A DNA stretch of 64,000 bases, from the NCBI RefSeq assembly GCF_000497125.1, contig NC_090601.1, positions 1,426,001-1,490,000 on the forward strand. Reading direction: 5' to 3'. Source of the DNA: Spironucleus salmonicida. Lineage: Eukaryota. Below, one piece after another: positions 1 through 64,000 of this stretch (position 1 is its first letter; every line of letters begins with the position of its first letter). The translations under genes and the position numbers were made by a program. The notes beneath the pieces were generated by a model, which searched no databases, was not told the DNA's origin, and worked only from the letters and a program-made list of their open reading frames with translations.

Positions 1-1
1 T

Positions 2-643
2 GATGTTGCTCGTAAAATTCCGTTAAACTAAGGAATTTCCTTATCAGGGAGGCCAAAAAGTGATTAATCTGTTGGAGGGCCAGCACCTAATTCATATAAT
101 GTACAAAATATGAATAAATCTCCATCTTTTACATTAAGTTCTAGATTTGATGTAGCATAAAGATAGAATTCGCCTGGTCCTTCATCTTATTCACCTTAAA
201 GAGTTGGGTCATCGCCGCAGTATTCATTATCTGGAAGATTTGATGTTAATATGAGAAGTAGGTCACCAGGCCCATAATAATATTCTCCGTAAAGAGTAGG
301 ATCATCTCCTCAGTATTCAATATCAGGTCGAACTGGTGTAAATAATTTTAATGGCAATCCTGGACCTGGTGCTTATGATGTTTCCAGAAAGGCTTAACAT
401 GGGCAAACACTATCTAGTAGGCATGATTTATCATAAAAAAATTTAAATCCAGGTCCTGGTGAATATAATATTGATAATATGAGAAGGTCTCCTAGCTTTA
501 CGTTTAAAGGAAGACACAATATGGATCATTTGAATTAAAATCCTGGTCCAGGGGCTTATAATCCTCATAATCCCTAGGAAAATACATAAGGTTTAAGTCT
601 AAGCAGTCGTACTAAAATATGTAAATTTACAACTGATAAGTGA
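2..643 (+). CDS. SHIPPO/ODF3-like PGP-repeat axonemal protein (5' partial)
   Basis: With TAR=Gln the frame is open from the window start. It has repeated (S/N)PGPG(A/E)Y units separated by SPxF/YS(L/I)SGR spacers and ends AAG TGA. Confidence 0.85.
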
Positions 644-661
644 ATTAATAAATACTCACAT

Positions 662-934
662 TCAGTAGCTCAACTCGCAAGTTAAATCTTCAATTTCAAT
701 ATAAAAATCCACAATTTAATTAAAATAAGTAACACATGATACCTCTGCATCATCAAATAATTATTAACATTATGAATTACAACTTTAGATTTTCTCTAAA
801 TCTATAAACAATGCATTCGTTTGAACTAATGAAGAAGACATACTTTACAAGGTGATAGCTGACTAATTATGCTCATCTGACCTATTTAGAGAAGATTTAT
901 ATCTTTGCTAGTATTAGGATAGAGTGTTACCCAT
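662..934 (-). CDS. Small acidic protein with N-myristoylation motif (90 aa)
   Basis: MGNTLSQY...IVDFYIEIEDLTCELSY-TGA under table 6; start matches MGxxxS. Confidence 0.6.
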
Positions 935-1253
935 TTTTTAATATAAAATTAACTTAGTTTAATGAAATAAGTATTAATTTTATTTTTAAAATATGTAAAA
1001 AATTATTGAGTCGCTATATATTGCGATATGCATACGATGATACTTTACAAATTACTCATAACATATATTAAAAATGAAAGATAAATCTGTTTTATCATTG
1101 ATTATAACCATTTGTATAAAATTAACAGTTATCACCAAATTTTAAATTCATACTAATTGAGTTTATTTATATTTTTAAGGTATAATAGATTTAGTGATTT
1201 ACTATCAGCACATACTATTATTATTTAAGTAATAATATTATTATTCCGCAAAA

Positions 1254-1736
1254 ATGTCATCCTAAATAACACTGCGAGATAAGTATTTTTCGCCTCTAAG
1301 AAAAAGACTAGAGAAGAGCAGACCATCTCCAGGACCAGCAGCATATGATATTTCTTCAAAATCAGATATACGATAGGTCCAAAGATCTGATAGAAATATA
1401 TAAATACACTTAAAAACAACAGAAACTCCAGCTCCGTTTATATCTCACTCTCCACCATCTTCCAGGCCAGCAAATATCACAAAAACAGAGCGATGGTCTC
1501 CAACAAAGTACGATAATGGACCTGGTCCAAATTAATATAAAATATAAACTTAGTTTCTCTCTACAGAAAAGCGTGCAAGAAGTCCAGAGTTCAATGGGTC
1601 GGAGAGATTCTAAAATATGAGACGGGAAAAACGACCTGAGTACTATAATAAAAACTACTCATAGGTACTTCCAAGTATCAGGGGTGTTAAACTTACAAAC
1701 GCAAACAGGGCTACTGACTCGTGGATCGGATGGTGA
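1254..1736 (+). CDS. Divergent SHIPPO/PGP-repeat protein (160 aa)
   Basis: Contains SPGPAAYD and GPGPNQYK motifs; open under table 6. Confidence 0.7.
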
Positions 1737-1739
1737 TTT

Positions 1740-2126
1740 TCAATATATTTTCCCATTTATTTTAAATTCTAATTTTGGCGACAACCTAACTTTTTTTTCT
1801 TTAGACTCAACTTCTTTTGCTCCTTAATATTTCGTTAAGCGTTACATCGAGCGGCTTACAATTTCCACCTCTTGTGATGAAAGTGGAGGAAGTCTTTCCA
1901 TACCCACTAGTGTTTTGCTATCAATTTTTCCAAAGGCAGCAGAGCGGTGCATTTTTTAACTAAATTCTTACTTTTATGTGAAAATGCTTTCTAAACCTGG
2001 CATCACTAGTTATGGGTAACAGGATAAAAGAGATTAATCATGAAGTTAAAATTTTTACTTGCCAAATTAAGATAGGTATTTCTTGTCCTAGTTAAACGCA
2101 AATTTCATAATAGAAGAAGCACTCAT
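1740..2126 (-). CDS. Hypothetical protein (~128 aa)
   Basis: MSASSIMKFAFNQ...KIY-TGA; an alternative in-frame ATG lies at 2138. Confidence 0.5.
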
Positions 2127-2261
2127 TATATTAGACATAAATAGGTAATAAGATAATAATTATATTAGTTTTTGATACAATTAAAAATATATATAATACA
2201 TACATCTAATATATCATAATATAAGAAATGGAAATTGTAAAAGAAACTCACATAATATTTT

Positions 2262-2558
2262 TCATAAGACATCGTCTTCAGTAGTACTGCTACAATCATA
2301 AACAAAATAACTACTATGGTTAATCTCAACATTTTGATCTAAACTATAGTCTTAGGTTATGAATGTATCATCAGAAGTTTCCGTAAATGACTATTTTGTA
2401 GGAATAATCTCAATCGAAATTAAATCTACATAGTCAGTAACTTCTTAATCTAACATTGATGAACATATTTCTGTACTTAGATTAATAAAATAGTTCTAAT
2501 TCATATGTTACATAGGTGAATGTTAATTAATACATTCTTTAGTTTGTGAAGCTCCCAT
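2262..2558 (-). CDS. Small acidic protein with N-myristoylation motif (98 aa)
   Basis: MGASQTKEC...; visibly paralogous to 29127-29414. Confidence 0.65.
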
Positions 2559-3098
2559 TTTATTGGTTAAAGAATGTTATATATACTCAGAATATACTCT
2601 ATAATAATATACTAGAGTAATAAAAATATTGCTGTTTTTAAACTTTTACATAGTATACTAAACCCAAAAAATAGTAATAGTTACTAATTGTAAAAATAAA
2701 TTTTTATAAGTATTAGTTTATATTATTTATATTTATAGTTTAGTCTTTATAAATAACTATTATATAATTATTAATAAATTATTTTATTATTTTTACTTAA
2801 TAGAACTTATCTATTATCAATATATCTATCAATTGTATTATATTTTACTCGTAAATAATATTTATCAACACATCAGTTATGTTATCAAGTGACTATAGTG
2901 TTACAAACAATTTTTACTTACCTTATTCTATAATATTTATAAATATAAATAGTATTCATATCTAATTTTTATATTAAAAATTAAGAAGATACACAATTGT
3001 AATTATTGAAAGTTTGTTTCTCATATAGATGTTTAAAGCATGCTATATTATTTTATATCCATGTAGATTAATATAAAATTAGATCATATTCAATAAGA

Positions 3099-3506
3099 TC
3101 ACTTAAATTGAGCATAAATTTTCTTCAATTCGCCTCTAATTAATTCTTTCTTTTCCTATCCTTCTTTATCTATTTCATAATAATAACCTGGCATATACGT
3201 TTAAATATGGTTTAATTCTTAGTCATCTTAACGTGATTGTGGTGGACCAAGGTTTTGAATTGATGTTAAAATGACATCATCAGTTATAACATCAGATTTT
3301 AATGGTTATTATAGCCCATTAATATCTTATACATATTTTCTAAGTTCTGATAAAGCAGGAGCTGAAACGTCATAATCCTTATTCTATGATAAAAACTCAT
3401 CTACGCAGCTATAAGGTAAAGGTATTGCCTCAATATACGAGGTTGAGTCTGGAGATGCAGCAAATGACTCTGGAAGTACTGGATAAGGTTAATTTCTGTA
3501 TGCCAT
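3099..3506 (-). CDS. Hypothetical protein (135 aa)
   Basis: MAYRNQPYPVLPESF...AQFK; ends AAG TGA. Confidence 0.6.
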
Positions 3507-3551
3507 TGTGAAAAGGAAATATAAGTATTATATAATATAATAGTTATAAAA

Positions 3552-4160
3552 TCATTTCATATTTTTAGAATCGTCAAAACTATAAATAGGATTCAAATAC
3601 CCAGCAAACTATTATGAATAGTTATCTAATAAATTTGCCAGGCCTTTATTTTTATCTTCATCGTCTACAATTATTGGCTTCCCCCAATCGATAGACTAAT
3701 TAACATTATGAGTTTCAATTTTTGGATGTTATTGAATTAGTAAAGGTTACACCGGTTATTAGGTTGGGATATTAATCTATGGAACAAACATAGATATTGG
3801 AGATAAAGATTATTACTGAACTAAATATGGTGATTATTAAAACATCTGGCCCATTGGTTATTTCTTCGAGATTTTTGCCCTAATCTCAGCCAATTCTTTC
3901 TCTAACCTATACTCGATCTACTGCAAATCTTCCATAGTTGGCTCCTTGATTTAAGACTTATCTCTTTTCAATCCTAGCTGGTTTATAACACCCTAAATTT
4001 CAGGAGGGCGTTTGTAGAACTTATTCTTAATTGAAATAGAATTAAGATGTGGTAAAAATTCTTAAGATATCTTTACCCAATTATACTTATACTTGCGAAT
4101 ACCTAGACCCAATAAATGTAATTCTTATTCAGTCCAAACATGATGTGAGGTTTAAGGCAT
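3552..4160 (-). CDS. Myb-like DNA-binding protein (single repeat)
   Basis: HVWTEQELHLLGLGIRKYKYNWVKISQEFLPHLNSISIKNKFY, followed by a Q/P-rich tail. Confidence 0.85.
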
Positions 4161-4429
4161 TTTTATGATTCCTTTTGAATTTATTTAGTTTATAATATAT
4201 ATTTAATAAATTATAGAAATTTTTTTAATTTATCCAATCTTATAGAATTATTAATAAAAATAAAAATATTTCTTAGATTCTACTTCACTTTTAAGATATA
4301 ATTGTTAATGCTCCATAGTTTCAGAAAATCCTTTTTTATATTTATAATATAGTGTGATTTTTTGAATATACAAATTTCTAAATTAAGTATTCTATTACAA
4401 TTATTATATTAATATAATGAAATATCAAA

Positions 4430-5185
4430 ATGTCAGATTATACAGTGTCCTCGATCCTGTCAAGGCACTACTCAGACTCTATCTAACGCGAGATTTACAA
4501 CTCAGCAAAGACACAACTAGGCTCCCAGCAGATTGAGCTAGCCGTGATGGCCGAAAAATTTACCAAAATTTAGGCCGAAAACGACGTTTTGCGCCAGAAG
4601 ATAGACTTTTTCGAACAGCAGTACACCTGTCAGAATCAGGCGCTATAGCAGGCACTATCAACCCTGAATGTGCAAAAAATGGATCATTTTGCCGAGAAAA
4701 CATCCCTCTAAGACGCATTTGAGGCTGCTCAATCCGAGGCGAAGCAGACGTAAATGAAGCTGTCGCACGCCGAAAAACGTGTCAAGCAGCTTGAAATCGA
4801 CCTCATACGGACCGAGGCAGAGACGATCAAGCGCCTAGACGCAGACTTCAAGCACCAAACGGAGGACGTGAAGCACCAAAACGTCAAGCTGCAGGCCGAA
4901 CTTGCAGTGCTGCACAGCACGCTCAAATCTGCTGGGTCAGCCGCTCCCAAAGCTAGCGCCAAGTTTGCATCGCTCGACGAGTTCGAGGCCGCTAATTTCG
5001 ACACCTTGCGAACCCGCTACCTGAATGGAGACACGCGAGACCGTGTCGCCGGCTTCGACATCCTAGCTGCGCGTAAAAGCGACGAAGGGGAGCTCACCGC
5101 GAACCAGCTGCGGAGGCGCGCCGAGGAGCTGAACAGCAGTACATGGCGGGAGAAAACAAAGCTGGAATGGGCACTTGAGGAGTGA
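4430..5185 (+). CDS. Coiled-coil hypothetical protein (251 aa)
   Basis: Extends the listed 4754 ORF through in-frame TAA/TAG; GC-rich codons; ends GAG TGA. Confidence 0.7.
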
Positions 5186-5194
5186 AGGTAACTG

Positions 5195-5821
5195 TCACTT
5201 GAAAATCTCGCGCAGAATGCTCTCTCTGAAGCTTTGTGCCTCCAGCGCTGGCGTGCCCTTGTAACTCACGAAGGGCCAGCCGCGTCTGAGGCTCTTGTCG
5301 TCCATGCCGTATCCTACGAGCCACAGGTTCGGGATCTGCTAGATTCCGTAAAAATCAGCAGCTTTGTACTGTTTTGACATCAAAACACACACTTTTGCAG
5401 ATGGAATGAACGTGTGCACGGCCTTAATCGAGTAGCCGGTGTCGATCAGCTCGTCCATAAACAAAACGTGTTCTTTGTCCTGGAATTTTGTAAGAAACTC
5501 AGAGGAAAAATCGATTGGCGTCTGGTTTTAGTTGTGATAAGACGTTACCTTCAAAAAATGTAGAGTGTAATCAAACGTAAGGTACTTTGAAACGTCTGAC
5601 ATGAACTATATGCAGCCTGTTAAAAGGCCTATAATATAAAGAGGGTTTTCGCGCGTCGTTAATGGGCCATAATAGTCATTAAGTTTGCCAGCTACTATTC
5701 TATTTAAAGCGTCAATTTCCTTTTCAGTTATTAAAATGTTAATATCATCCTCAGCATGGTATTTTTCACGAATATCCTTCTCTAATTCGTGCATAGGAGT
5801 ATTTGTGATGTAGCAGGACAT
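5195..5821 (-). CDS. GPRT: Guanine/hypoxanthine phosphoribosyltransferase (Giardia GPRTase type)
   Basis: LLTGC, YTLHFLKVTSY, PRPP loop LFMDELIDTGYSI, WLVGYGMDDKSLRRGW. Confidence 0.9.
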
Positions 5822-5883
5822 ATAAGGAATGGAAAATGAGATAAATATTACAATAATTAATATAAATTATGATTCAATACATC

Positions 5884-7404
5884 TCACTCAGCAAAAAGAT
5901 CATCTTCTTTGTTTAATAATTATATGATGGCTGCACTAGCTGGAGCTAAGTTTTAAACAAATTCATCATCCTATCTATTGATAATGTATTTTTAAATAGT
6001 ATCTTCCTATAATTGCTTGTTCTTGATCATATTAAGTAACTTACCAATCATCTAGTCAACAACACCTTCTATGGCACTTAAATGAAGAATTACATTCTCA
6101 GAGTTAATAAAGGTAGATGTGTTAAGTTCTGAGACACCTACAATTTAATCACACTTAGCAATTTTAAATACTTGCTCAACCAATTCATACACACTAGACA
6201 TAGAATGAGTAAGTTTCTCATATTTCTATTCGAATATAGTTCCTGATTATTTAACTTATTATAATTAAATTTCTAAAGCAGAAATTTCAGTTTTAAGGCC
6301 AGAGTCAGCTTCTAATTTTTTCTTTTTAGCTTATTTCAAGTCTTCTCTAAGCTTAAATAACTCTTCTTCCTTTTATTCTACCTCTGATCTTAAATCATTT
6401 GCATAATTAAATAAGGAGAAATTCTTCTCCTCATTTTCAAGGAATCTATTTATAATTTATATTACGATTCCTTCAGAAAGCTAAGTTTCCGCTGTTACAT
6501 CACGCAATTCAGAAATATCGTTATAGCAACCGCATTCAATGATTTATCTGAAAGCTTTTTCATAATCAGCCTCAGTATAAGTATCTCCGTCATTTTTATT
6601 GCTTTCTTCAGGAGCCACAGTTCTTAAACCGTTTAAATCAGATAATTGGTGTTTTTATTATTCGGCTTATTATTATTAAACTGCTCTTCTCTTGGCATCT
6701 TTTTCGATAATTTTATTAAGCTCGTTCCAATCGTCTCTGAATTTACTCTCTTCTTTTTTAGCCTACTCTTCTAATTATTAAATCTCGTCTTATAACTATT
6801 CTCTGAGCTAGAATTATTATCTAGCTAAGTCCATTAATTCTGCCATCTTAGATTGCTTTTCTTCCTGTTCGCAAATCAAAGAGGAGTGTGTCTTTTCAAA
6901 TTATAAATGCTCAGTTCTTAAGTGTTAAATAAGTGTGCGGAGATCTCCATTCTACGCTAAAATATCGTTATATTTGGTGGATGTAAGCTCGAGGGCGTTT
7001 TCTAGGAGAGAAATTTTATGCTCGACTGCTTGAGCAGTAGGACGAGCTCTTTCTGCTTCAGCACGTGCCTTCCTAAGCTGTTAAATACTAGTTTCTGCGT
7101 CTTTAATTTTTTTATCAAGTTGAACAATTTAATCCTTCTCTTGTGTTATTTTCGACTCTAATTCTGATTTTTTATCTAATAGTAACTTAGCTGACTTTTC
7201 CTAATCTCTAGCAGCAGCCCCTGCAGCTGTGTGAGTTTAATCGGCAATTCTTTCACGGAGTGCGTCATTCTCACGGCTAAGACGATCAATAATACCAGCT
7301 TAACGACGAAGTTCAGATTTTGAAGCTTCTACTAACTATTTTTTCTTATTTTCTTCAAGTCTATAGCGACGTTATAAGTCTTGGAGGGATTATTGCTGAG
7401 ACAT
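5884..7404 (-). CDS. ODAD1: Outer dynein arm docking complex subunit (ODA-DC2/CCDC114-63 family)
   Basis: N-terminal LQDLQRRYRLEE...ELRRQAGIIDRLSREN coiled coil and RFLENEEKNFSLFNYAN motif. Confidence 0.8.
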
Positions 7405-7715
7405 TTTTAAAGTGTGGAAATGCGGAAAAATTTGGGACGATAATATATTATTATATCATAATTAGCCTATCAATAATTATTAAAATTATATATATTTTTA
7501 TATATAAAAGTATACAATTATTAAATTTAACATATTATAAATGATTGACTATAACTCAGCATATATTTTATGAAAATACTAATATTTAAATAAAGTTATT
7601 AAATGTTTATCACAAAATGTGGTTTATACGAATATATAAATAAATGCACAATTAGTAATATTATATATAACTAATCAAGTATTTGGATCATACCTTTCAT
7701 CACCATTCCTTTCAA

Positions 7716-8219
7716 ATGCAGATCCCTTATAAGACTAATGGCGATATGATGAAAACACCCACTGATGTTATTAAGACTACTCAAATTATTCTTGAAATGA
7801 CCACTGTTAAGGTTGATATTCTCAAGGCTCTTGGTAACAAGATCACTGCTGTACTTACCACTGAGGCTAATGTTGCTGCTGTTAAGGCTGCTACATCTGT
7901 ACCAGTATATACTGCTGCTACTCTTCCTTTTGCCGTTATAGACCGTAACCAGTTTGTTCGTGAATAAGCACCTGCTGAAACCAAGAAGGCTATCAAGGCT
8001 TAAACTAAGGCTTTTGTCGTTAAGGGTGAAGTTTTCCAAACTTTAACTTTCAAGAATGCTCCTACTCGTGCTGATGTTGGTGATATGTTCAACCTCCTTG
8101 TAGACGGTGCCTCTGGTGTTATCCTCGAGCAAGCTATCGTTGATGGTCCCGACTGCTTCTTCTGCGTTGAGCAAGTTAGAGAAGTCGCATCTGTTTTTGA
8201 AAATGAACGTATGAAGTGA
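7716..8219 (+). CDS. Miniature pyruvate-kinase-like protein (167 aa, probably non-catalytic)
   Basis: APTRADVGDMFNLLVDGASGVIL matches the PK PTRAE-x-DV-NAVLDG-D-VML signature; strong GCT/AAG/ACT codon bias. Confidence 0.7.
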
Positions 8220-8240
8220 TCATGAATCTATTTTAAATTA

Positions 8241-8945
8241 TCACTTCCCGATTTTTTAATTTAAATCATATATATAACCAACTTATCCGTCAAGCATATT
8301 GTTAAATAACATGGAAGGTATAGAACCGCAAGGGTCGACATGATAAAATGCAGTAACCTTAACACCACCTTCAACCTCTTCATAAATATTCAAACTGAAA
8401 ATCTAAGCTCTAACAACTTTATCGGCAAATTTATCATTAATTTCAACAGATTTTGATGCAACTGCATACTTTTTCTTATCCCCTTCCGAAAAATCTTTTG
8501 TCTGCCTCATAAATAAGAATTCACGTCTAGTAACTAAAGCTGAAGGTGCGTCAAGTACCTAATAGCAGATATTTTAGGATCCATCAATCATTTCACCTTT
8601 AATCATTTTTTAATGATTAAGCTTTTCATCATCATTCAAGAAATAAAGATATCTACATGTTTTACCACTACGTTAATCCTTTGGCATATCAGGTGTTATT
8701 TCATTATAATCATGATCATATGAAAGACATTCTGAAATTTTTGTCTTAACAAGTGCTTGACCCTTAATAGCTTGCATTTTAGATCCAGGAACTGTAGCAT
8801 ACGAAGCATCTATAATATCTTTAATCTTTTTTTCATTTGAAAATTAAAGAGAAGTCATTAGATCAATTGCTTGTTAACATATATTTTATGTTTCCTAGCT
8901 AGCCTTTTCGAATGACGATTAGTTAAGAGTCTATAACTTCTACAT
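8241..8945 (-). CDS. START-domain lipid-binding protein
   Basis: LVTRREFL...VTAFYHVDPCGSIPSMLFNNML; paralogue of 51497-52168. Confidence 0.8.
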
Positions 8946-9078
8946 GATTGTATGAAAGGAAAGATGAATAATCCCTAAAACATACCAATCTAAAATTTAA
9001 TATTATAAATAATCGAAATATGAAATATACCATATAATTTCTGTCATATAATACTACAATTATTTACTCTTTCCTTTT

Positions 9079-9084
9079 CCACTT
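9079..9084 (+). promoter_or_regulatory. CCACT(T/C) core-promoter motif (example copy, upstream of TMA7)
   Basis: The same motif lies a few to ~20 nt upstream of at least 10 ATGs in the window, after AT-rich tracts. Confidence 0.6.
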
Positions 9085-9092
9085 TAAAGCAA

Positions 9093-9251
9093 ATGGCACT
9101 CATGGGAAAGCAAGGAGGTAAAGCTCCTTAAAACAAGGCACCTAAAAAGGAGGCTAAGGTTATGGACGAAGAAGATATTGCGTTCCAGAAGAAAAAATTG
9201 GAAGAGCAAAAAGCTATGAAGGCCATGGCATAAAAACTTACTAAAAAGTGA
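9093..9251 (+). CDS. TMA7: Translation machinery-associated protein 7
   Basis: GKQGGKAPQNKAPKKEAKVMDEEDIAFQKKKLEEQKAMKAMA. Confidence 0.9.
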
Positions 9252-9267
9252 TTTAAATATATTTACA

Positions 9268-9822
9268 TCACACGTCTAATAATTCAGTCCATATTTTTAA
9301 AGCCTATTCCTCAGCTAGCTATGCCACCAAGCAATATTCTTTCATATTCTCCACTAATTATTTAGGAAGCATTTCTAAAAATTTCTTAGACCTATACTCA
9401 AAATATAACTTTTAACTATCCTCAACTTTCTTGATAGCATATATTCTAATAGCTGAAAGATCCTCTTCATCTGCAAATGATATAAATAGAGAACCATCCT
9501 TATTCATAGCGTGAGTTACAGAATAGCCGCTTGCCTAAAATGCACTAGTTGCCTTAATTTTGTTAAAACTAGGAGGCATTGGAGTTATCTTCAGTATATG
9601 GTTAGACAGTAAAGGCTTTTCAAAACTTTTCATCTTGTCATCTTGCAAGTATTTACACTCAGACAAAGCGGTCTAAAGATCACCTGCAGACTGCTAACTG
9701 AATGTAGACAATTTCTTTAGATCTTATATTTTAAAAGACTTAGAATATGCCTAATATTTAGGTATATAGGTCTAGGAAAAAGGCGAGAAAATGATATTCA
9801 CCACTTGCTAAAGCTTGTCCAT
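9268..9822 (-). CDS. Hypothetical protein (184 aa)
   Basis: Open under table 6; CCACTCC motif upstream of the ATG. Confidence 0.6.
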
Positions 9823-9866
9823 TTGAGGAGTGGAAAAAATATTACTATGATTATTATATATAGTTA

Positions 9867-10502
9867 TCACTAAATTAGCTACAAATAGTCATCTATGCAG
9901 AAATCTGCTAAATCGCGTCCCTTTTAACCAATGCACACCACCACTGCCCCAGAGGCTTTAGCCGCCTGGACTCCGACGATCGAATCCTCAAACACGACGC
10001 ATTTCGTTATATCAACATTAAGCTGCTTGGCAGCCTCTAAAAACACGTCTGGGGACGGTTTTCCCTTTCCGACGTCGTCGCAGGAAACGAAAATTTCAGG
10101 CGCCAAATGAGAAATTTCGTGCGTCTTGAAAATGTGAGAATTGAGTTCTGTGGGATTGGCGCTCGCAATCGCGTATTTGCTCCCGCGGACCTGAAGCTTT
10201 TGCATGTACTCTTTAGCGCCTGGAACTAATTTCGACTTTGCGGCAAAGGATTTGTAGACTTCGAAATAGCGGTTTTTGAGGGTAATCGCGTCGGTTTTCG
10301 GTTTATAATAGCTGACGATTTCCTCGCAAATGTGCATGAAAATGTTGCCTTGGATCAGCGGCAAGTAGTGGTCCATGTCGAAATTAAGGCCAAACTCTGC
10401 TTTTATTACATTGTCAGTGTCGAGCCAAATTTAATTTGTGTCCACGAGAGTGCCGTCGAAGTCAAAAATAATCGCTTCGGCTTGATTTATTATTTGCTCC
10501 AT
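9867..10502 (-). CDS. HAD-superfamily hydrolase (beta-phosphoglucomutase/CbbY-like)
   Basis: IFDFDGTLVDT, GKPSPDVF, VFEDSIVGVQAAKASG. Confidence 0.92.
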
Positions 10503-10949
10503 TTAGTTTTTTCAAAATAAGTTATATTAAGATATAATAAGTATAGTAAAAATAAAAACAATTATATATTATTTTATCGCTAAATAGGGCAAAAATAGTT
10601 TTATCGAAGATAGTTTCTATTTTATGTTAAATATGTTGATATATATATAATTGATAATTTCATAAATATATATTCAATAACAATAATTCTACAAAATTTT
10701 ATCAAGAAAGTATTTGTTATTATATTTATATATATAAATATTATTTCGAAAAAATAAAACATAACTGGGAATGATGATGCGTAATATTTAACATTAATAG
10801 TTGTGAATTTTACGTTTATGAACCAAATTTTATATAGAGCTATATATTTAGAAAATATAGTACTCCTATACTTAACCATTGTAAATCACAAATCACAAAT
10901 GAATAATATATAATTTGATTTATATTTGATTTTGATTTTTTCTTCTAAA

Positions 10950-12011
10950 ATGCAGAGGGTCAAGGAAATAACAGTACCTTTTGTTCAAGCTTCCAACCCC
11001 AAAGATATTGACTTTGCGTCCTTAGGATTCTAGTATACTCAAACTAGATCCTTTGTTATGTATAGTTATGCTAATGGTTGCTGGGACAAAGGTGTTTTGG
11101 TTGAAAATCCTAATATTCCTACTCATATTGCCACTTAAGCCTTTCACTATGGTTAAGCTGTATTTGAAGGTCTTAAAGCTTTCCGTATGGAATCTGGCTA
11201 AATATCATGTTTCCGTCCTTAAGAGAATGCTAAGCGTTTGATTCAATCTTGTGACAGATTAGTTATGCAATCTCCTACTGTCGAGATGTTCATGGAAGGT
11301 GTTGATACTTTAATCAAAGACAATATTGATTATGTTCCTTCTGCCCCTGGTTCTTTATATATCAGACCTTTCGTGTTTGGTTCTTCAGCATAGCTCGGTG
11401 TTGCCCCTTCAAAAGAATATAAATTCATCTTATTCTGTGCCCCCGTTGGTGCTTACTATAAAGGTGGTTTAACAGGTGTTTCTACCCGTGTAGTTACTGA
11501 TTTTGATCGTGCTGCTACTCGTGGTACTGGTATGTGCAAATGCGCTGGAAACTACGCTGCTAGCCTCCTTCCTCATATGTAATCCCTTAAGGTTGGTTAT
11601 CCCGTAGAACTTTATCTTGATGCTAAAACTAATTCTTTAGTTGAAGAATTTGCTACATCTAACTTCTTTGGTATTAAGAAATAAGGCGATAAGATTATTT
11701 ATTGCACTCCTTAATCTCAGTCTGTATTGCAGTCTATTACCAACTTAACTTTGCGTGAAATTGCTGAGAAAATGTTAGGATGGACTATTTCTCGTGAAGA
11801 TATCTATATAAACTAGGTTGATTAATTCGAAGAGGTTGGAGCTTGTGGTACCGCGGTTGTTTGTGTCCCCATTAAAGAAATCGTTTATTAAGATAAAGTT
11901 TTCACATTCAAGGTTGTTGGTGAGCACACCCAAAAACTTTATGACATGATGACTGGTATTTAAAGCGGTAAAGTTGAAGATAAATTTGCATGGAACCATA
12001 TTATTCAGTGA
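10950..12011 (+). CDS. ilvE: Branched-chain amino acid aminotransferase
   Basis: [40 protein letters not shown]; the conserved HYGQ Gln is encoded by TAA. Confidence 0.95.
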
Positions 12012-12053
12012 AATTTTATTAATTTTATTATATATTATATAATTACTGTTAAA

Positions 12054-12830
12054 ATGGAATATGTATATCATCCAAAAAATTCGTAGCTTCTCTCACGTTT
12101 AGGAGCAGGATCTCATGCAACAGTCTATAAGATGAAATTTAATGATGAAATGGTAGCGTATAAACTATTTTCTAAGTAAACTCCTGAAATTCTTAAAAAC
12201 GCGTAAAAAGAAGCCAAGTTTCTATCGTACATGACAAAGTTCCCTATAATGAAAAATTTTACTCCAAATTTCATTCAATTCTCAGAAAAGCCCCTTTATA
12301 TCATTATGGAATACATAGAAGGAAATACTCTCAATATGAATAAACTAACAGACAACGAGTTTAATCTGCTTGAGTAAACATTTCATCAATTTATTTCATA
12401 ACTACATACCAAATTTACACTGAGCATCCGTGATATTTCACCTTATAACATAATTCACAGTGATGACCGTTTCATTTTTATTGATTTTGAATAATTAACT
12501 GAGCTTAAAAAACCTTATTTAACTAATTATGGAACCCCAAAATATGCTGCACCTACAGAAATCTGCGATGAAAAAGATGACTTTCTAAGTGCTGCGATTA
12601 TATTAAGCCTTCGATTTGGTGAAGTTCCATGGGGAAATCTTCGTAAGCTAGAGCACATAAACTAAATAAAGAAACAGTGTATTTTGGACTGTAAAAAGTA
12701 CTTTAGCTTTCTAACTGGTAGACCAAGATAATGGATGTTCGGATTTAGTGGTGTTTTAGACGAAGAGTAGATGGAAAAATGCGCATACATCGATTATCGC
12801 ACCGAATTCTCGCATCTTGAAGGACTTTGA
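12054..12830 (+). CDS. Divergent Ser/Thr protein kinase
   Basis: LGAGSHATVY, VAYK, IIMEYIEG, IRDISPYN, IDFE, GTPKYAAP. Confidence 0.85.
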
Positions 12831-13048
12831 GCGATTTACTAAGTTTGTTCTATATTTTTAAACCGTTAAACCGATTATTCTTCAACCCTAGTATTTACTA
12901 ATTATTATGAATATTAACAGCTAAAATTTTCACTTCACATAATCATTATTATAAAATTACGTTTCTCAGTTTTTCTAAATATTTTTATTTTTAGATCAGT
13001 TTGGATATCAAAAAGCTAAGCATTAAGAAAAATTTGCGGATTTGCAAA

Positions 13049-13630
13049 ATGCAGGAAGCAGACCCTAGCATTCCCGGGCCAGGTACCTACTCACTAACCT
13101 CGTCTCTTTTCGACGCACCCAAGTACACCATCGCAGGCCGCACAGAGGTCAAACCTACACAACAAAATCCCGGCCCGGGTACTTACAACCCCAAAGAGTA
13201 CAGGTCACAGATTGGTGGGAAAATGACATTCAGGTCAGACCTAAAAAACAAAAATGATACTCCAGGACCAGGTACGTACGCACCAAAATCTATGTTAACT
13301 TCATCACAGTTTTCGCTGTCAGGAAGGACTGGAAGTGACCATTTGAATAAAAATCCAGGTCCTGGAGCGTACAATATTGACAGAAAGGATAAAGGTAACG
13401 GTTCAAGTTTTGCTGGAAGGCACTCGCTGGCCGGCAAGGGCACAATGCCAGGACCTGGGCAGTATAATATCTAAGCATCAAATACGGCGTCCCAAGTGTC
13501 TATTAAAAATAAGTACGATGACCATATAAAGAACACAAATCCTGGGCCAGGCACTTACAATATAGAGAGAAAGTAAACGGGTGCAATCAGTTTTGGGGGT
13601 AGGCACAAGCAGTGCGTATTTAACAAGTGA
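13049..13630 (+). CDS. SHIPPO/ODF3-like PGP-repeat protein (193 aa)
   Basis: Six PGPGxY repeats; the frame continues through TAA to AAG TGA. Confidence 0.9.
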
Positions 13631-13635
13631 TGATG

Positions 13636-16600
13636 TCATTCATTCACCATTTTCAATAGCTTTCCTGCCAAAGTAGCAGCTCTAACTGCATTGTTTAACT
13701 TTATAGCTTGGAAAACTTCATCTCGCTACTCGCTAAAATGGTTCAACTACCTTGATTCAATAACAGAATCTGCTAATGCTAACCGCATTGTTGCCGTTCC
13801 GATAATACTCTAGTCTTAAAATACTGAATGCTTCATCAAATTAGAAAAATCCTCAAGTGTTACATTTTGACACTAAAATACAGCTAACAGTACATTCTTA
13901 TCAGAAATTACACCGAGAGCTTCGTAAAAATACTTAAATTTTTAAATACTCATAACATTGTTATTTGATTGAAGCTTGAAGTACTATAATAAATTAACTG
14001 TGAAGCCAGCTTGTAAATGAAGAATTTCAGCAGCTTATTTAAAAATAACTTCAAATATATTATTACTCTCGAGGCTAAAATCAAAGCCATTATCATAGAT
14101 ATATTACTACAGTTCCCCTTAATCATAAGTAATATTTTCTTGCTCTAACGAGTTTAATTCGGAGTTTGTAAATGATTCTAATTTCTAAAATAATTCATCA
14201 ATTATTTCTATTTCTATACCATAATTAAGTTAGGTTAAGAAAATCAATGCCTCAAAGGTCTAATATTAGTAAATTCCTACTAAAATTGAACTAATAAGTT
14301 TGGAATAAATACTAGAAATTCCATAGTTGTATTTAGCCCAATTAATAAAACTCTTACCAAAATCACCATTTTTCATTTCTAGTCGTGCAGTTCTTATTGT
14401 TTTACTTAACCATAAAGATGTTGGAATATATGTTGAACAAGGTAATTTTGCATATTACCTCAATTATGAATTTTACACAGGTATGAAAGGTAAATTTGAT
14501 TTATTTTTAGTCAGAAACTGTTCAATAAAATGGAAATCTATCCATTATATCTATGTCATAGAAGAGATAATAATAAGTTTATTATTAACTTACTATATGT
14601 TAACATTATCAGGGATAATTATATTTTCACCTAAACTTTCTATCATTTTTAAGTTACAATTACTATTAATATAGTCTTAAACAGTCTCAAACTGCAATTT
14701 AGCTTGAAACCCACTTGAAAAAATCTTATTTTTGAGCAGAAGATTTCGAGTCATAGCTTATTGTTTTTTCTATAACCGGAATATTTTCTTCTTAATATCT
14801 AGTTAACCTTTAACTAACTAATATTTTTAGCCTTCTTTAATAAGCTCTCTAATTTTAACTAACTTCTTAAAAGGATTATTATCTTGTTAGTAAACGAACT
14901 TATTTGCTGATTTTATCTGAGGTGAAATATATGTTTTCTCTGGAATCAAGATTACTTATTCCAATGATTTTTGCTACATTGGAACATTATGCTAAATATT
15001 TATAGCAAAATTTATAGCTTTCATATCTTATTCTGTCAAATATTATGATTTCTCAAGCAATTGGACGACTTTTTTCTTTTATTATGATAGTTTATCATCT
15101 AAATCAACCAATTTACTATCTTGATTTCTAAAAAGTGAGTTAGTCGAGTTCTGCTTTTTTTAATCGATATTAACCGACTACCTAGATGTTTTCATTGGCT
15201 CGCCCTTGTTATTCTCTTACTAGCTATAGACTTTATTCTGGCTTGAACCGTTCCACCTTTCATAAACCTCATCTCTCAAGCCCTCGATTTCTGTCATCAT
15301 AGTATTCATTTTTTAAAGCTTGGACACACCCTTTTGAACCTCGCCATTTTATTCACTGAGCCTCTCGACAATGGGTGCCCGCTAAATCAAATAAGTGTCT
15401 CGAACATTTTCGAACTAAACAGCTAAAGTAGACTCCTCCTGCTTCAGAATAATCAGTTTTTCTTTATACTGCTAAAAAATCATATGGTCCTCTAAATTTT
15501 GCACGTTTTGGTTCTTATACACCTTTTCCTTGCAATCTGCTATATCAGCAACGCATTAAATCTGCTCCTTGTAGTTCTCCAGCATACGATTCCGCACCTT
15601 CTTGTAGTCCAGGAGCCGCTTCGTCCGCTTTTTGGCTATTTCGTCCGTTTCGACCTCACCAGCGCGTTTTCGTTCCATCTCCTACAGGAGATCGCCCGCG
15701 CCACCACCGCCATAGATGACATTTTCGGCGTAAAAGATTTAGGCACCTGCCTCGCTCCCTGCCAGGAGCTACTCACACTTCTTGCAGATGCTCACGTGCA
15801 CCTCTTCGAAGTTGCGCAGCTACTACGTGAAGTCGACACCCAGCTTAGTATTTTTCCGCATCTGGAACTTCGGGATTTCTGCCAAAACGGAGTCGCCACC
15901 GAACCTCGTCAACTGCTCAAGCACGCTCGCATGCTGAGCCTGCAGCACCTTTACGGCGTTCAGCGCCCGCAGGTTGAATGCAGTTCCTACAATGTCCAGG
16001 ATACCGCGGAACTACACCTTCTGCGGCTGCTTCAGCGCCTTCATTTTGTCGATTTCGGCACTCACAGCGCCCTGGAACGCGGCCAGAACCCGCTGCTCCG
16101 CTTTTGCGGTTTCGAGGCTCTATGAAATTTACGATTTCACGTAGTTGGCCTTGTACTTTTTGTAGCGCGCCTTGAACTTGAGCATCTCGTCGTAGATCTG
16201 CTTCGCCGCTTTCTTGCTGACAAATTTCTGCTTTATTTTGACCTTCAGCGAACCCTGCTGGTCCGTTTCGCTGATTGAATCGCTGATTTCAAAGTTTTCC
16301 GCCAGAAAGTCCTCCGAGGTATCCGAGAGCTCCAGATCGATCAGATCTATGATGTCGTCCAGCTTGCGTTCGTCCTGCATCTCATCCACGAGGCACGCCG
16401 GCAGCTTCTTGACCGAAATATAGCACTGCTGGGTGAAGTCCTGCGGCGCTGCGGCGTTGCGGGTGTACCTCCCACCGCCGTACTGGGCGGTGGAGAATAG
16501 CTGTGGGATTTAGCCCACAACCTCGGCCTTGGAGACCGTGCATGCACCCTCCGTCGCCATGTACGCTTGGTAGATCTCGCCCTTCAGGCCATCGTTCTGG

Positions 16601-17541
16601 ACGCGCAAATGCGTGTTCTCCGCCTCAAGCTCCTAGAGGTCGAATTCGACCTCTCCACGCGCAGCGGCGATGTTCTGCATGTTGTTGTCTACCTAGTGCT
16701 GCATGTTATGGGCCTCCTTCAGCAGGTGTGCGTTACGCTCCGCCTCGAGCAGCAGCCGGTTCTGCAGCTGCTCTCCCTGCAGCTGCCAGGTCTTTTCCTG
16801 CTTTTCGGCCTTGATCCGCGCTTTCAGCGCGGCCTCGAAACGGCTACGCAGCTGCGTCATTTCCCCGCAAATCGCGATATTGGACCTGCTGAGCGCAAGC
16901 TTCTCAGAGAAGAACTCCTGGGCCTGGAGCACGTGGTTTCTAATTGTCTTCTCGTGGCCCAGAATCTCCAGCCGCTAGCGCTCCGTCGCGCCCTCGAGGG
17001 ACATTATTTTCGCTTACTGAGCGTCGAAATCGCCCATAACTTGCGAGTGGAGCATCCGCAGTTCTTTGAACTTTTGCTGGTCAACTTCGACCTTTTGCTC
17101 CAATTCGTCCAGTTTGCTCCGCAGCGAATCTGCATTTTTCCAGCCGTCGTCTCTGGTTTTGACCAGTTTCTGCACATCGATGGTCCCGAATCTGGCCTCC
17201 GCAGAGAGGTAGTCGATGACTTTTTGCAGCGTCTGCGCCGCAGTCGCATCCAGAATCTCTATCTGCGTTAATGCTGCTGCCGCAGCGCTCAAATATAGCT
17301 GTTAGGCATCGGGGGTCGACTGTGGCGGTGTGAGTTGATATAGGAGCCCATCTGGTGAAAAAACTGGGCAGAACTTCGTCCTAAACGCGGAGGACATTTC
17401 TTGTTTTGTTAGGTTTAGGGCATGGGGAATATACTTCGGCCGGCGTTATGGGGTAGATTTGTGCTTTACTAGCCTATTTACTGGTCTGAGCATAGGTGAT
17501 AGAGCACGGGCGCGTTTGAGCTCTGAATCAGTAATGTCCAT
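13636..17541 (-). CDS. Large coiled-coil hypothetical protein (~1301 aa)
   Basis: Listed ORFs 17014, 16693 and 16129 (-) are in one frame, joined by TAR codons. Confidence 0.75.
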
Positions 17542-17625
17542 TTTGTTATTATTATATATTATGTATTATAGTTAGAATATAGTTTGTCTTGAAAATAGGC
17601 TCGTCTTAATAATTTAGTACATAAT

Positions 17626-20600
17626 TCACTTTATCCTCCTAGCCGTTTTCGACCTCTATTGGTAATTAAGATTGTTTTCATTTTTCATTGATGAAACTTT
17701 AAACATGCACCCATCAAAGTTACGAGATTTTCTTACTAAACCCACTGAATTTTAACCAAACATAAATTCTATTGCTTTCGCTTCATTTCCTTTATCAGCA
17801 AGTCTTTGCTCATAATAAATTTTAATAGCATCTAAATCATTTTACAGTGTTATTATTTATCGTTCTAAAATATTAATTTTTTATTAATCAACATCACGAG
17901 GGGTCTCGTTAAAAAATTCTTCTTGTAATTCTAGTTACCTTTTCAGCGTTAACTCCTATTTCTATAAATTTTCCTCCTTTACGGTTGTTAACGTTAATTG
18001 CTTTTATTATGATAATACCGTCGCTTTAAGTTTCTAAATTTCATTTAATTAATTCTAGATACTAATATCTGACTTAATCAAGCTATAGTGTGTATCAGTA
18101 TTAACTTAGCATACCTACACACCTGTATCACAGCTTTCTATTAAAGTTTGGTGTTAATCATCCTGTACAGTTAATTAATTTATATCTAAATCTTCCATCT
18201 ACTATTCTTGTTAAAGTAAATTGAAGCTTGACCTTGGACACGTATTTTCTAATTTCTTATAAGTACGATATAGGTAACTATTTTGTATTATTGTTTCATC
18301 ATCCTTATAAAGCTCTAATATAGAATTAACTAAATCTTTCCCCATTATTTTAGAATTCACCATACCTCTCTCGCCTACCGAATATTATTTCAAAATCTGT
18401 AACATTGTCTATACTTATTCGTTTCTTTATCTAGCAATATGCAAAGATTAATTAACCTATTCCTCTAAAACTTTAACACAATTTTGCAGATGTACCACCT
18501 TAAATAAAACAGGTGTATCTTTCATTTCGCGAAGTGTTTAATGCAGCTCGTGTGAAACTACTAATACCGATGAATAAAGTTTAGCATATCCTTTATACCT
18601 ATCTCTAACTTCTTGTAATACTTATTAGTATAATTATTATCGTCCTTCTTCAATTTTTAAATCAATTAAATCTTAGAAATCTATAATTGAAGGACAATTA
18701 TGACTCTTCTATTTTTCTAATAATAAATCATATTTTTATCTAATAGTATAAAATTTGTTTAGTGTTTAACGTAAATCAAACTTGAGCATTTATGCTTATG
18801 TGTAGTAATTGTTATAATTTTCCTATAATGTGGTGAACTTTCTCTTCATATCCCAGTTTTCTAAAAGAGTTTAGTTGCAGACTACTTATTAATCTAAATA
18901 CTGTTCCGAAATATTTTTAATCTAATTTTAATTTTCTTCTTTTATTTTTGTTAATTCATTTGTATGATCTAAATATACCTATTCAATATTGACGCATTCA
19001 GCTTATTGAGTGAAGTCAAGTAATTATTTTGGAGGATTAAAATTTACAAATGAAGATTAATCCTAATACGTTAATATCTCAGTTTAGGTAAATGAATTTT
19101 GGTAGTTATTAGTAATCTATTATGTAAGTTTACTAAGAAATAAATCCTTATCAACACCATTATTATCTACTTCCTACAAATCATTAGGACATAATTTGAT
19201 TTAATTTGATTGACCTTATACAAATTTTAGTAATTTTTATCTCTACTCTGAATAAATTGGATTTTACTTAAATTATTCAGATTATAATTCTAAATTAACA
19301 ACTTCTATTTATTCAATTGGAGGAAGTTGACTTAACGGTGTTGGTGATTTAATTCGTTACATATCAATAGTACTGCATCCTGAATCTTCTTTTTCATCAA
19401 TATCTTAAAACGATAGCGCATCAGTACTTTTTTCTATTTATTAATTTTTATATATTCTGCGATTACTAAGTCGCGATCCATTACGGGATCCACTTCTAGA
19501 CTTTAGTGGTGATTTTCTAGGGAGAATCAATTTTTCGCCCTCACTAGGAAACATTTTTTGTTAGCTAAGGCTCTTAATAAGTTGACTCAAATTCTCCAGT
19601 TATGGTAGTTTACTAAAATCGCTATCATCATATATTTGCCTATAAAAATCAGGATTTTCCAAAATTGAAGCTTTTTTAAGTATATAATCTGGGAAATACT
19701 AAACGGGGTGTTTACCACTTACTGCCGCCACCAAAAGTGCTATTTCAATCGCATCTACTTAAATTCCACATGTTTAACTTGGAATTACCGTAGCTTCTTA
19801 ATATAAAATTTAGCGCTCTAAAGTCTCATCATTACTTAAACAGATATCGTGGTGGGATAATACTAATGATGTGTCTTATATACCTATTTAACCAGAAATA
19901 TTATTATGAATAACTTAGAAATTACTTATAGGAGAAGCTTACTAACTAGAATATTTATTTTATAGGGCTTTTAACTACTCAGCAAAGCTACTTTATGCTA
20001 ATATCATTTACTTGTTATCAGATAATTAAATCTGCTAAAGTTCTGACTATAAGCGTAATCCTGTATCTGAGTCAATTATTGTATATGGATTTCGCTAAAT
20101 AGAATTTGCTTCATCTATTAAATCCTAAATTCGAATCCCTTTGACACTCATTTTTGCGCCAATAAGTTTTGTTTGATAAGCCTATATCATGGCCATATAG
20201 TATTGAACAGCATATTCATAATGCCCTTTAGTTTTTTCATGGTCTATCTATAAAACTGCGCATCGCTATTTCATTGTCAGATACTACTCATGTGTTACAA
20301 TAAGCTTCCTTTGGACTAGTTCTAATGTCCTAAAAGTGTTATTATATAATCTATTTTATTCATCTGCCTATTATTCTAGAAAAGTTCTTTCCTTTTTAAG
20401 ATTTGAATTTTATTCCACTAATCCTATTTTAACTCTATCTAGTAGATAAATTCTGTCCTCTAGTCTCGCTTACTAAAGAGCATGTTTTTCTGCATCGTTT
20501 TGTAATAATGCTTTCTCATCTTTAAGCTGAGATAAAGTAGGCTGAATATCAGCTAAAACTTCTTACATTAACCTCTCTTTAGTCCCTTAATTCCTCATAT

Positions 20601-21381
20601 AGAAATCTAGTATCCGGAGGCGAAGTTCAACATTAATATCTTCTTTCCTCATAATCTAAAGCTATTGTTGCCTCATTTGTGAAATTACATACACAGTTTG
20701 GTCTTGAAGTTCTACCATTTGGTTCTGAAACTCTCCAGTAGTCTTATGCCTAACAATTTCTATAGCTTTATTGATTTTTTATTATTAAATTATTTCAATC
20801 TTTCCTAAAGTATCTTAATAACTCTTTATTGTCTCATTTTTCCTATTTAAATCCTCCTCTAAAATAATATTTTGTGCTAAAACCACCAAATGGTCAGAAC
20901 TCTGATCGTCAAACTTCTACGTAATCATACTCAATTATTACGCTTATAAAGCTTTCATTCGATTTAGTTAAAGTTTTTAGCTTTCAGTCTTAGACTGAAG
21001 CCCTAATGCCTAGTCTTTATATTTTTAATAAGATTTCCTATAATCAGCAGAACTATTTGTTGCCGAAATAAGAGAGTTTTAGCACTTTTATAAACGTTAT
21101 TGGAGGCTATCTACTAGTCCAACTAAGTGTTATTCTGTCAGGGTATGAATATATTAGTTTTAGTGTCCCTACTCTTAAATAGTTACTTCTTCTCTTTTAG
21201 ATAACTTCTTTAAAAATTTATCCTTGGAAATAGTTTTAAATATCATTTATCCCATCAACTTGTTTAATTCCTGCTCTTCCTTGTAATCAGATTGAAGCTA
21301 AAGCAGCTACTACTATTATGAAAATACTTAAGATTTAACTTCTAATAATATTGGTAATGTTTAAATATCTGTAAGTGGCAT
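17626..21381 (-). CDS. Large Gln-rich coiled-coil hypothetical protein (~1251 aa)
   Basis: The ATG and the AAG TGA end are in the same frame; the interior was only spot-checked. Confidence 0.65.
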
Positions 21382-22220
21382 GTTTAGTGTGATATTATTT
21401 ACTTGAGAAACAACCTTTAAAATAACTTAAAATTATTCCTATATTTATGCTATTTTCTTTTGATAGTTTTCTTGATAGCACTATAATTGAGAAAAAAATT
21501 ATTATTTTAATTGCATTACTTATCCTTTTTGCTGTTTTAGTAATTTAGCATAAAACTCGCAAAGTTCCATTACTAACTAGGATTATTAATAATCTAGTAT
21601 ATAATAACATATGTTTAGAACTCGAAATATGATATATTCTATTATTATATACCAAGTATATTCTGTAGTTTTTATGAATGACATCTTACTCAACTTATTG
21701 TGAATAAAGATTAGTAAAGAAAATTATACAAAATAACAAGATATATTTGTCTAATTTATAGACTGAATAATCATTGCGCCACAATTAGTTTATAAAAGTA
21801 ATTTAATGTTCTATTTAGGTACTATACCTAGCTAACTTTCAATTGATAAATAGATTTTAGAAAAATGATAAATAATTTATTACTACCTTCTTTAACTTTA
21901 TCTATCACTTGCTTGTAATATAATTTATAATTTCATTGCATTTTATATTAATAGCTGCTATATTTATTCTAGCTTTGTATTTACAAATATTAACCATCAT
22001 AAAAAAAATTAAGCAAAAAAGAAACATAAAATATAATTTATTAATGTTATTATAAGGTAACACTAACTTTCAGTTTTTAGATTTTATTTAAGAATTGGAA
22101 ACCAACCCAAAATAATATATCTATAAATATATTTTATTTTATTGTGGTTTGGTTTTGTTTATAATAAATATAAATATAAACATAAATTATACAAATATTC
22201 AGAACACTCCAATTTGCAAA

Positions 22221-22466
22221 ATGGGAACCTCGTAATCGAGGTCTTCAATCCAATATAAGCAGAAAAATATCAACTAAAAACCAATAGGCTCAGTATCATC
22301 ATCTTTAAATCTGAATATAAAAGATTTCAGCCAATTAGCAGAAGACTCTATTCTCACTGCGTCATTTTCTATGACAACTGTCTTCAATTTTCCAATTGAG
22401 TTCAGCTCTGAATAGGATGCTGTTTACATCGATATCGAGCTTTCTTATTTACTTTCTACCTTCTGA
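22221..22466 (+). CDS. Small protein with N-myristoylation motif (81 aa)
   Basis: MGTSQSRS...DAVYIDIELSYLLSTF-TGA, with AGTGA overlapping the stop. Confidence 0.6.
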
Positions 22467-22473
22467 GTGACTA

Positions 22474-23208
22474 TCATTTCCTATGGATTTTCTTTACCTA
22501 CGCTTATTATAAAATACTTTGTTTGATATATTAATCAGCAACAGACAATTTCAAACTTCCCTATTTAATCTGCTCAAATCTTCTTTAATTCTTTATATAA
22601 AGAGGGATCTATTTGTCTTCTTATTAAACCTTTTTCACTTCCTTGATCAGTACGTCATCATACCTATGTACACCTTTATCAAATGTTTCAGGTGCTGATT
22701 CATCCATAAATTTAGTATATTGTAGATCTTCAAAAGCTGAACATGCACACTTCTATGAACTATTAGAGTTTAATAGTTTTTATGAAATAAAAACGTCTAC
22801 AGGTAATGGTGATTGCTGTAATTTTGACAAACAAGAATAAGATTACTTATGTGGAGATTCAACATAAACTTAAGATATGTTTTATGTTTCCAATGATTTA
22901 AGCTAGGAGATCTAAAAATCTCGATTACTTTAATTAAGTATATCTTTTTGCTGATCTAGATAAATATCAGAACCTTACTATATGCAATGTTCATGTTTCT
23001 TCCTATCAAATAGATTTTAACTCTCTAGAAGATTGTTTATGTTGTTGTATGAATTATCAAAATATTCTTTTATTAAATCAACCACTTTAGTAGATTAAGA
23101 TTTTTGCACATAGATAGGTGTAATCTTATATTCTTATAAAGTTGGCTCTAAATCATGGACTTCTAGGTCATTGATAAGTTAAGATAGGGGTAAAGTAAGA
23201 TTTTGCAT
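22474..23208 (-). CDS. Hypothetical protein (244 aa)
   Basis: MQNLTLPLSQLINDLE...; open under table 6. Confidence 0.55.
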
Positions 23209-23294
23209 TTTTTTAAATTTCAAAGTATAGAAATAATCTATAATTATTTTATTTTAAATAAAATTGATTTTGAAACGACTAAAAATATATATTT

Positions 23295-23891
23295 TCACTT
23301 TATAAGTCCTATAACTTTGAGGTGCTTACTTATTTAAACTAAATTACGACCTTTCATAATTTTTGATATTTATTTAACATCTCCATTACAGTCTTAATAT
23401 AATTAACGTAATTGCACTTCTTCTGATGCTACCCATCTTCCTTTTTTCAGTTCAGGATTTTATACCCTAGTCCAACGCAAATGTACTTACTATCTGGTTC
23501 GTTACTTCCCAGAAACTTTAAACATTTCTTAAGAGATTTTTTCGAATCCCCATTCAGGATGATGCGTCATACAAATCCTTAGAAATTCCGCCTCTATTGC
23601 TAACCATGCATCATCCTTAGTTGCATGTCTTTTTTCAGTCTCCATTGTCTTTGACATTGTATCCATAGATAATTAGTTTTAAACAATAGCCTCTTCTTCA
23701 TTCTCTTCGTTTAAAAGCTCAGACTCTAAAACAGTAAGTGGATTGTTAAATGGAATAATATCAGATTTCCATGTTTCTAGTAGCTGATAAACACAAATAT
23801 TAATCTATTACTATTAGTCACCATTACCCATCTCAGGATTGTTAAGAATGCAACGATAAGCTAAATTTCTAGCTTATTCAATATCGTCCAT
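23295..23891 (-). CDS. Myb-like transcription factor (two repeats)
   Basis: QRTRQQVHLRWTRVQNPELKKGRWVASEEVQL...KQISKIMKGRNLVQI. Confidence 0.85.
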
Positions 23892-24029
23892 TTTAATTTA
23901 AATTAATACTATTAATAATATATAATATTTTATTAACCTAAACATAATAAACTTCAATCATAACCTCTAATTTAAAAAATTTCTATTTTCAATATATAAT
24001 TATGAATAATAAATAAATAAATAAATAGA

Positions 24030-25493
24030 TCATTCATCATTATTTTCGACTATGCTTTTCTCTAATTCCTCTGCCCGCTATTAAGCTTTTATCTTATATA
24101 CACTATACTTTATTTCATTTGATCTTCTAACAAAACCTATAATAACTATAACTACGGTTACAATCAAAATAAAAGCTCCAATAATGAGGCCTGTAATGAC
24201 ACCTGCAGTAAAAATATCTAATAGTGATTCTTAGTAGCATAGTAAGCTTCCGGATCTAAAAAGCCACCCATCAATACATTCGCTGCAACTTCCAGAGCTA
24301 TTTAGTTTATATCCTTATAAACAAGTAGCACACGCTGAAAAATCTTCTGTGCATTAATCACAATGAATTTAAAGTCCACAAATACACCCAAAGCTCTTAT
24401 TCCCAGCCTAGTCACAACTCTTAATCTCATTACCAACAGTATCGCAATAATGCCCATTAGTAGCTATAACTTAGCACTATTTCCAGCATAACCCATCAAA
24501 TCCAAGTTTAAACCCTTAATTACATTTTCTGCAAAATTTATCGCTTCCCAAACAATCTAAACAATTAGCAACTTAGCAAGTAGCATAACTAACACAATCC
24601 CCAGAAGGTGAAATTTAAGTATTACACTAAATGCATATTTAGTTATGGTTAAAATAATATCCTGGAAGACATGCCCCGCAGACAGAAACATTACAATTTC
24701 CACAATGCACTGCTCCAGAACAAGGACAAGCTACTGATAAATTATTGATATTTTCTGAGTTCGGACACTACTAGCACGAATTGTCAATAAACAGCTAATT
24801 GCTCTAACATACTCCACACGTCTATCCTGTGACAACGCATGTTTTACAAAAAGGTACAATTTTTCCTCCACAAGTGCATCCTTCATCGGAAGTATGTTAG
24901 TCGCATAACACACAGGTATCACCTGACTTGTAATAGTTATTATCGCAAACTGTGCATTTTCCATCAGTATCCAATTTACTTCCTTTCTTACATGTTTCAC
25001 ATTATGAAGAATCTGAAGTCTTGCAGGTAGCACAATTTAACGACTCCCCACATTAACAAGAATTAATCATATCAACTTCGCATTTCTGACAGCTCCCATC
25101 AATCACCCCATATTCCTACGCACATATCACACAACCACGACTACCGCCGCCAGTACATTGATTACATGATGCATCACAGTTTTTACATGATCCGTTTTCC
25201 ATGAAAAAGTTCTTTTTGCAACTAATGCATGCGAAAAGATTACAGTTACAACCTTCAGGGCAAACTGAGCATTGATTATTTGAAAGAATAAATGTTTCTT
25301 TGCACTTATTGCATATTTGAGAAGAGCATTCAATACAGTTTTTCACTACTTAATTAGCTTTGCAAACACAGTTTTCTTTGTCACATGTATCGCAGGTGAT
25401 TGTATTTGAACAAGTTGAACAAGCGTTTGCGCATGCACGGCAGGATCCACGCGCAGTATCATAAAACTCGCGATCTTTGCAGTTTTCAGCCAT
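24030..25493 (-). CDS. CXXC cysteine-rich membrane protein (diplomonad CRMP/VSP-like)
   Basis: Dense CxxC repeats, a C-terminal TM segment (AGVITGLIIGAFILIVTVVIVIIGFV) and a short cytoplasmic tail. Confidence 0.9.
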
Positions 25494-25708
25494 TAGTAAA
25501 ATATTTAGATATTAGATAAATATTATATGCTGATTAATTAATAATATATTGAAATAATAAGAATGGTATATACGATAATATATAATTAAAATAATATATT
25601 ATAGTTTAAAATTTTAGTTGCAATTACTAAATACATTTACTTGTCCTATATTATATTATTATATCATTATATTGATTGCGGTTCTTCTTGTGTTTTTTCT
25701 ATTTAGAA

Positions 25709-26461
25709 ATGCACCGTTCGAATAAGTTTATACCGCAAAGACACATTTCATCAAATTTTGATGAATTATTAACATAAAACCAACTTACAACTTTTAGTCC
25801 CCTTTAGAGATATAAATAATAATATTAACGTTATGTAAACCATTAATATACCTCATTCACAGAATCTACTTTAGACCGATAGATACGCTTAAAATATTAC
25901 TATCTAAATCTTGACGCTACAACTCCACTCAAATAAGATCCATATTCAATTAAAGAAAAATGTGAAGATCTTCTTTTTATTAATAAGCTGAATGCTATTT
26001 AAACTATTTAAGGTACTGGTATCAATAGTGAACTTATATTAGAAGATTTGAATTTAAGTTTAGACTTCGATTTGGATGATAATGCTATTAATGGTTAGAA
26101 AATAATTAACCTCCCATAACCTTTAGATTAAAGTATTTAATTACAATCATTTGCTGTTGAAACATAAACATAATAACTGGAAAACTTGTCTATTACATCT
26201 GAGTAGTCGATTTAGGTAGCCTCTGAGCCAATTACAATTTAGAAATTAATCCCTTAAGCTTTATCAGTGCAAAATTAATTGACAATAACAAAGCTTGAAT
26301 CTCTTGGCTTTAATACATAAACTGAATCGAAAGCAGCGCTTATATAGACAGTTGATTCACGAAAAAGTGATTTCGGTACATAAGTATATCATGAACTTGA
26401 TGTCAAAAAAATAGACTTTTCCTTCGTAGATTCTATTTTATAAGGAATTAAAAAATAGTGA
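25709..26461 (+). CDS. Hypothetical protein (250 aa)
   Basis: Open under table 6; ends TAG TGA. Confidence 0.55.
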
Positions 26462-26770
26462 CCACTAGATAAAATCCTTAGTTTATATTTCTATTTTATA
26501 ATTATTTTTATCAACTATTGATATCTAATTTTCATATCAAACTTATGCATATACACGCCATTTCAGATAATACCACAATAATATGAAATTTATTAGTTAA
26601 CTAAAACGCGGTTTTAGTATCTTTTTAAAAAACTAAATAGGTGTGTTTTTTCTTAATTTGAAATAAAACAGTCTCAGTTATGAAACTTTATAATTTAGTA
26701 ATATTGCTAATGCTAATTAGTATAAACAAATATCAAATCAACAGATGAAACATATTAAGAAAGTATTCTC

Positions 26771-27370
26771 TCACATATACATCACACCAAAATATTTTGT
26801 CCTAGATGACATGCTCCCTCCTTTAACTGATTTTTAAATCGGTTTCTCATAGGCGCCAGGTCCTGGTGTTGGATGAAGATCTTTAATAGTATATTTTTGC
26901 ATGATAGTAACATCATGAGATGCACGTAACGCCTCAGGATTGGGATCATATTATCCTGGTCCAGGCATGGCATTACCTATTTTAACAGGGTACTTTCCTT
27001 AAATAACACCTCCAGTATTTTTAGTGACAATCTAAGGGTGGTAATGATTCGGTCCTGGGTTAGTATTTTTCTAATCTACATTAGTTCTCTATCCCATTGT
27101 AAAATCTTTACTTTACAAACTTTGATCATTAATATTATATTTTCCGGGACCTGGACCAGCATCTTTCTACTTTTTGTCATACTTGTTACCAATCATAGCA
27201 TTTCCATTACTTTTAAAAATTGGTTTGGGCTCGTATGCACCTGGCCCTGGAACAGTGTTTTAATTTGATTCCTCTATTCTTCCTGAAAGAAAGTGAGATG
27301 GTCCAAAAAATAATGTAGTCTTGATTTCATACGCTCCTGGTCCTGGTATCTGTGTATCTATTATTTACAT
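26771..27370 (-). CDS. SHIPPO/ODF3-like PGP-repeat protein (199 aa)
   Basis: MQIIDTQIPGPGAYE... with six PGP repeats; collinear with 13049-13630. Confidence 0.9.
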
Positions 27371-27878
27371 TTGTAGGGCGGACTTAATTTACAAAAGTTT
27401 GATTTATATCATAATAATCTACTTATTTAAATTAGTTTTTACAAAAATAATAACTCACTATATACGTTTTATATAGAATTTTTTCTGATTTTTCTTTATC
27501 TAATTTTAACTGTTTTTAACTTTGTATAAAATACGAATTACAAATAGTACTAGAATTCCTATTTTTAAGTATACTTTTGATAATCAAATTAAACAAAAAA
27601 TTATAGATTACATTTATGTCTTTTAATTTGAATATATAATTTTGATTAATTGTCCGCCAAAAATAAAATAAATTTTAGGAATCAGAATATTTTTAATGGA
27701 ATATGATTTATAAAAACTCTAATTACTATTATTTAAGTTATCATTATTATATTTTTTTAATAGGTATCACAAACCTGAAGTAGCTCCCTTGTTTCACGTT
27801 ATTAGAAAAATGCTGCTTGTTTAGGACTAATAACTCATAATAATTAAATAACCATTTCACTATAGTCCTTTTTATTAC

Positions 27879-28034
27879 TCAGCAATGATCGATTGAGTAA
27901 CTTAGTAGTATATCATTAATAAGTGCGTATTATTCTAATGTTCCGTTGCTGGAAAGCATAGAATTTGCGAATGAATACGTGTTAACTGATGGAGACTCTG
28001 GGCGGTTTATCATTTTGCCATTGGTTGTTCCCAT
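27879..28034 (-). CDS. Putative MG-start microprotein (51 aa)
   Basis: MGTTNGKMINRPESPS...DILLSYSIDHC-TGA; short, so support is weak. Confidence 0.4.
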
Positions 28035-28460
28035 TTTGCAGGGTTCGCATGATATGGTTTTAAAGAGAAAATAGTTATTATAATATCAAAATATATAGTT
28101 AATAGTATCAGTAGAAGTATGAGAGGAATTAGTTTGTCCATAATAATATATACTAAATTTAAAATAAATATTACTCTCATTATATAGACTACTTTTATAT
28201 AATATTTTATAAGAGATTATCGCCTAAGAAATGGAAAATATATTACAAGTACTAAATGATATTTAGAGGCCGATAAGTAGTTAAAATGGGGAGATTTAAC
28301 TGTTAAAATAAGATTAAATTATAATTTAGAGAAAATTAGATGGAATTTTGAATGTGGTACAAGATTAACAAAATTAAATTCAGGCTTTGTAATCATTGGT
28401 TGCTAAATTAGTTTAAGATAATATAATAAATGCAATCAAATAGTGAATCATAAAAATTCA

Positions 28461-29084
28461 TCAATAAATCACCTCTAAAGTTTTAAAATCTCTCCATTTC
28501 TTAGTTAATCTTGAAGATCTGTTTATATGCTCCACTATTGTGCTTGGTACTGTAAGGTCAGGCTAATATAACTTTAAATTTGGTTCATACTTCTTTCTGA
28601 AGCTTCTTTAAGTAGAATGTTTTGTGATTTAAATGTTGTAATCGCTTATTTTGGAATCTATTTACTTAGGTTAGGTATAATGTGCGTTTGATACCAAAAT
28701 AATAGGTACTTATATATTATGTTAGAAATAAAAAGATGGAATCTTATTAATCTTCATAGCTTATTCAGGAGAAATTGAAATAATATAAGATCCGTTTGAA
28801 AGGATAGACGAAACTTATCTAAAATTAAATCCTGACTTCATTAAAGTTTTTTCAACATCTTGATATGTAATATCTTCTGGGATATTAGATAAAAGATAGT
28901 ATTATGAGATATTTCTGTTGGCTTCAAATAAAAGATCCTCAAGTGCCATCCTAGAATTTAATTTTATGGTTGAAACTTACTGTCCTAGATTGAAAGAAAC
29001 AATATGCGTAGGAAATCTCTTCATTAGACTTGTAAAAACTTAGGAGAAATTATGTGTAGGAACAGAAGCCGTGAAAATTGCCAT
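28461..29084 (-). CDS. Hypothetical protein, possible degenerate RRM (207 aa)
   Basis: YLLSNIPEDITYQDVEKTL resembles RNP2 plus helix 1. Confidence 0.5.
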
Positions 29085-29126
29085 TTTATTTACTTATATG
29101 ATAATTTAATATAATATTTATATAAT

Positions 29127-29414
29127 TCACAAGAAACTGTCGTTAGTCAAATTAGAATCATAAAATAATGGTATCTAATAAGACAATGATTGTTAACTTA
29201 ACTCCTGTTAGCTTAAAAAACTGTCACAAATATCTATTTGCTCTATATTTTCTTTGTTAACTAATGCAATATTAATATTTTCGGTATATTCAGATATTTC
29301 ACAATCTAATATGCTAGATCGAATCCTATTAAGCTATAAATGTGAATTCTAAGGTGTTTTACTAGATTTAATATACTACAAACTTTATAGTTCTTTCGTT
29401 TGTGCGGCTCCCAT
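29127..29414 (-). CDS. Small acidic protein with N-myristoylation motif (95 aa)
   Basis: MGAAQTKEL...SSILDCEISEY; paralogue of 2262-2558. Confidence 0.65.
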
Positions 29415-30206
29415 TTAATTTTGGCGTAAAGCTTAGTAAATTTAAATATATAAAATTATATTATGTATATGATTATTCCCATTTAAATATAGAATCTAAA
29501 AGTTGAATAATTATGTAATATAAATATAAAAGAAGTAGGCATAGAATTCTTAACCCCAACTATACAAAATTCAATAATTAAGGAAAACCATTTATAATAA
29601 TAATAGAAGAAAATTTCTTTAGAATCTAAGCTATAACCAAAAATGATATTAACATTAAAACCTGTTTTAGAAGGCTAATGATAAAGATACTTATTTTTGA
29701 AAGATTTATATAATAAGATCTTATTTTCAGAAACATAGGTTTATGTATACAAGTTCGATAGTATAACTTATATATTGAGCTATATAATAGAAATATGCAT
29801 ATTAGAATAACGATTTCCTATTATATATTCTAGTAGGTAATTATATAACTTACATGTATTATATAATAACTATTTTTTAAACTCCCAATACGAAAAAATA
29901 AAGGCAATAAAAACTAAAAGTACTTACCATGTTTTAAAATTTAAATAACCGAAAGTTATAGCACTACTAGGATACGATAACAATAATGCTGATGTTCTAA
30001 GATTTTTATTTAATTTATAAATATAAGTGTAATATTTTAACTTAAGATTTATAAGTTTTAGTATAATTAGCTATTAACAATTATATAGTTTTCTATATAC
30101 TTATGCTTATAGTTATACTTTATTGGTTTAAATAATTCTCTAATTTATATATAATATTTTATTATAAAATAATATATTATATACTAGTTAATCTAGATAA
30201 AATAAA

Positions 30207-31193
30207 ATGTATGCATTACGAAACTATACAATTACTACATTTTTCAACAGTAAAGTTAAGATCCCATTTTTAAATAATCTAGAATGGTAAGATTAGAATC
30301 CTTTATTATATCATACTATTCATTCTGACATCTTAACTTCTGATTTCGCTTCAAGTTTTTTAAATTTGAACCATAAAGCAACACTAAAATTTAAAACGTT
30401 ATTCGAATAATTCTTTATAGCTATTTTCAGCAATCTTCCCTCATCTTTGTATTATATTTACAATTGTAATTTAATAGATTTATTCGTTCCTATTTTTCTA
30501 TCTTTCGTAACCATGTCCTCAGTATTAGATGCTAGAAAGTTCTTTTTCACTACAGAAGCAGATTTCAAGCCATTTTATGGCAATCCAGAATAATTCTATT
30601 CTGGTTTTGATGTATTATTAAATGTTTCAAGTCATATTTTACGACGATTAGTGAAATGTAATTTAAGTTAAGATAGCATATCATAATTTAGTGTTGATGT
30701 ACTTCAAAGGGTGGAAAAAGAAAATATTAAATTGCATAAAATTTTAATCGAAAATAATTTCACACTAGATGATACGCTGGTTATTGGGTTCGGTATTCAG
30801 TATATTTAATCTATAGATGTTAAATGTACAATTGTACAATCCTTTTTAGAATTTAAATATGCTGAAAAAGTACTTTTTGTTGCTAGATTTATAATTTCAC
30901 TAATCTTTTCAGTTTAATAGCTAATAATTTCAACAGACTTTTTTTAGAAACTTAAATGCTAGCAAGTTCAAATTCTTCATTATAGTGAAATTAACGACCA
31001 ATTAGTAATTTAATGTCTTAAATCAGCATTTTAAGATACTATAAACATAAAAATACTAACTTAACTGATTTAAGATGCTCAATTGTCTATTAGCAATTCA
31101 AATAAAATTAAAGCAGTGTCAGTTTCTACAGGAGTATTAGGAGTCGTTGGTGGAGTTGCAGGTGTAATTTTAGGATTAGTATTCAGTAAGTGA
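30207..31193 (+). CDS. Hypothetical tail-anchored membrane protein (328 aa)
   Basis: C-terminal Gly-rich TM segment AVSVSTGVLGVVGGVAGVILGLVFSK; ends AAG TGA. Confidence 0.6.
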
Positions 31194-31243
31194 TATTTGT
31201 AATTAAACTATAATCTGTTAATATTAATAAATTGCAACAAATC

Positions 31244-32920
31244 TCACTACATCGCAGGTTTTTTACTCAATACTGATCCATAAAACTTCTTGTCTCTAAT
31301 GATGATCACAAAGCTCAAAAGTACACCAACTATAAGCATAAATACCCAAAACCAGATTATTCCTGAACCTTAATTAGGCCAGTTCATTACACTAAGCATA
31401 CCACTAATTGGAGGATACACAAATTAGCCTATACTTAATATAACACCACTGACAGCATACGCTGCATTTAATTGCTAGTCTGTACAAACATAAGTAAATA
31501 AACTCTTTCCTAGCGCGCTTGCACTTCCATCGAAAAATCCTATAATGAACATACCTATATATGGTGTAATTTGACCAAAAAATAATAATGATACAAAAGA
31601 AATAGCTGTAATAATAAAAGCTAAAAATTAAAAAACTGGTCTCTAGCCAACAAACTAAACTAAAAGACCAGAGATTGGGCCTCCTAATATTGATGCAATA
31701 GATCTAACGATTCCAGCCATTTCAGCGTAATCAACGTGCATGGCTAAATAGGTGATAAGCATTGTTTATGCACCGTAGCAGATAGAAAGAAGCTGACAGA
31801 ATGTGATGTTAATGAGCCAAAAATCGAGCGAAAGAGAGAAATATTTGAAGATTTTGTAAATAAAAGACATATTATTAGGAGTTTTGGGAACATTTTTAAG
31901 TTTTTTTGCAAAAAGCTCTTACATCTACTTATTAGATTCAATTATCGCTTATTGCGCTTAAATATGATGATTAAATAGCTTATCCATGGAATCCTCACTA
32001 TCCAAATTATCAGAAATACTATCATCAAACTATTCAGCCTATGGTTAGATTTTATTGTTCTACTCTTCTTTAGCTTTTATGTCCTTATCTAGTTTCATTA
32101 ATGGTAAACAAAAACCAATAAAACCAACTAAGCTTACCACAGAAACATAAAAGTTAAGCCAAAACGTCTACTAGTACATAACGAGAAATTTGGTATTCTC
32201 ATCTATAGTCCCATCAACTTTAAATACCAACCCCTTCATCATAACAGGAATTACGAAAAAACTAATCAAATTAGCACTTGTAGCTATGCTCATACAGACT
32301 CCAAACCCTAAACTGCTTAATTTTGCTGGTAAATACTAAACAATCAGACCACTTTGAACACTGAAGCTAGCCTCCTAGAAAAGCCCAGCTAGAATTCGCA
32401 TCCAAAACAACCCTTAATAGTTTCTACTCACAAATACCATAGGAACAGCGACCAGGCAATTAAAAATATTCATTCCAATGCCACTCCAAATTGAACCAAT
32501 TCTGTCCAAAATCGGTGCACATATAATTGGCATAAACAAAGAAGGGAAGAAGATGCATGAAGACAAAAGACCTAGTTATGAATCGGTTATAGGCATTACT
32601 TGCTGCATATAAATTTGCTGTGCTGCAATTGAATCTGCAATGTAGAGGCCCGAAAAGGCGGCCAAGGTAGCACTAATGAAAGTTGAAATAATTTAAAATA
32701 TAGAAGGTTCTACCCCTTTCGACTCTGGCTTAACTTGTGGTTTGGCAACTGATCTGATGTTCGAATAAAGAGGTACAACGTGTGAAACTTAGGAATTCGA
32801 AAATATCGTTGTTCTAGAAAACATTGTTGGTATTGCTACTCTAATCTAAGTATTTCCATAATTTTTCTTAAGCTGAGATATTAAATTAACGTGTCTTGAT
32901 GTGGATTCAACTTTGTGCAT
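31244..32920 (-). CDS. Major facilitator superfamily transporter
   Basis: Multiple hydrophobic helices in two halves, motif A-like APILDRIG and a central acidic loop. Confidence 0.8.
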
Positions 32921-33748
32921 TTTATGAGTGTAACAGATTAAAATGAATATAAATTATTAGATTTACTGATAAATATCCTCTCTGTAAAAATTTGTTGTTC
33001 ATATATTATATTAATAAAATATATATTATAATTAGAAAAGAAATTTGTAGATATATTTAATATAAACATAATATATGAACAATAAATGGCACATAAACTT
33101 TAAATAGGATAATATATGAAATGTTTATTTTAATTATACACTTAAATTACATTTGAATTTAATTTATCTTCTTTTACTAGTTCTTAATTTTAGACAACTT
33201 ACAATCTTCGATAAATATTACAAATAAAACTAAAACTTTGGTTATAACAATTATTGCTAAGCAAATAATCTAAACATAGTATATTATTGGTATAAGTGAA
33301 GCTTAACGGAAAATAGTTTTTCTCAGTACTATTTTACAGGTCAATATTCTTATTTGAACTATGTGTCTGTAAACTTATTAAATAGATTATTAAAAACCTA
33401 TTTATTATTAAATTAACTCTCATAAGTTATAACATAAATTGTAATAAAAATATAACTACAAATTTTATTAATTTGCATAATAAACTAACTGTCTCAATAT
33501 AAAATTAATTGAACTTACTATAAAAAATGAAAACTATTATATAAAAAGAAAGTACACACACAACATATAATTAATAAGATTCGATAATTTTATATTAATA
33601 GTTTATAAAATTCAACTTATAGTGATATTACAATCTTGAAAATTAAAATCATGCTTTAATCGAATGATATATATTTCAGAAAATACTGTATATTTATCTA
33701 TTTCATTATCAAATATCATCTATACAAAATTGCTATTTTCAATCACTA

Positions 33749-36139
33749 TCATCCCTCATTATCACCCTCCAAGTCCTCACGTTTGCAACCAATTTCGATA
33801 TTTTTCAATACAAAATTTACAGTTTCACTATCTAATTCCATCATTTGAACTATTTCTAAATGTTTGGCCTTAAATTTCTCTCCAGTAACCAGCTGAATAC
33901 AACTGGCTGCTATCACCAACGATTCCTCTAAATTTTATTTATTTTATTAAACTGATAGAATTATTTAGTTCAAAATGACCTAAAAATTTTGTTGAAGTAC
34001 AAATGAAGGGTTTCTACTAAGTTAATTAATAATTGTTTATGCGTAGATTCTGCATTTTACAAACTATGAAAATAATAGTTAAATAATAATTGTTATATCA
34101 GTTCCAATTTTAATTGAATTACTGAAAATCAGATTGCTCAAAGTGATTAAAAATTACTACTAAATGCTTGCAACAGTAAAATATGTTGAATTAAAGATTA
34201 TCAATAAAGTTTTGAAAAATACCCCAAATTCTGCAGGACTGCGTAATATAATTACCTGGATTGATTTTATAACTTCAATAATAACAGTTTCAGAGCTTTC
34301 CTGATTCACTAATAAAATTACATTATTATATATTTCTTCAATTAAAAACTAAACAAAATTTCCATTTTCTACTTCTAAATTCTAAGGCAATGCTGCGATA
34401 AACCCAAATATTGCATTAATAATTATTATTGATAAGTCGTTTTTAGAATTTTTTATTAAAACTGATAAAATTTAGTTTCCTGCATAACATGCATGAATTA
34501 AGTAAGAATATTCTTGAATTTCAGTATATTCATCACGAATTTCTGCAATTGCTGAAATAGAATTCAATTTTGATTTACCACTTTATTTAAAATTAGTGAA
34601 TTAGGTGTTAAAATCATCTAAAAACATAGCTAAAATTGATGAATAGTAGATATAAATAACCTGTTAATACAATGAACTTGCACGTCTTGACATTTTACCA
34701 AATAGTTGATCAATTTATGCCTTATTTGATAATAAAAATAGTTTTAAAACCGAGCTATAGCAAGCAGTCAATAACATTTCAACCCCATTTAAAATTTAAC
34801 TCTAAAATGCTTAAAACAAATCTGGAAAAGGAAAAACTAGCTCTTAATTAGGAAGATAGAAAAGTGGAAATAACACATTGAAAACAATATTACATAATTA
34901 ATTAAGTATTTTTGTATCTTTTTCACTTTTAAAGATTTCATTAATTTTGCAGAATAAATTTTACATTATTTTACTGTTAACAAATATTTCGGGCTTAATT
35001 TTGCTTATTTATAATAATACTAAGCTTGCCTGGTATTATACATCTGCTCCAGTTATGATCAAGTTTACCAAATAATTGATATCTGATTATTATACAATTA
35101 ATAACCCAATTAATCCAGATGCTACCGTATTAGCTGTTTCTTCATTAATTCTCATATAAATTTCAATTAAATTTACAATTTTTTACTCTAAAAATTCCAC
35201 AAAAAATTTTGTCAGATTTTCTTTTACTGAAAACGCTAAAAATGGTGTTTTGAGGCTTGATGCAAACAAATTGCATACTGCTAAAAATGCATTTTCACAC
35301 CCATCGACTTTTAGCGTAATAGCTCGTTTTACTACATTTAAAGCCGCTATAAAATCACTTTTTTCAGTAAAGCTTAACATTTGAACACTCTTCGTAAGAA
35401 TGATATTTTAGTTAGTTTCATCATCTAGAAAACGCTCTGCACAGTTGCACGCTGCACGCCGTACAGAAACGTTTTTATCTGTTAGGCGGGATAATATTTC
35501 TGGCGTGAATTCGGATAAATATGTGAGGGCTGCGACTCTTACAGAGTAATTTTAATCTAAAAGAAGCTAAATCGCTGAATTTTATGATGATTCAGCAGCG
35601 ATTTTACGAAGATTTGGTAGGTCAGAAGCTTAGAGGAAAGTTGTTGTGATAAGTGGTGCAACAGCACGTAAGAAGTCCAAAGATAGTATCTAAGCATGAT
35701 TTTCCACTAAATTCTATAAGGAATTTGGAGTGAATTGTTATAGTAGTGGAGATAGGAAGTTTTATGACAACGTGATAAAAGATGGTGGTGATTAAAGGAG
35801 TGGTAACAGTGATTCTGGGTTGGATGTGTTATTTAGAGTTTGAATTGCAAGTTCTCTAACTCGCTTTGCATGCTGTGTTGAACCAGACGTTAGAGCTGCT
35901 GCAGAGAAGAAAAGAGTTAAGTTATTGATAATTTATGGATCATTAAGTTATTAAATAGAGAAATCTGAAAGAGTTTTTTAGAGTGTATGATAAAAATCAA
36001 TTATTGGGAGTGAAAGATGTGGTAAAGGTGGAACTGTTGACAAAAAGGCTTAAATTTACTCTAATTATTAGTCTGGATCTAGTTAAAATTATTAAAGTAA
36101 TTATACGACTGAATCGATGGAATCATAGTTTACATCCAT
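33749..36139 (-). CDS. HEAT-repeat protein (possibly Pds5/condensin-type)
   Basis: HEAT motifs LLDQNYSVRVAAL and RLTDKNVSVRRAAC; acidic tail. Confidence 0.65.
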
Positions 36140-36215
36140 TTTAATAAATTTTATAGAAATTATATACTTATAGGTATATAATATGAATATAAATATAAAT
36201 CGAACCACTCCTTTA

Positions 36216-36779
36216 ATGTTTCTAACATTGTTGCTTGCAGAGAAATCTCCTATGATTACTCATCATGCATTCTTTAAAATCAGTATTGATGATAAAGAGG
36301 TAGGTATAATTAAAATTGGGCTCTTTGGGGATGTCGTACCTCAAACTGTCAAAAATTTCTTTGAACTTGCTGGGCGCTAGCATGATTTCAGCTATTAAAA
36401 GTCTATTTTCCATCGTGTTATTGATAATTTTATGATACAGGGGGGAGATTTTGAAAAAGGTGACGGTAGAGGTGGAAAATCTATATATGGTCCTAAGTTT
36501 GATGATGAAAATTTCTCTATCAAACACAGGAAATTTTCGCTTTCTATGGCTAATTCTGGAAAAAATACTAATGGGTCTCAATTTTTTATCACAACCATTA
36601 TTACTCAATGGCTGGACGGCAAACATGTTGTATTTGGTCATGTACTTTCCGGACAGGATCTTATTATGAACATTTCTAAGGTTAAAGTAAATGGTAATTC
36701 TAGACCTCTGTAAGAAGTTAAGATTTCAGAATGCTGGGCTGAAGAAGCTTAATAAAAGTACCAACTAGACGATTACTGA
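36216..36779 (+). CDS. Cyclophilin-type peptidyl-prolyl isomerase with signal peptide (CypB-like)
   Basis: [42 protein letters not shown]; leader MFLTLLLA. Confidence 0.95.
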
Positions 36780-36791
36780 TAAGCAATTATT

Positions 36792-37559
36792 TCACTCGTA
36801 AGCCCCATTCAAAAAAGCTTCAATTTCGTCGAACTCAGCCTTTTCTATTTCTTGATATTCTCTTAAGGTACCTCTGATAAATCCTATTCTACTATCTATT
36901 TCCTATATCACTTTGGCTACATCTTTTATTTCATATGCACTGCACATTAAGCTAAAATCCATCATTGTTCTAACAGCAAAACGTTATATTTAGTTATCAT
37001 TTTCATACTCAAAAAAGTTCTCAATACGGTGCTAATCTTCAGGAGATAGCAAATCCACCTTATTAAGGATAGGAACAAATGGATATGGAAAACTGCTAAC
37101 AACTGCAGCCATTTGAAGGCCCAAGCTAATAAATTTAGAGTAGCTGAGGCATTATGTCCCATCAACGACAAAAACTATTCCCAAGTTTACTCCAATTTTT
37201 TGAAATATCATTTTGAGTGAATCATGGGCTACATATGCCTCAACCTATCCTGGAATATCAAAGATAAAATAACAATCTTCATTTTCTAGAATAAAATTTT
37301 ACAATATTTCTACATTAGCCTCCAAAAATTCCAAGCAAAAATTAACAGCTGCATTAGGCCCAATTTTGTGAAATTGTTATACTTCTGAAACATTAATCAA
37401 TGATTTAATATCAAAATCAGCTTCTTATAAAGATGCTGGGTCTAAACTTACAACCTTGAATTTTCTCTTCATATAATTAAATAAATTTCCTATTTCTGTT
37501 GTAAATGTAGTTTTTCCAGCTCCGGGTGTTCCTAATAATGCTATACCGTAAATATTCAT
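36792..37559 (-). CDS. GPN-loop GTPase (GPN2/3 type)
   Basis: GTPGAGKTT, LDPA, IGPNA, FDIPGQVE; the conserved Gln is encoded by TAG. Confidence 0.92.
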
Positions 37560-37668
37560 TTTACTAACACCTAATATTGATTATTATACAATATATTTAA
37601 AATTATTCTTTTTTTACTAATATCTAGTATTATACGAATTATGGAACCCGCCTTGCACCACTCCTCCG

Positions 37669-38139
37669 ATGACACCATCTGCTATCTGCAACCAAACTAT
37701 TTAGCTCCTCACTTATGCCTAATCTCTACCGCTACTCACAGAAATTTCTGTAGATAGTTTATCATCAACTTTGGGTCAGCCAAAGCGTCGTATTTATGAT
37801 GTTTTGGCGGTTTTAGAAGCATTGGGCGCAATTTAGCGCAGCAACCGAAGCTTCACATTAACGCCCAACGGAATTCCTGGAATATCATCTGTGTCAGAAC
37901 TCACGCACCGGATACTGAACAGACTGCAAACGAAGTAAATGACAGCAAAGTAGGTTTTTAAATCATTGAATTGTAGCAGTAATGAGATCAGAAGAGGATA
38001 TGATATTCTATAGGTACTAGTGGGTGCTGGTAGATTGGCAGTTGGGGATGATGGTGTCTTCTGGTTTTTATAAGAGGATAGCGAGTATATCGATGCACTC
38101 GTGAGGCTCGCTCTGGGTTAGTATGCAGTAAGTGAATGA
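37669..38139 (+). CDS. Atypical E2F-family factor with two DNA-binding domains (156 aa)
   Basis: KRRIYDVLAVLEALG and IRRGYDILQVLVGAG. Confidence 0.85.
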
Positions 38140-38146
38140 TGATTTT

Positions 38147-38362
38147 TCATTAGAATTTCAGGGCCAATGGGAACCCAGAAAGGCGCTCAAGCTGTTCTTG
38201 ATTTAATAATATTTGTTTATTTTTAATTAGCTTCTCTGCTAATATAGATGTTTACTTGATTGCATTAATAGAGTTATAGTATTTACTAATAAGAATAGTA
38301 GCACTAAGCTTATCTTTAATCGGTAAGACTCTGTATAGTTTCTATAAGTTGTAAGGCAGCAT
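38147..38362 (-). CDS. Hypothetical small protein (71 aa)
   Basis: MLPYNLQKLYRVLP...; converges tightly on the E2F gene. Confidence 0.35.
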
Positions 38363-38548
38363 TTTTAATATTAATATTTATTAAATAGTAAATTTTATAC
38401 ATAAAATGTAATGTTATACGATTGAAAAATATTTATCGTTATTATATAAATTAATAGATTATTTAAACATGTAATAATAATGGGATTATAAATTTTCAAA
38501 TACTATGAATATATATTAATAATATCTTACAGTAAAATATTATCGATA

Positions 38549-39298
38549 ATGATTCAGTTTTCAAAAAATTATTAGTCATTGATCATTGATGATACAATTG
38601 TATTTAAGACTAAAACACGCAACACAAAGTAAAAGAGTAGATCATTGTCTAAAATTGAATCATCAATATCGATTTTTTCCTAATAAAGTTAATTTTATTT
38701 TACACCAACTAAATAGGAAACAAAACTAAAACCAAACTATATACAAGATTAATAGACAGACAAACACTATGAAAATCAATTTATTGAACCATATGTAGTA
38801 AAAACATTAACAGATACCTTTTTTTCTGTGATTAATACATTATAAAAAGAAGTAGTCATTAAAATTGCAATCAATTCGTTTAACGAATGCAAAAAACACT
38901 ATTTAGACATAATGCATATAACTTAAGAGAGAATTGATGAATTTAGATAGATATATTAAGAAATGGGGAAACCGCGAATAGTTAGAGCCGAAAGCATAGT
39001 TAGGGGCCCTAATAATCTGGAGCAAGTTATTTTTCATAAGGATTATAGGAGATAATAGTAAATGTCGATAACTGGGAACTAAAAAGATTTTTTTCATCAT
39101 TAGCTTATTAAATATATGAGAAATCTGCCATAAACAAAAAATAATTTAATAGAAAGTATAAGATAGCATGTTATAAAAGCTATAGGGATTGTTAAATGTT
39201 GGGATAAAGATAGGTAGCGGAATATTGTGTACAAAAATACAATGGCTATAAATAACGAAGAAACATCTTCAGAATCTGATCAAGCGTATTATAAATGA
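38549..39298 (+). CDS. Hypothetical protein (249 aa)
   Basis: Open under table 6 from ATG to TGA. Confidence 0.5.
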
Positions 39299-39684
39299 TC
39301 TTATTGTTCATGCTTTACTATTTGCATCTTTTCCTTTTATTTTATACATAACGATTCAATTTGATTCAACATGTGAATCTGGAACTAGGCGAATTTAGTA
39401 CATACTAATGCATTTATATATGGTTTGGTATTATTAGATGATATTCTGAATTTAATTTGATATTTCTTATGATATTATAGTTTTTGGGGATGAACAAATA
39501 ACCAATGCTATTTGTTATAAATGATTGACTAATTTTGTATATTTAAATGAATAATTGATCAAGTCATATTATGATTACAGGTCTATAAATATTTATATAT
39601 TAATCAGTATAATTATTTTGTATACTTAAAAATTAATATACAATAGTATTTGTTAATATATTATACCACTTCAATCGCAGCAAA

Positions 39685-40599
39685 ATGTCAATAGATGTTG
39701 ATCGACTCATTGCTTTAGCTTCTGAAGGGAAACTGCTATCTGAGTAACAAATAGGATAAATATGTGGATTACTACGTCCTATTTTATCAGGTGAACCGAA
39801 TGTTGTGAATATTTCTGCTCCTTGTACAGTAGTTGGAGATATTCATGGACAGTTTTATGATCTACTCGAAATGTTTAGATATTGTGGTCGTCCTCCATAT
39901 GCAAATTATCTATTTTTGGGAGACTATGGTGATAGAGGTTACATGTCAGTTGAATGTACAACATTACTGTTGCTTCTTAAACTTAGATATCCAAAAAGAG
40001 TAATTTTACTTAGAGGAAACCATGAATCGCGCTAAGTTACATAAGTTTATGGATTTTACGATGAAGTTATACGTAAATATGGAAATCTTACGGTTTGGAA
40101 GCATTTTATGAATATTTTTGATTGCTTACCTCTAGTTACTGTTGTAGAAAATGTAATTTATTGCGTGCACGGGGGATTATCACCCTCAATAGATACTATC
40201 GAATAAGTTAAAAAGATAGACAGGTTTTAAGAAGTACCTCATGACGGTCCAATGGCCGATTAAATGTGGTCTGATCCTGAAACCAGACAAGGATGGGGAA
40301 GATCTCCAAGAGGTGCCGGTTATACTTTTGGCTAAGATGTATCAGAACAATTTTTAAGACAAAATGGCTTGAAAATCATTTGTAGAGCACATCAATTAAC
40401 AATGAATGGTTATCAATGGAACCACAATAAACAAGTAGTAACAATATTTTCAGCTCCAAATTATTGTTAGAGAAGCGGAAATCGGGCTGCAGTAATGGAA
40501 TTAGACGACAGAGCTAATTACAGCTTCATTTAATACGAATTTGCACCCAGAAAAGGCGATGTTTATGTCGGTAGAAGAGCACCTGAATATTTTTTGTGA
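39685..40599 (+). CDS. PP2A-C: PP2A-family Ser/Thr phosphatase catalytic subunit
   Basis: [35 protein letters not shown] and C-terminal RRAPEYFL. Confidence 0.93.
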
Positions 40600-40653
40600 A
40601 AAATTTAAATCAATATTATATAAACTTTATAATTATTATTTTCCCTTCCACAA

Positions 40654-41058
40654 ATGTCCTCATTCGATGATGAATTAATGCCATAATTCGACGAGCGTTT
40701 TTGCTCCTGCGGGTCGCTAATTCGCCCTGCAGCAGTAAGATTTATTGAAGACGGTCAACACATTTTCAGACTTTTCGACCAGTGCGTTAACTACGAAAGC
40801 AACGACGAGCACACGCGAAAGGTGCGTACAGAGCACTCCTTGCTCCAGTCTGCGGCCCAGCAGCACAAACTAAGCCAGTTCGAGATATCGGCTCTCTGCA
40901 ACAACCAGCTTTTGGAGAAGATTATATTGCCCTGCAAGAAATGTGCTTCTGATTAGGTGCATGTTAAGTTTCTCAAAAATATGAATGACATGACTTTTCT
41001 GGTCGTTTGCGTGAAATGTGAATTACTTTCAGACTATAAAGATGTCTGGGTCAAGTGA
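40654..41058 (+). CDS. RPB9: RNA polymerase subunit RPB9-like zinc-ribbon protein
   Basis: N-terminal FCSCGSLIRP and C-terminal CKKC...DMTFLVVCVKC zinc ribbons. Confidence 0.65.
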
Positions 41059-41129
41059 AAAATATACAAACTAAATTAATGATATTAAAGGATATAATAA
41101 TAATTTATTGTATTCTTCACTTCTTCAAA

Positions 41130-42029
41130 ATGAATCATGTAAAAACAATTTCCGACCATTCTGCGCCTATTTAATGCGTTAAAGTATCGCGATAATACGA
41201 TTTAGTAGCTTCTTCATCACTGGATCTTACAGTTAAAGTGTATAAACTGTCAACTTTCGAACTTCTTCAAACACTAACATTTGCAACTACTCCACGTTCG
41301 TTTGATTTCTCAGATTCAAAACTATTTGTTTCTAATTATGATGCTTCTGTATCGATATATAATTTCGATTAGGAAGTAAATGAATTTATCCTAGTTAATA
41401 AACTAGAAAATTTAACAGAAAAAGAAATCAAATCTATCTCAGCAAATCGGACATAATTTGCGATATGTTCTAGAGATCGCTCAGTCAGCATTTGGAATAT
41501 AGATGAAGTTTGTATTTTCCATTCTAAAATTCACAATTAAGATGTAAAATCAATTGATTTTGATGGTTAGAATTTAGTGTCAACCAGCTATGATAATAGC
41601 ATTGTATTTTATTAAAAGATTGATGGCGATTTTGAGGTTACTAATGCTATTAATTCAACTGTTCAAGGTGATTCTATTGGTCCACTGGATTTTGTTTAAA
41701 ATAACACAATTTTTTGTGCCAAACTGCTAAGAAACTAAAGAGCAATAAGTGCTGGCGGGGATGGTTGTATCAGACTTTATAATAATTAGCAGCAAGTGGC
41801 ATGTTATCAACTAAGCCAATGTGCACTATATTCTATCGGAGTTTCTGGTGATTTAGTTGCTATTTGTGGAGAGGAAGGAAAACTATTCGTAGTACAGATC
41901 ACAGAAAATATTAACTTTTAATACGAAATGCTGTTAAATAAAGGGGAATTAAACTGTGTTGAAGTTTCAGATGATATGATTTTTGTTGGAGGTGATGATG
42001 GCTGTGTTAGAGTATTTTAATGCTAGTGA
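41130..42029 (+). CDS. CIA1: WD40 protein, cytosolic Fe-S assembly factor CIA1/CIAO1
   Basis: KEIKSIS, CSRDRSVSIW, HNQDVK, STSYDNSI. Confidence 0.8.
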
Positions 42030-42296
42030 CAATATTTTTCTCTAAAGTGTATTACTTTTTATTATATTCTTCTTACATATTTTAAATAGCATTAATTTCT
42101 ATATTTAGTATGACTTCATAGTATTTAACACCTAGAAAATCCTACAGTTGGTGAAAGGTGAGATTTTAATTTAATTTAAATTCTATTCTATTTTATGCAT
42201 TAGCTATGCAAAAATCAATTTCACAAAAATTTTATTACACAAAAAATTATGAAACATCGAAATATTATATATACTAAATATTTTCCACTCTAGTTA

Positions 42297-43319
42297 ATGC
42301 TGCCTTTATTAAATTAAATTATTTAGTTTACGCCAGATACATTATAAGACAAAGATAACTATCTTCTTGCATATATATATCCAACTACTCCATTCATCAT
42401 GAATGAACTTTTAGCGCTTTAATAAGTAGCAAATTTTACAGTGGCAACTATTAACTGTTAGATTTTTACTGATTTCTGTGCAAACATCACAGATTATCCT
42501 ACAATTTAATATACATCTAATAATTATTCGTACATACATGCTGGTATTAAGTCGAAGAATCAAATGCTTCAATTTGTTTAACAGAAAAACCAACCAATTA
42601 TTACCAATAGATGTAACAAATTTGACCCTTGCTTCACTATTTTTTATAGTGCAGAAACCGATCTTAATTAATACAATTTTGCTCGTGGAAATTATAACTT
42701 TTAGTTTCAAGAAAGTGACTCAGAATTTGTAAAAGTGACTCATTAGGACCATACCAAATCTTTTTATTCTATAGGTAATGTGAAAGATCTTTTTAGTCAA
42801 TTTAAGAATGGTATTTTTCCGGAACTCAGAATGGATAATTTTTAATAGATAATGTCTAATAACCGCAACATTACTATCTTAGCTTTAGATGAAAATAGTA
42901 ATTTTACTGATGAATTTTTATAAAATTACTAAGAAAGTCTACCAATTTGTTATATAAATGCCAGTTAATGGAAAGGATTTTTAGGAAATTTTGATCTTCA
43001 GGATTACCCAGGAGTAGTCGTGATTTTAAACCTTGATAGTTAAGTTTAAGTTTTTAGAAAGGGTGGAATCAAATCTAGTTCAGAAGCTCTATAATTTGTG
43101 TAGAATGTATAGTCTGGACTTGAAATTGCAATAGAAATTAAAATACGTGGAAAATATGGACTAATGGAAGTTTTTGTATTTGGAATGTTTTTCTTAATAG
43201 TAGCATTTAGCGTATGGTTTGTATGCTGTAGAAAACCGGAAATCGATGATGATGAAGAAGATGAATAAACATAGGTATCGTAACCTAAGTAGACTGATGT
43301 AGGGAAAAAGAAAGACTGA
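42297..43319 (+). CDS. Thioredoxin-fold type I ER membrane protein (TMX/PDI-like, no CXXC)
   Basis: VATINC...C...DYPTI thioredoxin signature, C-terminal TM segment, acidic tail and KKKD ER-retrieval motif. Confidence 0.7.
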
Positions 43320-43334
43320 TACAATTAACTAAAA

Positions 43335-45176
43335 TCACTATTTATATTTATTTGTTACTCTTTTTGTAACTACAGTGATACTAATAAGTACGAAACCAAA
43401 AGATAAAGTAAACCAGAAGATTAATAATAATAATTACTTCTTTATTATAAACTCATCGCTCATTGCACATAATTAACTGTATAAAATACTCAATCCTATT
43501 TGAGCGTCCCTGATTTTAGCACCATTAACATAACTTGGACAAATCATTACTCTGAATATTCCAGTTTCATTTTCTAATGCAAAAACAAAGTAATCTCGAG
43601 TTTTAAATATGCGTTCATCGATTGTAACAAATTTGAACTTTAATTTGTCAATTTCCCATATAATTATCTTATAGCTTTGTTCTTATTCAATCTAAATATG
43701 AGTATAAATTTATTAAGTTTTAGTAATATTTCTTTAGCTAAAGACAGAAATTGACGCCTAGTTTCTAAATCCTTAATTATATAAAGCCATCTTAAAGTCC
43801 ATTTTCGGAATACTTCCATAGTCGCCTTTTTCTACTTTTTCTATATCACTTTGTGAGCAAATCATAACCTTAACCTCTTCAGGTGACAAAAAATTAAAAT
43901 TTTACATAGTATGATACATATATGTAAGGAAATTCTACTTCTATATTTGCCCTATATAAAATACCTTTTCAACAAAGATAGAGTTGAATAGCACATAAAT
44001 ATGATAACCTGCTAATAAATTCATTTAATCGATCGTAACTGTTGTATGAAGCATATTATCCTAATTTGCAGTGATTATATCTTTACATTCAAAACATCGA
44101 AATATAATTATTAACTTAATAGAAACAAATTAGGAACTGAAAAATGTTTTATTATAATAAGTTTCTTCACTTTAAAAATTTTAAACATTTTGAATTCCCA
44201 TTAAAATATTATTTTCTCCTTATGGGTGAGGATAAACAGTGCTTTGTACATACTATGATAACTAAACTATTGTTAACTCTGTATATATATTCAAATCGTT
44301 GTCAACATTACGCTAACGAAATACAGACTTTGATGTGAGAAACTAACCAGCCCATAAAATTTGTTAAAGTTCAAATGCATTAATTCCTAGGAATAAGGTT
44401 TGTATTTAACTTGAAAATAACATACTTCCTATAACAGTAGCAAGGATATCATAATTGTTTTAGTCTGATTATAATGCAAGTTATACTGAAATTGACTCAA
44501 AACAATTGAAATTGATAAGTTATTATCCACTTAATTCTATTGGACAAATTGGTAGATTCGTTATAAATTAAGATGTAAGTTTATTGAATATAGTACTATA
44601 TATTTGAAATTTACCTTTATTAATTTTTTAATTACTGTAAGTAACTTTATTTATGACTTGCTAATCCGAGGCTCCGGTTAAAGCAAATATTTCCTCTACA
44701 ATTTATGTAAATAATAATACTAATTAATCGTTAAATTAACTTAGAAAATCTGAATAATTAGCAGAAATTTATAGAGTAATATTTTTTATATTATAGTTAC
44801 AAGATATTAATGGCATCACAATAGCATCAACTTACTGTGATTAATACTACTGTAAAGCATCCTAAACATCTCCTAGATTAAAATTATCCTTGAGAAGAAT
44901 TTTATGAATCGTTCCAGAGCCAGACAACTTATATGCGGTATTAACAAAAGAATCTAAATAATCTGAATTTGTACCTATTATTATCATTTTTTGATATACA
45001 CTACTAAACTATGACTGAAGCAAACTCCATTTTAACGCAGAGGATGTAAACGCCGAAGAAATAGGTTCCTTGACTAATGGATAGTAATAATTAGTATTAT
45101 TTATTGATATAGGTGAGCAAAGATTCATTCTCAGTAAACGCTACTGATCAGTAAGTAACGCAATTATTTGAATCAT
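43335..45176 (-). CDS. Hypothetical membrane protein (613 aa)
   Basis: Short hydrophobic leader MIQIIALL and C-terminal TM segment; ends TAG TGA. Confidence 0.6.
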
Positions 45177-45274
45177 ATTCACTTTTCCAATATTATTATA
45201 TAATTTAATATATACAATTTACTTAATATTTAAAAGTAAATAAAATATGATTACTATATAAACTATAATGTATG

Positions 45275-46492
45275 TCAGACTTCCTGTAATTCAGTATTTA
45301 AAATTTATTCTATTTCATTTAAGAACTGAAATTACTTATATGTTTCTTCATGTCCTCTATTAAGCTATACTTACATCTCATATATACGTTCGTCCTAAGA
45401 CTATAATTTTCGAGCCTATTTACTTGTGTCTCTAGCTTCTTACAGTTTTGTTCGTGTCTCTTATAACTCCGATCTTAAAATGCTCATTTATATTTCAAAG
45501 TCATATTATTACTACTTATTTGACCTTTATAATTATTAATGCATTTGAGTAATTGATTTAAGCTATGAGTTCAATGATCTAACTTCAAATTTTAAAGATT
45601 CATTTCTCTTTTAATAATTCTCTGTTACGTTACTTGAATGCTTTAGAGCAGTTATTTCAATATTATTTTACTCTAATTCAATATTTTAGGTTGTAATAGT
45701 ATCTTATAATTACTTGACATAATTAGCATCCTAAACTACTTTTGTCTTATCTAGAGAAGAATCATTCTTAACATCGTTTTAATATTAATAAAACTACTTC
45801 TCTAGATCAATCCTTTTAAGTCTCATTTTATTTATCTTAGCTTTTAGATTGTTATTTTCTTCTAGAAGTTCTTTATTTTCACTAGAAAATTAGGATTACT
45901 ATTGTTTCATACCTTAATGTAATTGAATTAGTAATAACTTTTTATCCTTAAATGCTTCATCATATTGGGATATAGTAGATGTTAACTCATTTATTTCAGC
46001 TTTTAATTAATTACAATTTGTACAACTACTAACAATTTTGAAAAGCTTTGGATCTTGTGCTAATTATTCAGATATAAATGAAGTTTTTTCTTTTGATACT
46101 AAAGTTTTATATAATTTTTCGTTATCCTTCTGATATTAATTTTGTGAAATTTTCAATCCGGTTACGGTTTGTTATAAATCTTAAATCTAAATTTTATAAT
46201 ATTATACAGAATCTGGAAAAGCATTTGCTGTATTGTTTAACGATGAAATTGTCGTAGTGTATTTTTCAACTTCATTTTATAGTGCAGAATTTTCATGTTA
46301 TAATGTATTTTTCTATTGCAAAAGTTCCTTAATTTAGTTTTAGTAAAATGAATTATCGACATTTTAAGAAGCTTCTAGTTACTTTTTATATTATTATAAT
46401 TATTTTTCTGAATAGTTGAGTTACTTCTATAGACTTTCCATCTATAGCTACTGACCAGTAGATTTATAATTAGTTGCAGATTTTAGCGTCAT
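45275..46492 (-). CDS. Coiled-coil hypothetical protein (405 aa)
   Basis: Q/E/K/L heptad-like composition; start and stop are in the same frame. Confidence 0.6.
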
Positions 46493-47196
46493 TTATAATA
46501 ATTTAGCATTAATATATGATAATAGTATAAATTATTAATTGAAATAAAATTACTTTCTTTATTTTCAAAATAAGTAGAACAAGAATTATTAAAATAGATA
46601 ATATTAGGTCTTTTACTAGTTAATTGACGTATTTCTTATATTGGATATCTTCTTAAATATTTCTAAAATAACTGTGATTAATTCCAAGAATGTTATATTT
46701 CTAAGAGAAACTTTAGTGTATCTTAAAATTACAAATAGATATTCCACAATTTATTGAATTTTAATATATTCTAAAAGGTTATGTGATAGTAATACTTTCA
46801 GTATTTCTAATTTTGAACTATTATTTTTTTTAATCTATAAATTTCGCATTACTTTATAAATTACAATTTACCATTGGTTAAAGCTTTATTTACCTAATAC
46901 TTATGATTATATTGTATGTTTTAGTTAATTTATTAATATTTTTCGTATTTTAACCTATATGATGTAGCATAAGAAATAATACATGCGATTATAAATCTCA
47001 ATTTATATTTTAATAAGATGATATAAACTTAAAAAACGAGATAATAGTTTTACCACAATTATGGCTCAAGGGCACTGTTAAATTAGTCATTAAAGTTCAT
47101 TAAATTATCAAGAAATTAAATAAGTTACTTCCCCAATTACTACTTCAGAGAATATAGTTATTTATTATATAATATAGATTTATAATAAAATAATAA

Positions 47197-47751
47197 ATGA
47201 TTTGCTGTGCAGTACCATCAGAAAATTTGCAAGAGAAACTAGAATCTCTTGAACATGATCTTATTGATATAAATTCACCACTTGCATAACTTCATACAGT
47301 AGTATATGAAACTCGTAAAAATAATTCTGCCCTCTAAAGATAGTTAAATCAGTCTAAAATAGATCATAATGGAATCCTTGCTGAACGAGAACGACATTAA
47401 GCATAAAAAGATGGATTAGCCAAATTAAGTGTTGAATTAGATTAAGAATAATAATATTTAGATAAATAGGTTTAATAATTTTAGTATGAGTTCGAAACAT
47501 TTCAAACTGAAGATTTTTTCGAAAATGAAGATAAAGTTAAACTCATAGAGTGCATTAACTTGCATAAAACTTTATATCAAAGTAAATGGGATAAATTTGA
47601 GGATACAAGGATTGAAATTGAAACCTTAAAATCATAACTAAATAGGACAAATTATAGGTATCATTGCCCTTACAAAGCTGGAGCTTTAGGAACTATTCAA
47701 CGACTTTGGAGAAGTTTTCTTCGAGTAGTTAGATTCGATTTTTTAGAATGA
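47197..47751 (+). CDS. Coiled-coil protein with IQ-like motif (184 aa)
   Basis: MICC N-terminus; GTIQRLWRSFL near the C-terminus. Confidence 0.55.
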
Positions 47752-47966
47752 AGTTTATTATTAACTATTAGATAAAAAGATCTAGAAATAATATCCCTTA
47801 AAGCTATCGAAAAAAGAAAATAATAATATAAAAATTTATTTAGTTATGAAAGTCTATAACTTTTATTAATTGCAAAAGAGCTATACTGAAGACTGTGTTC
47901 CTTAAATTTAATATCATTTTAATTTTTACTTTATCAAAACATTGTACTAAAAATAATTCACTAGTT

Positions 47967-48920
47967 TCATACTTCTTATACTTCATCAATATCAAAGTTT
48001 GATAATTCTTCGCTATCTCTAGCATTCTAACAGTTACTATTAATAACTCCATAGTAGTTATATATTTAATTTCTGATAGACAAGTCTTCCACAAAAAACA
48101 CTCTGGATAATATTATATTATCATTTTCTTTCCTTTTTCGTTACAAAGTTAACCATGCTAATTCAAATGCTCTTCTAATCAGCACGTAATTATATACAGG
48201 CCCTCCAATATCCTTACCATCAATAATAATACTAAGTTAATTACCACTATACACTTTTCGTCGCTAAATTTTTTAATTGTTAATCTCCATATCGTTAGAA
48301 TTAAATTTTGTACCATAAAATTCAAAAAAATTTAGCAAAACTTATCCACTATTTTATTTTGCTATTTCATCTTTTTTGAATTTAAAAAATGCTAAAACAA
48401 GTTCTATAAGAATCCGACTACTGCAGCCGCCAGTATGTGGTTTATGTAACTATCTATTTTTTAAAAATATCTTTATTAATAATAAAATCTGTTTTTCTTT
48501 TTCTTATAGATTGTGGCAATCCTGAATATCATTCTATACCTCTGGACCACCGTTAGATACATCAAATTCTAGAAACGTATTTCTATCCACACATTAGAGA
48601 ATTGGAACTTTAGCTTGAATATAACTAGTTTTAGCGAAAAACTATAACAAAGGCTCAATTCTTCGTAAATTAAAATTCTCAACGCCAATATCAATATCGG
48701 AGAAAAATAATGATAAATTTGCCGGAAATGACCCATACGAATACACAATTCCTGAAGGAACAGCTTTCCGGATATTTGAAATAACGTCAGTTCTCGCTTA
48801 TTTTTCCAACGGTGATAAAGAGTTAAAAGCTAAAAAAAGCTCTATTTCTTCACTTAACTATTCATAATGCTGCAAATGATGTGTAATCTCTTTGCTAAGC
48901 CACTAAATTTTGCTTGTCAT
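47967..48920 (-). CDS. TRF4: Non-canonical poly(A) polymerase (TRF4/PAPD5 family)
   Basis: YGSFPANLSLFFSDIDI, AKVPIL, FDVS, HTGGCSS. Confidence 0.85.
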
Positions 48921-48992
48921 TAAAGGAGTGGAAATTTATATACTATTTATTATATACAAAATTACTATTTATTTTCCAACCACTTCAAATCA

Positions 48993-50057
48993 ATGTCGAG
49001 TCAAAAGTCTTATTTGATCCTAGGCGGATCTGGATTCATAGCCAGGCACGTTTTAGCCTACTTGGCTGATGAATCAACTACCCAGTCTATCACGATCGCC
49101 GACAAGCTTCCATTTGAGCTCTCAAACCCAACACCATCATAAACTGAAATCCTTGAAAATCAGGAGCTTTGCAGCTTCATTCAAGCAGATTTAACGCGTT
49201 AAGACCATTTAGACCGCGTTTTCAACTAAAAATTTGATACAATAATAAATTGTGCAGGAACTTCTGAGCTAGGCTTAGACCCAGAAATTTACACTAAAAA
49301 CATCGTCTAACTAGCTAAATTAACTGTATAACGTGCCAAAAATGCTCACTATGTGTATATTTCAGATGCAAAAGTCTACAAAGCTGACACTAAAAGTTTA
49401 TCTGAAAGCTCCAAAATTCAGCCTTAGAACGCACTTGCAGCGGCTCATTTAGAGGCCGAAAATGTAGTTAAATCCCTGAAAAACTCTCTGATTTTGCGCG
49501 TTAGCGGCGTCTATGGACCAGGAGAGCGTTTCTGCGTTATGCCCAGAGTGGTTTTGGCCAGTTTGTACCAGCTAAAACTCAAAACGGTGCTAAAGCTGCC
49601 ATTCACCGCAAAAACGTCGTTTTCGACTGTTCACGTCCGTGATGTTGCAAAATTCGCGTGTTCATCGATTTCTGGAGTTTTCAACGTTTCAGATCCTGGT
49701 TTCACAACGCTAAATGATATTAATGATATATTAATGACTATTTATAAAAATGATCTGAAAATTGAGTTCTTGAGTGGAGCGGTAAATTTAGCGCTTAAAG
49801 CTGCTACCAAACTGGCTGCTGAGAGCATCAATTAGTAGCATATGAAACCTTGGGGGGAGTTGTGCAAGGAGCTTAAATTAGAAAGCGATTTAAGCCCTTT
49901 CATGAGCTATGAATCGCTCCAGGAGGCTAATTTCAACATTGATGGGACTGCAATTTCTAAGGCAACTGGAGAGGAATATAGGCATTAGAAGATTAATGCT
50001 GGACTTGTTTTAGAAGAGATCAACTTCTGGAGGAAGTTAAAAGCGTTGCCTGAGTGA
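48993..50057 (+). CDS. NAD-dependent epimerase/dehydratase (extended SDR)
   Basis: LILGGSGFIA, LRVSGVYGPG, TVHVRDVA. Confidence 0.88.
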
Positions 50058-50676
50058 TGGGGTATTTAAATATGGGAAAGGTTGTGATTATAAGTTATAT
50101 AGAAGCTATTTAAAAGGTTACATAAAATTTTATAGTGAAAAACATAAAAGTTGTGTAACGACTGAAATAAAATTATTTTGTAAATGGTACATGTTTCTTG
50201 AGGTTAATGAGAATAATTGCTTTCTTACTATCGTCCACTGAGGAAAAAACATAAATATAATATTATATTTAGTAATTAATTAGTATTCTATGAATTAAGC
50301 TATCTATTTTTTGATAAAGGCAATACAAATATATGGCTTATTTGTTTAGCTATCAACATTGCTAAAATTGACAGCAGAATAGTTTCTTTTTATAATTCTT
50401 ATTTGATAGAAATTTATATAGTATAAATTGTTGTAGATAAAATTTTACAAATTTTATTGAAAGATAATGCAGGTAATTTCCTACATTAAATATTATTGTA
50501 CTTAAAAATATTAAAATTAGATAAATAACTAATAATATCTATAGTACTACTTAGATATTAAAATATACTATTTATGTAGACGTTTAATAATTATTTACTT
50601 GACAGAAACATCAAGATTTAAATCATATTGATATGAATTAGCATAATTTTTATATCACAAGCTTGTCAATGTATAA

Positions 50677-51039
50677 ATGCACAAAATGAGTTCAAAGCTA
50701 CTGAAAAAAGGAGCATATCTCTATTCCTCTAAGTAATTTATGCCTTTATAATAACATTCTTTTATTTCATACTCTTAAGACCAGAAATTGGTGTCTGAAA
50801 TACGGATACCGATTTTTGATTAAAATAGTATGTAATTTAGTATTACTTCGTCTGATTCTGAATCTTTTACCGAAGATAAACCTCACAAAATAAAAGTTTA
50901 TATAAGGTAGGACAAGATTGTAGCAAGAGGCCTGCTAATTCGAGTCAATGAGATGGAGATCATAACAAAAAGTCTGCAGATCCAGTTAAAAGAGATGAAA
51001 TCGATATGCAGAATGCAAATATGTAAGATTGATCGTTGA
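50677..51039 (+). CDS. Hypothetical protein (~120 aa)
   Basis: Open ORF after an AT-rich spacer; no recognisable motif. Confidence 0.3.
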
Positions 51040-51496
51040 ATAGACACCCGTCGTGGATTTCATTAGGAGAATCCCTCTATGCAGTAATTATTACGTTATC
51101 ATCTACATATCCAATTTTATATCCATTCTATAGCTTAGGAATAAAACGCACTTTTACCATAAGCTCTTACCAATCATATTACCAAAAATTACGCACAATG
51201 TGCCTTTCAGATACACATCCAATTCTGCCTTTATTCCTTCGATCCTAAAATCCACTAACCCATAATTCTTGATTCACCTACTCCACACTCCCTACAAACC
51301 GTCTATTCTCGACCCTAAATCTGCCTAATTATCCAGCTCTACCAACCTCCTCCTCCTCTTGCCCCCAATCTCCTAAATTTTAACTCAGCCTTCTCTACAA
51401 CGTGCAAACGCTATAAAACACACAATATGCCATTTCCGTACCCCCTTCTTAATATTCAAATTTTCTATTCCCCCAAACAGCTCCAAACGCTTCCAC

Positions 51497-52168
51497 TCAC
51501 TCAGCAGCCTTCAATTTCACGAGAAAATTGTTCTGTCCGTCCAGCAAATTGTTGAAAATCACAGCAGGAACGTTTCCGCACGGATCGCAGTGGCACACGC
51601 TCGTGACCCTGCACTTTCCTGGCTCAATTTCCTCGTAGAGCAGCCCGCTCAAAAGCTGTCCCCTGACGGCCTTTTCGACGAATTTTTGGTCACAATCTAC
51701 ACTAGCGGTAACGACGAGCACCTTCTGCGCCTCCCCGCTCAAATCGAACATCGTCCTGCCCATCGTAAACTCCCTTCTTGCGACTAAAGGAACGGAAGAA
51801 TCCATGCACTAATATAACATATATGTATTATTGTCCAAAATCTTTCCTTTTTCACACTCCAAAATCGCTTTTTTGGCGTCGTCCGAAATCGACGTGAATT
51901 TTCTGTAAACGGCCCTATTCTTGTCCTCGGGGCGCACCTCTTTGATCTTGTGGTCAAAAGCGAGCAGTTTCGCAACGGTCGAATCGATCAAAATCTCGCC
52001 TTTGATGGTCTCGAATTTGGAATTTGGCGTTGGGGCGTAGGACGCGTCGACAGCGTTTTTGTAGAGTTTGTGGTTCTTGAATGGGAGCGCAAAAAGTTCT
52101 AGTGCGCGTTTCTTGTGCGTTTCCGCGAGTTTGGTGGCGGTTTCGAGCGCTGTGGACGGAAATTCCAT
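51497..52168 (-). CDS. START-domain lipid-binding protein
   Basis: Listed ORFs 51809 and 51497 join through TAG; LVARREFT and CHCDPCGNVPAVIFN. Confidence 0.85.
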
Positions 52169-52313
52169 ATATGAAAATAGGAAGGGATAGTAGTATTATT
52201 GCTTAATATTATATAATAATTGGAATTGGGCGAATATGAAAAAATACGAATATGGAGTGTTTGGAAAGGATATAATAAGATATAGTTAAGTATATCATAA
52301 TTATAGTTAACAT

Positions 52314-52386
52314 GCTTCTATGGTGTAGTGGTTAGCACAGTGGACTTTAGATCCACCAGACATCAGTTCGAATCTGGTTAGAAGTG
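52314..52386 (+). tRNA. trnQ-UUA: tRNA-Gln(UUA), decoding UAA (and possibly UAG)
   Basis: Cloverleaf: acceptor GCTTCTA/TAGAAGT, D stem GTGT/GCAC, anticodon arm GTGGA-CT TTA GA-TCCAC, T arm ATCAG-TTCGAAT-CTGGT. The D-arm and anticodon-arm sequence is Gln-like. Confidence 0.92.
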
Positions 52387-52522
52387 AATTTTTCAATTAT
52401 ATTAATGAGAGAATATTACGCGAATGGAGCAATTAGAAAAATGGGTTGATTCAATTTTGTGTGCAGCAGATATTTTGAATGAGTAGGATAGGCTAAAGAC
52501 AATAGTAAATAGAATCCAGAAA

Positions 52523-53539
52523 TCACTCGTTCTGTAAAAGACATTCGCAGCATCCATAGAGGCCAATGTTATCCTGAAGAATAACGCTGATTCTTCTGTT
52601 TTTGACAATATGAGAGAGTCTACCCTTGTCATAAAGACCGTCCATAAACTTTTTGTTTACAAATGCATCCTTGAGAAGATCCATGTTCTTTGCCATGATA
52701 CCACCAGCAATAAATATTTCAGATGGCAAGAAGCCAGCACAAAGGTCAGAAATAGCACGACCGTAGAAGTTGAAGAAAATAGCCATGATCTTCTTGAAGG
52801 TCTCGTCACCTTTGTTAGCATTGATAGCAACGTGAGATGGCTGGTCATCTTCAGAAGCAGGAAGCGAGATTAGCTCAGAAACCATTTTGTCAGAACCACC
52901 AGTAACACCAAGATAAGCATTAAGCTGGGCTTCGGTTTTACCCATGAAGAACTGGGCAATGCAAGCAATGCCATTTCCAGATACGAAACGTTCATAAGAT
53001 ATGTGTTAGGAGTTGTGTTTTTTCTGCATGAAAACCACTAATTCATATTCAATAGGGCAAGATGGACCAAAACGAAGATGTCCACCTTCGCAAGGGAAAA
53101 CAGAAGTTTCAGCAACGTAACCTACACCAAGACCAGTACCTGCACCAAGATATAACTTGACGCCGTTATGTAAAGCATTGGGTACAATGATATCAACGGC
53201 TTCATTTGTGACGAATCTGGAAATAATCCACCATCCGATTGCCTGGAAGTCGTTAATGAATTTGACAGAGAAGCCCAGAGTAGAAGCAAATTCCTCAGAG
53301 TTATACTTGTATGCAGTATTTTCATTAGTCAATGTACAGTGTTTACCATCAACTGGTCCAGCCATAGCCAAACAGCAAGATTTTATACCTTTGATGCTAT
53401 GTTTAGAAATAAAATCTTAAATAGCAGAAATAAGAGTGGGGTGTTCACGAGTAACATAATACTCAGTATGAATCATATCTTTGCCATTTATAGAAGACAG
53501 ACGAAGGTTAGTACCACCAATATCACCTGTGATATACAT
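52523..53539 (-). CDS. glk: Glucokinase (bacterial Glk type)
   Basis: GDIGGTNLRL, AMAGPV, FINDF, GAGTGLG, CEGGH, IAGGI. Confidence 0.93.
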
Positions 53540-53746
53540 TAAGGGGAAAGGAATCTTCGATTTAAGATCAGTTATGAATGTTCGACTATTTAAGATCTAT
53601 CGCCTACTATTAGTTATAAGTCTAATAACTTATGACTAATTATTTCATACTATTCTTGATTATTATATTTTGATAGTTTAATCTTAAAGCTGTATTATAT
53701 TTATATATTATAATTTTTGATAGCAGCATCTAAAACTAAAAACTAG

Positions 53747-54391
53747 TCACTTTGTCCCATAACTAACACCAAACTTTTCCATGTTTAATTAAAATTATAT
53801 CTTGCTTATCCTTTCAATTTCATTTTAAATAATTTATCTTTCATAGAGCTCTTCAACTCCTCTAAATATTGTTGAATTTCGCTAAGGAGACAGCCTTTTA
53901 TTGCTAAGATTAAATTCTTTATTAGTAACGTCTACCTTAAGTTTCGACTTAAGTAATATAAATTTCTAAGAAAATTCTTTCAGAAATATTCGCTATCTTG
54001 GTTGTTTAAATTTTCTATAGTATTCGAATTAAGATTAAAAATCTGAAAACAGACCAAGCTGGTCATTTATTTATCTTGGCTCGGATGGAACAGACCTAAA
54101 TATATACGTTTTCAAAGGAACTTTTTCAGGCTACTTTTCAAACTAACTATCTAAATAACTGTTGCATTTGCTGGTGTTCTTGACTCTATATGTAAATTAT
54201 CGCAATTATTTAGTTTTTTAAGGAATTTTATAATATTCAGGAATCTGTTGTATAACTGTCTAAACAAATGCTTTAGACGGCGTTGTGAAGTTATAATAGG
54301 GAAGCTAAAATATAGACTATTTTATCCTGATACGTGATTCACGCGTGCTAAATTCTGGTGTTAGAAAAATCTGATTAACCGATTTCTACAT
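53747..54391 (-). CDS. Hypothetical protein (214 aa)
   Basis: Open under table 6; ends AAG TGA. Confidence 0.5.
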
Positions 54392-54569
54392 TTTAGAACT
54401 AAAATCATAATATATCTAATTTTTATTTTTATTTTAGTTATCTGGGGACAGAATAATCACATTATTTATCCTATTAAATATATTCTTATATAGTAAACTC
54501 CTAATTTCTACGGTTTTTACATTTTAAACCTATTGTAAATTTTTCCAACCCTGTGTTTAACCTCAAATA

Positions 54570-56039
54570 TCACTCCTTCACGAACCCACCGCCGCAGCCA
54601 CAGCCGGTGATGAACACGCAGTCTTCCATTTTCGTCTCACCTTTTGCCTGGTAAAATGCAACCATTTTTTTCATGAATTCATCTTTCTGCTCCTCTTTGA
54701 GCAGAGCAACTGCAAAACCGCCGAGGCCGGCGCCGGTGAGCCTGGCACCAAAGGCACCGCATTTCCTACTCTCTGCGATGACCTCGTTCAGCTCAGCGCA
54801 GGAACACTCGTAGAGCGAGTCGCAGGAGGTCTGGGAGTCGTTTATGAGCGTCGCCAAGTCGCCAATCAGGTCCTTCGACTTAGCCTGGTTTTTGAGTAAA
54901 AGTTCAAACTTCTGCGCTCTGTCTGCCTCGGAATAGACGTGCTAGAGGCGCTTTTTAATGACCAGAACATGCTCGGGTTTCACGTTTTCGTAGCGGCCCA
55001 AAAGCGAGTTTTCGACAATTTTGGTGCAGAAAAGGTCCTTAACGAGCTGCTCGACGCTACTGTAGCCTAGAATGTCCTTTAGCTCAGCCAGGGTGCATTT
55101 TTCAGGCAACTTTTCGCAAAATTCGAGCATCTCGCTGGGTGACCCTTTTTAGTATAATTATTATATGTCCAAACACATATCTATTTTTTCTCTACCTTTA
55201 ACGCATGTGACGTACTTTGTACCGCTTTTCAAGCTCCTTAAGATAGCGCATCCAGCGCGGCACTCAGCCACTCTCTAGTTATAGAAGTTAGCGGCCGAAT
55301 TGGCTTTCTTGCTATCCTTCAGTGAGTTCATGCACGCAACGAGTACGCCATCTACGAATTTCTCGCTTTTGACGTCCAATTTCGGCACGAAATTGATAAC
55401 TGAAATCTGCCCTTTTACGGCATTCAGCGAAATGGCCTAGTCCATGCCACCGCCTTCGATGGCAACCAGGCTCTCGCTTTTTGCGACAATCGCAGCCAGG
55501 CGGTTTTTGTCAATTTCCTCACCGATAAAGGAGAGGAAAGCCAGGGCTGCGCAGCATGTAAGAGCCGACGATGAGGACAATCCGGAGCCCAAAGGCACGT
55601 TCCCGGTGCCGATTAGCGTGATCTGGGACGACTCAAAAGTGTTGGGAAGGAAGATTTTCCGCTCCTCGCAATACACCGAAGCAGCGTGGAAACCGGCGCG
55701 AACGTACATGGACCAGGCATCATTCGGAACTGCAATTTTCGTGGGGGCAACTTTGTAGTCGAAATCGTCTGCCTTGAAGAGCTGCTCTTCGATGTGGCGC
55801 AGCTGGACGTGCTGGCGGCCCTTGTCCTTGCAAACGGCGAAGATGAAGTCGTTTTCGAGAGCGATTGGCGACACCTGGTAACCATTGTAGTCTGTGTGCT
55901 CGGAAATGATGTTTACACGCCCGGGGGAGCGTGCAAAAGTTGCAATCGTGAGATTGTGCGTTTGTGCATATGTTTTGAGGGCCTGGTAGCGCTCAAACGC
56001 TTCTTTTGGAGCCGTATAGATCTCATTTATCTTTTTCAT
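54570..56039 (-). CDS. galK: Galactokinase/GalNAc kinase (GHMP family)
   Basis: PGRVNIISEHTDY, PLGSGLSSSSA, GGGMDQAIS (Gln encoded by TAG), GARLTGAGLGG. Confidence 0.93.
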
Positions 56040-56327
56040 TAGATTTGATGAAGTGGTGAAAATAATCAGGCCTAAAATGTCGTTTAAATATGCAGTTAGT
56101 TACTGAAAACGAAATCTGCAAAAATAGGTTATTATAAGTTTAATAATAGGACATTAAATTTTGTGAAACGAGTTTAAGTCCAAATTCAAATTCAATGAAC
56201 CACCGATTTCCGATTTTGCTTTAAAAACCTATTTTAAACCTATTTTTACAAATTTTTATATTAATATTATATGATAATTAATACAAAATCGCTCCTTTCC
56301 ACTCCAAAAACCCCACAATTAAATTCA

Positions 56328-57077
56328 TCACTCGCAGGGGTACTTGCCCTCGCTCAAATCGCAGTACGCCCTGAAAACGAGCCCGTGTTCGAGCATGAAA
56401 GGGTTAATATTGCCCTGAACTTCCTGGATCCTCTGGGCCTGCTGCAGCTGCAGCTCCGTGGGGGCGAAGAGCAGGTCCCACTCGATCATGTCATCGACGC
56501 GCGAAAAGGTCTGTCCCAGGGAGTGGAACTCGGCCGGGTACTTCGTGTAGAAGTAGGCGACCGCCCTCGCCGAGTCGCCTTTCTGGGCGTCTCTGGGCTC
56601 GAACGTGTGCTTCGTGCTCAGCGTAGACCAGTTTTCCAGATCCACGGGACGTGCGGTATTGATTTGGTAGTCATTTCCGTAATAAGCCTTCACCTCGGAG
56701 GCCTCTACGTACGAAAATGGGTAGTTAGATCTAGCGCCGTTTGACTTGGACCAGGCAGGCCGGAGGTGGTAAAGGTCACCTTTCATGGGCTCCTTCTTGT
56801 CGAAAAATGACTGCGGTACGGTGTGCTCGCAATTCAGGTCTCCAGCCTTATTGCAGGATGTGTCCATCTAGTCATATTTGCAGGGCATTTTGAGGCCTGT
56901 GTAGCACCCGTAGAGGGCGTTCTCTTTGGGGTCGTTCATGACGTATCCATAAAGTTCTTCACGGCCGCGGTTGTAGCCCAGCTGCTTATACCCTACGCTT
57001 GCTATCTTGTTGAGCTACTCCCTGAGCGTGGCTCCGGTTGATCCTGGGAAGTATTCCTGGAGGACCAGAATCATCAT
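56328..57077 (-). CDS. Secreted endonuclease I/extracellular nuclease (bacterial EndA/Bsn-like)
   Basis: LNCEHTVPQS, DLYHLRP, NGARSNYPF, KGDSARA, QGNINPF; short hydrophobic leader. Confidence 0.9.
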
Positions 57078-58065
57078 TTTATAATAAATCAAAAATTTTA
57101 ATTTGAATATTAATGTAAACAGGTCAAACTTAAAAACTCTTAATATAAGTGTCCTGTGGTTTATTAATCATATTAATAAAAAATTGCGTATAATATTTCA
57201 TATATGGAAATATAATAGTATTTTATAACTTATTTTAGTAAATTGCTTGAATAATATTAAACATTATATAATAAAATTGAAATAATAGGAAATTGGAAAC
57301 TAGATATTTTTTCATTATAATATAGCATTTATATTCATATTAGCAAAATCTATTAAAATAAACTGAGTCTATGCACATTTTAGTTATTTTACCCTACTAC
57401 TATTTTATCACCGCCTGTATTCAATGTCATTTTGTATATATTATTATTATTATTATATTTAATTGGAACTGTCAGTTTCAGTAAATATTTAATTACTAGT
57501 TAATAAACTATCAAAATTAAACCTTACTCACTATTAATATATAATAGAGTAAATAATTATTATTTTAGTAAATAATAATAAATAGCCATGTTACTCATAA
57601 ATCTAAAAATTGATGTAAATATATTATAAACATCGCTATACTTCCATAATACTTATTCGTAGCATACAGATAATGGATCTATCTATAAATTATTTGTTTT
57701 CGTTCTGCTTGTAATAAAATTATTGTTAATCGTAGTTCAATAAGTTTTACAACTCAGCATGCATTCAAACTAATCAGATTTGGTCTTTTTCTTCTAAATT
57801 ATATACAACACATAAGTATATACATATTTATTATTCAAATCACTTAATTAATATATTAACGAATTTTCACAAATCTATTTTAAATCAGATTAAATAATAG
57901 TCACTTAACTATATTACATATGACACATATTATAGGTAAAATATATTCAGAATAAATATTAATTATGAATTCTCGGTTTAATTAAGATCATCATATGAAA
58001 TACCATATTATTTTAAAAGCATTAAATAATATTATAATATTAAATTCACACGTTGCACTCCATTA

Positions 58066-59289
58066 ATGCGAGAAATTGTCTCAATAAACAAATTTTTTCT
58101 TACTATTAAAGCTCCTTGCGTAATTATAATACTTATTATAAATTCTATCTCATTTTTAGGAGATTCATTAATGACTCCTCCTAGATATCCCAAATATTCT
58201 CTTTTTACTTATCCTTTATTATTAGACATTATAAGATTGATAAAATATAAACCTGAGATAATTCTATAAGTTTTTATTGGATATAATTTACATTCAGTGC
58301 TGGCACCAAAAATATCATTGTTTTTAGATCTTTACTTTATATTGATAATTACATTTATAACGTTATCTGCATAATATTATTTTTCCTTTTTCTTGGCAAT
58401 TTTCATGGATTTAATGCCAGAAGATTAGTTTTTTATATCCTTATTTTAGTTGGAAAATCTTGTTCCTCGTAATTTTACCTTCTTTTCATTAGATTTTTGC
58501 TGTGCAAACTTATAGATAAATATTATTGGTACTTTTATATACTATTTTTCATAAAAGTCAAAAAACAGGTCGAATTTCATGCTTAAAATTGCTTGCCTAT
58601 GTTTTATTATTAAATTTTTTATTAGATATGATTTACCATTTTATACAATAGGTTGCACTGGAAATTTGCTTATAGGAATGGTTGCAGCGGAATCTTAACA
58701 ACCGTATAACACTGATTATACTTCATAAATTAATACTATTATCTCTCCATATAAAAATATTTATATATCTTGTTTTGGTGGCATTATTGAATCTAAATTT
58801 AGATCTATTTATTGTAGTTTACTTTTATTATTACCATTTTTTGTGTAATTTGGAGCATATTACAGTTCCGGTAAAATATAATAATTTATTGATAGTTTAA
58901 GTTAAGTATTGACCGCTATTTGCTTCTCAACTATTATTTGCTTTTTTAATTAAACTAAAGAATAATAGTAAAAACCACTTAACATATTTTTGTAAACTAT
59001 GAGAAAAATTGACCGCGCCCTTATATTAGTTTAGCAACCTATTTATACTTTTGTTTTGTTTAAATTTAGGGTAGTATAGTTAGGACCTTATAATACTACA
59101 ATTATGTTATTGTTATATGTTGGAGTTTTAGGAATTACTGTGATTACTGGATATGTAACTTCGTGGTTATTGGAAGACGTTGTTTTTAAAGCAAATATAT
59201 TCTTAATGAAAAAATAGCTTAAACTGAAATAAGATTATTTAATTCATTTAGCCTTGAGTAAAACAAGTCATAAATCCGTTGAAAGCTGA
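58066..59289 (+). CDS. Polytopic membrane protein (possibly acyltransferase-3-like)
   Basis: 407-aa hydrophobic ORF under table 6; the family assignment is tentative. Confidence 0.5.
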
Positions 59290-61165
59290 ATATATTCACA
59301 TGATTGAAGTACGAATTATTATTCACTAAATAAACTATTACTAGTTCATAAGCTTGAAATTAATACTCTCTTGCTTCTTTTCTAGATATACTTTCTAAAT
59401 AATATTTTTATGCACTTTTAACAGAACATCATCAAAAAGCCAGCCTAGAAAACAACCCGTTAAGACTGTAGTAAATATAACCCCTGTATATAGCATAAGA
59501 TATATCATATGGTTATATGGGCCAAGTTATACTAATTTAAATTTCCTAATTAAATAACTATATAAAGGTTGCTAAACTAAAAAAATTGATCGATCAATTT
59601 CTCTTAAAACTCTAAATAACTAACTGATTTATTCGTCTTCTTTATAAGCAACTCGAAAGCATAGTATTGTTGAATAAAGAATAGCTGTAATTACCTCAGA
59701 TATTGAATCTAAAATTATAATAACTTATCCTTAAAGACACTAATAAGACAATGAAAATGTAAAAGGTAAAATTAGAAAACAACAAAGCCAAATATTATTA
59801 AATCTGCTTGAAGTTAGTCTGTTCAGATATTTTCTATAAACATTATCATACTATGCAATTCTTTAATTTTCTAAGGATAATTAGTCTGTATTAAATGGAA
59901 ACATAGCCTCTGAAGCAGTAAAACCTATCATAAAATTACCTAAACAATAAATTGGGTTGAGAGGATACTTTTTGAATTAGATAGATAATAAAATTTTACA
60001 AACAAACGAAAATCCAGCAATTTTTAAAAAGTAATGAACTTTGTTCTTTTTATTTCGCTGTAAATAATAAATAATGGTTGCTAATAAAATTTATTGTAAA
60101 TTACTACTATACAACTCTAATGAAAATAAATAAGAAAATTTAGGTGCAAGATTTTCTGAAATTAGCACAGAATACTTAAAATAATTATAAGGCATGATGT
60201 TAAGAAATACAGAGGTTAAAACTATAAAGTAATATTACACAGCCAATGCACTAAATGCCATAATAACTAAATAGATTAAATCATAAACAGTCGATAATTT
60301 ATTCGCTACACTTTAATGAAATCTGATACCTATAAATACTTATAGAATAATTTCTAATTTATAACCTAATATATTATATAAAGTAGTAAAGAATGGAAGC
60401 TTAAAAAAAGAAAGATTAGGTAATCTAGGTTAGGTCATTAAAGATGTCCCTAAAAATATTATACAGTATTTTAATAGCAAGCATGATGCAATAGGAATCT
60501 TAATTGATAATAAGAATTTATTCGGTAGCACCAACTCTTTCATTTTTACATGACAGTAGTTAAATATTATATAGCAAAAATTATGCTAAAGATATTATAA
60601 TTATCAATTGTTTTAGTTGATAATAATATAATTTATTTTTATCATAATAATATTATGATTAAGCAAAGTACAAAACTGAAAAATTAATAATCAATTTATT
60701 ATAATTATATCGTAAATAGAATAATATTTTTAACTGTAGATGTAGAATTGTTATGAAATGTTACTACAATAATTCAATTTATATGTAATCTTTTTATGTT
60801 TACATTACCCAAAGTAAAACATGTATAAACATACTATTTCAATATTTAAATATAGTAGAATATCCTAAAATCAAACTAATCACATAAATTCACCAATTTA
60901 ATATTATGATATATACATCAACTCTGTTCATTCACCATTTGTTTATGATTTATTTAATTTTTATCATTATTATCTTATAAATAGTATTGAACTTTGCTTT
61001 AAGCTTCTTGGGTTTAACTAAAACTATCTGCTTTCGTTATCTTTAGATCACTAATATAGATTTGATATAAAGTTATTAAACTCACTGATACAATGATATA
61101 AATGCGTAGCCAAAACTCGTTAAGCATAATAATGAATGGATGTGAGATGTAAAATTAAACTGTGC

Positions 61166-62677
61166 TCACAGTCCCCGTTTCTTGGTTTAAAATTTTCCTT
61201 TTTATTATCTTTCTCTCCATTAGTCAGTTTTACCGTTTCTTCTTTAGGATACTTCATCCATTCTTTAAAGCCTGTTGGCATCTCTCATTTTTTAAGTTTT
61301 TCGTCTTCGAGCAGCATCAATTTCTGCATCCATTTCATCGATTTTAGAGTGTAGTAACTTCGATGTAAGTTCCTTCCTATCCATTAACTCGTCTTTTACA
61401 AATCTGCACTTCGTAGGTACCTATGTAGTGATCTCAACTTCTGGATTTTTTGCTTTAATTTTCTCTTCAAATAAGTTGGAATTATCAACATCATGTATTT
61501 TTACACCCTAGATGCTAATTTCACAAGCAATTTCTTCGTAAATTAACATTACTGCTTCATCAAGCTTAATGTCGTTGAAATTCACCTTTTAAACTATCTC
61601 ATCATCCCTAACTTACCACCCATTGCTATAGCAATAGCAGAAATAATGCCCATAACCCAAACTAACCCCAGAATGACAAATAACGGCTTTTAGCTAATGT
61701 GTGCTCTTCCCCTGTTTAGAACTCAAGCTACTGACAACCATTTAGGCTAAATTCTGACCCTGTCCACCTTCACTCATCGTCTTAATGCTCACTTCGTCAA
61801 TCCCATTAGTTAAGTTAATTTTTTCTGGAATTTCAATATTCTTATTGACTTTCTAGCCTAATTCGTTCCATCTCTGGAGTTGAATAATAAAGGAGCTGCT
61901 TGCTTGAATAATTTTTTAGTATTTAAAAATCGTAGCATCTTTCCCGCAAAATTCGCAGTTGTAGCCAGTTATTTCAACTGGTTTTAAAAATTCTTAAAAT
62001 GACCTTTTTAGTGTTTTACTAATTGGTAAAAGTTAACTTCTACTAATATAATGCTAATTTTTAGTTCCTTTACAACGTTGGCAAACAATTTTGCTCTCAA
62101 TAACGCAACCAAAAAGTTGCTCGATAGCAGTTGTTTAGTTGCTTTAGGGTTAATTTGCACTTTCTACTTCTTTAAAATGGAAGGCATCTATTACTCGCAG
62201 CAATAGTTCGGTTGCATCAGATTATTGGAGTGGTGACATATCAAATAGTTTTAAATTTGCATAGAAAAGTTGCGGTAAAATAACTTTTTATTTCGAATTT
62301 TGAAGAGTAGTTAATGAGGAAAGAAGTGGTGATTTTGTGGCAGTTTAGAAATAATCTGATGATATAAGAGACCGAAAACGGCGGAGCGAAAATAAAGCTT
62401 AGAGTACCGTGTTGGCATAGCAAGAAGCACCAGTATTTTGGAAACCGAATTGTGGATGTGCTTTATGAGTTGAAATAACATTTTTGAATGATGAAGGATC
62501 AATAATATAAAATGCGTGTTTAAGAGTAGACTCTGTTATTGTATGTTTTGGGATCTTATATAAACCTTCCTATTGAAAATTTGTTAAGTCGTCCCCGATA
62601 TAACGCTCAACGAATTTGAGAGTACGTAAAGGTTGGTTAGATTACAGACGTTGTAGTGGAACCAAAATGTTTTCCAT
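61166..62677 (-). CDS. Ubiquitin-specific protease (USP family)
   Basis: Cys box GFQNTGASCYANTVLQAL (last Gln encoded by TAA), His box HSGVSLGYGHY...DDE and basic tail. Confidence 0.9.
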
Positions 62678-62832
62678 TTGTGAAGTGGACGTTGGAATGA
62701 AAGAATACATTATTATTATATAAATATTTATTATAATAAGTCAATAGAGTGTTGATAAAATTAATGCTATTATATTTGATATTACTGGTATCTATATAAA
62801 TTGATTAAATTATGCTTAAGTAAAAGAATAAA

Positions 62833-62915
62833 TACTAACCGCGGGATTCGAACCCGCGAGGACTACTGTCCATTACGACCTGAACGTAACGCCTTAACCT
62901 CTCGGCCAGATTAGC
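62833..62915 (-). tRNA. trnL-CAG: tRNA-Leu(CAG)
   Basis: Acceptor GCTAATC/GGTTAGT, anticodon arm TTACG-TT CAG GT-CGTAA, long variable arm, T arm GCGGG-TTCGAAT-CCCGC, discriminator A. Confidence 0.93.
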
Positions 62916-64000
62916 TATAATTAAATATTAAATTATACACTATATATAAATACTTAGCTATAGGAATTATTAGAAACCTCACTAAAATATCACAAATATT
63001 CAGTATCAAAGTCATTTACTATCTCTATCTTATTTGAAGTATCTCTTAATCCAATTTTCTTTTTACCTTATTAAGTGGGAGATGGGCAATACGATTGCCT
63101 TTCAGCAGTTTTTTCTTAGTTGAAATACTTCATTTTTGAAATAAATTTTTATAAAGACAATATATTTTTAATATATATACACTTCTGAAATACTACGATT
63201 ATTTGTATATTGTAATTATGTTAATAATAAATATATTAGATCTAGTAATGAAAAGCGAATATTATTTACATAAATAGAATAACTAAATTATTTATATCAG
63301 TTTTTATGAAAATTTATGATAAATCCATAGGAAGTTAGTTACACTGCTGAAAATTCTATAAATAAACATAATGTTGAAAAGTCTGACAACATATTTACCA
63401 TAAAATTGATCATATCCAAATATTAGATTTAAATAATTCAAGCAAAATAATGTGCTATATGTTAAAATTTAACTATCGTAATAATAGTAATTAACTTCTG
63501 ATATTTTTATCGTTATTTGTTTTCGTATTGTTTGATATTTTTTAATCAACTTTCCATAATATCATTAATACCTTTTAATAAAGTATACATTTACACAAAA
63601 ATGCTACTTTCTATACTTTAGACATACACAATTATCACAACAAAAGGTATTGATAATTTTATCAAAATCAATTAAGAACATGCTTTAAATCAACTAATTA
63701 ATACAAATATTATTCCAGATATTGAAATCCCACTTTTAGGCTTCAAAATACTTCTCAAGAATGTTAGACTAGTTAATGTCCAGGCAGGTGATATTTCTAC
63801 ATTTTTAGATCACAATAAGTAATAAATATCATTAAAAATGTCAAAAATAGCCATGGAGCTCACCTTTGAGTTTTAATTAACCTAATAATCTTTCCCATAT
63901 TCATCAGATATGGGAACAGGGTAAATTATCTTAGAAAAAGTTAGTGCATCAATTATTGGAGTATTTAACGAGTTATTTACTGTTTCTCCAGTTTCACTTA

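Follow-up and report, generated by a model that had tools for sequence, protein, structure and literature searches.

A UUA-anticodon tRNA gene is the most likely UAA decoder in a stretch of hexamitine DNA

The DNA analysed here, a stretch of 64 kb to which we refer as the window, carries a 73-nt tRNA gene at 52314..52386 (+), with the anticodon UUA, a Gln-like body, a G1.U72 first pair, G73 and G37. It was recognised both by the Rfam family RF00005 and by Aragorn, which labels it tRNA-Stop(tta). We consider it highly probable that the gene is nuclear and functional, that it encodes a glutamine tRNA in which the anticodon UUG has become UUA, and that its product is charged with Gln and pairs with UAA, and probably also with UAG by wobble. 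That is, the tRNA is most likely the cognate UAA decoder, because the gene is intact, TAA and TAG are sense codons in the window, TAA fits Gln in alignments of conserved proteins, the body of the tRNA resembles that of tRNA-Gln, and the gene appears to exist in multiple copies.

In the mechanism that we propose, RNA polymerase III would transcribe the gene from its internal promoter elements and stop at the run of T just downstream, after which the transcript would be trimmed and CCA added. The host glutaminyl-tRNA synthetase (GlnRS) would then charge the tRNA with Gln, and the charged tRNA would pair with UAA, the codon that serves most often for Gln in the window. By analogy with Tetrahymena, UAG would probably also be read, via wobble at U34, leaving UGA as the sole terminator.

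Structure, copies and surroundings of the tRNA gene

The gene matches the covariance model RF00005 over its full length (model positions 1-71 of 71), with a score of 63.3 bits and an E-value of 2.3e-11, the latter calculated for both strands of the 64 kb window against 4227 families. This score lies 34 bits above the Rfam gathering score, which is 29, and zero non-standard pairs are flagged. Aragorn, run as the sequence-only reading of this DNA had proposed, also calls a tRNA with the anticodon tta, at 52313-52387 (+). Aragorn adds one base on either side; the register adopted here is that of Rfam, with U8 and a 7-bp acceptor stem adjoining a 5-bp T stem.

In this register, the acceptor stem (GCUUCUA/UAGAAGU) consists of a G1.U72 wobble and six Watson-Crick pairs, the discriminator is G73, at 52386, and the anticodon loop reads C32 U33 U34 U35 A36 G37 A38 (CUUUAGA). 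The anticodon TTA (U34 U35 A36), placed at 52347..52349 (+) by the Rfam alignment, is complementary to UAA. The stem pairs are standard in 21 of 21 cases in the same alignment, and the universal positions of tRNAs are present, namely U8, A14, G18 G19, U33, G53, the T-loop UUC, A58 and C61. With this cloverleaf, this conserved core and a score above the curated threshold, the sequence belongs to the tRNA family RF00005; 52314-52386 is an intact, full-length tRNA gene. The complete cloverleaf with TTA at 52347-52349 that the sequence-only reading had described is thus borne out by the full-model match and by the Aragorn call, while the G1-U72 first pair and the G discriminator, which it had also pointed out, can be read directly from the sequence and the Rfam alignment.

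The minimum-free-energy fold of the tRNA is no better than that of shuffled sequences (z = -0.49, with 66 of 200 shuffles folding equally well), so the evidence for the tRNA is the covariance model and not thermodynamics. tRNAs commonly fold no better than shuffled sequence, and the result is therefore neutral.

Eukaryotic nuclear tRNA genes do not encode CCA and have a T run shortly past their 3′ end, and T runs terminate transcription by RNA polymerase III. The gene at 52314-52386 has both of these features. As read from the sequence, it is without an intron and without an encoded CCA, and a run of five T, the likely RNA polymerase III terminator, is found at 52389..52393 (+), three bases past the discriminator, with AAT between G73 and TTTTT. 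Within the gene, the D-arm region (tRNA positions 8-19; 52321..52332 (+), sequence TGGTGTAGTGGT) and the T-arm region (positions 52-62; 52365..52375 (+), sequence AGTTCGAATCT) are the presumed sites of the internal A box and B box of RNA polymerase III, respectively.

The gene stands alone in a spacer of 354 bases (52169-52522), on the strand opposite to both of its neighbours. One of these is a gene for a START-domain protein (51497..52168 (-); Pfam PF01852, E 2.2e-11), whose start codon faces the tRNA. The other is a glucokinase gene (52523..53539 (-); Pfam PF02685, E 4.8e-57), whose stop codon faces it. Four sequencing runs, taken by guess to be of RNA, contain parts of 52000-52800. The contigs of runs X5 and X6, presumed to be of poly(A)-type RNA, span 52000-52163 (to 52149 in X6) and 52510-52800 and skip the tRNA spacer; contigs of this kind cannot reveal a 73-nt tRNA. 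From 52510 on, in the 3′ part of the glucokinase gene, up to 5 differences are seen in contigs of a DNA run and of two runs presumed to be of RNA, and contigs over 52510-52800 run into a different left flank. These observations suggest that a second, highly represented copy of the glucokinase gene lies elsewhere in the genome.

X1, a DNA run from the same organism and possibly the source of the window assembly, contains 52314-52392 as a separate contig of 79 nt with a depth of 35.4, the unique flanks having depths of 10.2 and 11.7 (contig depth is not copy number). This unit, i.e., the tRNA and the start of the T run, is identical to the window, with zero differences. Two further flanks adjoin it on the left (at 52311 and 52314) and two on the right (at 52392 and 52396). 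Such a contig pattern is what several identical gene copies give in a de Bruijn assembly. A separate contig of higher depth, with other flanks on both sides, thus indicates that the tRNA gene is probably present in more than one identical copy. Several copies would fit the heavy use of TAA.

Different flanks are also seen with dispersed repeats, and the gene could thus be a silent or decaying copy, i.e., a pseudogene or a tRNA-derived repeat, with the UAA decoder supplied by other loci. G1.U72, G73 and G37 are indeed unusual for a tRNA-Gln. However, a unit that is identical over 79 bases fits a maintained gene family, a terminator-like T5 run directly follows the gene, and decay is at odds with 21 standard stem pairs of 21, intact universal positions and a score 34 bits above the gathering score. 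We consider a silent copy very unlikely, and a functional gene remains our preferred reading.

When the 64 kb window is scanned permissively with Rfam (E up to 1), two tRNAs in total are found, the UUA gene and a tRNA-Leu(CAG). The latter, at 62833-62915 (-), has a long variable arm and scores 52.1 bits in Rfam; it sits within a long, probably spurious table-6 ORF at 61789-63015 (-).

TAA and TAG as sense codons

Translated with the standard stops (table 11), the window contains 7 ORFs of at least 150 aa; with TAA and TAG as sense codons (table 6), it contains 49 ORFs of at least 250 aa. Pfam domains (e.g., UCH, Aminotran_4, Metallophos, GalK and ODAD1) extend across in-frame TAA or TAG. Such codons are crossed in many of the ORFs, including those for a galactokinase, a class IV aminotransferase, a ubiquitin hydrolase, an epimerase, an MFS transporter, an ODAD1 protein, a PP2A-type phosphatase, a GPN-loop GTPase, a WD40 protein and the glucokinase. 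In 13 ORFs of the window, we counted 359 TAA, 171 TAG, 133 CAA and 105 CAG, i.e., TAA represents 359 of 768 Gln-type codons (47%), the TAA and TAG counts being somewhat inflated if, as is possible, some ORF starts were set too far upstream. We dropped as evidence the fact that all table-6 ORFs end in TGA, which follows from the definition of the ORFs. TAA and TAG are sense codons in the window; the genes of the window do need a UAA decoder, as had been supposed from the sequence, in that their ORFs are open only with TAA and TAG as sense.

The proteins encoded in the window are nearest to named hexamitine sequences, as those of a hexamitine diplomonad should be. Among named homologues, the aminotransferase is 61% identical to that of Hexamita inflata and 48% to that of Giardia, and the phosphatase is 68% identical to that of H. 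inflata and 61% to that of Spironucleus salmonicida. The G+C content of the window, about 31%, is near the 33.4% that Table 1 of PMC3916229 lists for S. salmonicida. From these features, we assign the window to a hexamitine diplomonad. According to PMC1805757, Spironucleus, Hexamita and Trepomonas read both TAA and TAG as Gln, and S. salmonicida uses UAA more than any other Gln codon. That hexamitines read UAR as Gln by means of dedicated tRNAs, a premise of the earlier reading, accords with the relevant portions of PMC1805757 and PMC5304391.

Several other features of the window may be recorded here. The aminotransferase (10980-12011 (+)) has, beyond diplomonads, next-best homologues that are nearly all environmental, and the few named non-diplomonad ones are mostly bacterial (e.g., Kiritimatiellae, 48%), with two algal. 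Such a pattern is often taken to mean that diplomonads acquired the gene by lateral transfer. At 24030-25856 (-), the window encodes a protein that is rich in Cys, with many CxxC repeats and a single C-terminal membrane span; it has zero Pfam family matches, and presumably resembles the variant-surface-protein-like families of diplomonads. Two islands, at 52400-56100 and 16000-18000, have a G+C content of 44-48%, versus about 27-35% elsewhere in the window, and their genes use few TAA or TAG (13 CAG versus 3 TAA in galactokinase; 2 TAA and 0 TAG in glucokinase). These island genes fit the codon bias, linked to expression or to foreign origin, that is described for S. salmonicida in a portion of PMC1805757.

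The meaning of TAA and TAG was assessed by translating conserved genes with X at these codons and aligning the products to homologues. The branched-chain aminotransferase gene (10980..12011 (+); 10 in-frame TAA and 3 TAG) was aligned to 119 homologues, and the PP2A-type Ser/Thr phosphatase gene (39685..40599 (+); 9 in-frame TAA and 1 TAG) to 120; both would be clients of the tRNA. Two of the aminotransferase TAA columns have Q in 119 of 119 homologues, and in the phosphatase, TAA columns have Q in 117, 119, 111, 109 and 85 of 120. When the 19 TAA columns of the two enzymes are pooled, the log-likelihood is -44.8 for Gln and -76.7 for the next residue, Ser, a difference of about 32 log units. 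Eight TAA columns are strongly conserved, with one residue in at least 90% of homologues; the residue is Q in six of these, L in one (115 of 120; here Hexamita, too, has Q) and D in one (110 of 119). In the ubiquitin hydrolase, the TAA codons at residues 104 and 163 face Q in all 4 of the printed PDB alignments, among which there are three distinct enzymes; a homologue search with this protein at E <= 1e-10 returned the window's own protein only. Judging from these columns, TAA behaves as Gln. The host thus uses as a sense codon for Gln the codon to which the anticodon TTA at 52347-52349 is complementary, as expected of a UAA decoder.

For TAG, the alignment evidence for Gln is thinner than for TAA, and mixed. 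Q is found in 5 of 5 printed alignments at the TAG of the GGMD-Q motif of galactokinase, and likewise in 5 of 5 at the TAG of the PG-Q motif of the GPN GTPase. In the aminotransferase, one TAG column is Q in 110 of 119 homologues and another is E in 115 of 119. Altogether, of the four TAG columns of the two large alignments, one has Q, another E (115/119) and a third Y (117/120), while the fourth is variable; the log-likelihood over these four places E first (-12.6) and Q second (-14.3). The column with Tyr corresponds to the TAG at 40468-40470 (+), residue 262 of the phosphatase, where Tyr is found in 117 of 120 PP2A-type homologues and Phe in H. inflata. This single column hints either at a replacement of Tyr by Gln at a conserved site or at TAGs that may not all be read alike.

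A variant of the main reading, which we regard as possible but somewhat unlikely, is that the UUA tRNA carries Gln and reads UAA only, UAG being left to a tRNA-Gln(CUA) encoded elsewhere. Some modifications of U34 restrict wobble, and TAG is common enough (171 in 13 ORFs) that a dedicated UAG decoder would be useful. Moreover, the annotation of S. salmonicida includes a tRNA-Gln(CUA) gene, according to PMC5304391. On the other hand, neither Aragorn nor the permissive Rfam scan (E up to 1) finds a tRNA with the anticodon CUA in the 64 kb window, and the UUA-anticodon tRNA of Tetrahymena suppressed both UAA and UAG in earlier work to which PMC11687900 refers. We thus favour the reading in which the UUA tRNA pairs with UAA and probably also with UAG.

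The Gln-like body and its unusual positions

The body of the tRNA was compared with that of metagenome tRNAs from at least 120 loci that share its 18-base D-arm; the contigs are environmental, and isotypes are labelled by anticodon only. In the 120 loci listed, Aragorn identifies 83 tRNAs, 68 of which have the D-arm motif. Among these 68 listed tRNAs, 40 are Gln (37 UUG and 3 CUG) and 26 are of other isotypes, including Ser (7), His (5), Ile (3), Glu (3), Val (2), Phe (2), Asp (2) and a SeC type (2); the remaining two have stop-codon anticodons, one CUA and one UUA. Identity was counted over 47 positions outside the D-arm, the anticodon and the variable loop, in this sample preselected by the D-arm. 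Among the matches listed, the UUA tRNA shares 23-32 of the 47 positions with 18 distinct Gln tRNAs (mean 28.9), and 17-32 with 16 distinct tRNAs of other isotypes (mean 21.7); the difference in this listed sample has a Mann-Whitney p of 2.8e-5. By this comparison the body is Gln-like, being nearest to tRNA-Gln(UUG/CUG) in a listed environmental sample. The Gln-like body noted from the sequence alone therefore stands, both in the 40 Gln genes among the 68 listed D-arm sharers and in the means of 28.9 versus 21.7 of 47 positions.

In some ciliates, UAA or UAG stands for Glu, Lys or Tyr, and the tRNA of the window could be charged with one of these or with another amino acid in place of Gln. The D-arm is common to 26 of the 68 listed tRNAs that belong to other isotypes, including 3 Glu; G73 and a weak 1-72 pair are atypical of eukaryotic tRNA-Gln; and a few TAA or TAG codons fall at conserved D, E, L or Y columns. 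Outside the D-arm, however, the body is nearer to Gln tRNAs than to others, and the codons themselves point to Gln, which across 19 TAA columns leads every other residue by about 32 log units and occupies 6 of the 8 conserved ones. Gln is also the residue assigned in hexamitines, according to the passages on the code in PMC1805757 and PMC5304391. We consider it extremely unlikely that the tRNA carries an amino acid other than Gln, and we return to the Gln tRNA in what follows.

Three positions set this tRNA apart from tRNA-Gln. They were compared in 61 well-paired listed tRNAs that could be parsed, including 40 Gln genes. Pair 1-72 is G1-C72 in 37 of the 40 listed Gln genes, versus G1.U72 in the UUA tRNA. 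The discriminator of the listed Gln genes is U73 in 37 of 40 and A73 in 3 of 40, and in 0 of 40 is it G73, the base found in the UUA tRNA. Position 37 is A37 in 40 of 40, versus G37. Since G73 occurs in none of the 40 listed Gln tRNAs and 36 of 40 combine G1-C72 with U73, the acceptor end is as atypical as had been suspected.

Among the matches listed, the sole other UUA tRNA (L041) has a weak A1-U72 pair and G73. The CUA tRNA among them (L039) has G1-C72 and U73, and 7 of the 7 bases in the 5′ strand of its acceptor stem match the window's tRNA. The tRNAs at these two metagenome loci have Gln-like bodies, and their surroundings resemble those of nuclear genes, with AT-rich flanks (150 bases read on each side) and a T run immediately after the tRNA. 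A scan of prokaryote genome contigs for Gln-like UUA tRNAs gave a single hit, on a Dysgonomonas MAG contig, which we dropped because it has mismatches in the T stem and at G1/A72. This hit is probably a decayed copy of a eukaryotic tRNA-Gln, misbinned into a bacterial MAG.

Position 36 has to be A in any UAA decoder. The replacement of G36 by A36 does not argue against Gln where GlnRS has adapted, and is to be expected for tRNAs of the reassigned-codon class. Of the E. coli anticodon-loop identity elements U35 and G36 (PMC9976931), the UUA tRNA has U35, with A36 at the next position and G37 instead of A37. Table 1 of this 2023 identity review gives the bacterial Gln identity set as G73, U1-A72, G2-C71, G3-C70, G10, U34, U35, G36, A37 and U38, and the same table contains no eukaryotic Gln set. 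As reported in a portion of PMC5304391, mammalian GlnRS failed to charge the tRNA-Gln(CUA) of Tetrahymena. Because of this failure, and because A36 and G37 replace G36 and A37, the GlnRS of the host would have to be adapted; its gene lies outside the 64 kb window.

The three unusual positions raise the idea that the UUA decoder was re-tuned at the acceptor end and in the anticodon loop, beyond one anticodon change. A weak 1-72 pair and G73, as in the bacterial GlnRS set, could by analogy compensate in charging for the loss of G36, and G37, perhaps as m1G, could strengthen the weak A36-U pairing with the first base of the codon. This idea follows from the occurrence of G73 and of G37 in 0 of 40 listed Gln(UUG/CUG) genes, and from the weak 1-72 pair and G73 of the other UUA tRNA, L041, which the CUA tRNA, L039, lacks. 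It is a tentative one, and we judge it unlikely. In open-access full text, we found no description of the acceptor end or of position 37 of hexamitine UAR decoders.

Relation to known decoders of reassigned stop codons

A dedicated tRNA is the component that turns a stop codon into a sense codon. The presence of the UUA tRNA beside its client genes confirms that the window is to be translated by table 6, with TGA as the sole stop, which is of practical use for annotation. The reading of UAR as Gln and the tRNAs involved have been described for ciliates since the 1980s, and since 1996 for hexamitines; the gene in the window adds no new principle. What remains of interest is how a eukaryotic GlnRS accepts an anticodon without G36, and G1.U72, G73 and G37 are three concrete positions in this regard.

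With the bacterial tRNA-Gln identity set, the window's tRNA shares, by analogy only, G73, a weak first pair, G10 (paired with C25), U34 and U35. It differs from that set in having G.U rather than U-A as the first pair, C2-G71 and U3-A70 rather than G2-C71 and G3-C70, and A36, G37 and A38 rather than G36, A37 and U38. Another comparison is with standard tRNA-Gln(UUG/CUG), as represented by the 40 listed environmental genes, in which the 18-base D-arm is identical and which also have C32, U33, U34, U35 and A38. In its anticodon stem, the window's tRNA comes near the type that is common among the listed comparison tRNAs. Standard tRNA-Gln has G36, whereas the window's tRNA has A36, and the variable loop is of 5 nt in the latter versus 4 nt in the commonest listed comparison sequence.

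The UUA tRNA of Tetrahymena thermophila, as described in the work cited by PMC11687900, has the same anticodon and serves a code in which UAR likewise means Gln. It is therefore a model for the window's tRNA, with an independent origin in ciliates, and the two are likened by description rather than by sequence. The tRNA-Gln(CUA) of S. salmonicida (SS50377_t0098; described in PMC5304391) is likewise encoded by a hexamitine and dedicated to a stop codon that has been reassigned; it is regarded as derived from a standard tRNA-Gln by one anticodon change. Compared on the basis of that description, its CUA anticodon should read UAG only, whereas the UUA of the window's gene is cognate to UAA. Finally, genes for tRNAs that decode UAA and UAG were already found in Hexamita by Keeling and Doolittle (EMBO J 1996), as noted in a passage of PMC1805757. 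They belong to the same hexamitine group, in which UAR means Gln, and are genes of the same kind, the likeness being again one of description and not of sequence. A UUA decoder gene in a hexamitine is thus of an already known kind, and an expected component of the genome.
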